Source of the DNA: Octopus sinensis
Lineage: Eukaryota
Direction: 5' to 3'
DNA length: 64,000 nucleotides
NCBI RefSeq assembly: GCF_006345805.1
Contig: NC_043014.1
Span: forward strand, 25,854,001 to 25,918,000
Part shown: positions 1 through 64,000 of the stretch, one piece after another
How the letters are laid out: each line of letters starts with the position of its first letter
Position numbering within the stretch: position 1 is the first letter of the stretch
Program-made: the position numbers and the translations under genes
Notes under the pieces: generated by a model
Database searches by the model: none
Seen by the model: only the letters and a program-made list of their open reading frames with translations
What the model was told of the DNA's origin: nothing

Positions 1-84
1 ACACACACACATTCTTTGCTTTGTCCTGTACTGTCCATAATGTTTTTTTCTTAATGTAAACCCTTACGGTTAATAAAGTAATCA

Positions 85-2715
85 CTATTCGTTTATTGGC
101 CACAAGGGCTTACATAAAATTACAATAAAACACATACAACATAAAAGACAAAAACAAGACGATACACAAGTCTATATTTAAGAGATGAGGAATTATGTAC
201 ATTATTTACATTTGGCGGATATTTGTCCTTATCTTATTTGTGGTGTCTGTGTGTTGTCTAAGGTATTTCACTAGGGCTATGTTGTCGGTGTCGATGGCTG
301 TGAGGCTGGTGGTGCTTGTGCTGTTTGTTTATGTCGGTGTTTGAGGTGGTAGTGCTGGTGTTGTTATTGCTGTTGGTTATTGCGTGTGTGTATTGCTGCA
401 GTTGGATATTTCCTCTCCTCTGCGCCTCCCCCTCTTTTATTCCACTGTCTTTTGTTTTCTGTTTTTGGGGGTAACAGTTTGCCACTCCCCCCTTCTCGAC
501 CTCAATGCTCGAACAGTCCAAGTTGTTTTGATTGGAAAGGGGGTTATTCTCTGGCTGCTCCTTTTTTTGGTGGTGTTCATATGTTGTTGTTGTTGGTGGT
601 GGTGGTACTCCGGCTGGCGTTGGTGGTACTCTGGTTGGCGTTGGTGGTACTCCGGCTGGTGTTGGTGGGACTCCGGCTGGTGTTGGTGTTACTCAGGTTG
701 GCGTTGGTGGTACTCCGGCTGGTGTTGGTGGAACTCCAGTTGGTGTTGGTGGTACTCCTGCTGGTGTTGGTGGTACTCTGGCTGGTGTTGGTGGTACTCT
801 GGCTGGTGTTGGTGGTACTCAGGTTGGTGTTGGTGGTACACCGGCTGGTGTTGGTGGTACTCAGGTTGGTGTTGGTGGTACTCCGCTGGTGTTGGTGGTA
901 CTCCAGTTGGTGTTGGTGGTACTCAGGTTGGTGTTGGTGGTACTCCGCTGGTGTTGGTGGTACTCCAGTTGGTGTTGGTGGTACTCCGGCTGGTGTTGGT
1001 GGTACTCAGGTTGGTGTTGGTGGTACTCCAGCTGGTGTTAGTGCTTCTCCAGCTGGTGTTGGTGGTACTCAGGTTGGTGTTGGTGGTACTCCGCTGGTGT
1101 TGGTGGTACTCCAGTTGGTGTTGGTGGTACTCCAGTTGGTGTTGGTGGTACTCCTGCTGGTGTTGGTGGTACTCTGGCTGGTGTTGGTGGTACTCAGGTT
1201 GGTGTTAGTGGTACTCCGCTGGTGTTGATGGTACTCCAGCTGGTGTTGGTGTTGGTGGTACTCCGGCTGGTGTTGGTGGTACTCCAGCTGGTGTTGGTGG
1301 TACTCCTGCTGGTGTTGGTGGTACTCCGGCTGGTGTTGGTGGTACTCCAGCTGGTGTTGGTGGTACTCAGGTTGGTGTTGGTGGTACTCCGGCTGGTGTT
1401 GGTGGTACTCCTGCTGGTGTTGGTGGTACTCAGGTTGGTGTTGGTGGTACTCCAGCTGGTGTTGGTGGTACTCAGGTTGGTGTTGGTGGTACTCCAGCTG
1501 GTGTTGGTGGTACTCCGGCTGGTGTTGGTGGTATTCCGGCTGGTGTTGGTTTTACTTCGGCTGGTGATTTTGGTTGTTCTCTGCTGCTGCACTGGAGCGG
1601 CCCTCGCTTCTGTTGACGCAGCTTTTTTTCATTTCTTTGTATTTGCGGCAGTCGACCTTGAGGTGCTGGTCGTCCCCACAAAAGTAGCACCTTGGACGCC
1701 TGCCCTTCACGACCACGTGCAGTACCGTGTCGTCTGGTAAATTTATGGCGTCAGGGATTGAATTTATGGCTTCTTGTTCAATTTGAACAAGAAGCTCTGA
1801 TCCCTGACCCATCCAGTTTTGTTGATGCAATTTATGTACCACCAGTATATTGGTGATGTCCTCTATATCATAGAGGACAGCTGCAACCAGCCAGCCTACA
1901 TTTACTTCGCGGGGCACCACCCCAATTTTAATTTTCGTCAAGCGCCGACCAAGGTATGTCAACACGAGCAGGAATTCGTCTGTTTGTAGGGGCACAGTGG
2001 AATGCTGTCTTGTTTCCTTCTCTTTAGTAAAACTCACTTCCACCGTGCCGAAGCGCTTTCCTCTTGTCACATAGGTTTTATTGGTCCAAATCACTCTGAC
2101 GGCCATTTCCATCAGTTGTTGGCTGGCTCGTTCTAACCTTTTCTTCTTGATGTTTAAAACTCTCTATATTACTGATTTTCGATCCGTCTCCTTTATTAAT
2201 TCCCGAGGAGTGTTAAGGAAGACATTATTTCCTTCCTTCCTTAACAACTCCTTTCAATTTGTAGTTCATTTTTTGTTAAATTCAACAACTCTTTTGTCTG
2301 CTTTGCTGCCGAGGCGAAACCGTTGCCGCTAGATTTGCTGTTCGTGTTTGTGGTGTTAGTGTCATTGTTTTTTGTTTTTCTTTCTTCCTCCTTCTCTTTT
2401 TCAGGAACATTTTCTTGGTTTTCTGTATTTTCTTTGTTGTTGCTGATGGTGGTGTTGCTGATGGTTGGCATCGCTGCTCGTGGTTGTGCTGTTTAGAGGG
2501 GGGAAATCTTGACTGTACTGGCCGTCAGAACAGCCACTGTCACTCCCCTCAACAAAAGAAGCCATCTTGTTCTTGTTTTTTTGTCAAACGAAAAACTAAT
2601 TTTTTTTTTAAATGGACAAAATTCGCCCTTAAAAGGGGGAAATTTTCAACAGAAAAAAATCCTCCTGCACACTAAAAGGGGTTCGGAAAACAAAAACCAA
2701 CAAACAAACGGTCAA
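85..2715 (-). mobile_element. ORF1-only (HAL1-like) L1/Tx1-derived element, degenerate
   Basis: Gag-like ORF 1552..2112 with CCHC knuckle CYFCGDDQHLKVDC, then a 21-bp repeat and C-terminal tail (258..521). No EN or RT. The 85-170 terminus resembles the Tx1 3' end at 8281-8375. Confidence 0.7.
598..1550. repeat. 21-bp minisatellite (ggtggtactccggctggtgtt)n with 20-bp variants
   Basis: Directly visible, roughly 45 units. Minus-strand frames read PTPAGVP, TTNTSRS or HQHQPEY. Confidence 0.95.
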
Positions 2716-2832
2716 TAAACTTAAAAAATAACAACAAATTTCAAACTGACGGAGCTCTGAAAAACATGTCTTACCTCGACGACAACAACAACAATAATAA
2801 TAACAATAACAATGAATAAATATATAACCTAC

Positions 2833-3104
2833 CAAATGTCATGCCCCATCCAGCAATTTTGCAGAGTCTTCCAGTTTTTAATGACTTGTCATCTTTGGGC
2901 AAACAAATTGGTTGTGTTCGACAATTGTAATTGAGAGGCTTGGAAAGCTTCAGTAGAGCAATGTCATTTTCGTTGGTGGGCGCCACATAACCAGGGTGAA
3001 TCACAATTTGGGAAACTGGCCACTCTTGTTCTGTTGTGTCTGTACAGTTAGAATGATGCTTTCCTGACGTCACAGTCCAGAGGCTAGCATTGCGCAGCTG
3101 AGCA
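2833..3104 (-). CDS. S1 serine protease exon with catalytic Asp (…IHPGY…NDIALLKL…QPICLP…CKIAGWG)
   Basis: Acceptor …atatatggtcag (phase 2, matches previous donor), donor tttg|gtaggt. 272 nt. DIALL, PICLP and GWG motifs. Confidence 0.93.
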
Positions 3105-3480
3105 CTGACCATATATTGAAAGGAAAAGCATAAAATAAATAACAGCATCAACAACAGCAGCATTACGACGACAACGACGACGGCGATGGTTACGACAAGA
3201 CTGATGATAATGATGGTGGTGGTGGTGGTAGCAGTGACTTCTAAAGTAAAAATAAGGTTGCAAATTGTGTGGAGGAGGCAGGTTCGTTTAAATCAACCTC
3301 AGTACACGACTGGTACTTTATTACTATTGTGGTGATAAATCAATTTGGTATAAAAGATACTGACATCTATTACTATATTAATCTCCCTCCTGAAGTATGA
3401 GGTGCATGTAGAGAGGTTTTCTTTATCGAAACCTAGTGTGACTAATATAGCAACCATCCTATTTAGTGTTCCATAATAAC

Positions 3481-3482
3481 GA

Positions 3483-3576
<94 letters not shown>

Positions 3577-3607
3577 ACTACTACTACGACTACACCTGCT
3601 GCTGCTG

Positions 3608-3655
<48 letters not shown>

Positions 3656-3720
3656 TAACTACTGTTGCTGCTGCTGCTACTACTGATAATAATAAAAACA
3701 ACAACAATAATAATAATAGT
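3481..3720. repeat. Compound (CTA)/(CTG)/(AAT) microsatellite
   Basis: Direct inspection. Confidence 0.95.
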
Positions 3721-4426
3721 ACTCCACTCCTTTTCTGTTTGGCACTGACACCTTTATCTGACATGCTATCAGCCACCTTTTATATATGGATGACCTAAAA
3801 CTATACGCTACAAACGATAAACAGTTAGAAACACTAGTACAGACAGTACATGGGTTTACCAAAGAAATAGATATGAAATTTGGATTAGAAAAATGTGCCA
3901 AAGCAACCCTGAAAAGAGGAAAACTAGTTAAGAGTAGCAACATCACACTAGATAAAGCCAATGAAATAAGAGAATTAGACTAAAGCCAGACATACAAATA
4001 TTTTGGAATCAATGAACTAGATACGATACAACACACACAAATGAAAGAGAAAATAAAGGAAGAATACTATAGACGAGTGAGATCAATATCAAAAACAGAG
4101 CTCAATGCTAAAAACAAGATAATAGGTATTATCACTTTAGCATTCCCAGTTACGTGGAGACCCCACGAAAAATCCACAAGCGTTACGACTACTAGGGCAA
4201 CAGCCCTCTCCCCATCTTCCTCTCTCAGTCTTGGAAACTCAATGCCGCATGGTCAAAGAACGCCCGTTGACACAGAAATGTAAAAATCTTTAGATACAAC
4301 AATATTATCTGTAAAAATTAAACAAAAGTTTACAGCTCACAAACACTTGTCCTTCCTCTTTGAAATCCACGAACAGAGTCCAGTAGTGATTATGATGATG
4401 ATGATGATGATAATAATAATAATAAC

Positions 4427-4495
<69 letters not shown>

Positions 4496-5656
4496 CTCTG
4501 AGGACTGGATGTTAAAACTTGTCTCAAAACATGAAAACAAGAAAGCATCATACTCAGTCACAAAACAGGCAAAGGAATATCTAAGTGAATTCCGAATACA
4601 ACCAATTTCGGAATTAGAGATAGACATACAAGAAACAAGCACAGAAAAAGCTAGGCGCATGAAAACCCGTGCCAAAACTGCGGCCTGAATAATAAATGGC
4701 AAGAAAAACCTCTCTATGGCAAATACCCAAAGAGAGCGAATAATGCAGATATCGACAAAGCCCTGACCCATCAATGGCTAATGGCCTCTGGCTTAAAATC
4801 TGAAACAGAGGTGTTTATCATAGCAGCTCAAGATCAATGCCTACCAACAAGAAACTACCAAGCCAACATATTAAAGAACGGCAGTAGCCCAACATGTCCT
4901 GTATGCCGACAACATACATTGATCATGTTGTCTCCAAATGCAGTCTTCTAGCGCATACAGAGTACCTCAGTAGGCATGATAGAGCAGCACAATATATTCA
5001 CTGGGTAATTTGCAAAAACCTGGATTTGCCCCATGAAAAAAACTGGTGGGAACACAATCCACCTCCTCTGGAACTTCACCATTCAAACTGACAGGAAGAT
5101 AGATGCAAATAGGCCAGATATCATATTGAAAGACTTCAGACAAAGAACATGCCTCCTCATTGATATGACTGTCCCAATCGATATAAACGTATCTGTCAAG
5201 ACCTAACAAAAAACTGAGCAAATATAAAGATCTTGAAATAGAAATCAGCAAAATGTGGAACCTGAAGACTAAAACAATACCTGTTGTCATAGGTGCCCTG
5301 GGAATGATAGCAAAAGGGGCAGATAGGTACCTAACTCAGATACCAGAAAACCCCAAAATGACAGAAATTCAAAAGATAGTGCTCATGGGAACTGCTCATA
5401 TCCTACGCAAAATACTTTCTATGTAATCTCAAGGTTTAAAACAAACATAATTTTCGGTTTAAAAAAAAACAAAAAAAGACAACTTTTTTTTAGACATTCA
5501 TTAGTACAACACCCCACCCCCCAAATATATGGCACACTAGGCATAACAACAACATGAACTTCCAACCCTGTTGTCTCTTGAGGTCTCTGGGTGAGACTTG
5601 GAGCCAACTTGTACAAATATAAAGCAAAAGTCAAACATAGAATAATAATAATAATA

Positions 5657-5687
<31 letters not shown>

Positions 5688-5705
5688 AAGTAATAATAAT
5701 AATAA
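3720..5705 (+). mobile_element. 5'-truncated R4/Dong-like (restriction-like endonuclease) non-LTR retrotransposon, pseudogenised, with (AAT)n tail
   Basis: PLLFCLALTPL…YMDDLKLYA RT motif. CCHC-like region …HVVSKC, PDII…CLLIDMTVP REL motif. Frameshifts, and an internal microsatellite at 4385-4493. Confidence 0.85.
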
Positions 5706-5707
5706 TA

Positions 5708-6408
5708 GATGCAGTACCAGGCAGTGGCTCTCATGGCTTCTGATCTTAACTGATTGGAAGTGTTATCATGTACATTGTTTTGTCTTGGTATAAAAGATGG
5801 GCTACAGCAAATATTCTGCTCAATACCACAGATTTGCTTGTCAGTTGTTTGACCTTAACCAGTTGAGCATGTCCCTTAGTGGCTGACGATATGTGCATCT
5901 CTGATCACGAGCAGAAGTAGTGGGGGAGCATCATAGCCATGTGTTGAGAGGGATTCTTTGGGGTTTGAATAGTTCACCTCTGGAAACATGGGTGGTTCTT
6001 TCAACATCCTTAAACAACCCTTATTCAGGGACCGTTTGAGCGGATGGGCTACTCAACCTGAAGAAAATTCTAACTGGGCCCCACCTGCAAGGTCATGTGC
6101 TGTTTATCTTGATATGAGATCACCATGTGGCGCACATATGGTTGTGATGCATGTGCCTGGTGTACCTTTATCAGACGGGTAGTCATGATGGGTATATTGG
6201 GCTTCGTATATTTTACCCCAGTGTCACTTTGATGGCATGAACTGCTCTCTCACTCAATAATAATAATAATAGTAGTAGTAGTAGTAGTAGTAGTAGTAAT
6301 AGAAATAGTAATAGTAATAATAATAATAAAATAATAATAATAATAATGACGACGACGACGACGACGACGATGACGATGACGATGATGATGAAGATGATGA
6401 TGATAATG

Positions 6409-6458
<50 letters not shown>

Positions 6459-7551
6459 CAGGCAGTGGCTCTCATGGCTTCTGATCTTAACTGATTGGAA
6501 GTGTTATCACGTACATTGTTTTGTCTTGGTATAAAAGATGGGCTACAGCAAATATTCTGCTCAATACCACAGATTTGCTTGTCAGTTGTTTGACCTTAAC
6601 CAGTTGAGCATGTCCCTTATTAGTGGCTGACGATATGTGCATCTCTTATCACGAGCAGAAGTAGTGGGGAAGCATTATAGCTATGTGTTGAGAGGGATTC
6701 TTTGGGGTTTGAATAGTTCACCTCTGGAAACATGGGTGGTTCTTTCAACATCCTTAAACAACCCTTATTCAGGGACCGTTTGAGCAGGATGGGCTACTCA
6801 ACCTGAAGAAAATTCTAACTGGGCCCCACCTGCAAGGTCATGTGCTGTTTATCTTGATATGAGATCACCATGTGGCGCACATATGGTTGTGATGCATGTG
6901 CCTGGTGTACCTTTATCAGACGGGTAGTCATGATGGGTATATTGGGCTTCGTATATTTTACCCCAGTGTCACTTTGATGGCATGAACTGCTCTCTCACTC
7001 AATAATAATAATAATAATAATAATAGGCTCTCATGGCTTCTGATCTCAACTGATTGGAAGTGTTATCATGTACATTGTTTTGTCTTGGTATAAAATATGG
7101 GCTACAGCAAATATTCTGCTCAACACAACAGATTTGCTTGTCAGTTGTTTTACCTTAACCAGTTGAGCATGTCCCTTAGTGGCTGACGATATGTGCATCT
7201 CTGATCACGAGCAGAAGTAGTGGGGTAGCATCATAGCCGTGTGTTGAAAGAAATTCTTGGTGGTTTGGATAATTCACCTTTGGAAACATGGGTGTTTCGT
7301 TCAACATCATTAAATCCTTATTCAGGTATATTTGAGTGGGATGGGCTACTCGACCTGAAGAAAATTCTAATCGGCTCCATCTGCAAGGTCATGCGCTGTT
7401 TATCGTGATATGAGATCACCATTTCGCGCACATATGGTTGTGATGCATGTGCCTGGTGTATCCTTATCAGACGGGTTGTCATGATGGGTATACTGGGCTT
7501 CGTATATTTTACCCCAGTGTCGCTTTGATAGCATGCACTGCTCTCTCACTC
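5708..7551. repeat. Three tandem ~545-bp copies (5708-6255, 6457-7000, 7026-7551) separated by (AAT)n-type runs
   Basis: Near-identical blocks ending ctctctcactc(AAT)n. Copy 3 is more diverged. Confidence 0.92.
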
Positions 7552-7582
<31 letters not shown>

Positions 7583-8155
7583 TTAAGAAGAAGAAGAAAC
7601 AGAAGAAAAAGAAGAAGAAGAAGAAGAAGAAGAAGAAGAAGAAGAAGAAGAAGAAGAAGAAGAAGAAGAAGAAGAAGAAGAAGACCAATTAAGAGGGGAA
7701 GAAGGTAACACATAGATTCATACAGGATTAATACATTTTATGATTAAGATCTATATTAAGATAAACTATGATGAGGATATAAATTAAGACGGATAATATC
7801 AAAATATAGATTAAAACATGGTTATATACAGTGTGAACTTTCATATGATAACTATAGACCAGTGTATCCATACACTTTGTAAAACATTATTGATATACTT
7901 TATCACAGTTACATTATATATATATATATATACGCACACACACAAATACATACGTATACACACATGTGTGTGTGCGTGTGTGTATATGTGTGAGCGTGTG
8001 TGAGCGTGTGTGTGTGTGTATGTGTGAGCGTGTGTGTGTGTGTGTGTGTGATGTGCTTGTGTGTGTATAGATAATGTAGAGAGCAGAAAAGTGTATCAAG
8101 TAAGTTGAGGTGAATCGATGCATGGAGTTAATTTCAAGAAACCAAGTTGTCTTAC

Positions 8156-8244
8156 AAGTCAAAGCAATGTGCTGCTGTCAATACCCAGTCGTTGTTGAGG
8201 ATTGTTCCTGCGCACAGCCGGACACCGCTCGCAAGGAGCATCAC
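8156..8244 (-). CDS. S1 serine protease exon with catalytic His (VMLLASGVRLCAGTILNNDWVLTAAHCFD)
   Basis: Acceptor ctctttttctgtaaag, donor tt|gtaag. 89 nt, phase 0 to phase 2. TAAHC motif. Confidence 0.95.
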
Positions 8245-8280
8245 CTTTACAGAAAAAGAGAAAAGAAATAAGATTAAGGA

Positions 8281-9240
8281 TAATAATTAATTCGATTATT
8301 GGCCACAAGGGTTTACATAAAATTACATTAAGACACAACAACATAAAAGACAATAACAGGACGATACAATGGGTTTTATAACGTGTAAACAGTATATATA
8401 TAACGATTAAGTATTAAACAATTTAAAACTCTCAATAGGAGAAGCACATTAAGGACCTCGTGAAAAACCCCACAAAAGTCACGGGTGTCTGAACAACAGG
8501 GCAAGAGCCCTTTTCCTTTTCTTTACAGGTGTATGCTCAGAATTGGTCCTTTCTCACTGGCTATTCTTCCAACATTCATCCACCTTTAAACAAACTTGCT
8601 AGAAGGCAACACTTCCTTCTCCACCCTCAACTTCCTTTTCAAGTGAAACTTGAAAATGTTGATGAGGGCTTGGCCAAAGAGGAAAGTGTCTGTCTTTCGC
8701 ACTTTCAAACGGGTCCAACACGCTACTTCTTTCGCTACAGCCACTAGACAAATAAAAATTGCCTTCCCCTCCGACCAAAAGAGAGCGGCGGGGCAATCTT
8801 CACCATGGATTCAGCTGATAGCCGGATTCGTCCCACACGCGACAGCAGGTGTTCGACATAAACCCATAGGTCAGCAATACTCGGGCACTGGACGAGGGCG
8901 TGCAGAACAGTTTCATCGTTCTGGGCGCACCTCCGACAGGCCCGGCTGACGGCACATCCGTGCCTGTAAAGTTTATCTCGAACAGGCAGCGCCTCTCGGT
9001 AGCACTGCCAGGCAAGGGATTTCTGGAAGTTGTCCATAGGTCCAGGCCCGAAAGTTCTCCGAAAAAGACTGTTTAGTTGATCTTCATCGGCGCCCAGAGT
9101 TTTCCCGAGAACTCGTCGCACATTCCCTCCACTAGCCCTTTATAGAACTAACACCTACCGCATTTCCCGCCTGGCAGAGGGCTGTGAGCGCTTGACGGCT
9201 TTCGAGGTGCCAAGCGCCCTTCCTCGGTCTACGCCTAATC
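8281..9240 (-). mobile_element. Tx1/L1-clade LINE 3' fragment (C-terminal zinc finger of ORF2 and 3' UTR)
   Basis: ORF 8744..9121 …ACRRCAQNDETVLHALVQC. 3' end ccttgtggccaataa. Confidence 0.85.
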
Positions 9241-9525
9241 CATGATTGCAACTCAGAAGGTAAGTTGTTGATCCTAGATGTGAACAGCAGTAATTACGGT
9301 GCTTTCAGACTGGTGGCTGCCTACGCTCCGACAGGGGCAGGGCGGTCTGATTACTTCAAGCGTCTGGAGGTTTTCCTGAGAACGTCTCGAACTTTGTATT
9401 AGTAGGGGATTGGAACGCTGTCTTAGATGGACGTTTCGATTGCGTAGGAGTATATGATAGGAGAGTGGGGTGGAAAAGCCTCAAAAACCTGCTCACACGT
9501 TTTCAGTTGTGTGACAGATACTGGC
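9240..9525 (+). mobile_element. Tx1/L1 APE-endonuclease fragment, inverted relative to the adjacent 3' fragment
   Basis: Hand translation EGKLLILDV…FRLVAAYAPT…VLVGDWNAVLD…LKNLLTRFQLCDRY, with frameshifts. Confidence 0.75.
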
Positions 9526-10750
9526 ATATCTCTTCTACCTCTATTTACTCTCACTATATTGCAGACTTCCCCTCCCTCTCCCCACCCTGTATTTTCTATT
9601 GTTCTTCCTCTATCTCTATGTTCACATTCCCTAAGCTGCTTACATCCTCTTCCTCCCAGCTACTTACTCCATTTCATCCCCTTCTCTGCTTCAAGCTTTA
9701 AATCTCTAGCACTACTATATGAGCTGCTCTTGACAATTTTTCGCATGATATAGGAAGCCAGATTTGTGATATCTGTATGCCACCATTTTCTAGTTGTATA
9801 TCCATGACTTTTTGTACATTCCATCTGCTAATTAGGAATATTACGACTATTACATAATTTCGAGCTCTCAGAAGCAACTGTCGAGTTAAAAGAACTAGTA
9901 ATCTTTTATTTTTTATGCTCTATGTAAATATATTTGCCTACATATATATAAATGTGTATATGCATGTATATATGCATTTATTTTCTGAATATATTCAAGG
10001 CGGTACCCCAGAATAGCCGCAGTCTAATGACTGATACAAGTAAAAGATATGTAATATAAAAAACAGAACAAAAACGAACAAAAACAAAAAAGCACTACTA
10101 GTCAAAACGGCGTACACAGTAAATATATTAGACTGACGCTCAGCGAAAGATTACGATGAAAAATACAGGAGGCATGACGTTTCGAGCGTCACACACACAC
10201 ACACACGCATACAGGCACGCACGCACATACGCACGCGCGCACACACACAGCGGCACACATATCTATATTATATTTTTCATCCATGTACCGACAGACATGT
10301 TTTTCTCAGACTATTCTTTCCTTCTCTCGGGATATTTCTCTCTTTCTTGTTTTTGACGAAGAATCATGCTCGAAACGTTATTCCATTTCCCCACTCTACT
10401 TTGCATCTTGAACTTCATTCTAATATATTCTCTGTGTACGTTCATTTGATTATTAGTGTTTTTTCCTGTTTTTGTTTTTATTTTTCATTTGCCTACACAC
10501 ACATACACATACTTATAATTTCTTTATTCTTTTATTCTTATACTTTGTCATTCATTTGACTGTATCCATGCCGAAGCACCATCTTTTAGTCGAAGAAATC
10601 GACCCCAGGACTTATTCTTTACAAGCCTGGTACTTATTCAATTGGACCCATTTTGCCGAACCACTAGATTACGGGGACGCAAACACACCAACATTGATTG
10701 TCAAATGATGATGTGTGTGTGGGGAGGACAAACACAGACACAGAGACACA

Positions 10751-10811
<61 letters not shown>

Positions 10812-10999
10812 GGAAAAAAGCAACAAGAATGGATTAAAATCTCGGTACAATTGTTTCGTACGAGGACATCTTTAATAAGCTACAAAAAAATGCAGTAAAT
10901 ACAGATGGCTCGTACTTGTCAGCCGAAAAAACATCAGAGAATTCCCAAACATCAAAAGGGGTAGATACAAAAGAGGGTGTAAGATTAACTGCATTGAAG

Positions 11000-11455
11000 A
11001 AAGTTCGATTCCTGGAGGTCCGATGAAAGGTCTTAAACTTACAGAATTTGTGCATGTCTATATATAGCTCATATTGAATTGCTAATCAAGTTGTGTGAAG
11101 AAATTTCGGATACAGTCATGCGAAATTTCTGAAAATCCGAGTAAGAAGCAAAGTGACTGTCATATCGTGTAGAGGAAAATCTGAGTAAGAAGCAAAGTGA
11201 CTGTCATATCGGGTAGAGGAACTGATTGTTATTGAAATTTACAAGAATCGCAGATAAGTTCGATTCTTGGAGATCCGATGAAAAGTCTTGAACTTACAGA
11301 ATATGTGCATGTCCTTATAGTTCATAATCCAGTTATGTGAAGAAATTTTTGGTTACAATCATGCGAAAATATCAGGGAATCCGAATGAGAAGCAAAATGA
11401 CAGTCTTATTCTGTAGAGGGGCAGATTGTTATTGAAATTTACAAGAATCACAGAG
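11000..11455. repeat. Diverged ~255-bp tandem duplication with an internal ~40-bp duplication
   Basis: aagttcgattc…gaaatttacaagaatc is repeated. gagtaagaagcaaagtgactgtcatatcg occurs twice. Confidence 0.8.
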
Positions 11456-11878
11456 GGAGGAGGAAGGAAGTAGAATTTAATCAGTTACTGCTATTAATGC
11501 TATCAAAGAGAAGGGAACGGGAAGCTAAGGGGATGGACACAAGTTGATACTATAAGAAAATCTAAGCTTGTTTAGTGCAAAATTCGAACTGAGGTCAACA
11601 ATTTATTTCTTTATTTATAAATGTTACTATTAATAGATTGTCAGGTTACAATGAGAGGTCATTAGAAAGGAAAGAAAAAAGGGGTTGTTTTTTAATGAAA
11701 CCAAACAATTATATTATTATTATACTATATTATATTATATTATATTATATTATATTATAATACATTACAATAGGTTTGGGATTAGCAGAATTAATTATTA
11801 GTGTAAAAGAAACTAAGAGATTTAACTAACTAATTTTTATATATGGGTTAAAGTGAAAATATATAAATTTAAATATAT

Positions 11879-11911
<33 letters not shown>

Positions 11912-11953
11912 AATTTATATAAATTTATAAATATAAATTTAAATATATATATG

Positions 11954-12036
<83 letters not shown>

Positions 12037-12333
12037 ATATATATATATATATATATAAATATACACACGAGGCTATAGTAGAAGAAGCCACTTACCAAAG
12101 GTGCCAATTGAAGATAGAACAATGAAGTCTAATAATATTTCATTGCTTACTTTATGCCAGAAAGACTTCGTTCTTCACTCTCAGAGATGGGTAAAATAAG
12201 TGCAAGGTACTGCCATCGAAATACTCGTTTAAAACCCTTGAAGAAATTTACTGTACCAGTAAAGAAAGTTAAAGAAAGCAAGGAAAGAAAGCAAAGGTAG
12301 CAAAGAAAATCAACGATAAAATAACAGACGTAC

Positions 12334-12545
12334 GATCCATGGCCAGGATCCAGGGTAAGCTTCCGTGCCTCCCACTATATAGGAGATTCTCTTCCGGATG
12401 AAACTAATTCCACATTCATTCGTGTGACCAGTAGACTTCATAGCATTGCATACATTCTGGCCGATTTTGGAAATATCTTGGTGACAGGGTGGCGGTCTCT
12501 CACCAAGGGTTATTAGCTCCGAGTAAGATGCGGCAATGAATGAGA
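12334..12545 (-). CDS. S1 serine protease exon: propeptide and activation site (…ECGISFIRKRISY-IVGGTEAYPGSWPWI)
   Basis: Acceptor ctttctatctttgaag, donor atc|gtacgt. 212 nt, phase 1 to phase 0. IVGG and PGSWPW motifs. Not in the ORF track. Confidence 0.93.
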
Positions 12546-12742
12546 CTTCAAAGATAGAAAGTAGAATTGGAAATTCAGGACATATGGAATAGAAATAGAA
12601 AATATGTGCTTATACATATATGCATGCATGCAGACATACATACACACAAACACACACACACACATATATATATATATACACACACACACACTCATACACC
12701 ACGCACACAGACACAGACACACGCACACACGCACATACACAC

Positions 12743-12821
<79 letters not shown>

Positions 12822-13605
12822 TAAGTTCGTTAGGTCGGAACAATATATACACACACAACAGTATTACGTAAATATCAAACTTGGTACAGAAGTATCGGCG
12901 AATGATATTCATGCAGTGTATGTAGACAATTAGACCCAGCTGAGTAAAGAAATCCACTCTTGAGCTATTCACACGTGTACCTTATATTAAATATACAGTC
13001 CATAATATTTCTAGAGAGGTAAAAAAATTTTAATGAGTTACAGTAGAGATACAGGTGTCATTTTTTATATATTTATATATCTTGTTGTATGCATTATACT
13101 TTTATATACCTTATATTTACAGTTTCAAGTTTAAAATTTTTTATATCTGAATACACTCCTTTATATATTTTTAAATAACGTAATTACACTAGTCAAGAAT
13201 TTTTTTTTTTAAATGGTGTCAAGACACCAAACATCTTTTTTAGCTAATTTGAGAGCGCTGGATCTGAAAAACGACCTTACTTTTTCTTGGTTAGCTACAG
13301 TTTTTGCTGTACAGAAATGCCTAATTTTTTTTGGGGGGGGGGGGGCAAAAAAAGCATTTTTTCATTTGTATTCTGTATATTTGATATTCGTATTTTACAA
13401 AATTATATACGTATATTTATTTATTTAATTATTTTATTGTTTTTATCGTGGACCTGAAAAGTGGTTATATTTAAATTGAATTGATTTTACTATTATCAGT
13501 TTTTAAATATAGCCACGAAACACGTGTAGTCATTTTACCAATCATATACTTTTTATTTATTATTTTGTACATTACTTAATCATTGGTATATGTTATTATG
13601 TGTTT

Positions 13606-13651
<46 letters not shown>

Positions 13652-13751
13652 AAATAAGGATAAAATCTTTATAAGAAATTATCAGTAGTTAGCGTGAAAA
13701 ACCTCGTAAGAGAAAAAATCTGTAAATTTTTCCACTTTGAAAATATTTATT

Positions 13752-13905
13752 TATATTATATAGAGGGTACTATTATTCATAGGTACCGCACGCTAGGAGG
13801 TACTCTTGCAGTCAAAACTACTAAAATAAAATTTATTTTAGTAGTTTTGACTGCAAGAGTCCCTCCTAGCGTGCGGTACCTATGAATAATAGTACCCTCT
13901 ATATA

Positions 13906-13909
<4 letters not shown>
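13752..13909. mobile_element. Near-perfect hairpin (MITE-like) in TA context, with inverted copy at ~20322-20478
   Basis: agagggtactattattcatagg…cctatgaataatagtaccctct, with one stem mismatch outside the central loop. Confidence 0.8.
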
Positions 13910-13975
<66 letters not shown>

Positions 13976-14749
13976 TGTCCTTTCTAAATTCAGGCTTGTG
14001 CCTATAATAAGGAAAATATCTCGAGCAGACTCGGTTTATTTGCGTTGTTTCTTGGAATTTCTGCTACCCTGCAATGTGAGTTCGCCTTTGGCTTGTTACC
14101 TGTTTTATATTATTTTGTGAATAGAACTGTTGTCCGTTGTCAGACAGAAATTTTCGTCTTACGGGGCGGAAATTATATTGTGGAACACTGTTTAAAAAAT
14201 ATTTTGTGAATTATTTGTGAAATATTTTTTACCAGTTGACGGGTTGTGAATTTTCTGTTAATTTGTCATTTTTTGGCAAAGATTTAAAAAATTGTCATGG
14301 AATTCAACATTGAATCCAACCTAGACTTCTCCGAGATGGGAAAAGTAAATGAAAGTCAAAATGCAAGTTCAAAGGATATACAAAAGGGGAAGGAAAAACA
14401 AAGTTTAAAATTAGAGAATAACAAGTGGGTGGAGGAAAGAAAAAAGGGGAAAGGAAGAAAAAGAAATAAAAGAAAAAGAAACAGAAAATTAGGGAGAGAA
14501 TGCAAAAAATAGATAGAGGTAGAGAGAGTGAAATGATGGCAATCCAATAAGTATCTAATGAAAGTTAGATACTTCGTTCAGCTTGCGAAACGAACACATA
14601 TAAAACGCACACATAATACAAACATACATACAAATACCATACATATATAGACACACATACAAATATACAAATAAATATATACGCAAATACATGCCCACAT
14701 ATATATTTATATATATATGCATGCACGTATATATATAAATATATATACA

Positions 14750-14810
<61 letters not shown>

Positions 14811-14813
<3 letters not shown>

Positions 14814-15900
14814 AATTAAGGACTGAGCACGAAAAGGTGGACAGTCAACATGCTAGATATAGACGTCAAATCGCCATTTTCCACAAGGATTATGTTCTCA
14901 AATAAAAATAAAATTCAGCACGACCTAAAGCAATGGATGAGACAAAGAAAAATACTAAGTGGAATAATTACCTACGTACTGCAGTTTCAGCTATTAATAT
15001 CACAAGGATATCTGTAGCTTCATCAGCGTAGTCTGTTATGAGCATAATATGCTGTACTAGATGAAAAACGGTACCGAAGTCCCGCATGCAAAAAGTACAA
15101 CCTATTACGTTCGGATGTATCTTTCGAATGCCTCTACTTTTGGCGCGCTGATAATCGAAAGCTAGCCTGCAGCCAATAATTAGCAGCAGTCAATTTATCG
15201 GTTTGAGAACATATATTTCATATTTAAAAATTAAGGGTAGAAATTGATATTAGTCAATTAAAACCAGTGGTCTAGCACATTAAAAAGAATCCGAAGATTA
15301 AAATATTTATATATACCAATTAAGGACTGAGCACGAAAAGGTGGACAGTCAACATGCTAGATATAGACGTCAAATCGCCATTCTCCACAAGGATTATGTT
15401 CTCAAATAAAAATAAAATTCAAACCGATAAATTGACTGCTGCTAATTATTGGCTGCAGGCTAGTTTTTCGATTATCAGCGCGCCAAAAGTAGAGGCATTC
15501 GAAAGATACATCCGAACGTAATAGGTTGTACTTTTTGCATGCGGGACTTCGGTACCGTTTTTCATCTAGTACAGCATATTATGCTCATAACAGACTACGC
15601 TGATGAAGCTACAGATATCCTTGTGATATTAATAGCTGAAACTGCAGTACATAGGTAATTATTCCACTTAGTATTTTTCTTTTGTCTCATCCATTGCTTT
15701 AGGTCGTGCTGAATTTTATTTTTATTTGAGAACATAATCCTTGTGGAGAATGGCGATTTGACGTCTATATCTAGCATGTTGACTGTCCACCTTATCGTGC
15801 TCAGTCCTTAATTGGTATATATAAATATTTTAATCTTCGGATTCTTTTTAATGTGCTAGACCACTGGTTTTAATTGACTAATATCAATTTCTACCCTTAA

Positions 15901-15907
<7 letters not shown>
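14811..15907. repeat. Complex direct-plus-inverted block X-Y-Z-X-Y'-X'-Z' within a TA microsatellite
   Basis: X 14811-14916 and 15316-15421. Y 14917-15208. Z ~15225-15314. Reverse-complement Y'X'Z' at 15421-15907. Absent from the mirror arm. Confidence 0.88.
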
Positions 15908-15949
<42 letters not shown>

Positions 15950-16070
15950 ATATATATAAATGTACACACATATACACATACATACACATACCTACAATAT
16001 GTACATACACATAAATATATAGAGACATGTATTCACATGAAGACAAATATATACACCATAACGTATATAC

Positions 16071-17393
16071 CAATACCCAAAAAAGGCGATTTGTCCCTCG
16101 TCACCAACTACAGGGGCATATTTCTAATGTAATTGCTGCAAAACTGTACAACAAACTGATCCTAAATCGTCTTGTCCTTTTTGTTGAACCTTTGCTCCGA
16201 AAGAACCAAAATGGATTCAGACATGGGCGCTCAACGCTGAGCCAGATACTATGCCTGCGCAGACTTATTGAAGAATCAAAAGCATTTAATCGGGATCTTG
16301 CAATGGTATTTGTAGACTTTTCTAAAGCGTTCGATTCTGTAGATAGGTACAAGATGTTTGAAATCCTTAAGCTCTATGGGATACCAGACAAAATTATTTC
16401 TGCCATCAAGGTCCTCTACACAGATACGTCTTCAACCATCTTAACTCCTGATGGAGAAACATCATCTTTCCCAATCAAAGCCGGAATACTGCAGGGAGAC
16501 ACACTCGCCCCATTTCTTTTCATCATTGTTGTTGATTATGTGCTACGTATGTCAGTTGATACCATCCCTGGCAAGGGCTTTGAAATAAAACCAAGAAGAA
16601 GTTCCAGACACCCAGCTGAGTACTTGACAGACACTGACTTTGCTGACGACATCGCTCTTATCAGTGATTCTCTCTCCAATGCCCAGTCTCTTTTACAATC
16701 TCTTGAACAAGCCTCAAATTGTGTAGGTCTTTACCTCAATGAGGCCAAAACTGAATACATAAACACGTGCCTGTCCAACAGTGATTGCATCATCCACACT
16801 CTCAACAGTGCGCCTTTAAATATGGTTTCTGATTATAAATATCTTGGGTCATACATATCATCATCTGGAAAATACTTTCTAACTAGAAAGGGTATGGCCT
16901 GGTCAGCCTGTAATGACATGCATAAGATCTGGTCATCAAATCTAAGTATAGACTTCAAACTTGAAATATTCAAAGCCACAGTCGAACCAATTCTACTATA
17001 TGGCTCAGAAACCTGGACGTTATCAAAGAAGCTTGAGAGGCGGTTGGATGGAACCTACACTCGCCTTCTTATGAGAGCTGAAAATATCCCGTGGAAGCGC
17101 CATCCAACCAAAATGCAAATATATGGGAAATTACCACCTTGTGAAAGGTAGGAGAGTCCAGTTTGCTGGACATTGTTGTAGAGCTGAAAAAGAAGTAATT
17201 TCTACTCTTCTCCTCTGGAAGCCATCTACTCGCAATACCAGAGGGTGCACACTCACCTACCCTGATGTAATATTCAGGGATACAGGCATCCAGCAACAGG
17301 ACATCCGTAATGCCATGATGGACCGTGAAGTCTGGCGTAACATAGTAAATTCCATTGTCTCGACCACGGTCGAACAATGATGATGATGATGAT
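16071..17393 (+). mobile_element. 5'-truncated RTE-clade LINE (RT domain) with (TGA)n tail and 8-bp TSD gtatatac
   Basis: ORF with QNGFR, VDFSKAFDSV, GILQGDTLAPFLF, DFADDIAL, YKYLG. TSD at 16063-16070 and 17394-17401. Frameshifts near 16130 and 17140. Confidence 0.93.
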
Positions 17394-17789
17394 GTATATA
17401 CGCAATCATTTTAAAAATCTGTCTGGTATATATAATATTAAAATGTTAAAATAAGGAAATTGCACAATAAATTAATATAACATAATTAAATGCGTGAGGG
17501 AACAATAAAAATAAATCTTTGGCGAAGCTTAAGCTTAAATTTGTAAAACAGACGAAGACTTTCTTAAAAGTGAAGTCGAAATATACACTAGCATTGTAAT
17601 TTACGAAATAACTATAAGGTGTAAATTCAAATTCAAATGCGACAGTCAAAATTTTCCGAAAGTCAAAAGATTTTACCCATTCGGTATTTTATTGGTTGAC
17701 ACTTTGAACCTCGCGGCGTGCCTGCAGGAATTTAAAATTCGCGTCTCTGGTTCAAAGCATGTTTATCCTGGAACATGTTTCGTATTTAT

Positions 17790-18910
17790 GTGCTTACTGT
17801 AGTGTAACCCGCTCCTTTTTTCTTTTAGAAAGTTTGAGCGATCTCCACAAGCAGGAAGAAGGAAATGGAACTTTACCCATTGGATTTCCCTCTAAATATT
17901 ATACCCATCCCGGCACAGAAGCAATACATCAAAAGTCTTATCGAAAAACCGGAGGATTTTATCTGAAGAATGAGATGGAAAGCCTTCTTCTTTGATACAA
18001 ACCAGAAATCTAATGGAAACAAATATGGCCTTAAATATTCTAAAAATCTACCACCTATTTCGGAATAGTAAGCCTTTGAAAAAGATCTCTTCTGGCTTAT
18101 TAGAAATATTAAATTTCACATATTCAACAACCAACTCCAGAGCGATATGGAGTTAAAAGAGAGACATAAAGAATATGGATAAGACCTTCATAAATATTGC
18201 CGTCAAAAAACTTATATGCGGTTGACAAAAATGTTTATAAACGTCTAATTTCGAACAGCATCAGAGACACTTACAAAAAAGATAACTCAAGTTTATGTAA
18301 AGAGGTGAAATTGGAGGCAAGAAGTATTACTAACAACCTTAAGGTTAGTAATAGGATAGAATACCTCCCCAACCACACCAACCCTTTATTACCCTGAAAG
18401 ACTACAAAGCTAATTTCAAGAGAAACCCTGGATCTTTTCGGTTTCAACGGCAGTTTTTTCTAGCGGTGTCATATGAAATTGTCACCCATAATTATGACTC
18501 TAGTATCGATCTATTGCATTTCAATCTGTTTTAGGGTTAGTGTTAGTTAGGGTTAGGGGTGGGGGAAGGGTATCTTTTTTTCTTCACAAATGTAAATAAA
18601 CCCAATCTGTTTCTTAAACGAGGGACATATTCATACGGCACAGAATGTTTTTTTACCTCAGTAGACGTCATTGATTGGTTGAAATTGCAGAAATTGAAGA
18701 AAAAAACAAATATCTTACAAACTATAGAATTTTTTCAATAAAGCCAAGAGAAAAAGATGTTTTATAAACAGATTCTACCAGTATACGAAGTTTAAAAGTG
18801 TTTAGTTACGTGGAAAATATTAAAAAAAACTGCCGTTCAAACCGAAAAGATCCTAAATCCTAAATGTAGACTAATTAATCCAGCTAAAACTGAAATTGGT
18901 TCAAAGGAAT
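17790..18910 (+). mobile_element. Penelope-like element N-terminal/RT remnant
   Basis: Hand translations FI*RMRWKAFFF and NPKCRLINPAKTEIG. Interrupted by a MITE. Confidence 0.65.
18430..18853. mobile_element. MITE with ~30-bp TIRs
   Basis: ggatcttttcggtttcaacggcagtttttt … aaaaaaactgccgttcaaaccgaaaagatcc. Imperfect flanking repeat aaaccct/aaatcct. Confidence 0.75.
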
Positions 18911-18979
18911 TAACCATAAGCATAACTGCAAATTTACGCATTTTGATATTGTCAATTTTTACCCGTCAATATCTTTTTA

Positions 18980-19133
18980 AGGTGGTGAGTTGGCAGAAAC
19001 GTTAGCATGCAGGCGAAATGCTTAGCGGTATTTCGTCTGTCTTTACGTTCTGAGTTCAAATTCCGCCGAGGTCGACTTTGCCTTTCATCCTATCGGGGTC
19101 GATAAATTAAGTAACAGTTGCGTACTGGGGTCG
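18980..19133 (+). mobile_element. SINE-like interspersed repeat; related copies at ~36780-37160, ~46400-46540, ~57105-57330
   Basis: Shared core cgaccccagta…tttatcgaccccg…aaagtcgacctcggc…gaactcagaacg in either orientation. Confidence 0.75.
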
Positions 19134-19383
19134 ATTTAAGCTTAAGCTTCGCCAAAGATTTATTTTTATTGTTCCCTCACGCATTTAATTATGTTATATT
19201 AATTTATTGTGCAATTTCCTTATTTTAACATTTTAATATTATATATACCAGACAGATTTTTAAAATGATTGCGTATATACGTTATGGTGTATATATTTGT
19301 CTTCATGTGAAGACATGTCTCTATATATTTATGTGTATGTACATATTGTAGGTATGTGTATGTATGTGTATGTATGTGTGTAC

Positions 19384-19446
<63 letters not shown>

Positions 19447-20233
19447 TATTATATATATATATATGCATGTATATATATTTATATATATACGTGTATGCAT
19501 ATATATATAATATATATGTGGGCATGTATTTGCATATATATTTATTTGTATATTTGTATGTGTGTCTATATATGTATGGTATCTAACTTTCATTAGATAC
19601 TTATTGGATTACCATAATTTCACTCTCTCTACCTCTATCTATTTTTTGCATTCTCTCCCTAATTTTCTGTTTCTTTTCTTCTATTTCTTTTTCTTCCTTT
19701 CCCTTTTTTCTTTCCTCCACCCACTTGTTATTCTCTAATTTTAAACTTTGTTTTTCCTTCCCCTTTTGTATATCCTTTGAACTCGCATTTTGACTTTCAT
19801 TTACTTTTCCCATCTCGGAGAAGTCTAGGTTGCATTCAATGTTGAATTCCATGACAATTTTTTAAATCTTTACCAAAAAATGACAAATTACCAGAAAATT
19901 CACAACCCGTCAACTGGTAAAAAGTCATATTTCACAAATAATTCACAAAATATTTTTTAAACAGTGTTCCACAATATAATTTCCGCCCCGTAAGACGAAA
20001 ATTTCTGTCTGACAACGGACAACAGTTCTATTCACAAAATGACAAAATAATATAAAACAGGTAACAAGCCAAAGGCGAACTCACATTGCAGGGTAGCAGA
20101 AATTCCAAGAAACAACGCAAATAAACCGAGTCTGCTCGAGATATTTTCCTTATTATAGGCACAAGCCTGAATTTAGAAAGGACACCACACACACCACACA
20201 CACACACACCACACACACACACACACCACACAT

Positions 20234-20321
<88 letters not shown>

Positions 20322-20576
20322 ATATTATATAGAGGGTACTATTATTCATAGGTACCGCACGCTAGGAGGGACTCTTGCAGTCAAAACTACTAAAATAAAT
20401 TTTATTGTAGTAGTTTTGACTGCAAGAGTACCTCCTAGCGTGCGGTACCTATGAATAATAGTACCCTCTATATAATATAATAAATATTTTCAAAGTGGAA
20501 AAATTACAGATTTTTTCTCTTACGAGGTTTTTCAAGCTAACTACTGATAATTTCTATAAAGATTTTATCCTTATTT

Positions 20577-20613
<37 letters not shown>

Positions 20614-21424
20614 ATATATATATATATATATATTAGAAAAAACACATAAGAACATATACCAATGATTAAGTAATTTACAAAATAATAAATAAAAAGTATA
20701 TGATTGGTAAAATGACTACACGTATTTCGTGGCTATATTTAAAACTGATAATAGTAAAATCAATTCAATTTAAATATAACCACTTTTCAGGTCCACGATA
20801 AAAACAATAAAATAATTAAATAAATAAATATACGTATATAATTTTGTAAAATACGAATATCAAATATACAGAATACAAATGAAAAAATGCTCTTTTTGCC
20901 CCCCCCCCCAAAAAAAAATTAGGCATTTCTGTACAGCAAAAACTGTAGCTAACCAAGAAAAAGTAAGGTCGTTTTTCAGATCCAGCGCTCTCAAATTAGC
21001 TAAAAAAGATGTTTGGTGTCTTGACACCATTTCAAAAAAAAAAAAATTCTTGACCAGTGTAATTACGTTATTTAAAAATATATAAAGGAGTGTATTCAGA
21101 TATAAAAAATTTTAAACTTGAAACTGTAAATATAAGGTATATAAAAGTATAAAACATACAACAAGATATATAAATATATAAAAAATGACACCTGTATCTC
21201 TACTGTAACTCATTAAAATTTTTTTATCTCTCTAGAAATATTATGGACTGTATATTTAATATAAGGTACACGTGTGAATAGCTCAAGAGTGGATTTCTTT
21301 ACTCAGCTGGGTCTAATTGTCTACATACACTGCATGAATATCATTCGCCGATACTTCTGTACCAAGTTTGATATTTACGTAATACTGTTGTGTGTGTATA
21401 TATTGTTCCGACCTAACGAACTTA

Positions 21425-21463
<39 letters not shown>

Positions 21464-21467
<4 letters not shown>

Positions 21468-21609
21468 AATTGCAGCGTGGAAGGTGTTTATAAGCCATTT
21501 AAGAAACACACAAAATGTTGACAAATTAAACTTAAATGTTGAAGTGAATCGAACGGCTTTTGTGTGTTTCTTAAATGGCTTATAAACACCTTCCACGCTG
21601 CAATTGTTT
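21464..21609. mobile_element. Foldback/MITE with perfect 52-bp inverted repeats
   Basis: 21464-21515 is the reverse complement of 21558-21609. Present only in the right arm of the large inversion. Confidence 0.85.
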
Positions 21610-21658
21610 TCGTTTCAGCGCACGATCAAATTACTTGCTATGCGAGTACATCTCCGTA

Positions 21659-21715
<57 letters not shown>

Positions 21716-21899
21716 GTGTGTATGTGCGTGTGTGCGTGTGTCTGTGTCTGTGTGCGTGGTGTATGAGTGTGTTTCTACACATAAATGTGTGTGTGTGTGT
21801 GTAAGTACATATGCGTGTGGGCTTGTAACCTGGGTATAAACTGAAACTATATTAAAAGAATTCTGATACGAAAAGAGCAGAACACCGAAAATTGCATAT

Positions 21900-21904
21900 A
21901 TGTG

Positions 21905-21941
<37 letters not shown>

Positions 21942-22870
21942 TATGTGTATGTGTATGTGTATGTATGTATATGTATGTGTGTAAATTTATATATATATAT
22001 ATATATTATATATATATATATTATATATATATATGCATGTATATATATTATATATATACGTGTATGTTTATATACATAAATATATATGTGGGCATGTATT
22101 TGCGTATATATTTATTTGTATATTTGTATGTGTGTCTATATATGTATGGTATTTGTATGTATGTTTGTATTATGTGTGCGTTTTATATGTGTTCGTTTCG
22201 CAAGCTGAACGAAGTATCTAACCTTCATTAGATACTTATTGGATTGCCATCATTTCACTCTCTCCACCTCTATCTATTTTCTGCATTCTCTCCCTAATTT
22301 TCTGTTTCTTTTTCTTTTATTTCTTTTTCTTTCTTTCCCCTTTTTTCTTTCTTCCACCCACTTGTTATTCTCTAATTTTAAACTTTGTTTTTCCTTCTCC
22401 TTTTGTATATCCTTTTGTATATCCTTTTGTATAAATTTTGATTGTCGCATTTGAATTTGAATTTACACCTTACTTTGTATTACAATGCTAGGGCATATTT
22501 CGACTTCACTTTTAAGAAAGCCTTTGTCTGTTTTACAAATTTTACAAATGAAAGTCAAAATGCAAGTTCAAAGGATATACAAAAGGGGAAGGAAAAACAA
22601 AGTTTAAATTTGTAAAGCATATTTATTTGTATATTTGTATGTATGATTGTATTTACATGTAATTCTGTGTGCGTTTTTGTATGTGTTCGTTTCCCAAGCT
22701 GAACGAAGTATCTAACTTTCGTTAGATACTTATTGGAATGCCATCATTTCACTCTCTCTACCTCTATCTATTTTTCCCTTTCTCTCTCTAATTTTCTGTT
22801 TCTTTTTCTTTTATTTCTTTTACTTCCTTTTCTCCTTTTCTTTCCCCCCACTTGTTATTCTCTGATTTTT
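21900..22870. repeat. Scrambled additional copies of segments from the large inverted duplication
   Basis: ~21940-22420 resembles 19350-19770. 22435-22540 is the reverse complement of ~17541-17660. 22545-22610 resembles ~14345-14408. 22615-22870 is a diverged further copy. Confidence 0.8.
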
Positions 22871-23577
22871 TCTTTTCTTTCTTTCGCCTGTAGCAACTAA
22901 CTTGTATAAGCATGCACCAGGAGATTTTGTGCGCATGCGTATGTGTTCGTGCATACATTTATATGCATTTGTATATATTTATGTTGCCTATATTTGTCTG
23001 TATATGTATGTAGCCCATGTACCTACGTCTGTATGCTTAGTGTATATACGTATAATATAGATTGCTTGGTATGTGTATATATTGCTAAATGTATATGTAA
23101 TTTAGCGAGAACATTTTTTAAACGGATATATCTTTTAATTTATTATTATTTTTAAAGATAATTATTTACCCTGGGTATTCAGGCCTTTTTCTTTATTTAT
23201 AAGCTATTTTTGAATTAAGGCTGTCTTCGATTTTTATAGTAATATGATTTTAATCCGCAATTTGCTATTTCATGCAACTCGTTATTGAAAGGACCAATGA
23301 AACAAAACCATTTTCAAATGTGTATATATCAAATTAATTATATTTCTTCATATAACTTTATCTTGCTTCATTCTAAACAAAACTTTCCGACGAACGGGAA
23401 CGGAAAACTCCGAGTAATAATTTTTGTGATATTTTTGCTGCTTTTTAATAAAGCATATTATTCTCCCTCTGGTATTCGAGTACTATTTTTCCACCTTGTT
23501 TCGCATTTATGTGCTTACTCTTGCATATATATATTTATACGCATACACACACACGCGCACGCACGCGCACACACACA

Positions 23578-23609
<32 letters not shown>

Positions 23610-23827
23610 TATAATACATACAGATATGTAATATAGAGTGCAACGACTATTGATACATTGACATAGAAACTTAAATTCCTGAATATAAGTTATTCAATAA
23701 ATATGTATACATATATGCATATACACATATATACATATGTGTATGAATATAGGTATACGTGTGTGTATGTCTATGTGTAATGTATTCAGTGTATGTGTAA
23801 TGTATTATGTGTATTTAGAAAACTTAC

Positions 23828-23849
23828 CCAGCAAAAGAAGGCAGAACAT
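23828..23849 (-). CDS. S1 serine protease, first coding exon (signal peptide start MFCLLLL-)
   Basis: ATG TTC TGC CTT CTT TTG CTG G|gtaagt gives a phase-1 donor. There is an upstream acceptor (tctatatttcag, exon start 23869). It joins in phase to the 12545 exon to give the signal peptide MFCLLLLVSFIAASYS. Confidence 0.75.
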
Positions 23850-24974
23850 CGCAAGTGTTCAACGGAATTCTGAAATATAGAATTTCTAGACTTTAGTTAG
23901 TGGTCATAATATTTCTGTTATTTTGCTTGGGTATATTTAAACATTTAGCCCATTATGATAGGTTTTGGCCCATTCAACTTGACCTGTATGAAAGTCTTTT
24001 TCTACGTGGTCAATACTCGAATTGTTTGGGTGTTAAAAAACTGTATATGAGTTGTTTCACTTCAGCAACACTCCGATGCTGGTTAACCCCATTCTTATTC
24101 ATGTTCTACTCACTATGATATTCCAGTTACCAAATCTTTCTGTAGATTTAAGTATTGTACCGTCAACGTACATTTTAATGAAACAGTATTTAAAAAAATG
24201 TATTTCTCTCTCATTCCTTTCTGATTTATTTACAGTTTGACATTATCACAAGGCCAGTGATTTCTGAAGGACATTAGCAGTACCTTGCGCTAAGTTTAGT
24301 CAAATAGTTATAATAGGGAACTTGAACAGGTGGGGATATTCTAGTTTTGTTTTACAAAACGTAAAGTTAGAATTAGGATGACCTTTATCAAAAGTTTTGA
24401 TAAATTCGTGACCGTGCATGTTTCATATATTTGTATTAGTATTTGATATAGATTCTTAATCATGTCTGTTGTGTACTTCAAAGTAGAGATAAGCTCACAG
24501 CAAAACAAATCTCGTAGGTAACCTCAATTCCAGATTCTAGTTACGCTATTACAATTGATGCCAACAATGTACTTGAATTTGACATTATTTTAAACAATGC
24601 ATAAACTTATTTCGAGAGAAAAAGATGTTACGTCGCACGTCATTCATTTACGTAATCCTAACTTGTAGGTTTCACTTTTTGAATTTGTGGATTACTGGAG
24701 GTCATGAAAAAATGAACCTCCCCACCAAAAAACCCCCCCAAACCCCCCTAAATACCAGAAAAAAACCTAACACACTAGTAAAATATACAATGCTTTTTAA
24801 AATCACTATTTCTTAAATAAGTGCAAGGCCAGAAATATTGTAGAAAGAGAAAAGTTTATATTCATCTACATTACTAGCTTTCAAGTATCTGGGATTTAAA
24901 AACTTATTCGCACACGAACACGTTCACACAAACAAACGTACATTTATAACATGATATAAAAAATGTTTATTTAG

Positions 24975-25107
24975 GTGTAGGCGTGGGTATGTGGTAAGAA
25001 GTATGCTTCCCAACCAATCGGTTCCGGGTTTAGTTCCACTGCATGGTACCTTGGGCAAGTGTCTTCTACTATAGCTTCCGGAAATGGAAACTGAGAGAAG
25101 CTCGTCG

Positions 25108-25138
<31 letters not shown>

Positions 25139-25425
25139 ATCGACCAGACTATCAGACGTTGTTACACATCGCCGGTTACGATGCGCTTTCGATCGTTTTA
25201 GGCTTCGAATGATGTCACACTATTGACTAGATGAGCAGGTCAACATTCCCCGCTGATCGAAAGGGGCGCTGAAGTAACGTGAAATGAAGTGTTTTGCTCA
25301 AGAACACAAAGCGCCGTCCGGTTGGGAAATCTAACCCACGATCTAGCAATAGTGAGTGCAACAACCTAACCACTAGGCCACGTGCTGCATGGCTACAGTC
25401 AAATGACTGAAACAAATAAAAGAAT
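24975..25425. mobile_element. Two tRNA-derived SINE fragments (24975-25110 on +, ~25130-25425 on -)
   Basis: A-box and B-box-like heads (gtgg…tagtggttag; ggtt…ttcc) and a ttgggcaagtgtcttctactatagc core shared with copies at ~35960-36350 and ~60830-61185. Confidence 0.7.
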
Positions 25426-25439
25426 ATATATATAATTAT

Positions 25440-26315
25440 ATATATTATAATTTAGGGTATCTACGAGATACCGCCATGCTGAAGATAGCAGCCAGAATCT
25501 GACTCTAAAACCACCTTAAATGTTCATATAGCACAAGGAGAGAAGACAAAAAGACAAAAAGACAAAATAAAACTAGTAAAAAATTACTGGATAATTCCAG
25601 ATCCCGGATTTCTGACTTTGCATTTAGAAATGCTTTGCCTCATCAGTGGAATATACTCAGAAAGTAACATAAATACACATATATATGTATACATACAACG
25701 TACGAATACTTTACCTTGAAGGTTTTTATTTCCATGCTGGCCACTTAATAGGATCATTATTTAATTTGAATTAACGATCTTATTCTTATTTATATAAATT
25801 TTAAATTTATTTAATCATTGCATTTACTGCAGTGATGTTTTAACCATATCGAACAGGGAGTTACGAAGCGGACAATTTAAACTGGTCGTGTTGCATACGT
25901 GCATATATATATATATATATATATATGTATATGTTCGTATATGTAAGTATTCGTATGTTGTATGTATATATATATATATATATATGTGTATTTATGTTAC
26001 TTTCTGAGTATATTCCACTGATGAGGCAAAGCATTTCTAAATGCAAAGCCAGAAATCCGGGATCTGGAATTATCCAGTAATTTTTTACTAGTTTTATTTT
26101 GTCTTTTTGTCTTCTCTCCTTGTGCTGTATGAACATTTAAGGTGGTTTTAATATCAGAGGCTGGCTGCTATTTTCAGCATGGAAGTATCTCGTAGATACC
26201 CTAAATTATAATTTTAATAATAATTATTACCTTTCAAGGTTTTTATTTCCATGCTGGCCACTTGATAGGATCGTTATCTAATTTAAATTAACGATCTTAT
26301 CCTTATTTATATAAT
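25440..26315. repeat. LTR-like inverted (25440-25690 vs 25975-26215) and direct (25712-25800 vs 26228-26315) repeat containing hammerhead-like motifs
   Basis: Direct sequence comparison. Confidence 0.8.
26013..26069 (+). ncRNA. Candidate type I hammerhead ribozyme; mirror copy at 25595-25651 on -
   Basis: ttcca-CTGATGA-ggc…gcc-a-GAAA-tccggga-TC-tggaa. Stems I-III can form and the core is complete except for an extra A before GAAA. Confidence 0.6.
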
Positions 26316-26559
26316 TATATATAGATATATATAAACGACGGGTTTACTTATATATATATATATATGTGTGTGTGTGTATGTGTGTGTATGTGTGTGCTGG
26401 GTGTGATGCTATTAGAAGCTAACAATCCACTCTGAGTACCAGAAGAAATGTTGCTAACACTGAACCGTAATAGAAATGCGAAACGTGTGTAACTGTGAAA
26501 CATGTTTTAACTTGTCAGAGATAAATTTTGATAAATCTATCATCAATTTCTTGGATGCA

Positions 26560-27480
26560 CTTTGACCACAGTCTATGGGTCGCTGTTATGTGTTTTGATA
26601 GTGGGCGGATCCAGCACATTGAGGTTGTAGGAAATGACATGTTCAATACCGTGTATGCCCTCCTGGATGTTCAAAATGGCCATACACTGTCGGTACATGG
26701 AGTGCATGACGCGGTTCACAAAAGCCATTGGTATCTGTACCCTCACTCTGAGGAAAGTTGCCTCCACTTCTATACGAGTTGTCGGCCTTGCGACTACCAG
26801 GTTCAGCCGTCCCTGGATTTCATCCTACAGGTGTTCAATTGGGTTCAAATCCGGATTGAGAGCCTGAAGCGGCATGGTTCTAATGTTGTGCTGACGCAGG
26901 AAGTCCGTGGTGACCCTGGCCGTGTGGGAGGGAGCATTGCCCTGCTGGAACACTTGGCAATGGTGACGCGAGATGGGCATGATGTGAGGTCTTAGGATCT
27001 GGTCAACGTAGCGCTGCGCTATGATGTCATTCCTTCTACTTGTAGCAACATTTTGGAACACGTGGGGCCCAATTCTCTGATTCAGGCCTATTACATCCCA
27101 AACCATGATGCTTTGGCCACCCCCCACATCTCTTTTCATGACACATACGTCTGTGTAGCGTTCACCTCTCCTACACCACAGCCTCACTCTGCCATCCGAG
27201 GTGGAAATGCAGTACCGCCTCTCGTCAGAGAAGACTATCGACCTCCATTATTCATATCACCAATGTCCGTGCTGTGTAGCCCACTGTAGTCATGCCTGAT
27301 GGTGGCGGGCAGTGAGGAAGGCCCTCGAACAGGACGAGCAGGACAAGCAGGAGGAGCAGGACGAGCAGGACGAGCAACGCAGGTTGTTGGTGGACAGTCG
27401 ACGTCATACTGTGTCGTCGCAGATGAGTCGCTGTCGAGTGCCAATTGTCTCGCGAGCTGTCACACTGGCCGGTCTGAAGT
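26560..27480 (-). mobile_element. Tc1-family transposase remnant
   Basis: IVFSDE, GGGQSIMVW, FQQGNAPSHTAR and PDLNPIEHL motifs. Frameshifts. TIRs not identified. Confidence 0.85.
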
Positions 27481-30400
27481 GATTTCGGATTTGACCGAAT
27501 AATATGATGTGGATGATCGAGCGTCGGTGGAGATAACTCTGTCACTATTCTCCTTCCAGGAAACTTAACTCTTGTGTCCAAAAATTTCATGCTAGCTTTT
27601 GAAAAACTAGACGTAAATTTTATGTTGGACTTGAAACCATAACAGTCACAGAAATACAAGAAAGCAATTAAACTATCCTGTGATTCCTCCCAGACAAAAA
27701 AGACGTCATTAATGAACCGTAGCTAAAGTATTGGTTCATAACCATGAAAGGATCTGAATGTCTTCAGTAGCTGTGTCTCGAATGTCGTCATGGGAGTACC
27801 CATTGCTGGTAAAATCTTTGTCCAAATTTCATTGTGTTACTTTGTTACACAAATCTCAATAAGCTACAGAGAAAATATGATGGAATACTGTTGTTTGACC
27901 GCTTTTCGAAGGCATCCATGCATGCTTCTAACCCTTCATCCTGGTCAATATTGGGATATAAGGAAGAAACATCCATGGTTACCAAAAAACAGTTCTCGAC
28001 ACAGCCTCGGTGCTTAAAAAAGTTGTTGATTTTAGACACAAAATCAAAGTATCCCGAATATAGGAACTAGATCTTTTTGCTACAAGGAGTAGAAAGTCAT
28101 GCAGCCATTCCGAAATCTTGGCTGTACAGCATTCATATCCGCTGCAAATTGTGGGTGCATTGAAGGAAATCTTTCGAACTTTTTGTGTATTTTAGGGAGA
28201 CCATGAAATACAGGTGTTCTTTCTGAACGTAAAATCCTGGATTCGGCCTTATTAATAAAATTGTTTTCCTTCATTTCCAGAATTATTTTGTGAAGTTCCT
28301 CTCTGTAATTGGAGTTTGGATCGACAGGTAATTCTTCCTATGAAGTTTTATCATTTAAAACTTCACAAGCCGAAATATACTCACTTTTGTCCATATTTAC
28401 GATAGCGCCTTTATCTGCCACTTTAATAATAGAATCGTTATTAGCTAGACGTCGGCGTACGTAACGTTAGGAATTTGTGAGGTTATTCCAGAACTTCTTT
28501 CCAGTTTTGAGGCTTTTTCTAATACCTGTCTGATAAGATTCAAGAAATTCCAGTAGTGCTTGTGAACGTCCATCCCGAACTTTTTCTGGATACCAATTGG
28601 GATTTTTTTCAATCCAATTATGCCAGATTTGATGATCACCATTTTAATTTTCAGTAAGCATAGGGTTTTCTGACTCCTCGTTACCAGTTTTTCCAAAAAA
28701 TATTCCTTCAGCTTGTGACGGCGGACAAACTGAAATAGCTCAAGCTAGTTTATTCTTGTCGAAATTCTTAGTGCTTGAGCAGAAACTCAGTCCAAGCTCC
28801 AAGACTGAGACATCGTCGGGCGAAAGTCTTAGTATAGATAAATTTATGACTGACTTATTCTCTAGTGTGATGGATTTTCTCGGGCAAATGGTTTTCAGAA
28901 GCTTACCATCATTAGATTCCTGACTACTTTTTGGGATTTGCTCGAAATCTTCACTTAAAACACGGAACCTATTGGGTGATAAAATTTGTTCTGAATGTTC
29001 ACGTGAGAAGTTATATTTTTAGTCGTCTTTCTAGGGGTAATCCATTTCTGGGTTGGTGATAGAAAGTGAGTGACTTCTGTGGTTTTTGTAGACATTTGAA
29101 AAACTTTCGGGAAAAAAAAAAAAATTATTGTTTTCGACGCAAAATCTTAAATGTGCTCACCTTTTTGACTGATCGTTTCCAATGACCACTTCAAATACAT
29201 ACGCCAGGGAAAAAGGCCACAATCATATGCGTCAACTCGGGGATTAGTTATATAAAGTTGTTGAACTGCAGGAATAACGGTTGTTTGTGGAGAGTACATT
29301 GTTATTTGTACTATTAGGTCCTGTGAAACTGGTAAGTTCAAAATGTCATAAATATAATCATCTCCGAAAAATTGGTCGACAAAACAAAATGATTGTTCCT
29401 GGTGCGATGAATGAATAGTATGCGATGTCGACTGTATTTTAGAAATTTCGTGTGAGAAAAAATGGTCGATGGTATTGAAATTTCAGGAATATTTTCCGCT
29501 ACAATTTTCAAACCGGCGTCAATATCACTTAATATTTGTCACAAAAGTAAAAATGACTTCTCCTCATATTGCAAAGCAAATGTTCTCAACCAAAATGTTT
29601 CCTTGCCCACTGGCTCAGGGGAATGGGAAATCAGCTTTTTCAGCTACTTTTCTTTTTTTGTCTTCAGGGCCGAAATTTCTTTTTTTTTTCAAAGTTCATC
29701 AAACAGTTATATAAATAATTCAAACGATTGTTAGAACAAACCTTTTCAAAGACACTATTTTAAAAGGATTGACGTAACTCTTCACAAGGACAATTACTGT
29801 CTGCACCAAGCAGTATTAATTTTGAACGATAGTGTTCAATAATAGCTTCCATTACGTTAAATGATTTGATCTCACCAATTAATTTAATCTTTTGAAGCAA
29901 TGAATTGATGCACTCATTGGTATATTGATGTAAGACCGTCCAGTATAACTTTTCGTGTTTGCATGTTTCCAGAAATGATAAATGGCTTTTGATTTCAGCA
30001 CGAAAACGTTTTTCACTGATACGAATGTCGATTTCTCAATTTCTGATTCGTATTTGAACGGTACGAAATCCATTGGCCCAGGACTGGGCTCAACACTGGG
30101 TTCAAGCCAGTTGTAAGAAGGAATAAAACGCAACAGCTGTAATTTACATTACGATTTTCCTTAGACACTGCTTTGATAACTTCCAGAATTTCTATATGTT
30201 CCAATTCTTATTCTGTGTACCATAAAATCAATCATCTCTATCTACTTGATTTTGATATTTTAAAAGGATTGACGTAACTCTTCACAAAGGTAAACAGTCA
30301 AGACAAAAAGCGTGATTAGATTGTAACAGATATTTTATTGGTCAAACGATATTTCGACAGTAAGCCTGCCTTTGTTGAGTTCAAAATAAGTGATAAAAAT

Positions 30401-30646
30401 TCAAAATTATAGAAATTTAAATTTGAAGTATGAACGAGAGAAACCAGCGCCCACACGTTGATGGAATGACATCAGTATTTAAGTTTCACTTTTATAACAG
30501 ACGAAAAGAAAAAAAAAAAACAGAGAAAAGGCAGAAAAATAGAGGAGAGTAAAAAAGAAAGGGAAAAAGAATATTTAATCAAACGGTTTTGTATAAATTT
30601 GATGATATTCCCCTGTCATATTATTCATTCCTCCGGGGCGTTCATA
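27481..30646 (-). mobile_element. Penelope-like element, inverted 5' part: pLTR (~30257-30640), N-terminal region, Ulp1-like domain, RT
   Basis: VINLSILRLSPDDVSVLELGLSF, TPVFHGLPKIHK, VTMDVSSLYPNI and MKFLD RT motifs. Stops and frameshifts. Confidence 0.85.
29100..29560 (-). pseudogene. Ulp1/C48-like cysteine-protease domain remnant inside the Penelope-like ORF
   Basis: Across frameshifts: NNHFVL … IYDILN … VQQ … DCGLF(A)LAYV … AHLRFCVE…FP, giving His-Asp-Gln-Cys in C48 order. Confidence 0.65.
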
Positions 30647-31841
30647 CACATCATATTATTCGGTCAAATCTGAAATCCTAATTTTTGAGGATACAACGGA
30701 TATGTACTGACATAAGGGATTACTGGAAACATGCAAATACTTTTGTACATCATCATGTCAAGTGCGGTTACAGTGAATCACGATTAAAGGAAATAGCAAA
30801 TGAAATAGCTAAGATTAGCAAAGATAGTCAAACCTTCACGCATAATTTTAGCAAATACAATACAATAGATGATAGAATTTCTATAGTGATTAACTGGCAC
30901 CGAAATTTCGCTGGCATTTCAAATGTTGCAATGAAAGCTACCGGCATGTGGCGAAAAAATATCTGCGTTTCAAACAGATTTTTCCTCAGCCGCCTACTGT
31001 AGCCTTTCGACGGAATAAATATATAAGAGATTTATTTCTGACTCCAAGAAAACGAACATTGTAGTATCTGCACGCTGTACCTTGAAAAACAGTCGCAGGA
31101 GAGGTAAGCCTTGTTCATTGTGCAACAACATGAGTCAAGTGGATACCATCAGGAATCATAACAGAAATGTTTATACAGAAGGTAGGACATGAAGAGATTC
31201 CAATTTGGTATACGCAGCAAAATGCACGAAATACAACCTGATTTATGTTGGTTGTATAATAGAACAATTAAACAAAAGATTTGATGGGCACAGATTGGAT
31301 GTCAGGCACAATAACAGTAGTTCCACAGAACTTGATTAACATTTTGCTTCAAACGGCTGCAATTTTGAAAAAGACTTGAAAGTGCATATTCTAAGAAAAT
31401 ATTCTGAATCTGTTTCACTTTCACTTCTCAAAATACACGAGGAGAAATATGTTTGCGGGTTATTAACATCACGCCCTGGAGGAATGAATAACAGGAGAAT
31501 ATCATCAAATTTATACTAAACTCTTTGATTCTTCTGTTTTCTTTTTCTTTTTTCTTTCCTCTTTCTGTCTTTTTTATCTACCTTTTTCTTTTCGCCTTTA
31601 TAAAATTGAAACTTTAAGGCTGATGATGTCATTCCATCAACGTTTGGAGGCTGGTTTCTCTCGTTCATACTTTAAATATAAATTTCAATAATTTTGAATT
31701 TTTATCACTTCTTACTTTGAACTCGACAAAGACAGGCTTACTATCGAAATATCGTTTGACCAATAAAATATCTGTTACAATCGAATCTCGCTCTTCTTCT
31801 TGACTGTTTACTTTTGTGAAGAGTTACATCAAACTTTTTAA

Positions 31842-31844
<3 letters not shown>
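30647..31844 (+). mobile_element. Penelope-like element 3' part: RT thumb, CxxC linker, GIY-YIG endonuclease, pLTR (31472-31844)
   Basis: LRIQRICTD, KPCSLC, NLVYAAKC…LIYVG…KRFDGHR, PGGMN. The pLTR is the reverse complement of 30257-30640. Confidence 0.88.
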
Positions 31845-31899
<55 letters not shown>

Positions 31900-31900
<1 letters not shown>

Positions 31901-33347
31901 CAACAGCAAAGTCTCACTGATATGCAGAATATGGATAGAAAGATCCCTAAAATCTTTACAAGGTACCGAATGCACCATCCAAGATCAGATGTAGACAAGA
32001 TTTATCTCCCACGAAAAATAGGTTGAAGAGACCTGATACAGCTCGAACAATCTTTCAAATCAGCAATAATAGGCCTTCAAACGTACCTTAATACGACAAG
32101 TGATGTTTTCTTACGAACTGCACTGAAACATGAAAATTCCAAGTAAGCTTCAGTCATGATGCTTAGTCAGAAATTAAAAAAAAGTCTCTTGGCCTGTAAG
32201 TTAGCAATAAGAATGACCAAAGACACCCAAATACTGACAGATCTACCATTGCTTCTCTTGATTTAGAAATTAACAATCAGAAAGACAGTCTAGATCCAAA
32301 TAGTGACAAACCTAATATCACTGAGGCTTGCATGAATAATATTGTAGACAACTGGAAAGGTAAACTCCTTCATGGAAAATACCCTAACCGTCTGTCCAAG
32401 CCAGATATTGATCAAAATCTAACACACCAATGGCTGCAAAGGATAGGTCTGAAAGTGGAAACAGAAGGTATTGTTATTGCAGCGCAAGATCAGAGCTTAC
32501 CGACCAGAAACTACCATGCAAACATCTTTAAATATGGATTTAACCCCTAGTGCAGAATTTGCAGAAAATTCAGAGACAATTCCGGCTGCCCAGTGCACGC
32601 TGAAAAGGAGTACCTCATAAGACATAACAGACTAGGGCAGTACATCCACTGGAATGCTTGTAAATACTATAAAATAAAATCAATGTTAAGTGGTACACGC
32701 ACCATCCAGAGGATGTAGTTAATGGCGAGGACGTCACCATCCTTTGGAACTTCCCAATACAGAAAAAATTACAAGACATTATGATCAAGGACTGCAACAG
32801 AGGAACATAATAATAAAAATGATAATAATGCGAATAGGCCAGGCATTATATTGACGGGCTTGAAACAAAAAACATGCCTCCTCATCGATATGACTATTCC
32901 AATCGACATAAATATATGTGTCAAGACCGACCAAAAACTGAGCGAGTATAAAGATCTTGAAATAGAAATTGGCAAAATGTGGAACCTCAAGACTAAAACA
33001 ATACCTGTTGTCATAGGTGCCCTAGGAATAATAGCAAAAAGGCCTGATTCCTACCTAGTTCATATACCAGGAAATCCAAAAATGGCAGAAATTCAAAAAA
33101 TAGTGCCCATATATATCCTACCTAAAATACTGTCTATATAATCTCAAATTTTAAAACAAACCGATAATTTTCTGATGTTTTTTTAAACATTCTCTAGAAC
33201 AATACTTTGTGGAAAACAAAATATATGGCACCCTAGTCATAACATCAAATTGAACTTCTAACTTGTTGTCTCTTGAGGCCTCTGCGTGAGACTTGGAGTC
33301 AGCTTGTACAAATACAAAGCAAAAGTAATAATAACAATAACAATAAC

Positions 33348-33385
<38 letters not shown>
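31900..33385 (+). mobile_element. R4/Dong-like retrotransposon 3' fragment ending in (AAT)n
   Basis: LHGKYP…QWL…AQDQSLPTRNY and CLLIDMTIP…KYKDL motifs. Same family as 3720-5705. Confidence 0.82.
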
Positions 33386-33400
<15 letters not shown>

Positions 33401-33469
33401 TACTAATAAGCGTTTTACATCCTACGTAAATGTGTTTTATATTCTACGTAAAACACTTTCAATACAATA

Positions 33470-34470
33470 ACAATAAAAGCATCACAACAGACAACAGCAC
33501 ATACCCAAGGCGCACAGAACTGCGCTCAATTTGTGCAATGAAAGCACGTAATAAAAATAAGATTACTGAAGAATAATAATAAATTAACGAGCTATAAGAA
33601 GTTCCTCATGTTATTTATAGCTTCAATATGTTGAACTGGAATATCAGTGAAATATAGAAAATTAACAGGAAAATACGTAAGCTGCTAACTTGCAATAAGA
33701 TGCATCACCCAATGCAAGACGCAGATCGTTTTTACCTTCTCACACCCCAAGGAGGTCAAGGCTTGATCCAATTTGAAATCTCTTTCAAAACTACCACAAT
33801 TGGACAGGCTAAATATCTTGAAACGTATAATCATTGGGTGTTAAACCTGGTAGAAAATCACGAGAGAACTAAGAAGCTTCATTCTATAATGGAGAACAAA
33901 AACGTGGTAGGGAGTTCATGAATAATACCCAGCTTGAATAGTATGATGGAAGCGCGGCAGCTGTTATTGCAAACAAGGTGAAATCAATGATAAAGAAAGA
34001 AGCCTATGAACAATTGGCTGATAGGTGGGAGCAAAACCTCTGCATGGCAAATGTGTGGCCCGTAGCAAAGAAGCTGATGTAGAAAAGAAGCACACTACGG
34101 AGCTCAGGGATAAAAACAGGATATGGAAGCTTAATCTTAGCTGCTCAAGATCAAAGATTATTGACTTGGAACTACCAATCCAATGGGATGAAAACTAGAA
34201 TAGATCCGATGTGCCGGTACTGCAACGATGAGATTGAAACAGTGGACCGCCTAATCTCTGGATACAAAGTTTTAGCACCCACAGAGTATAAATCAAGACA
34301 TGGGAGAGTTGGCCAATAACTACACTGGTTAATATGTTGGCATCATAAAATCAAAACTGCTGGTAAATGGTATAAGTATCAACCTGAGGCTGAAACTGAG
34401 GAAGAAAATGTAGCGATTCTTTGAGACTTCCCAGTACATACAGACCGGACCATCAAAGCTAACAAACCGA
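33470..34470 (+). mobile_element. Second, more diverged R4/Dong-like fragment
   Basis: MHHP…DADRFYL…GGQGL and AAQDQ…CRYC motifs. Confidence 0.72.
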
Positions 34471-35124
34471 AAGGAAGGTGGCGTTCGTTTTGTGTTTTTA
34501 AATGTTTATTAGTATTTTCAGAGAAGACCGATACATGCATCGCAAGAAAATTAGATACATAGATAGAAAGAAAAGTAGATACATAGATACATAGACACAT
34601 TGTTAAATCAAAGACAAATAACTACAGCAAATATTGGATATCACTTTCACTTTTCATTATCACACGAGGATAAAATTAACGCGCAAACTCCACAGACATG
34701 CATACCATTAACGTAGTTCTCAGGGAGATTCAACCTCACACAGAATGTGACAAGGCTAACCCCTTTCAATTATAGCTACAACTCATTTTGGTCAGCTGAA
34801 TGGACTGGAGCAAGATAAACCTTCAAGTGATTGGAAGAAAACGAAAAAAGATCCTAATTAGTGGCAGGAAAATCTTTTTAATCTTTAGGTTCACTATGGG
34901 TGTTAATTCTGGTCCTAACAGCAGCATTCGTGGGTCTCACAAATCTAAAGGCCCAAGCCCCCAGATAAACACCGATGCACAGGCTGTTGTAACAAACTGA
35001 GTGTAAGTCGAGGGTGATGGCATTACACGACGGAATAGCAATTATTTCCTCTTAGCTTTCACTGCTTATACTAAACACATGAAATATTTTCCTTACGATA
35101 TGGAACAGTTCCTTTTCTTTCACT

Positions 35125-35420
35125 CTTTTTAAAAACTGAAGCACTGTCGGTTACGACGACGAGGTTCCTGTTTATTTGATCAACGGAACAGTTTGCTGGT
35201 GAAATTGACGGCAATTGACTAAGTACTCCACAAACATGCATACCATTAACATAGTTCTCAGGGAGATTCAGCCTCACACAGAATGTCACAAGGCTGGGCC
35301 CTTTCAATTACAGCTACAACTCATTTCTGCCAGCTGAGTGGACTGCAGCAAAGTGAAGTAGAGTACCTTGCTCACCGGAAATCGTACTCATGATCTTACT
35401 ATCGTGGGACGAATACCCCT
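35125..35420 (-). mobile_element. tRNA-derived SINE; related copies at ~34660-34830, ~47130-47370, 56296-56577
   Basis: Shared body (gttctcagggagattcagc…acaaggctg…ctcattt…cagctgagtggactg) and a head with tggcttagtggttagg. Confidence 0.75.
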
Positions 35421-36053
35421 AACCACTGAGCCACGCACCTTCACTCTCTTAACCGCAGGGAAAATGAGTGAAAGGATAGAGACAGGGAAGGAAAGCCTCA
35501 GTAATTTGAAATGACAATTACACTGAAATACGATCGACCTTTTCTAGCTTCTTTACTTTTGAGAATAAAGAAGAGGGAAGGAGATTTAGTAATGAATAAA
35601 GGGTAAATCTTTCAGGTGTTTAGGTTTTCATTCCGAGAGTTCTAGAAGGATCGAGTGTTAGTTCTCTCTTCTTTCCCCCAACCCCGGTACTAATTCACCT
35701 TGTTTGATAATTCTTCTTGTCTTTTAGTTGGGGGGGGGGGAAGATCATGTCTTTTTTCTTCAGGCACGTTAACGTTTTCTCTACAAACTACAAACAATCC
35801 CACTTCCCATTCCCTCTTTTCTTTTCATACAAAAGCTAATGCAAATTTCGAACAGGGTACAGCTGAGAAAAGAGCCCAGAAAAACGGGTAATACCTCTAC
35901 AAAATGGGTTGGGGAGAAAATTTACCAACAGGTGGCTACACGAAATTCTACTCTATACTTTATAGAGTGTCTTCTACTATAGCCTTGGGCCGACCAAAGC
36001 CTTTTGAGTGGATTTCGTACATAGAAATTGAAAGAAGACGGTCGTATATATGC

Positions 36054-36124
<71 letters not shown>

Positions 36125-36634
36125 GTGTGTGTGTGTGCGCGTGCGTGTGCGTTTGTGTCTCTCTTTGTCCTCACCTCGCTTGACAACCGATATTGGTGTG
36201 TTTGCGTCCCCATAGTTTAGAGGTTCGGCAGAAGAGTGTTATAAAATAAGCACTAGGCTTACAGGGTATAAGTCCAGGGGTTGATTTCTTCGACTAAAGA
36301 TCGGTGCTCCAGCATGGTCACCATCAAATTACTGAAACAAGTAAATCAATAAAAGAATACCAGAAGAAGGTTCCGTTCCACTAAACCAAGAAGGTTTTTT
36401 TGAATATGAACGATATATCTTAAGGTTAAATAGAAATTCTGTTCACGTATGCGTAACTGAGATATTTTAGTTGAATTATATAGTTATAGGTTTTACACTT
36501 ATTTCTATATTCTATAAGTGTCACAATATAGGAACATTTCTCATGGCACCAGCACAAAATTTACAGATGCAAACGTTTTTTGTTCTTTCCGTGAAGATTT
36601 CACGGGTCCAACTAGTATTATAATAATAATAATG

Positions 36635-36679
<45 letters not shown>

Positions 36680-36690
36680 TAATAATAATG

Positions 36691-36724
<34 letters not shown>

Positions 36725-36747
36725 TAATAACAACATTAATAATAATA

Positions 36748-36779
<32 letters not shown>

Positions 36780-38134
36780 CCTTTCTACTAAAGTACAAGG
36801 CCTGAAATTTTGGGAGAGGGGACCTGTCGATTACATCGACCCCAGTATTTCACTGGTACTTAATTTATCGACCCCGACAGGATGAAAGGCAAAGTCGACG
36901 TCGACTGAATTTGAACTCAGAACGCTGCGACGTGTGAAATACCACTAAATATTTCGTCTAGTGTGTTAGCAATTCTCCCAGCTCGCCGCCTTAACAACAA
37001 TAATAATAATCCTTTCTACTATAGGCACAACACCTGAAATTTGGGGGAGGGGGTTTAGTCAATAACATCGACCCCAGTGTTTCACTGGTACTTAATTTAT
37101 CGACCCCGAAAGGGTGAAAGTCAACCTCGGTGGCATTTGAACTCAGAACGTAGCAGCGGGCGAGCAACAACAATAATAATAACAGCAATATGTGGTACTA
37201 AAAATAATAAGTTCAAACTTACATAAGATGAGTTCCTGAACAGAAAACAAAGTAAACGTGTTTATTATATTTCAATATTTTGTGGCAGTTATAATCAAAT
37301 TTTGTGCTACATTGCTTTAACAGATGACAATCAGAGGATAAATTCTCATTAAATAAATCTCTCTTTGCAACACGTATGCGCTTCATTTTATCGCATTGAT
37401 AAGTACCGTCATTATATATGTGTATATGCTGAGGTGTTAACATTTCCCGTGTCTGTATAATATATATACATGTGTATGTGTGTGTGTGTGTGAGTGTGTG
37501 TGTATGTGTAGAGGTAAGATCCAAAGATTAAGGTGTAGGAAGTTGGTAAGCTTCGAGCAGTCCGTAGAATGTATAAAAAACAACTTTAAGGAATAATAGT
37601 GGTTTATTGACGAAGAAAATGGTTAATTTTTTCCCATACCGAAGTTTGATAAGCTAAAAAAGTTATTTTATAGTTGATGGTTACCAACTGGAGTTGCTGT
37701 GTATCCGAATAAAAATCCAAACTAAGGGAATGGAGTAAATAAGTCTGCATATGTTTTATAGCTAGCAAAACCTCGGAAGTAATTACTTAAACGAAGGGTA
37801 ATCCGCTCGCTACTCACCTGGCCAAAGATACCTTAGTTAATTGAATGTTACATTGTCGTCATGGGATTGCATGTTAACTTGTAGCAGATTTGATCGGAAA
37901 TGTGGGGAAAGCACCGAGTGAGAAGAAATAATATATGGGAGTGGGTGAATGTCTAGATTTGAAAAGGAAAAGAACAAGTGAGGGAATAGCGGGGGCGGAT
38001 TTGATATTATTGAAGCTGGTCTGGGGAATATCTTTGTGAATTTAGGCTGGGGTAATCTACTATGTCTACTGTAGAATAAATAAATGAATGTATTGTATAT
38101 ATGTATGAATGTCATTATTCAGTATCATTTTAAG

Positions 38135-40980
38135 ATTTCTTACCAATAGAGAAAGATTCGGTTTCTAACGTAGATCCAAGGCTCCTTCATTGGAATTTGA
38201 ACATCAACAACAAGGTATTTTTGTGTTTATATACGTGCAGATTTGTATGTTTTCCTTTACGTATGACATCTCATGCATATATTAGCATATCTAGACATGC
38301 TCATATATACTTAAATTATAATTTCTGGAAGGTTTTACAGAATTTTACAGTTCCAGTGATGGTTTTGAGAAGCCTAATTTCTCAAGATTGGAATTTATGC
38401 AGTGTGTTACATATTCCAGTGCCCCAAGGTATAAACCTGAACTTGTAATCTACAGCATTCTCAATAGTTCAGCGTAGGTATTCTTTTTTTCACTGATCTT
38501 CAGCCTTATGCTAACATCCGCCGGGCAGCTGATTTCTACAACTGTACACAGTTTCTCTTTATCCCAAATCATTATATCAGGTTTATTGATTACATTATAT
38601 TGAGGTTTCCATTGGGACATTCCACCAGCACTCCCTTTTATTATGAGTGCCTATGGCGTCCGCCATACTGTGGGTTCTTATTTTTTTGTCCTCGGGATTA
38701 TCCTTTCGACGGACCTCGTTATACAGTGACCTAGCTACAACACCATGTCTCATTGATAGATAATAAACAATTTTGGCTGCTGCTTATGATGTTGGTGATA
38801 TCTCCGGTGTTGAATCTGCAAAGTCTACATCGGTTGTCACATTTTACTGCTTTTACTGCCTCTCTGTTTCTTTTGGTTGATATTCTTGTTCCTGGATTGC
38901 AAACGCATACCCTTCAATGTGGGAGATAGTAATCCGGCTGTTGGTGCATGATAGACTGTTTTGATGATCAATGTTACTATCAACCCTGAGCTTTCTACTA
39001 ACATATCTACACATATATGCTCATCCTTTCATCTGATGATATGTTGCGGTTGAGTCTTGCGACTTATTTGGGCATGTATTGTAGGTTGTCAGGCAAGGAA
39101 TGCTGCTCAAGGAGCTGCCTTCCAAGTCTTATGATGTTATCAGCCTCATGTATGCAAACTTAGTGAAGGGATGCACTTCGACATTTAGCGGTTAAAAGAT
39201 GTTGCCGAAGGGATGTGATACGGTATTCAAGGAATTTTAGATTGATGTCAAGCTTCTGCCGCCTTGTTTTCGTTTTAGGTAGAGGCAGTCTGCGTTACTG
39301 TTAATGTGGAAATTGTGTGTGCTTGTTAGTATTTTCCGGGTTTCCACATCAATGGTTCGGATCTCATCAAGCGTCCAACCAAGCAGCCCAAATGTTGGTA
39401 AGAGTACTGGCACTGCAAACACATTGTGGGCTACTGTTTTATTGAAAGCATAGAGTTCTGAGGTCCAAATTTTCTTTATTCGGCTGTAATATTCTTTAGT
39501 GACACGCGTTTTGTTTCAGATGCCGTTGTAAGATATGTTTTCATCCACCCCTAGATACCCGCAACATTCCTCATCAGATATAGCGGAAACAATCAAGTTG
39601 TTGATGGAGATGCTGCTTGTCTGATGTACAGTTTCTTCCTTTTCCCAACCATACAACAACATTTATTCTGACCAAACTCAAACCCTATCTCCTTTGAGAA
39701 TGTTGTGACCAGGCCAAGGCTCTTTTTCATCCCATGCATATTCTTACATAAAGTTTCAAGTGTGTAATTTTGATATTTCTGTTTCCTAAGCATGTATGTC
39801 ATACTTCAGTTTGTTTCAAGATTTCTTACCAATAGAGAAAGAATCGGTTTCTAACCTAGATCCAAGGCTCCTTCATTGGAGTTTCAACATCAACAACAAG
39901 GTATTTTTGTATGTATTTATGTATGTATGTATGTATGTATGTATGTATGTATGTATGTATGTATGTATGTTGTGCAGATTTGTATGTTTTATGTATGCAT
40001 TTTCATGCATATAGTTGCATATCTAGGCATGATCATATATACTTAAATGATAACCTTCTGGAAAGTTTTACAGTTCCAGTGATGGATTAGATCTGTAGTC
40101 TTCGAATTAGCTCCCTCCTTTCTGGTTTTGAGAAGGTTAATTTCTCAAGATTGGTATTTAGGCAGTGTGTTACATATCTCAGGGCCCCAATTATTACAGG
40201 TATAAACCTGAACTTGTAGTCCGGATAGAGTAACTGCAGATTTCTCAATAGTTCAACATAGGTGTTCTCTTACCGGTCTCCAGCTTTATGTTAGCATCCG
40301 CTGAGCAGCTAATTTCTACAAATGTGCACAGTTTCTTTTCTCCATCCCAAATCATTATATCAAGTCTGTTGTGCTTACATTTTATTGAGGTCTTCACCAG
40401 TATATTCCACCAGCATTCCTTATTATTATGAGTGGCTATGGATTCTACTATATCGTGGGTTCTTATTTTTTGTTCTCAGGATTATCCTTCCGACAGATTT
40501 CATTATAGAGTCTCCTATATCTCATCGGTAGATCGTGGTGACATTTTCGGACAACTGCTTATGATGTGTGTGATATCTTCAGTGTGAACTCCACAAAGTC
40601 TGCATCGGCTGTCACATTTAATGGCTTTCCTTGCATCTCTATTCCTTTTGTGCATCAAGTACTTGGTTGATATTTCCTGTTCCTGGATTGCAAACACATA
40701 CTCTTCAATGTGGGAGGTTCTCATCCGGGAGGTCCATGATAAACTGCTTTGATATTCAATGTTACTATCATCACGGAGCTTTCTGCTGACATATCCAGGC
40801 ATAGTCTTCTGCTCATATAGGCGCATTCTTTCATCTGAAGATACGTTGTGGTAGAGTCGTGTGACTTCTTTGGGTATATATTCTAGGTTATCATACAAAG
40901 AGTGTTGCTCAAGGAGCTGCTTTCCAAATCTTATGATGTTATCGACCTCATGTATGCAAACTCGGTCAAGGGATACACTA
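38135..40980 (-). mobile_element. Two head-to-tail REL-type (R4/Dong-like) retrotransposon fragments (38135-39785; 39815-40980)
   Basis: Duplicated 3' end gatttcttaccaatagagaaaga…. CRLCG…THIISSC zinc finger. RT remnant in the left copy. Confidence 0.78.
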
Positions 40981-41567
40981 TGTATGTATGTATATGTATG
41001 CATGTATGCATGTATGTATGTATGTATGTATGTATGTATGTATGTATGTATGTATGTATGTATGTATGTATGTATGTATGTATGTATGTATGTATGTATG
41101 CATGTAGGTATGTGTGTATGTATGTATGCGTGAAGGAACGTGGCTCACTGGTTAGGGTGCTGAATTCACGGTCTATATTTCTGGACACGAGTTTGGAACC
41201 ATGGTATGGATACAATAATTGCTTATTAAACGCACATACACACAAACACACACACATACAGACACACACAGACACAAACAGACAGACCCCCCCACATACA
41301 CGCATAGAAATGCGCTTATATATAGACTTTCACTGTTACTAAAGAAATAACGAAAACATAAATAAAAAAGAACTATATACATAAATACAAACACTACTAA
41401 AAAATATGAGAAAGGTGACTGTGTCTGAGCAGTATTTCCATTAATTAAACACGGTTTAAATCGTTCCTCACCATATTTATGTATTTTAAAGTAATTGATT
41501 AGTAGATTAATCACGTAAATTTTATTTTTTATCACTGCTTCATTCCGTCTCTTTTTCTCTCTCTCAC

Positions 41568-41611
<44 letters not shown>

Positions 41612-41707
41612 TGTACGTGCGTCCTTATATATGTATTCTGGTAAATCTCTCTCTTTCTCTCCCTGTATACATACATACATACATACATATATATAGTATA
41701 ATATGTA

Positions 41708-41739
<32 letters not shown>

Positions 41740-42375
41740 GTATAATATGTAATATATATATATACATGTATGTATGTATGTATGTATATTGGATACATAT
41801 ATTAAATATATGCTTTAGCATTTGTATATAAATACAGGCTCATGAACAAACTGGTATGATATCTGTATGTTAGTTTGTATGTCTATTTGGCGCTTTCTTT
41901 CATTCTCTTTCTCTAACGCACTCACACACACACACACATATATATGCATATACATGTGTGTGTAGAATATATTTCTTGGTTGCTTTCCTGGAGTTGCTCA
42001 TTTTGCACATTCCACTTAAACACGCGGTAGAAAATGTGCTGTCAAGCTTAGGCATAGAACATTATATTAGGAAAAATAGACACTCAGAAGTCGCAAGAAA
42101 CAAGAAGGAAGATTCGTTGTTGAAGAAGAAGGAGGAGGAGGAAGGGGAGGAAAAGGAAGGAGGAGGCGGAGGAGAAGAAGAATAAGAAAGAGGAGAGGAA
42201 GAAAACAAATAAAGGAACAAAGAATAGAAAGCGAACTTACTTTAAATGAAGAAGTAATGAAAGGAAGAAAGGCTATCAGGAATACTCGATGAAAAAAACA
42301 ACAAAATAAAAAGAAATTAGCCATACAATATCTATTTTGCTAAAGTATTTTTTTAAAGAAAAAGAAAAGAATAGG

Positions 42376-42493
42376 ATGGTGTGGTTTCGAGGAAAGTTAA
42401 GTTTGATCCTTTGTAGCCTGCAAGGTACCTTCATAGCGATCTATGCATTGTATATGGAACACACAGATGTCGAAAGTGAATTTTCCTATGCAG
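42376..42493 (+). CDS. Rh-type ammonia transporter exon 1 (MVWFRGKLSLILCSLQGTFIAIYALYMEHTDVESEFSYA)
   Basis: ATG, hydrophobic TM0-like segment, phase-1 donor g|gtaagc matching exon 2. Confidence 0.8.
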
Positions 42494-42864
42494 GTAAGCT
42501 GAATGAACTATTCGCAATATGTACCTGTTAATTTATGACCTACTCCTATCTCATTGACTTTTCTTCCCCAAAATACAAGGCCTCATATAACTTAGTCAAC
42601 CCCACCCCTCTTCACATTAAAGTCCTCTGGAAAGTCATGAACGCCACAACTTCCTATTCTGCTGCTGATTTATGTCATTGGGCATGCTGGGGAATAGCCT
42701 TCATTAATATGAATCCCACTGTTTGTCGAAAGGCAATTTATCTTGTGGTATTGTGGTATTGACTCCTCTTTTGGAGTCAATAACAAGAAATTTAGACGGA
42801 TATAGTCACTCACATCTACATCTATGGATGTACCTCTCTCTCCCTCCCTCCCTCACTTGGTATG

Positions 42865-42896
<32 letters not shown>

Positions 42897-43219
42897 CCTA
42901 CCTACCTACCACCAGAGGGAGAACTTCTGCCGACATATTTCAATCTGAAAGTAATGGTTAGGGTGAGATTAAAACATTCTCTAAGCTGTAGCACATTAGT
43001 ATCGTAATCAAAGAACGAGCTTCTTAACCATGCAATCACCACTATCTCCAGTTTTTCATAAAATGTCCGTCATTGCATCTTAGAACAAAGTTTTAAAAAA
43101 TCGAGGACAGTTATATCTTAATGTATTTTTAAAATTAAACATCAGTTATGAAATTGTCAGAAGAAAAACAAATATTAAAACTCAGACTGATTGTATTTTT
43201 GTTGTTGTTTTCCTGACAG

Positions 43220-43412
43220 TTTTTCAAGATGTCCAAGGACTGCTTTATTTGGGTATCGGTTTCTTGCTGACTTTTCTGAAGCGACATGCCTTTTCCGGGA
43301 TCAGCTTTAACTTACTCGCAACTGCCCTAGGTGTCCAATGGGCCTGGATTGTTCAAGGGTTCGTTGGTCCCGAAGGCGTAGTTAGTAACAAAATTAAGAT
43401 GGATTACTCTAC
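43220..43412 (+). CDS. Rh-type ammonia transporter exon 2 (FQDVQGLLYLGIGFLLTFLKRHAFSGISFN…)
   Basis: Acceptor tttcctgacag, donor ac|gtaagt. Resembles the Rh motif FQDVHVMxFxGFGFLMTFL. Confidence 0.92.
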
Positions 43413-43984
43413 GTAAGTTATTTTTATATATTTTCGAAGTTGAAAATCTATCAAAAGCTCTTTTTTGGCCTGGTATCCTCGGCAACACTTTGACTACGTA
43501 CCCAGGCAATGTCTTTGTTGGGATCCATGCTATATCCCCGCTAAATACCCAGTTATTAACTTTGTTAAGTATCTGGCCAATATCCAGCAATATTTTCTTT
43601 AAATACTTCACATCTCTGAAACTAAAATATCTGTATCTTAATGTAAGTAGATGACAATAAATACATAGCTTTGTTTTTGTAATTGTTATTATTGCTGTAG
43701 TTGCTGTTGTTGTTTTTAGATCCGGGTCAGCTTTTATCGAAAAGAACTATGACACTCAGGTTGTCGACCGAATACATTGTGCCTATAATAGAAAGGGTTA
43801 TTGTTATTATAACTATTACGTTTTGGTGACAACTTTAGGAAACTTTCCTAGGATTGTTGAGGAATACATAATCACACTTTTCTACAGGTCTTCAATCCGA
43901 GTTTCAGTTCCAATGTCCTTCAATCTCTTAGGTAGCAGTTTGGTTAATGTGCCAACTGCATAATTACCGCAAGATTAATTGTCT

Positions 43985-45488
43985 CCGTGGCGTGGTGGTG
44001 CTGCCGAAAAAGGACCCGGACAAGGGGGAACCAAGTAGATAATTTTAGGCCCATAACTCTACTAAACGCAGATTATAAGATTTTGGCCAAGGTTTTAGCC
44101 AAGAGGTTGGCGTTTTTTGCCGGTGAGCTGGTCGGTAACGCGCAGGCATGATCTATTTCGAACAGATCTATCCACAAAAACCTCCACACTACGCGCTACA
44201 TCATAGAGAGGGCAAGGAAGGTACTTGGCATGGGTGGGGCTCTGATCAATTTGGATCATTCAAAAGCATTTCACAGGGTCGACCATCAATACTTGGAGGC
44301 TATCCTCGCGGCGGCCGGGTTCGGTCTCGTTTTCAGAGGCTGGAACGCTACAATGTATAGTGGCACCTGTTCGGTAGTCAAAGTAAACAGCTATGTATAC
44401 TAATCGTTTAGCATCACTCGCTCGGTCTTAAAGGATGCCCACTCTCTCCCTCAAGGATGCCCAGTGTCTCGAGCCATTACTGAGGAAGTTGGATATTTCG
44501 AGGGACATCCCGCTTAATCTAGAATGCAGGAGGTTCACGTAGGCTTATGCGGACGACGTCACCATAATAGTGTCGGACAGCTCGGAAATCGAGTTAATCG
44601 GCTCTACCTTAAAGGAGTACGAAGCGGTAACACGAGCAAAAATTAATCAGGACCTCCAGGTGGACAAGAACTGGGGAAAGGTGACGAGCAGAGTACCCAA
44701 TCTCACTAGAAATGGGCAGAGAGGAAGCTGTCCTTGAAAGGTCGGGCAGAGGTGGCGAATTCGTACATTGCTTTCGTCTTCTATTACCGCCTGATCGTCG
44801 TCCCTTGTCTTGCTTCATGGCCGACCAAGCTGGAGCGCTTGCTTTTCACATTTTCGTGGAAGAGACGTGTTGTTTCCGTCAGACGGTCCATGTGCTGTCA
44901 ACAGCCGCTGAACGGAGGACTGGACATGCCGTGACTAATGATGTGCAGTCTTACGCTGAGGCTACATCTCCAGCATTTTCTTATCAGTGAACAGGTGTGG
45001 GCGTCGTATGTCAAGCAAAATTTTTCTCATTGATGGAGCTACAGTCCTGGATCAAACGTAGAAAGGGTGCCTGACACCTGGAATGTCAGCGAGCGCTCAC
45101 AGCTTTCTGCCAGTCGGGCAACGCGGTCGGTGGAAGTGCCACTATAGAATCCTATAAGGGATTTAGTGACGAGCAAGAACGACGACGTCCTTGGGGAAAC
45201 ACTGGGTGTCGGAAGGGATCAATTAACCAGTATTTTCCGGAGGACTTTTGGGCCGAGGCTTATGGATAACTTCCAGAAATCTCTTGCTTGGCAGTCGGAA
45301 CAACCAGATTGTGTGGAGTTCTGTGGTAGTCTCTGTAAATAACTCCCCACCACCTTTTGGGGGAATTTTTATCGTTTAATTGTTTTGTTATTCGCTTTTT
45401 GTTACCTATTTTATACACGGCATTGTTCAACACCCCACTTGTCCCTTGTATTGTATTGTCTCTATTTGCTTTGTGGCCAATAAAAGAA

Positions 45489-45526
<38 letters not shown>
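43985..45526 (+). mobile_element. Tx1/L1-clade LINE remnant (RT to 3' end) with (TTA)n tail, in Rh intron 2
   Basis: NFRPITLLNADYKILAK, KAFHRVDH, AYADDV and KLSLKGRAEVAN motifs. 3' end ttgtggccaataa. Confidence 0.88.
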
Positions 45527-45539
45527 CTGTGATTCCTAG

Positions 45540-45690
45540 TTTAGTAGACGGAGATTTTGCCGTGGCCAACGTTTTAATATCATACTGTGCCGTTTTTGGT
45601 AAAATTAGCCACATACAATTGGTTGTGATGACAATTGTGGAAATTCTAGTGGCTGAACTGAATGAATTCGTTGGAATACATATTTTAAAA
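45540..45690 (+). CDS. Rh-type ammonia transporter exon 3 (LVDGDFAVANVLISYCAVFGKISHIQLVVMTIVEI…ILK)
   Basis: Acceptor gattcctag, donor aaa|gtaggt. Phase 2 to phase 0. Variants of the ADF and GAVLGK motifs. Confidence 0.92.
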
Positions 45691-46884
45691 GTAGGTATTG
45701 CTTTTTATTGTAAGTTTCTTTTTTCCTTTCTTTTTTCTTAATTGTGTAGGTTTGGTTTTTGAGAAGTTCTGTGGGTTGTTACTATTGTTGTGCACATTAT
45801 CTGAATCATATGTAGTTTGAAGGAAGATGGTGGAAGACATGTGGACTTATGAAAGACAGGAGGCGGGTTGATGGGAGAAGACGGTGGTGTCTCTTGTGGA
45901 ACAGCTATGATTACTCTAGGTTACTGGTTTTATTGATGAACAAATTTCTCTAGAATATTGAAAGGTTTCTCTATCTGATACAAGACATAGATTTTTCCTT
46001 TTTATTTAATCCTTAATTATAACTTAGAGATAAATCGACTCCGATTATATCATAGCATATATGCAAGCATATAAAACTTTTAACCATAACCGCCTCCTGA
46101 AATAGGGGTTCGTATAAAATGTGAACTATCAATTTTGTTGTATGCGGTAAAAATTTAATATAGATGATTGATGATTCGAAATCAGAACATTAAAAGACGT
46201 AACAAAAATCAAAAAGTATTTTGTCTGATTTCTGTACTGATTCTGACAACGCTATCATGGATGATGCTTAAGCATGATTTCCTACTCCAAAAATAGGTCC
46301 TTCGTCTTATACTCCAAGCATAAAACCCAAACCATATAGGGTGGTACGTTAATCCTGACCTTGATAAGTACTAACACGTCTTGTAAACCCTAATAAGTTT
46401 TTGGAAGGATGCAGTCGATTAAAATCAACTTCAATACTTGACTGGTACTTCATTTTATCGACCACAAAAGAGGAAAAGCAAAGTTGACCTCGGCGGGATC
46501 TGATCTTAGAAATATAACGACCCGGAATACCACACGACATTCTGTAAATCCGCTGATCATTTCTTTTTTTGCGAGAGGAGCGACTGATAATGGTGTTGAT
46601 ATACTGAAGATTTGTAACACTGGAGCAAGTTAAGGTGTGGGAATGAGTGCCTCCGCTTTAATCGATTTCAGTATTTGATTGGGAGACGTTCATTATATCA
46701 AAAACGGAAGGTTGAAAACCCCTCTCAATACCAGTGTTATTTCAGTTCAGAATGTTAATGATTTGGCATGGTTTTGTTTAAGAAAATAGTAGACACTTGC
46801 AATAACCATGCTTATCAGTTTAAAAAGTTCATTTAAGGAAGTGTTGATAACTGAGTCAATCTTTTTACTCTCTGATATTAACAG

Positions 46885-47029
46885 GCTCTTGATTCAGGTG
46901 ATGCAATTTACATACATCTCTTCTCTGCCTTTTTCGGATTGTCTGTGAGCAGAGTTCTCTACAAGAAAGAAATTCAAGAATCTTCCAAAGAAACCAGTGA
47001 TTATAATTCAGACATTTTCGCACTGTTAG
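46885..47029 (+). CDS. Rh-type ammonia transporter exon 4 (ALDSGDAIYIHLFSAFFGL…YNSDIFALLG)
   Basis: Acceptor gatattaacag, donor g|gtaagt. 145 nt. First pore His in IHLF, and an SDIF motif. Not in the ORF track. Confidence 0.92.
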
Positions 47030-47399
47030 GTAAGTCTAGGTGTTTTCATATTTGCAATTACTGGTTTTGAATGGAAGAACCATGTTTATATAATGTATAA
47101 TATAATATTATGACAACACCCTAACCACTAGGCGCATGGCCTAGTGGTTAGGGTGTTGCACTCACGATCGCATGATCGTGGTTTCAATTCCTAGACAGGG
47201 TGGTGCGCTGTATTCGTGAGCAAACCACTTCATATCACATTGGTCTTCGGTCACTTCGACACCTGACGCGTGGTACATATATTTGATCACAATCAACAAA
47301 TCATTTGTGCAGGTCGTTCGGCAAAAGCTGAACGCACATACGTCGTCTTCGACGGGAGAGTCCATCATATATGCATATTTACTCTCTCTCTCTCTCTCA

Positions 47400-47451
<52 letters not shown>

Positions 47452-47459
47452 TTTTTTAG

Positions 47460-48045
47460 ACATGCCCATAGTCACTGGGACAACTACTGTCAGTAGTTAC
47501 GCCGATGATACAAAATTATCACAGGCAATAAAAAAATCTAGATGACGTTGCAAGCTTACAGCGGGATCTGAATGCAATATACAAGTGAGCTGAAGAAAAC
47601 AACAGGCAGTTGAATGCTGGAAATTTTCAAACACGGCACTATCAACTCACGAATGCTGTGCAGCCTACATGTACAGGACTCGAAGGCACTGCAATTCCAG
47701 AGTCACAGGTAATGAAAGATTTGCGGATCAGTATGTGCAATAATGCATCATTTCGTGTGCATATTACCAAGATGACAGCAGAGTGCAGACAACTGGCAGC
47801 TTGGATACTAAGGCCCTTCAGGACCAAACAACCAAGAAGTTGTTGACACTCTGGAGGATCTTTGTTCTTAATCGCCTGGACTACTACTCTCAGCTATGGT
47901 CACCACATAGTGCCAAACTAACAGCGGAGCTTGAAGAAGTTTCAACGTCACTATATTAAAAAGATTGAAACAGTGCAGTGGATGAGCTACAGAAAGAGAC
48001 TGAAAAGACTGCAACTTTACTTCCTGGAGCGAAGGCACGACATAT
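47460..48045 (+). mobile_element. CR1/L2-type LINE RT C-terminal remnant
   Basis: SSYADDTKL … LQRDLNAIY…W motifs. Confidence 0.75.
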
Positions 48046-48059
48046 CTTTGTGACGTGTT

Positions 48060-48710
48060 TTAAAGGCGAATTCACTGCAGAAAAAGTTCTCTCTTACGGT
48101 AAAAGGTGTAAAATCACCATGTCTATCCAAGGATTCCCTCTAGTGGAATCTCTGACGTGCGTTTCTGGATCTTTGGCCTTCCTCAGTGGGAAATACCAAA
48201 GAGAGATAACCCTCGGCGGATTCAAAGCGGTAACTTTATCCAAAAACAATCCACATCAGTGGCTGAGTTGCGCTCGTGAACCGCCTGGTCGGAATAAAGA
48301 AGGTTAAAGAGCCAGAAACGAGCGTCTGGGAATCTGCTTGTTATAACACCTTTTACTATGAGAGAAATTTTCCCCCACAGTAACTGCAGTGAATTTGCCT
48401 TTAGATGTTAAAATATGTTACAAACATATTTTAACTAACCTAAAATTCATTTGGTTCAAATGCTGCTATTTTTATTTAGGCCGGGTAACCTACGAGTAGA
48501 TAAAGCTATGGCTGTGAATCTGCCCAGGTTATCTCTTTTCGCTATTTCCCATTGAGGAAGATTAAAGAGCCAGAAACGCGCGTCTGGGAATCCGCAAGAA
48601 GGAAATCCTGGGCAAATATAGTATTTCTACACCTTTTACCATAAGAATGAGTTTTTTCTCCACTGTAGCCGCGCAGAATTTGCTTTTAGAAGTTAAAATA
48701 TGTCAGCACA
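48060..48710. repeat. ~258-bp direct repeat plus an inverted copy, each with a hammerhead-like motif
   Basis: gccagaaacg occurs at 48311 and 48569. The inverted copy spans ~48060-48240. Confidence 0.75.
48546..48590 (+). ncRNA. Candidate type I hammerhead ribozyme (degenerate copy); also 48148-48192 on - and partial 48299-48332
   Basis: ttccca-(t)TGAGGA-…gagcc-a-GAAA-cgcgcg-TC-tgggaa. The minus copy has an intact CTGAGGA. Confidence 0.55.
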
Positions 48711-49258
48711 TGTATAGAGATATAATGCTAAAAAGCACAGAAGTATATCAGTAGCAGACGAAAGCTATCCAGCGGTGGTGTTGCTAAATCCAGATTTCCG
48801 GCTTTTTGCGACAGGCTAAATTTTTCTAAGCTTGCCGATCCTGGTGCATGTTTGTTACTGATGACGCTAGTGGATGGTTGCAACTCAGATCTGTCATATT
48901 AGTATTTCTTCTTGAATGATGTGCTATAAACTATTGCTATGTCTTCAACCATCTCCCTTATTGGACAGATAATTGAATATAACTTCTGTCCACCATTTCT
49001 ATCAATTTTGATCAATGGATACATTCTTTTTCTGCTCTGTATATTTTCCTCATATTTTTTCTGTTCAAAACTTTTCTATCTACCGTAATGTCTTGACAAA
49101 TAGGAAGTTTCTATTTGCAGCTCTCTGCAATTAATCAAATCTTCCACAATTCATATTGGATGTAATCCTACGAACATTGTGTCTCAATAAAAGATACAGT
49201 TGTTAGGTCTGGAATTCTTTTGATTATAGATTTGTTTCATTCGGACCGAGGTGGATCT

Positions 49259-50158
49259 GCGTAGTGCGTTCCAGAAGTATTCAGACTTTTTTCGGAGATG
49301 CAGTTATAACTGTCTTAGATTAATGTAATTTTAGTATAACATAACAATACATCTAATGGTAATTCCAGATTGAAGGACACGCTTGTAACAGCACTTTGAG
49401 CACACCCTACTACCACTGCTTATCGCAGCTGATAGCTTGCAGAATGCAGTTAGAACATGTAGACAATTTGGAAGCTCTTTCTGCAATAAGATTTTGTGTT
49501 AAAGTGAGCAAAAACGATGCAGAAACATATGAAATGCTCCAGACCGCTTATGGATTAACATGCATTTGTAGCGTCTGGTTTTCGCTAGCACAAAAGACTC
49601 AAAGGACGGTAGAGTGGAAATGAGAGATGGTGAGAGGTGAGAGAGGTAGAGGTTCATCAGAACATCAGAGCTGGTTGAGAAAATTCGCCGCTTTCTGCAC
49701 GAAGACCGTCGTGTGTTTATAAAGACAATAAGTATATAGTCTGGATTTGTGGTAACTGTAAACAGAATTATTCACGAAAGTCTGAACATGCGCAAAGTTT
49801 GTTCCCAGAGTGCTCAGTGACGAGCATCCTAGTAACCTACTGCTTGACAAAGATGGTGATTATAACTGCCCCTCACTCTCCCTATGGTCTAGACCTTGCT
49901 CCTTGTAACTTTTGGTTGTTCTCTAAGTTGCAGCAGAACCTCAGAGGCAATCGTTTTGAAGATGAAGAATGCTGTGAGAAGGGTCCTTGTCATCATCACT
50001 TTGTAGTACTTTCATGGGATCTTTACGAAGTAGATGGAGAAGTTCAACACGTGCATTGAAATCACAGAATCCTACTCTGAAGATCAGATATTTGCATTTC
50101 TTTGAAATAAATACATCTCTCCTGAAAAAGTCTGAAAACTACTAGAATGCACCCTCTA
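49259..50158 (+). mobile_element. Internally deleted mariner element with TIRs
   Basis: Imperfect TIRs (…ttcagactttt / aaaaagtctgaa…). AIRFCVK…ETYEMLQTAYG and PYGLDLAPCNFWLF motifs. Confidence 0.8.
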
Positions 50159-51217
50159 AACAACAACAATTATTATGTTTAAATGTCTAGACCAAAGTTT
50201 GTAATGAGTTCTTTGTAAGATCACAGAGCCTCAAGTAAGTGGTATTAAGTGTCCGCAGGGATATAACGAAACACACGTAGCGGCAAAAATACTGCATTAG
50301 TTCAATAAACTTTCGTCGTCAATAATATACTAGCAAGACACGTGGAAATACCACATTTTATAAATTTAGTTATCAGAATTTATAAATCTTTGTAACTTTG
50401 TTTTACTTTGATTATGTCTTTAATTTCGTTCTGTAGGTAAGCTTGGCGTAACACTTGAGCACATATCGTACATAAGCAGAACAATATAAACAATAATCTT
50501 TTATAAACTTATCTCACAACCAGTAGTTTAGCGACAATCGTTCTGTCCTTCGGTTCCCCACCTGATGCGCAGTTTATTCTTCAAGTCATCCGATGTTGCA
50601 AGTAATACAATACCCAACAACTTAACAATGCTACAGGAAGCACACAAGCACCTTTGTGTCACTATCCTATTTGCTAGAAATAGTGTCAAAGTCTCTCGCA
50701 AATTACATTTTTTCGTTTTAAAGAAAGATAGAATGGCTTGGAACGCATTTAGGTCTGAAGCTGAGGATAAAACATAACAAAGGCGACAGCGTCGACGACA
50801 TATCACATTAAGGTTCATTACAAAAACAGTATTTATAAATGTATTCATTGATCATTATTACCTTGTACACGTAAGCGAAAGCAGGGTATTGTAATCACTT
50901 GTCTGTGCGTTTGCAAAATTACTGGAAAACGGCTGAAATCAGCAAATTTGGTAGAAGTACTTAATGGTTGAGTGGCTCGAAATGATGAAAATTTGGTTTA
51001 ATTATCAAACATATATGACTGCATGCTTAGATATGCGACTGTGTGTGTATGCGTGTGTGTGTACAGTGATGGATTCGAGGGTTTCGTTTATTTACGAGTT
51101 ACTTTCTTAATTTCACCAGAATATAAATGCCTACGATGGTGATACTTAAAAAAAATTGAACTTTCAAAGTTCCCGATAAGCATGTGATGATATCATTTAT
51201 AACCTAATAGCATTAAA

Positions 51218-51246
51218 GACCCGTCGTTGCCGGGTCATAGTGCTAG
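51218..51246 (+). mobile_element. Helitron-like 3' terminus
   Basis: Hairpin gacccg…cgggtc, followed 6 nt later by CTAG and then T. Confidence 0.55.
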
Positions 51247-51364
51247 TGCATGTATATATGTGTATATATATGTGTACATATTACATGTACATCTATATAT
51301 ATACATCTACACATAAAATACAAAATACAAAGTTATATCTTGATATCGCTAGTGATAACAATAC

Positions 51365-51693
51365 TCAAAATATATAACAGACTGGAATTGTTAGCCCGTC
51401 TCTTGTAATTTCGATCAATTGTATCTTGTCCTCCCTCTTGTATAGAAGTGTGGATACAATCCAGCCTACCTCTACTTCTGGTAGGGGGGCATTTTTAATT
51501 TTTTTCCGGGACGTCCTACGTCCCAGATATAAAGGTAAAAATAAAATATTTCCACTTTGCAAGTTCGAGTCGAGTACTCCCTTGCACGCTCCGTTGACTC
51601 GAACCTTGCTTCTACTGTGGCGAATTTACCGCCTCTGATTAGATACCTTTCATAGTCGCACCAAGACACTTTTCGAAGGTGCTTTCCTCCATG
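51365..51693 (-). pseudogene. Fragment of a gag-like ORF1 of the same family as 1552..2112
   Basis: YLIRGGKFATVEARF…PLYLGRR…EVGWIV aligns with YVTRGKRFGTVEVSF…TYLGRR…NVGWLV. Confidence 0.7.
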
Positions 51694-53390
51694 TTATTTC
51701 TTTATTACCCACCAGGGGTTACGAAGAATGGCGGACATAACAAAACATGGGGGACATAGAACAATATGATTAAATTTATGAGCAAATGAAAATGAAAAAA
51801 TGATAATATGAAAGCGATGCTAACGGCCCCCTCCGCCAGCATCACTTACCTGTCCTTTTGTTTTCACTGTCACCTGAATGTTCATTCCCAATACGAAGAC
51901 CATCCATATCCATTCTTACTCCGAAACTGTCCTCCATATATTCCACGAATTCATCGCTCATTCTTGTATCTTTCACCTCCCAATTCTCCCTTTCACACCT
52001 CAACACAAACTCATCTATATTCTTCTTTTCCAGCACTGCATATCTGGTCCCATCCATTTCATACCATTCATACTCCTCCATTACCCTTTCAACCTCTTTC
52101 TGTTCAGTCACAATATAAATGTTCGGCCTGGGTTCGTTTTCAAACTCTTGTCTGTCTGTATTGTTATTTTTCTTTTGTTTTCTTGTTGGAGGGTAGCGGG
52201 TGGGTTCACTGTCTGCAGGGGAAGGGTGGGATTCAGAGGGTGCGGGTGGTGTTGGGGTGGGTTGGGGCTTCGCACAGTTTTTCTTTTTCTTTCTTTTTCT
52301 CTTTTTTCTTCCTTCTTCCCACTCTTGTTGCATCTCCTCTTCTTCTGTCGTTTCTTTTTCCCTTTGGTTTCTTCCTCTTTTGGGGCTTCCGCGACGATTT
52401 CCTTTTCTTTTTCCTTTAGTGGTGGAGGGCAGTAGGCTCTTATGTGACCCCTCATGCCACACTTGTAGCACCTGGGCGCCCTACCCTCCACCCACACTCT
52501 CATAATAATATTTCCAGTTTTTATACTGTCCGTAAGCTTTTCTATAACTTCCGTCTCCGTCTGTATGTTCATTACTAGTGTGGCACCTCTCACGCCTTCA
52601 TATTTCATAATGGCGTGGAGGATGTCCACTTTATCTTAATTTCCTTTGATAACCGCAGCCGTTATTAATTCGCCCTCTAGGTGTGGAGGTATTCCTTCCA
52701 CCCTAATTCTGGTGGTCCTTCTATTCAAATACGAGGGGAACAAGTAAAACTTTTCTGTACTCACCACCTTGGCTGCTATATTCCTGGCTGCTTTCTCACT
52801 TTTAAATTGTACCGTTATGGTTCCATATTCTAATCCTTTTGTCATGTACACAATTTCTTCTCCTGTCCGTTTGAAAGCCTCTTCAATTGCTTCCATGTTA
52901 ATCACTTCCATTTTTCTACCTCCATTCATAAATACTTTATATTTAATGGTTCTACGATGGAACCAGTCTCCGCGCCCTGCTAGAGGCAACAGCTCAACCT
53001 CTCCGTTCTCCTCCTCCTTCATGAACTCCTGGAAGTCCGTCAACTTAGCCAGGTCTATCTCTTTTTCTGTTGACTTCTTCGTTATACCTGCATAGGTGCT
53101 TTCCATTTTTTTCACTGCCAACTCCTCCTCAGATGTCGACGAATTTTCAGAGAAATTTCTCCCTTCCATCTCATCCGTTTGGTAGAGGCGGCTCATAGTC
53201 GCCTCAGACCGAAAAACGGCCTCCCGAACAGAAAACGTGCGACGCACAGAACCAGTGCGACGCGAAACCGCACCAACCGACGTTCCAATTCCGCAACCAC
53301 AATTCACTTTTTGTTGTTTTTCTTTTTTAACCGAATTTTACAGAGCGCAAAAAAACGCGACCTTTTTTCTCTACATTGTATACTTTATAG
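51694..53390 (-). mobile_element. Second ORF1-only (HAL1-like) element
   Basis: ORFs 52636..53307, 52108..52629 (CYKCGMRGHIRAYC) and an acidic tail ending at 51842. A short 3' UTR ends in gtaaacccctggtgggtaataaag. No EN or RT. Confidence 0.72.
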
Positions 53391-54392
53391 ACAATAGTCT
53401 TTTCTTTAATTTAATTTTTTATTATCCATCTGGACTATTCCATTTCTGCACGCTAATTTTATTTTTTATTTATTCCCATTCATGTGAAACCACTTATTCA
53501 AGTTCAAATCATTGATGCAATTTTATACCAATTGCTATTTTTACTTTTGTGATGTTACTTTAGTTTGATTTTAATTATTACTTACTACATATAATTCAAT
53601 TGTTATTATTATTTTTATTGTTAAAGTGACATAAAATAGAGAAACGTTTTTGTTTCACTTTTAACACGTAATACTGAAATAGTGGAGAAGATATGATATT
53701 GCTATGGGCTCGCTCTAGGCAAGAAGTTGAACATTTTTTTTGCCCATGAAACTACATGGACCCTAAGTAAGGCATGTGTAAAATTTGAATGGAAATGGTT
53801 GTGTAGTTCTCAAGTTTTAGGGAAACACACAGACAGACAGACAGACACACATTCTCAGTTTTATATATATAAAGATAACGAACTACAGTACGTTTCATTC
53901 ACCTACCATCATTGAAATACACTGAAAACACTCAAATTCTATGCAATATTTTCTATAAGTATTTCATTTTGTTCACTTTCTTTTTCATAATCATGATCAT
54001 TCATAATCATAATTATTATTTGAATAATCATTTGTTTAGTCGTATGCAAATTGTATGTTGAACTTTCCAAAGCAACCTTTTATTTTCTTTGTCAACTCGT
54101 ATTTTAGCATTTCACTATAAAAACTATTGAAATAGACTATTGTTTTTAACACGGATGATTCTTCAGTGAAAAACTGGAGAAGAATCGTTATTTTATTTTA
54201 TTATTTAAAAAAAAATTTAATTCCAAACCCCCTAAAATAATATTCAAATTTCTTTACGAAATCATATTTTAACGTTTACGCTAAAATAATTTGTGAAAAA
54301 ACCTTTTTGCATGCAGGTTATGCATCGCCACTCCGATGCCCTTTTTTTATTCTTTGATTCCTTAATCATTTACTTTTGCATTTATTTAAAAG

Positions 54393-54556
54393 GTACCATA
54401 ATCTTGTGGATCTATTGGCCAAGCTTCATCGGTTCAGTCGGTACAGGATTACTTCAACAGAAAATTGTTGCCAACACACTCATGTCACTCTGTGCTTCTA
54501 CAGTTGCTGTCTTCGCAGTTTCGTCTCTGGTAGATAAAAAAGGCAAACTTGAAATA
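54393..54556 (+). CDS. Rh-type ammonia transporter exon 5 (GTIILWIYWPSFIGS…NTLMSLCAS…DKKGKLEI)
   Basis: Acceptor tttatttaaaag, donor ata|gtaagt. WPSF and KGKL motifs. Confidence 0.93.
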
Positions 54557-54567
54557 GTAAGTTTCTT

Positions 54568-56264
54568 ACGTTATTTACATTTGACGGATATTTGTCCTCA
54601 TCTTATTTGTTGTTAACACAACGTTTCAGCTGATATACCCTCCAATTATTAATATTATTATTATAATTATTATTAAGATCACTGCCTGGAATCGAACTCG
54701 GAATTAGTAGCCCGCGCTGTTAACCACTACGCCATATGGAGTGAATTTTAGGGCTTATAAATCTAATATTCTCCTATCCTTCCTTAACACCGGTTCCCAT
54801 ACGCTACTCATATCTACACTCGGTCTGTTTAGGAGGTCGTTGTGCCCTAGTATATGTACTGCTTCTTTTAGTTTTCGTATTTTCCAGTGGTGTTCACTGC
54901 CTATTAACTTAACTTCATCCCACAGGGGGAGGTGGTCTCCATTTTTCCATATAAGATCAGCTATATCGGATATCAATATCTCCTGGTGTCACAGCTTTGC
55001 GATGCTCGTCCACCCTTATTTTGAGGGGGCGGCATGTTTCGCCTTTGTATATCCTACCACAACTGCATGGGATGGAGTACACGCAGTCTTTGGTCATATT
55101 CTCTTCTATTGGTGGTTTTACTCGAAAGAGATATTTTCGAAGCGTTGTATTAATCTTGAATACTGTCCTGATGTCATATGGGCCGCATATCTTTTGTACC
55201 TTTTCGGAGAGTCCTTTCACATAGGGTAGACAGACTATGGACAATTTATTGGTTTCGTCTTCTCTTTTTTTCATAATTGGAGTGGATTGTATGCTTTTGG
55301 GGTAGTTGTTGCTTAATAGATTATTATTGAGCTTGACCATTTCTTCGTGGTGGGTATTACGATCGCTACTTATATTCATTGCTCGATGTTTTAGGAACTG
55401 AGCAATCTCTTTCTTTACACTGTATCGATGGAAGTTTAGGTATCGTCCAGTGAATGTCGGCTTGCGGTATACGGATGTCCTGAATCCATACTTGGTGCGT
55501 GTTATTAATACGTCCAGGAATGTTAGCTGATTGTCTTTTTCCTTTTGCATTGTGAACTGTATAGATGGCTTTATTGAGTTCACATAATCTAACAGCGCTT
55601 GGATATCTTCCTGGTGGGGGCCAGAGTATAAAGGTGTCATCAACATATCGCAGCCGTAGTGTTGATCCTAAAGCCAAATTCTCAAAGTATTCCATGTACA
55701 TATTGGCTATTATCGGTGATAATGGCGAACTCATCGCTAAACCCTCCTCTTTTCAATATATATCAGTATCCATACTGAAGTAGGTAGTTTCTACACAGCA
55801 GGTCAATATTTCCATCAAGTTTCTTATTGGCATACTTGTGTGTTCTTTTAGATGGGTGTCTGTCATTAGTTTTTCTTGAATCACCGATAGTGCTTCACCA
55901 GTTGGGACTTTGGGGAACAGACTTATCACATCTAGACTCACCATCTGGTTGGATTCAGTGGGGGTGTCCTTGATCAATTCTGTGAAGTGGGTGGAATTCT
56001 TCACGTACAATGTTGACTTACCTGCTAATGGACTGATTATATCCACAAGAAAGTGGCTCAGTGGATGACATGCTGAACCTCTACAACTCACTATAGGTCT
56101 TAATGGAATACCATCCTTGTGAATCTTATGGAGACCGTACATGCATGGTAGTTTACTGTAGTGTTGAGTCAGGTGTCTGTACTTCATTGTGACATATGGG
56201 GTAGTTGTTAAGAGCGCGAGCTACTAAATCCAAGATTCCGAATTCGATTCCAAACAGTGACCTG

Positions 56265-56298
<34 letters not shown>

Positions 56299-56577
56299 AA
56301 AAAAAGACTCCGCCGGTTACGACGACGAGGGTCCCAGCTGATACGATCAACGGAACAGCTTGCTCGTGAAATTAACGTGCAAATGGCTGAGCATTCCACA
56401 GACACGTGTACCCTTAACGTAGTTCTCGGGGATAATCAGCGTGACAAGGCTGACCCTTTGAAATACAAGTACAACTCATTTTTGCCAGCTGAGTGGACTG
56501 GAGCGTCGCCGGGAATCGAACTCACAACCTTACGATCATGAGCCGAATGCCCTAACCACTAAGCCACGCGCCCTCAC

Positions 56578-56619
<42 letters not shown>

Positions 56620-56812
56620 ATAATAATATAATAATAATAATAATAATAATACCTTAGGAGTGAGAACCCAGGTTCGAAATTTCCCCAAGACACCTGATGA
56701 AGGCTGGAGGGTATATCAACCGAAACGGTGTGTTAACAACAAACAAGATGAGGACAAATATCCGTCAAAAGTAAATAATGTACATAATTCCTCATCTCTT
56801 AAATATAGAACC
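54568..56812 (-). mobile_element. Penelope-like insertion with inverted termini and a 14-bp TSD, in Rh intron 5
   Basis: RT (PLRPIVS, SLDVISLF, PLSPIIAN, RYVDD) and GIY-YIG (IYKGET) fragments. TSD atagtaagtttctt at 54554-54567 and 56813-56826. Confidence 0.9.
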
Positions 56813-58981
56813 ATAGTAAGTTTCTTGTTTACTTGCTTGCTTCCCTATGTCGTGATATGTTCAGATAAGTTAGACAAGACTTTGACTAGAATATTTATTG
56901 TATCAAACTTAGATTTCAAATCAGCGAAGAAGAGAAAATTAAAGAATCCAACATCTTTTTCTTCATCTATCCATCGTAACATTTACGTGTCTCTGTTCCA
57001 AGTTCCTATCCTATCCTTTCAAGATCAATTTTATCTTTTATACGATGGGACACTGTTGGGTTTCACAAAAAGTTAAACTTGATACTATAATAGTATATTT
57101 CTTTACCACCCACAAGGGGCTAAACACAGAGGGGACAAACAAGGACTGACAAACGGATTAAGTCGATTACATCGACCCCAGTACGTAACTGGTACTTAAT
57201 TTATCGACCCCGAAAGGATGAAAGGCAAAGTCGACCTCGGCAGAATTTGAACCCCGAACGTAACGGCAGACGAAATACGGCTACGCATTTCGCCCGGCGT
57301 GCTAACGCTTCTGCCAGCTCGCCGCCTTAAGCCTACTATAATAGTAGTGAAGCCCAATATGTACTGCAAAGCCTCACCGGTCTAGGTTATGTGCACGTTA
57401 TTCGATCATCATCAAGTCTAACGCAGGTAGAGAACTGGATGCTGTTATGGAAGAAGAAAACTCTATGTTGTTACGTTTATGCTCGCCCCAAAAGCATTGG
57501 TTCCTACTGCATCTGTACCGTATCTTTTGGTTGTTAACCTTTTGGCCAGCGAATTAGAGGAAATAGAAACTTTTTATGGCAACGTTAACTTTTCTATTTG
57601 CTCTTATAATGACTTCTAGTCTATGTGCATATTTTTTCTAATAGAATTTAGTTATTAGGAATCTATCCTTTATCTTACTTCTTTTAATTTTTGCAATCAT
57701 TGGGTTGCTGCCACGTGTAGCACTACCTTGAAGGATTAGTCGAACAAAATAACTCCAGTATTTATTTTCTTGAAGTCTGATACTTATTCTCTACGGTTTC
57801 CTCTACCGAACTAGAATACGGGGTCGCAAACAAACCAACACCGGTTGTCAAGCGGTGGTTACCAGGAACAAACACAAAGGCGGGCTTCCGCAGTCAAATT
57901 CCATCAACCAAATTCACTCTCAAAGCGTTGTTTGGCCAGAGCTATAGTAGAAGACTGAACTCGAAACCACTATTTCAAAAGCGAGTTTCTAACATTATTT
58001 GATCCTGTTTTGGCGATTCATCGTTATTGATCCTGTTTTGGCGATTCATCTTTAGAATATTGCTTTCGGCAAAACAACGACAATAAAAATATTTAACACC
58101 TTTATGGATGTTGTTTTGCCAAGCTTTTATCCCTTACACCTACTTTTCATGTTAATATTTGTGTAACTTTTTGTTGATTCTCATCCCTTCCCTGTTGTAT
58201 CTTCTCGTAAAAACATTTCTTTCTTCTATATGAAACTCTCTTCTTTTTTTTCCGACATAAAATATGATTTTAATTCTTTTCAATTTTGCAATGATTACTT
58301 TTATGTTTCTGAGGGCAGGTTCTTTTTCTTTCTTCTGTTTCTTTTGTACTTTTGAACATACTGACTGCTTGCTTATGTTGTTTAGAGTAACATCTAAAAA
58401 GAAAAAAAATTAAAAAGAGCCCAAAAAAAACAGGTATCGGTTGATGTGGATAGGGCAGATTTAGATAGACACATTTACAGTTGAATTCAGATGGGCAATG
58501 ACCAATAGTTTGTGAGATGAGATGGAAGTTTAGTTAGAGAGTTTCAGTTAGGGAAAGCATATATTGACTTTTCTTTCTTCAGTACTGTTGAGATTGTGTG
58601 AAGGATGAAAGATGGAATTATCTTCATTTTGAAGATTTAGTACAAATAATAATATAATAAAATGGACTCCGGTAGAAGTATCCAAAAGCCAGTGGTGATG
58701 TTTAAATCGAACGACAGATTACTATCCCCAGAACAGAATAAATATGCTTTGTGTGTTAAAAAGAAATATATCATTGGAACTGTATGGGGGTAGATTTTGT
58801 GAGAGCAGCATTTAATTAGCAATTTCGAGTAAGTGATATTGTAAAGTGATATTGTAAAGACACTGAACGTGCCACTTAGATTTTAAGTCTCATATCAGAT
58901 ACACTACTCCCAATTTGAGTAGCAGAATGCCAACTTATCTCCTTCAATAAAGATGATCAATGAATGTCTGTTCTGTTTCAG

Positions 58982-59119
58982 TCACATATCCAAAACGCTA
59001 CTCTGGCTGGCGGGGTTGTCATCAGTGCTTGTGTTGATGTTATTCAAAAACCATACCAGGCTCAGATACTCGGTTTCATCGGTGGCACAGTAAGCGTACT
59101 GGGTTTTAAGTATTTACAA
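58982..59119 (+). CDS. Rh-type ammonia transporter exon 6 (SHIQNATLAGGV…PYQAQILGFIGGTVSVLGFKYLQ)
   Basis: Acceptor ttctgtttcag, donor caa|gtaagt. HIQNATLAGGV signature. Confidence 0.95.
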
Positions 59120-59662
59120 GTAAGTAGTACTTCAATAACTTCTATATTTTACTTTCCTTCCGACGGATTCGATCACGGATCCTAAATCACCGCAAAACAG
59201 TCAACACGTTTTAATGACTTTGTTGTTAAGACATAATGAGTAATTTTGTGCGTGAGTTGCGCTTTGCATACGTGAGTGTGTTTAGTGTTGTGTGTGTTTA
59301 GTGTGTATGTGTTTAGGTGTGCATGTATATATAGGATGCTTCATAACGATGGCACCCACGATTTTAGTAAATTACAAATAAAATGTGTTCCATCAGAATG
59401 AAACTCCTTGTATTTGTGTATGTGTATAAATATACGTTGTATTTATAAATGAATGCATATGTGTGGTCTGTTGTTTGTGTGTTGTTGTAGTGTGTTATGT
59501 GTTTTGTTGTGCTAGATACATTTGTATATTTATACATTTACCTAAAGTAGAAATATACATCCGTTTGTATTTGTTTGTGTGTGTGTTTACGTGTGTAAGG
59601 GATAGTGGAGTCCAATCAGTTTAGAACCGCTGACTAATTCAACAAATCTTTAATTTTTCCAG

Positions 59663-59796
59663 CCAGTACTTTTGAAAAAAATGAAAATCCACGATACGGG
59701 TGGAGTAAACAATCTGCACGCCTTGCCAGGGATTGTGTCTGGATTAGCGGGGTTTGTGTTCGCTGTTCTAGCAACAGAGGAAAATTACGGAACACG
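59663..59796 (+). CDS. Rh-type ammonia transporter exon 7 (PVLLKKMKIHDTGGVNNLHALPG…YGT)
   Basis: Acceptor taatttttccag, donor cg|gtaagt. HDTxGxNNLH signature with the second pore His. Confidence 0.95.
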
Positions 59797-59817
59797 GTAA
59801 GTAACTTTCAACAAGAA

Positions 59818-59998
59818 TACAGGATGACCCAAAAGTAGGTTTACAATTATTCAATTATCTCTTTCGCATTCATATATTAACAGTTTAGATCTTATTTATA
59901 TAAAAAATATAAGATAGAAATTTAAATGTAATAAAATGTCTTAAAAGAAATTTAGTGACAACGTCATAACTGTAAACCTACTTTTGGACCACCCTGTA
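59818..59998. mobile_element. Tc1/mariner-type MITE
   Basis: TIRs tacaggatgacccaaaagtaggtttaca / tgtaaacctacttttggaccaccctgta with TA ends. Confidence 0.85.
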
Positions 59999-60044
59999 TA
60001 TACCCGTCTTCCTCCTCCTCCTCCTCCTCCTCTAATAAATAGAA

Positions 60045-60200
60045 AGGTACCATATAGCACATCCTGGGCCATTATAGATTCCAAGGTCTCATACCAAGGC
60101 CAGGGATCTACATGTGAACTATGCCTAAAAGAAGCCCTCCAAATATAAATACATAATTCACCGCAATTACTAAATAAACAACATGTAGCTTTCTCTACAT
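60045..60200 (+). mobile_element. Penelope GIY-YIG C-terminal remnant
   Basis: WAII…Y…CELCLKEALQI…LLNK pattern. Confidence 0.6.
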
Positions 60201-61597
60201 ATTCCCATAGGTTCTATCGCACCTTTAAAGTCTTCCCTTGGTCCAAATGCGAACAAAATCAACACGCATACACATGCATATATCTACCCATGGTCGTTAC
60301 AATATATGTACGCTTTTTTCAGTTTCATTTGAATAATTTTTAGTTCTTGTAGGTTTTAGGTTTTAGTTTTCTAGTTTGTAATTTTAAGTTTAAGTTTTAA
60401 CTTAATTATTCTAAATGACTTGAGATACTAGTTCTTCCTTGGTTTTTGCTTTTTCTTCTAATATAATATATACATGCTATAACGGAACCCTAATATGGAT
60501 CGCTAGATCGAGCCTCAGCTGCGAACTTGAAACCTAACGGAAGACCAGCTATAACACTTACTCAGAGTACCTATTCGTTTAGATCACCATTGAACTAAAT
60601 CCCTCATATATCGTTATAAAAAAACCTCCTAAAAAAAAAACCACGTAGATAGGCACACATATATACATAGATACTTGGATATGGATGTATGGATGTATGT
60701 ATGTATGGATGGATGGATGGATTTATTTATTTATTTATTTATTTATATGTGTGCATGTATGAGTGTAATGTGATGATAGTTTTTAACGCAAGCGGCCACT
60801 GAGCTAAGACGAAAGCGCAGTTTTAAATTGTTAGGCGTGGCTGTGTGCTAAGAAGTTGCTTACCAATCACATGGTTCCAGGTTCAGACCCACTACGTGGC
60901 ACATTGGGCAAGTCTCTTCTGCTATAGCCTTTGGCCGACCAAAGCCTTGTGAGTGGATTTGGTAAACGGAAACTGAAAGAAGCTCATCATATATGTGTGT
61001 GTCTTTGTGTCAGTGTTTGTCCCCCCATCATCGCTTGACAACCGGTGTTGGCCAAAGAGACCGGTAGAATAAGTACTAGGCTTAAAAAAAGTAATCCCTG
61101 GGGTCTATTTGTTCGATTAAAAACCCTTCCAGGCTGTGTTTCAGTATGGCTGCAGTAGAAATGACTGAAACAAGTAAAAGATATAAAAAAAAAAAAGTTG
61201 AGGAAAAAGCTCGTGCCCCGTGTTAAAGTAATGAACAGAATGAGCGCACACACCACAGAAATATATATAAAAAAAAGCATTATTTTAACACGGCGCACGA
61301 ACATTTTTTCCTCAACCTAATAATTTAAAAGTATGCAGTTTCCGTTAGATGAAAATTATGGACTGTATCCCGAAATTAATGGTTGTACTTTACAATCTCT
61401 GTAAACGTGAAATCCCCTAACCTGTAACGCGGGTGAAGCCTGTATAGATGTATGTATATGTGTGTGTGTGTGTATATATATATACATCCATACACATGAT
61501 GAATATGTATGTGTATGTGTGTATGTGTGTGTGTGTGTACATGTAGGGATAAATATAGAAAACAAATGTTAAATACAGAAAGAGTTGCAGAAAGATG

Positions 61598-61681
<84 letters not shown>

Positions 61682-62099
61682 GTGGAGGCAAGAATGTTTG
61701 TGTGCGTGTGAGTTTGAGGGGAAAAAAAAACTATTTTCAAGCGGACGTTCACGGTTTAAGGAAGGCAACTCTGTCATATCTCAAAAAAATATTTCTAATT
61801 ATCTCCCTTGGCATGTATCGATGTATCGCGAGATGATTTAGCACGTTTCTGTGTATATTGTGTGAGAAAGTCCGCGTATACATTAATTTACTTATTTGGA
61901 GCCAATGAACAAATCTGTACACGCATTTCTTTTCATTGTACCTTCTGGTATTATGCACATACTAAAAAATACAAATACACTCTTTTCTCCTTCCATTTTT
62001 CTATCTTTCTATCTTTTTTTCTTGCTCTCTGTACACACGCATACACACATATCCACGCCCACACATGCATATATGTATGTTTTCTCTTTTTATTTAAGG

Positions 62100-63690
62100 T
62101 CTTAAGAAAGTCCAGGCCGGTTGCTAACAAAGCAACAAATCTATTTGAGCTAAGTGAGTTCCTGGTTTTGTGGTGTTTGTAAATATGTGGCTGATTTGGT
62201 GCGTGCATCTATTCACTTAAAGAATTTCAAATTAGAGTCGTCTTTGGAATGTCTCACAAATCTTCATTGTGCCACTAATAGATTGGATTTGGAGAATCCG
62301 TGTCAGTTTCTTTTGCTCTTTGTTCGAAAAACCTGGTGTTTCTAGCTTTTTTTTTTAAAGAATCTTATTGATACATGACCTAATGCACTTATGATGATAG
62401 GTACAAATGAAAAGTTTAGTTAGGGTACAAGAGTTGTAAATTTCGCATTAATTCGCCTCAAATGTTCCCTTTTCCTTGGACCTTTGATAGTACATTCATT
62501 GATAGCATCTTGTAGACTCTTAAGGAGCAGCTGTTGATAATGTGGGTGTTATCTTCCACACTAGTATTGCAGAGCCGACATTTTTTTTATTACACCATGG
62601 GCGATTGGTAACTTCGTCCCTCTTGTTTAACAAGTATTTAGTAGCTATCTTCTGTTCCTTTTAGTTCCATGAGAGGTTACTCTTCCTGTCAATGCTGTTG
62701 TCATCTATAGTTCACAATCCATGCATTGCTTTTCGTTGTTATGATGCTTGCTTCTCCTCCAGCCTCGTTTGGATCGCATGAGAGTATTATTAGAGTAGCT
62801 GCACAGTTCTTCTCCAACACTGATGAATATACATGAAATGTACTCGTTCCTTTCTTTACTGTTCGGTAGGTGTTGTTTGAATGATACAATGTGACATTCA
62901 AAGGCTGTTTGCACTGACCTTTATGCCTCTACCGCTATCATTTTGTTCCATATATCCTATTGGTGTCGCTGTTAATGTGAAAGTTGCCAGTGATGGTTAG
63001 TATCTTTCTGGTTTTGATGTCCAAGTTGCATGTCCATTCCAATATCCCAAATTTTGTTACTAGGACTGGCACCGTAAAGCATTGTGAAATATGGTGTTGA
63101 GATAGTTCTGAGTTCCATATTTTCCGGAGTCTACAGAAGTATCACTTTTGTTATTCTGGCTTTAGTCACAGCACCAATGTATGCAACATTCTCATCGATT
63201 CCGAGATATTTTTGGTTTTCATCATTAATGATAAACAAGTCATTGATGTACATATCCCCAGTGTGACTAGTTCTAATTGTTTCTTGATGTTGATCAAGTT
63301 ACCAGGATATAACTTTAGGTTATTAACAAAGAATGCGACATTATTTTAATTAATTTTTGCATGTCCCAGCATGTAGGCTTGGCGCTTTCTTAACAGAGCA
63401 GCCAATACAAACAGCATTAAGATAAACTATCACCCTGGAATATACTTGCCCTGCAGATATAAATAACTCTTTGAAAGTCAAAGAAAAAGGATATCAATGG
63501 ACAACTGCTTCGAAACCTACAGATTTTACACCAAGACTATGAAGTCATATTTATACCAAAAATAATAATTGAAGCACTAGGTTTTGTTAGTAAATGCTTA
63601 AAGGAAAATCTGGATAAACTGGGATTTTCAGAAAGAGAAATCGACCGGCTAATTCGTACATTACAAGTGCAATCTGTGAGTGGAACAATA
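62100..63690 (-). mobile_element. Old R4/Dong-like RT remnant
   Basis: QGDSLS-like, KYLGIDE and HPHYQQ…GLLES-type motifs on the minus strand. Heavily decayed. Confidence 0.6.
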
Positions 63691-63726
63691 AAAATATGCA
63701 AGTTCCAAATGTGAATTTATCTGTGT

Positions 63727-64000
63727 TACGAGGGGCGTTCAATAAGTAATGCCCCTGATCCACTTCCCATAGCAGTAGAGCAACGACACTTGGCACAGTT
63801 ATTAGTCTTTTCCTACATAGGAACTACCCAGAGTTATGCATTTCTCCCATCGTTTGATACGTGACTTCAGAAATCAAGGCTGCATCATCTGGGAAACGCG
63901 TTCCTTTCAAAATCAACTTCATGGCTGGGAAGAGGTGAAAATCAGAGGGTGCAAGGGGAGGAGTTCATAGCTGCACGCCTGTGCTTCTGATCTGGCGACA
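63727..64000 (-). mobile_element. Mariner element 3' end, continuing beyond the window
   Basis: TIR tacgaggggcgttcaataagt. Minus-strand LAPSDFHLFPAMK…GTRF. Confidence 0.75.

Follow-up and report, generated by a model that had tools for sequence, protein, structure and literature searches.

Positions 27481-31845 of the window, the 64,000-nucleotide stretch of Octopus sinensis DNA analysed here, hold a single insertion of an old and dead Penelope-like element (PLE). The lineage to which it belongs encodes, in a single open reading frame (ORF), a leader, a 2A-like motif, a helical region, a protease-like domain, a Penelope-type reverse transcriptase (RT) and a GIY-YIG endonuclease, in that order. 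The protease-like domain is of the Ulp1/C48 type; it belongs to the PLE ORF as an integral part and is inherited vertically with it. An earlier note on this DNA had made this its central proposal, placing such a protease upstream of the RT as part of the element, and the proposal is upheld by continuous ORFs, Pfam matches, fold and collinearity. We hold the architecture and the assignment of the protease to the CE clan with high confidence. Our explanation as a whole, in which the protease is also taken to act in trans, has in our estimate a probability of about 0.6.

Layout of the element in the window

The 5' part of the element lies on the minus strand. It is preceded by an upstream copy of the tail (30256..30641), a pseudo-LTR that has the sequence of the element's 3' UTR and stops 20 bp short of the ORF start; 30641-30256 matches the plus-strand tail (31471-31845) in inverted orientation with 83% identity over 393 columns. 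The ORF opens with an ATG at 30235-30233 and the conserved leader MIDFMVHRIRIGTY (30194..30235), for which the family consensus is M-(D/I)DLxxYRxRIGxF. Just after a hydrophobic stretch there is a decayed 2A-like ribosome-skipping motif, LEPSVEPSPGP (30074..30106; core EPSVEPSPGP at 30103-30074), in which NPGP has become SPGP. A lineage-specific helical N-terminal region follows (29650..30073; MDFVPFKYE ... MEAIIEHY ...), which contains stops and frameshifts and aligns with the post-2A region of the relatives. The earlier note had called this part of the element a Penelope-type N-terminal region, which was a mislabelling of the lineage-specific leader, 2A motif and helical module. Within the N-terminal coding region, a 32-bp block on the minus strand (29756..29787) is 100% identical to the tail end at 30256-30287; it has no counterpart in the relatives L001-L004.

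The pseudogenised protease domain comes next (29643-29100, minus strand), and beyond it, on the same strand, lie a conserved linker motif, QKWITPRK...NKFYHP (28973..29050; family form kW..P(K/R)K...NRFxxL), and the N-terminal two thirds of a Penelope-type RT (27481..28943). In tblastn comparisons with P0002, P0003 and P0014 the RT segment 28943-27481 is collinear, with E values down to 9e-66, and it stops at an inversion breakpoint. It contains the PLE-specific N-terminal motif SVINLS/LELGLSF (28853-28782), the DKG motif VADKGA upstream of the RT core (28421-28404), the RT motif FHGLPKIHK (28208-28182) and a decayed active-site motif, RFINDVFF (27719-27696). The same ORF is resumed in the opposite orientation on the plus strand, where 30639..31489 encodes the C-terminal region of the RT and the GIY-YIG endonuclease and matches residues 818-1092 of P0003 and 1047-1343 of P0014 in tblastn. 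Endonuclease remnants are recognizable as LVYAAKC (31205-31225), NLIYVG (31235-31252) and KRFDGHR (31274-31294). The 39 bp at 30639-30677 repeat 27519-27481 with 92% identity. The plus-strand 3' tail (3' UTR; 31471..31845) is directly followed by an (AAT)n microsatellite.

The reconstruction that had been suggested, revcomp(27481-30646)+30678-31844, was run and proved to be collinear with the intact homologues. From the collinearity seen with tblastn and the overlap of 39 bp, we infer that the head-to-head arrangement of this copy arose by an inversion of the twin-priming type during insertion. The copy is a relic: its 2A motif is mutated, the oxyanion-hole glutamine is an arginine, the YxDD of the RT reads INDV and the element is split by the inversion.

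The protease domain of the window copy comprises about 180 residues, and its translation crosses two frameshifts (near 29350 and 29213) and two in-frame stops (29541-29539 and 29159-29157), so that it is spread over three frames; there is also a 7-residue deletion. The assignment rests on the family profile, the alignment, and the fold and Pfam matches of the homologues. The span flagged originally, 29100-29560, lies within the domain but is too short, as the domain begins near 29643 and includes FWLRTFALQY (29595-29566). Translation places all of the peptides quoted in the earlier note on the minus strand: NNHFVL (29397-29380) with the catalytic His at 29391-29389, IYDILN (29353-29336) with the catalytic Asp at 29347-29345, AVQQLYI (29269-29249), which holds the quoted VQQ, DCGLF (29224-29210) with the catalytic Cys at 29221-29219, LAYVFEVV (29207-29184), AHLRFCVE (29156-29133) and FFFPESF (29120-29100). 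The claimed His-Asp-(Gln)-Cys order therefore stands for His, Asp and Cys, all of which are kept, but VQQ is not the source of the oxyanion-hole Gln. It aligns with a different conserved Gln about 15 residues upstream of the Gln of Q-x-G-x-x-D-C, and this latter residue is replaced by Arg (29239-29237).

All 3180 six-frame pieces of the window were searched with a profile for which only intact homologues from the databases had been used. Two collinear pieces of the domain were matched, 29482-29150 (E = 6.6e-13) and 29538-29341 (E = 4.2e-9), and no other site in the window scored better than E = 0.38. Judged by sequence comparison, the match is far above the chance level. Pfam scans of the stitched window peptide (138 and 182 residues) and of the largest single frame gave no relevant match. 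A sequence search of the PDB with the window peptide returned no C48-related protein, the sole match being the unrelated BCAR1 (E = 0.62). A word-indexed search of proteins gave no match when the query was the stitched protease by itself, and gave matches only when the RT was appended.

Intact relatives and their shared architecture

The intact homologues P0001-P0007 were retrieved with a stitched query, and an exhaustive profile search returned 8626 representatives at E <= 1e-3, with 180 at E <= 1e-30; the relatives were drawn from ENA, JGI and Logan assemblies. The domain order given above is common to at least 12 full-length representatives, each less than 50% identical to the others and each with one continuous ORF, which shows that the protease domain is not a nested insertion. 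Continuous ORFs carrying the protease-like domain together with RT and GIY-YIG, as the earlier note had anticipated for younger copies, include P0003, P0014, P0015, P0021, P0025, P0026 and others; P0003 is an uninterrupted ORF of 1111 codons on contig L001. Long matches with the protease domain at about residues 200-400 also carry RVT_1 and/or GIY-YIG, and in them the conserved motifs appear in the order 2A, protease domain, LELGL.F, DKG, YxDD and GIY. Both RVT_1 and GIY-YIG are identified by Pfam in P0002, P0015, P0021 and P0025, and GIY-YIG in P0003, P0014 and P0026; precomputed matches of the homologues are to DUF8422 and HTH_animal. Dozens of the clusters retrieved at 50% identity belong to the protease-bearing lineage. 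At 90% identity, P0004 falls in a cluster of 31 members spread over many Mb-scale contigs, indicating young multicopy families. A PLE pair arranged head-to-head is found in the relative L002.

In the relatives the leader is about 60 residues long and has a hydrophobic stretch, the three-helix region has about 140 residues and the CE-clan (C48-type) protease about 190; a low-complexity linker with the motif kW..PkK...NRFxxL joins the protease to the PLE-type RT. NPGP occupies one alignment position in all 18 of the fetched relatives that keep the N-terminus, and in 14 of these the motif reads DP[SG][IV]ExNPGP, typically DPSIExNPGP. The relatives thus conform to the 2A consensus D(V/I)ExNPGP, from which the window copy has decayed. 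Such a motif would be predicted to free the leader during translation, by separation at G|P, leaving a protein that carries an active isopeptidase, RT and endonuclease. The helical region of P0001 is modelled by AlphaFold as three long helices (pLDDT 91.3), and a fold search of the helical N-terminal region against the PDB gave no significant match, none being better than E = 1.3. Sequences of the 2A type are known in APE-type non-LTR retrotransposons (Odon et al. 2013, PMC3708506), in which D(V/I)ExNPGP similarly lies near the N-terminus of the ORF, whereas in the PLEs the motif sits after a hydrophobic leader and before the protease. That paper makes no mention of Penelope, Poseidon, Neptune or GIY-YIG.

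These elements resemble the canonical endonuclease-positive PLEs (Penelope/Poseidon, Neptune and Nematis; Craig et al. 2021, PMC8557442) in their tail-copy pseudo-LTRs, in their inverted or tandem insertions and in having the 3' end at a microsatellite, but they differ in about 400 additional N-terminal residues, namely the leader, the 2A-like motif, the helical region and the Ulp1-like protease. The CX2-5CxxC linker is absent from most members, as it is from Penelope/Poseidon, which hints at a Penelope/Poseidon-like affinity; P0003 and the window copy have a Cys-rich linker. Hammerhead ribozymes are typical of canonical PLE tails. Rfam hammerhead models gave no family at E <= 1 in positions 27000-32200 of the window, where the copy is decayed, and none at E <= 0.01 in L001-L005, although minimal PLE hammerheads may escape these models.

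Identity and relationships of the protease domain

The CE clan of cysteine proteases includes Ulp1/SENP and adenain. Among about 150 representatives of the PLE-borne domain the catalytic residues are conserved at 99% (His), 96% (Asp), 100% (Gln) and 97% (Cys), and the family retains the aromatic residue that follows the catalytic His (H-F/W/Y). The AlphaFold model of the domain has a pLDDT of 81.3 and a pTM of 0.80. The best 50 Foldseek matches to this model in the PDB all belong to the CE clan, with SENP5 (3e-6) and Ulp1 (3e-5) leading, followed by SENP2, SENP7, SENP1 and NEDP1; adenain (1e-3) and pS273R (7e-3) rank lower, and OtDUB is also among the matches. Fold matches in BFVD are Ulp1-like viral proteins. 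An OTU-type protease was considered and rejected, because both the catalytic order and the fold are those of the CE clan. In comparison with Ulp1/SENP and NEDP1 (PDB entries 1euv, 9gnx, 2io0, 2iyc and 2bkq), the domain shares the fold, the His-Asp-Gln-Cys order and Q..DCGxF, but the identity is only 14-20%, the TM-scores are moderate (0.52-0.61), the Trp of NWLND is not conserved and there is a family-specific C-terminal helix motif.

The link to C48 at the sequence level requires domain-only scans or profiles. Pfam scans of whole full-length PLE proteins gave no C48 match at E <= 1, or at E <= 0.01 in a second set, and for this reason many invertebrate genomes probably have the N-terminal regions of these elements annotated wrongly or not at all. 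When the domains alone were scanned, Peptidase_C48 (PF02902) was matched in 22 of the 27 PLE-borne domains at E <= 1, with a best value of 2.8e-7, so that the C48 profile match sought in the earlier note is seen in intact Penelope-borne domains but not in the decayed window copy. In P0168, with Penelope RT pieces immediately downstream of it, Peptidase_C48 scores 24.1 bits against a gathering cutoff of 20.7. A profile of the 27 domains in turn matches SENP1 (5e-4), SENP2 (8.5e-4) and a fungal Ulp1-like protease (2e-3), with Q..DCGxF aligned onto the catalytic Cys region of SENP1. Trp465 in the NWLND of SENP1 helps to clamp the Gly-Gly tail of the substrate. In the profile alignment this residue faces a non-aromatic consensus position and the Trp clamp is absent, and the substrate specificity may therefore differ from SUMO.

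The closest relatives outside the PLEs are Ulp1-PHD modules, some of which follow a SWIM finger as in Mutator-like transposases. With the PLE-built profile, SWIM-Ulp1-PHD and Ulp1-PHD proteins reach scores of 93-150 bits, and many of them pass Pfam C48. In a neighbour-joining tree the PLE-tagged domains form a cluster that is free of PHD-tagged ones, which argues for a single origin of the PLE-borne domain. Ulp1 (+PHD) domains have been described in Ginger1 and Mutator DNA-transposon proteins of hydra, lancelet and plants (PMC2836005), and a C48 domain is present in CryptonF/S (PMC3212892). In the Ginger1 and Mutator proteins Ulp1 is a C-terminal module of a DNA transposase and is accompanied by a PHD finger (PMC2836005), whereas the PLE version is N-terminal, lacks PHD and is extended at its C-terminus by a sequence of its own, DQxxMRxHLxxC...FPK. 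NeSL-type LINEs are similar in using target-primed reverse transcription and in having a Ulp1-like C48 domain N-terminal of the RT in the same ORF; they differ in belonging to the restriction-like endonuclease class rather than to the GIY-YIG PLEs, in their nematode hosts and in having no reported 2A. Within the literature searched, the only PLE found with a deubiquitinase-type cysteine protease motif is Chlamys-1_cBra, whose Josephin-like motif shows weak homology only (PMC8557442). That motif is of another fold and clan and is C-terminal, and the green-lineage PLE that bears it has its endonuclease at the N-terminus (PMC8557442).

Proposed role of the protease and its significance

In our view, the protease most likely strips host proteins of SUMO or a similar modifier, with self-processing as the main rival. 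The enzyme would act in trans at the site of target-primed reverse transcription, where its substrates would be the element's own protein or host factors of chromatin, repair or silencing. Loss of SUMO, or of another ubiquitin-like modifier, from these would help the element to integrate or to evade repression that depends on SUMO. We favour a trans role because the best structural matches are SUMO/NEDD8 proteases and not viral processing proteases, because the nearest relatives sit in SWIM-Ulp1-PHD or Ulp1-PHD proteins and not in polyproteins (PMC2836005), and because separation of the N-terminal part is already provided by 2A rather than by proteolysis. That the protease is a trans-acting deSUMOylase is plausible, at somewhat under even odds. 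The fuller statement, in which a large eukaryotic and presumably animal PLE lineage encodes an active deSUMOylase that is linked to the RT-endonuclease and serves anti-silencing or integration, with 2A and leader giving two products or destinations, is more tentative.

The protease might instead work in cis, cutting the element's long protein and, for example, freeing the GIY-YIG endonuclease from the RT, which we regard as unlikely though well worth weighing. Adenovirus protease, ASFV pS273R and poxvirus I7 cleave viral polyproteins after Gly-Gly, and the protease at the N-terminus of NeSL-1 has reportedly been proposed to be self-processing. The structural matches do include viral processing proteases of the CE clan, but SENP/Ulp1 outrank them. 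A motif [I/V/A]-x-G-G-x lies 8-10 residues before the GIY motif in nine of 11 protease-bearing ORFs; it resembles a CE-clan cleavage site, fits the adenain-type consensus (M/I/L)xGG↓x, and is the sole Gly-Gly conserved along the ORF besides ADKGG and the active-site region. None of the three PLE proteins examined that lack the protease has this motif, nor does the window's second PLE. Against cis cleavage, the Gly-Gly is missing from P0003 and P0026 despite an intact protease (in what is a small sample of 11 ORFs), the protease itself is not flanked by a conserved Gly-Gly, and the closest relatives occur in single-function transposase proteins.

Removal of SUMO in trans also has to be set against other activities of the fold, as a deubiquitinase or deNEDDylase, a YopJ-like acetyltransferase or a non-catalytic modifier-binding module. 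The CE clan includes NEDP1, bacterial deubiquitinases (OtDUB, ChlaDub1 and SseL) and acetyltransferases; NEDP1 and OtDUB were matched, the Gly-Gly-clamp Trp of SENP1 is not conserved, and weak sub-threshold Pfam matches to the YopJ family (Acetyltransf_14) were obtained for three of the 27 domains and several further proteins. However, no YopJ-family structure is present in the best 50 fold matches, Peptidase_C48 scores above Acetyltransf_14 in every protein scanned, and the near-complete conservation of His, Asp, Gln and Cys speaks against a non-catalytic module, so that we consider this group of activities distinctly improbable. We give almost no weight to the idea that the protease-like segment came from another transposon (e.g. 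Mutator or Ginger) and is nested in or fused to a standard Penelope, or that it is a chance motif match. Ulp1 domains are indeed common in DNA transposons (PMC2836005), and the window has one heavily decayed copy, with no Pfam match and an odd 32-bp repeat close by. Nesting and chance are nevertheless refuted by the profile matches (E values of 1e-9 to 1e-13), by the domain order shared in continuous ORFs of the diverged representatives, by the collinearity of the window copy with intact ORFs from start codon to endonuclease and by the separation of PLE-borne from PHD-linked domains.

Penelope-like elements are usually described as minimal, consisting of an RT and a GIY-YIG nuclease. A search of full-text papers that combined Penelope(-like) elements with protease and 2A themes found no description of the present architecture, in agreement with the earlier note, in which it was not regarded as a standard one, and the lineage is widespread and apparently undescribed. 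Here an entire PLE lineage has two devices in addition, namely a recoding signal of the 2A type and a Ulp1-like protease that is conserved and apparently active. Independent recruitment of SUMO/ubiquitin-type proteases, as in NeSL, Utopia, Mutator, Ginger1, Crypton and Polinton, now extends to PLEs, which strengthens the idea that mobile elements generally need control of ubiquitin-like modification. With one ORF and one catalytic Cys, the element offers a compact testable system in which silencing, integration-site repair and self-processing could be distinguished. If the proposed activity is correct, the deSUMOylase would serve the retrotransposon that encodes it as a counter-defence against the repression of transposons through SUMO.

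The decayed domain in the window copy

The earlier note had read a Ulp1/C48-like cysteine protease upstream of the RT in the Penelope-like element (PLE), and every peptide that it quoted is present at its place in a three-frame translation of the minus strand: NNHFVL (29397-29380), IYDILN (29353-29336), AVQQLYI (29269-29249), DCGLF (29224-29210), LAYVFEVV (29207-29184), AHLRFCVE (29156-29133) and FFFPESF (29120-29100). The true start of the domain lies near 29643 on the same strand. Three reading frames are used, with frameshifts near 29350 and 29213; two stops (29541-29539 and 29159-29157) interrupt the copy, and 7 residues are deleted. A Pfam scan of this copy alone and a word-indexed protein search with its protease segment gave no match, a PDB sequence search with it returned a single, unrelated protein (E = 0.62), and the decayed copy is unrecognisable on its own.

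A query in which the protease-like segment was stitched to the RT retrieved seven database proteins, which carry an intact homologous segment (HHNGxxHFV...IYDSLN...LYSPD...QxGxxDCGLFAIAYA...DQSKMRxHLxxC...FPK). A family profile built solely from these seven, compared with every piece of the window's six-frame translation, matched two collinear pieces, 29482-29150 at E = 6.6e-13 and 29538-29341 at E = 4.2e-9, and elsewhere gave nothing better than E = 0.38, so the protease-like observation is confirmed far beyond chance. One detail was not borne out: VQQ, taken previously as the oxyanion glutamine, aligns in the family profile with another conserved glutamine, and the family's oxyanion glutamine is an arginine in the window (29239-29237).

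By the same profile, no protease-like domain occurs anywhere else in the window, including a second, unrelated PLE at 54957-56199 (minus strand) that encodes RT and GIY-YIG with CVYSIPCSCGRIYKGET. The window is rich in transposons and microsatellites. The remnant of a Tc1/mariner-type transposase (…NAPSHTA…NPDLNPIEHL; 26825-27187, minus strand) is found some 300 bp from the element's left breakpoint, and a non-LTR-type RT ORF of 374 codons occupies 16027-17151 (plus strand). Long ORFs of repeats on overlapping frames at 380-1740 (plus strand) look like a minisatellite and not a gene.

Architecture of the element and its relatives

At E <= 1e-3 an exhaustive search with the profile found 8626 cluster representatives, 180 of them with E <= 1e-30. 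In the long top matches the domain lies at about residues 200-400 and is followed by RVT_1 and/or GIY-YIG, and across 13 long PLE-type proteins the mapped motifs keep a single order: NPGP, protease-like domain, LELGL.F, (A)DKG, YxDD, GIY...YIG. Younger or intact copies with one continuous ORF, as the earlier note had envisaged, do exist: the database protein P0003 is encoded on its contig by one unbroken ORF of 1111 codons. The 90%-identity cluster of another such protein, P0004, has 31 members spread across Mb-scale contigs, which indicates that some families are young and present in many copies. Because the window is collinear with the relatives' ORFs from the start codon through the endonuclease, both a nested insertion, the alternative raised in the earlier note for other copies, and a gene-model chimera are ruled out.

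The ORF of the window copy begins at a start codon at 30235 (minus strand), 20 bp after an upstream copy of the 3' tail, with the leader MIDFMVHRIRIGTY, a decayed version of the conserved family leader M-DDLxxYRxRIGxF. In the relatives this leader and a hydrophobic stretch of about 20 residues precede an NPGP at about residue 60, found in 18/18 fetched relatives that retain the N-terminus (P0001, P0012-P0016, P0019, P0021, P0024-P0028, P0030, P0031, P0061, P0068 and P0146). In most of these the motif is DP[SG][IV]ExNPGP, a putative 2A that fits the ribosome-skipping consensus; its decayed counterpart in the window is LEPSVEPSPGP (30106-30074, minus strand). The region from the 2A to the protease is predicted to form three long helices (pLDDT 91.3), and a structure search with it gave no significant match. 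Between protease and RT the linker is otherwise of low complexity but contains a motif conserved in all aligned relatives, kW..P(K/R)K...(~15 residues)...NRFxxL (29050-28973, minus strand).

The first part of the ORF runs from 30235 to 27481 on the minus strand, where it reaches P0003 residue 829, and continues on the plus strand from 30639 (P0003 residue 818) to about 31489. The 3' tail (31471-31845, plus strand) follows the ORF and is followed by (AAT)n; its upstream copy, the pseudo-LTR, lies at 30641-30256 (minus strand) with 83% identity. The two ends of the inverted segment share a 39-bp overlap of RT-coding sequence (27519-27481 and 30639-30677, 92% identity). The 5' part is thus inverted, its 3'-most end toward the flank, and its 5' end joins the direct 3' part with a short duplication. 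We infer from this layout a twin-priming-type inversion during target-primed reverse transcription. It is the exact pattern of twin priming in L1, reportedly described by Ostertag and Kazazian in 2001. It also agrees with the inverted arrangements that PLE insertions typically show (PMC8557442). A 32-bp direct repeat (100% identity) occurs at the end of the upstream tail copy (30256-30287) and within the N-terminal coding region (29756-29787); the other tail copy has three differences, and a search of relatives showed no counterpart. With NPGP changed to SPGP, the oxyanion Gln to Arg and the RT YxDD to INDV, and with many stops, the window copy is dead.

Identity and relatives of the domain

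Catalytic residues, fold, Pfam and a PDB profile search agree in pointing to a C48/CE-clan protease. Among about 150 representatives the catalytic His, Asp and Cys are conserved in 99%, 96% and 97%, respectively, and the Gln six residues before the Cys in 100%. An AlphaFold model of the P0003 domain (pLDDT 81.3, pTM 0.80) matched SENP5 (3e-6) and Ulp1 (3e-5) in the PDB, followed by SENP2/7/1, NEDP1, OtDUB, adenain, XopD and pS273R; the top 50 matches all belong to the CE clan, and the TM scores for SENP/Ulp1 are 0.52-0.61. The viral structure library BFVD likewise returns Ulp1-like proteins. Its unnamed viral entry Q6R2R7, 410 residues long, gives the best structural match overall (E = 5.5e-12, TM 0.76, 26% identity) and outscores every solved SENP; Phaeovirus (Feldmannia) proteins come next.

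In keeping with the C48 affinity proposed previously, Pfam Peptidase_C48 matched 22 of 27 isolated PLE-borne domains (best E = 2.8e-7), the window copy itself having no Pfam match. At 24.1 bits the domain of P0168, which in two loci immediately precedes PLE RT pieces, passes the Pfam gathering score of 20.7 bits. No C48 match was obtained with whole PLE proteins, probably the reason that this architecture has escaped annotation. Searched against the PDB, a profile of the 27 domains found SENP1 (5e-4), SENP2 (8.5e-4) and a Ulp1-like protease from a fungus (2e-3), its Q..DCGxF aligning onto the SENP1 active-site segment.

PLE-type matches score 156-322 bits against the profile and the next-best, Ulp1-PHD proteins, 93-150 bits; many of the latter pass Pfam C48. 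A SWIM finger is also present in several of them, suggesting that they are the C-terminal part of Mutator-like transposases. The nearest non-PLE relatives are SWIM-Ulp1-PHD or Ulp1-PHD proteins, some Mutator-like (P0127, P0142, P0149, P0105, P0137, P0139, P0203, P0213 and P0221). Ulp1 and Ulp1-PHD modules are known in Ginger1 and Mutator transposases of hydra and lancelet (PMC2836005). In P0081 an Ulp1-like domain is joined to a YqaJ/alkaline-exonuclease domain. The Branchiostoma gene models P0084, P0086, P0109, P0141, P0151 and P0164 are polycystin-like (PLAT, PKD_channel) and bear the same Ulp1-like domain with a PHD-like finger at the C-terminus, the result of either a genuine fusion in the host or read-through into a piece of transposon. 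The PLE-borne domains have a mean identity of 42%, and 29 of 31 PLE-tagged domains form one neighbour-joining cluster free of PHD-tagged sequences, which is consistent with a single capture followed by diversification.

Possible function and precedents

From the observed architecture and conserved catalytic set, we infer tentatively (probability about 0.4) that the protease would act in trans as an isopeptidase on SUMO or a similar modifier while forming part of the RT-endonuclease protein. This role is favoured because the best structural neighbours are SENP, Ulp1 and NEDP1, because the closest relatives sit in non-polyprotein transposases and because the putative 2A would already perform N-terminal separation. 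SUMO-dependent transposon repression is established in animals, two examples being SUMOylated KAP1-SETDB1 and, in the piRNA pathway, Su(var)2-10/PIAS. The control of DNA repair by SUMO and ubiquitin is likewise established, and has been discussed for Ginger1 (PMC2836005). Both processes are plausible targets.

The main rival, self-processing of the element's own protein, is less likely, and it has a candidate cleavage site. The motif [I/V/A]-x-G-G-x, which resembles CE-clan cleavage sites, precedes the endonuclease by 8-10 residues in 9 of 11 protease-bearing PLE ORFs (P0002, P0014, P0015, P0021, P0025, P0027, P0028, P0051 and P0068), but P0003 and P0026 lack it. It is the sole conserved Gly-Gly along the ORF besides ADKGG and the active-site region, and was not found in the protease-less PLEs P0008-P0010 or in the window's second PLE. 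Alternatively, an isopeptidase acting in trans may possibly be specific for a modifier other than SUMO, as the Trp of the SENP1 NWLND is not conserved in the PLE-borne domains when their profile is aligned to SENP1.

In the literature covered, we found no paper linking Penelope elements with 2A/NPGP or joining PLEs with Ulp1/C48, SUMO protease or peptidase. OTU-type proteases have reportedly been noted in some Poseidon families, and an earlier mention of the architecture in a repeat database is conceivable. The most detailed recent PLE survey notes a weak Josephin-like motif in one Chlamys family and nothing further (PMC8557442), and a survey of retrotransposon 2A sequences does not mention PLEs (PMC3708506). 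Ulp1-like domains are described in NeSL and Utopia (PMC4640811), Ginger1 and Mutator (PMC2836005), Crypton (PMC3212892) and Polinton (PMC10175614). The apparently undescribed PLE lineage has two accessory modules, a 2A-like motif and an Ulp1-like protease; the window holds a mere relic, and its interest is the lineage that it reveals.
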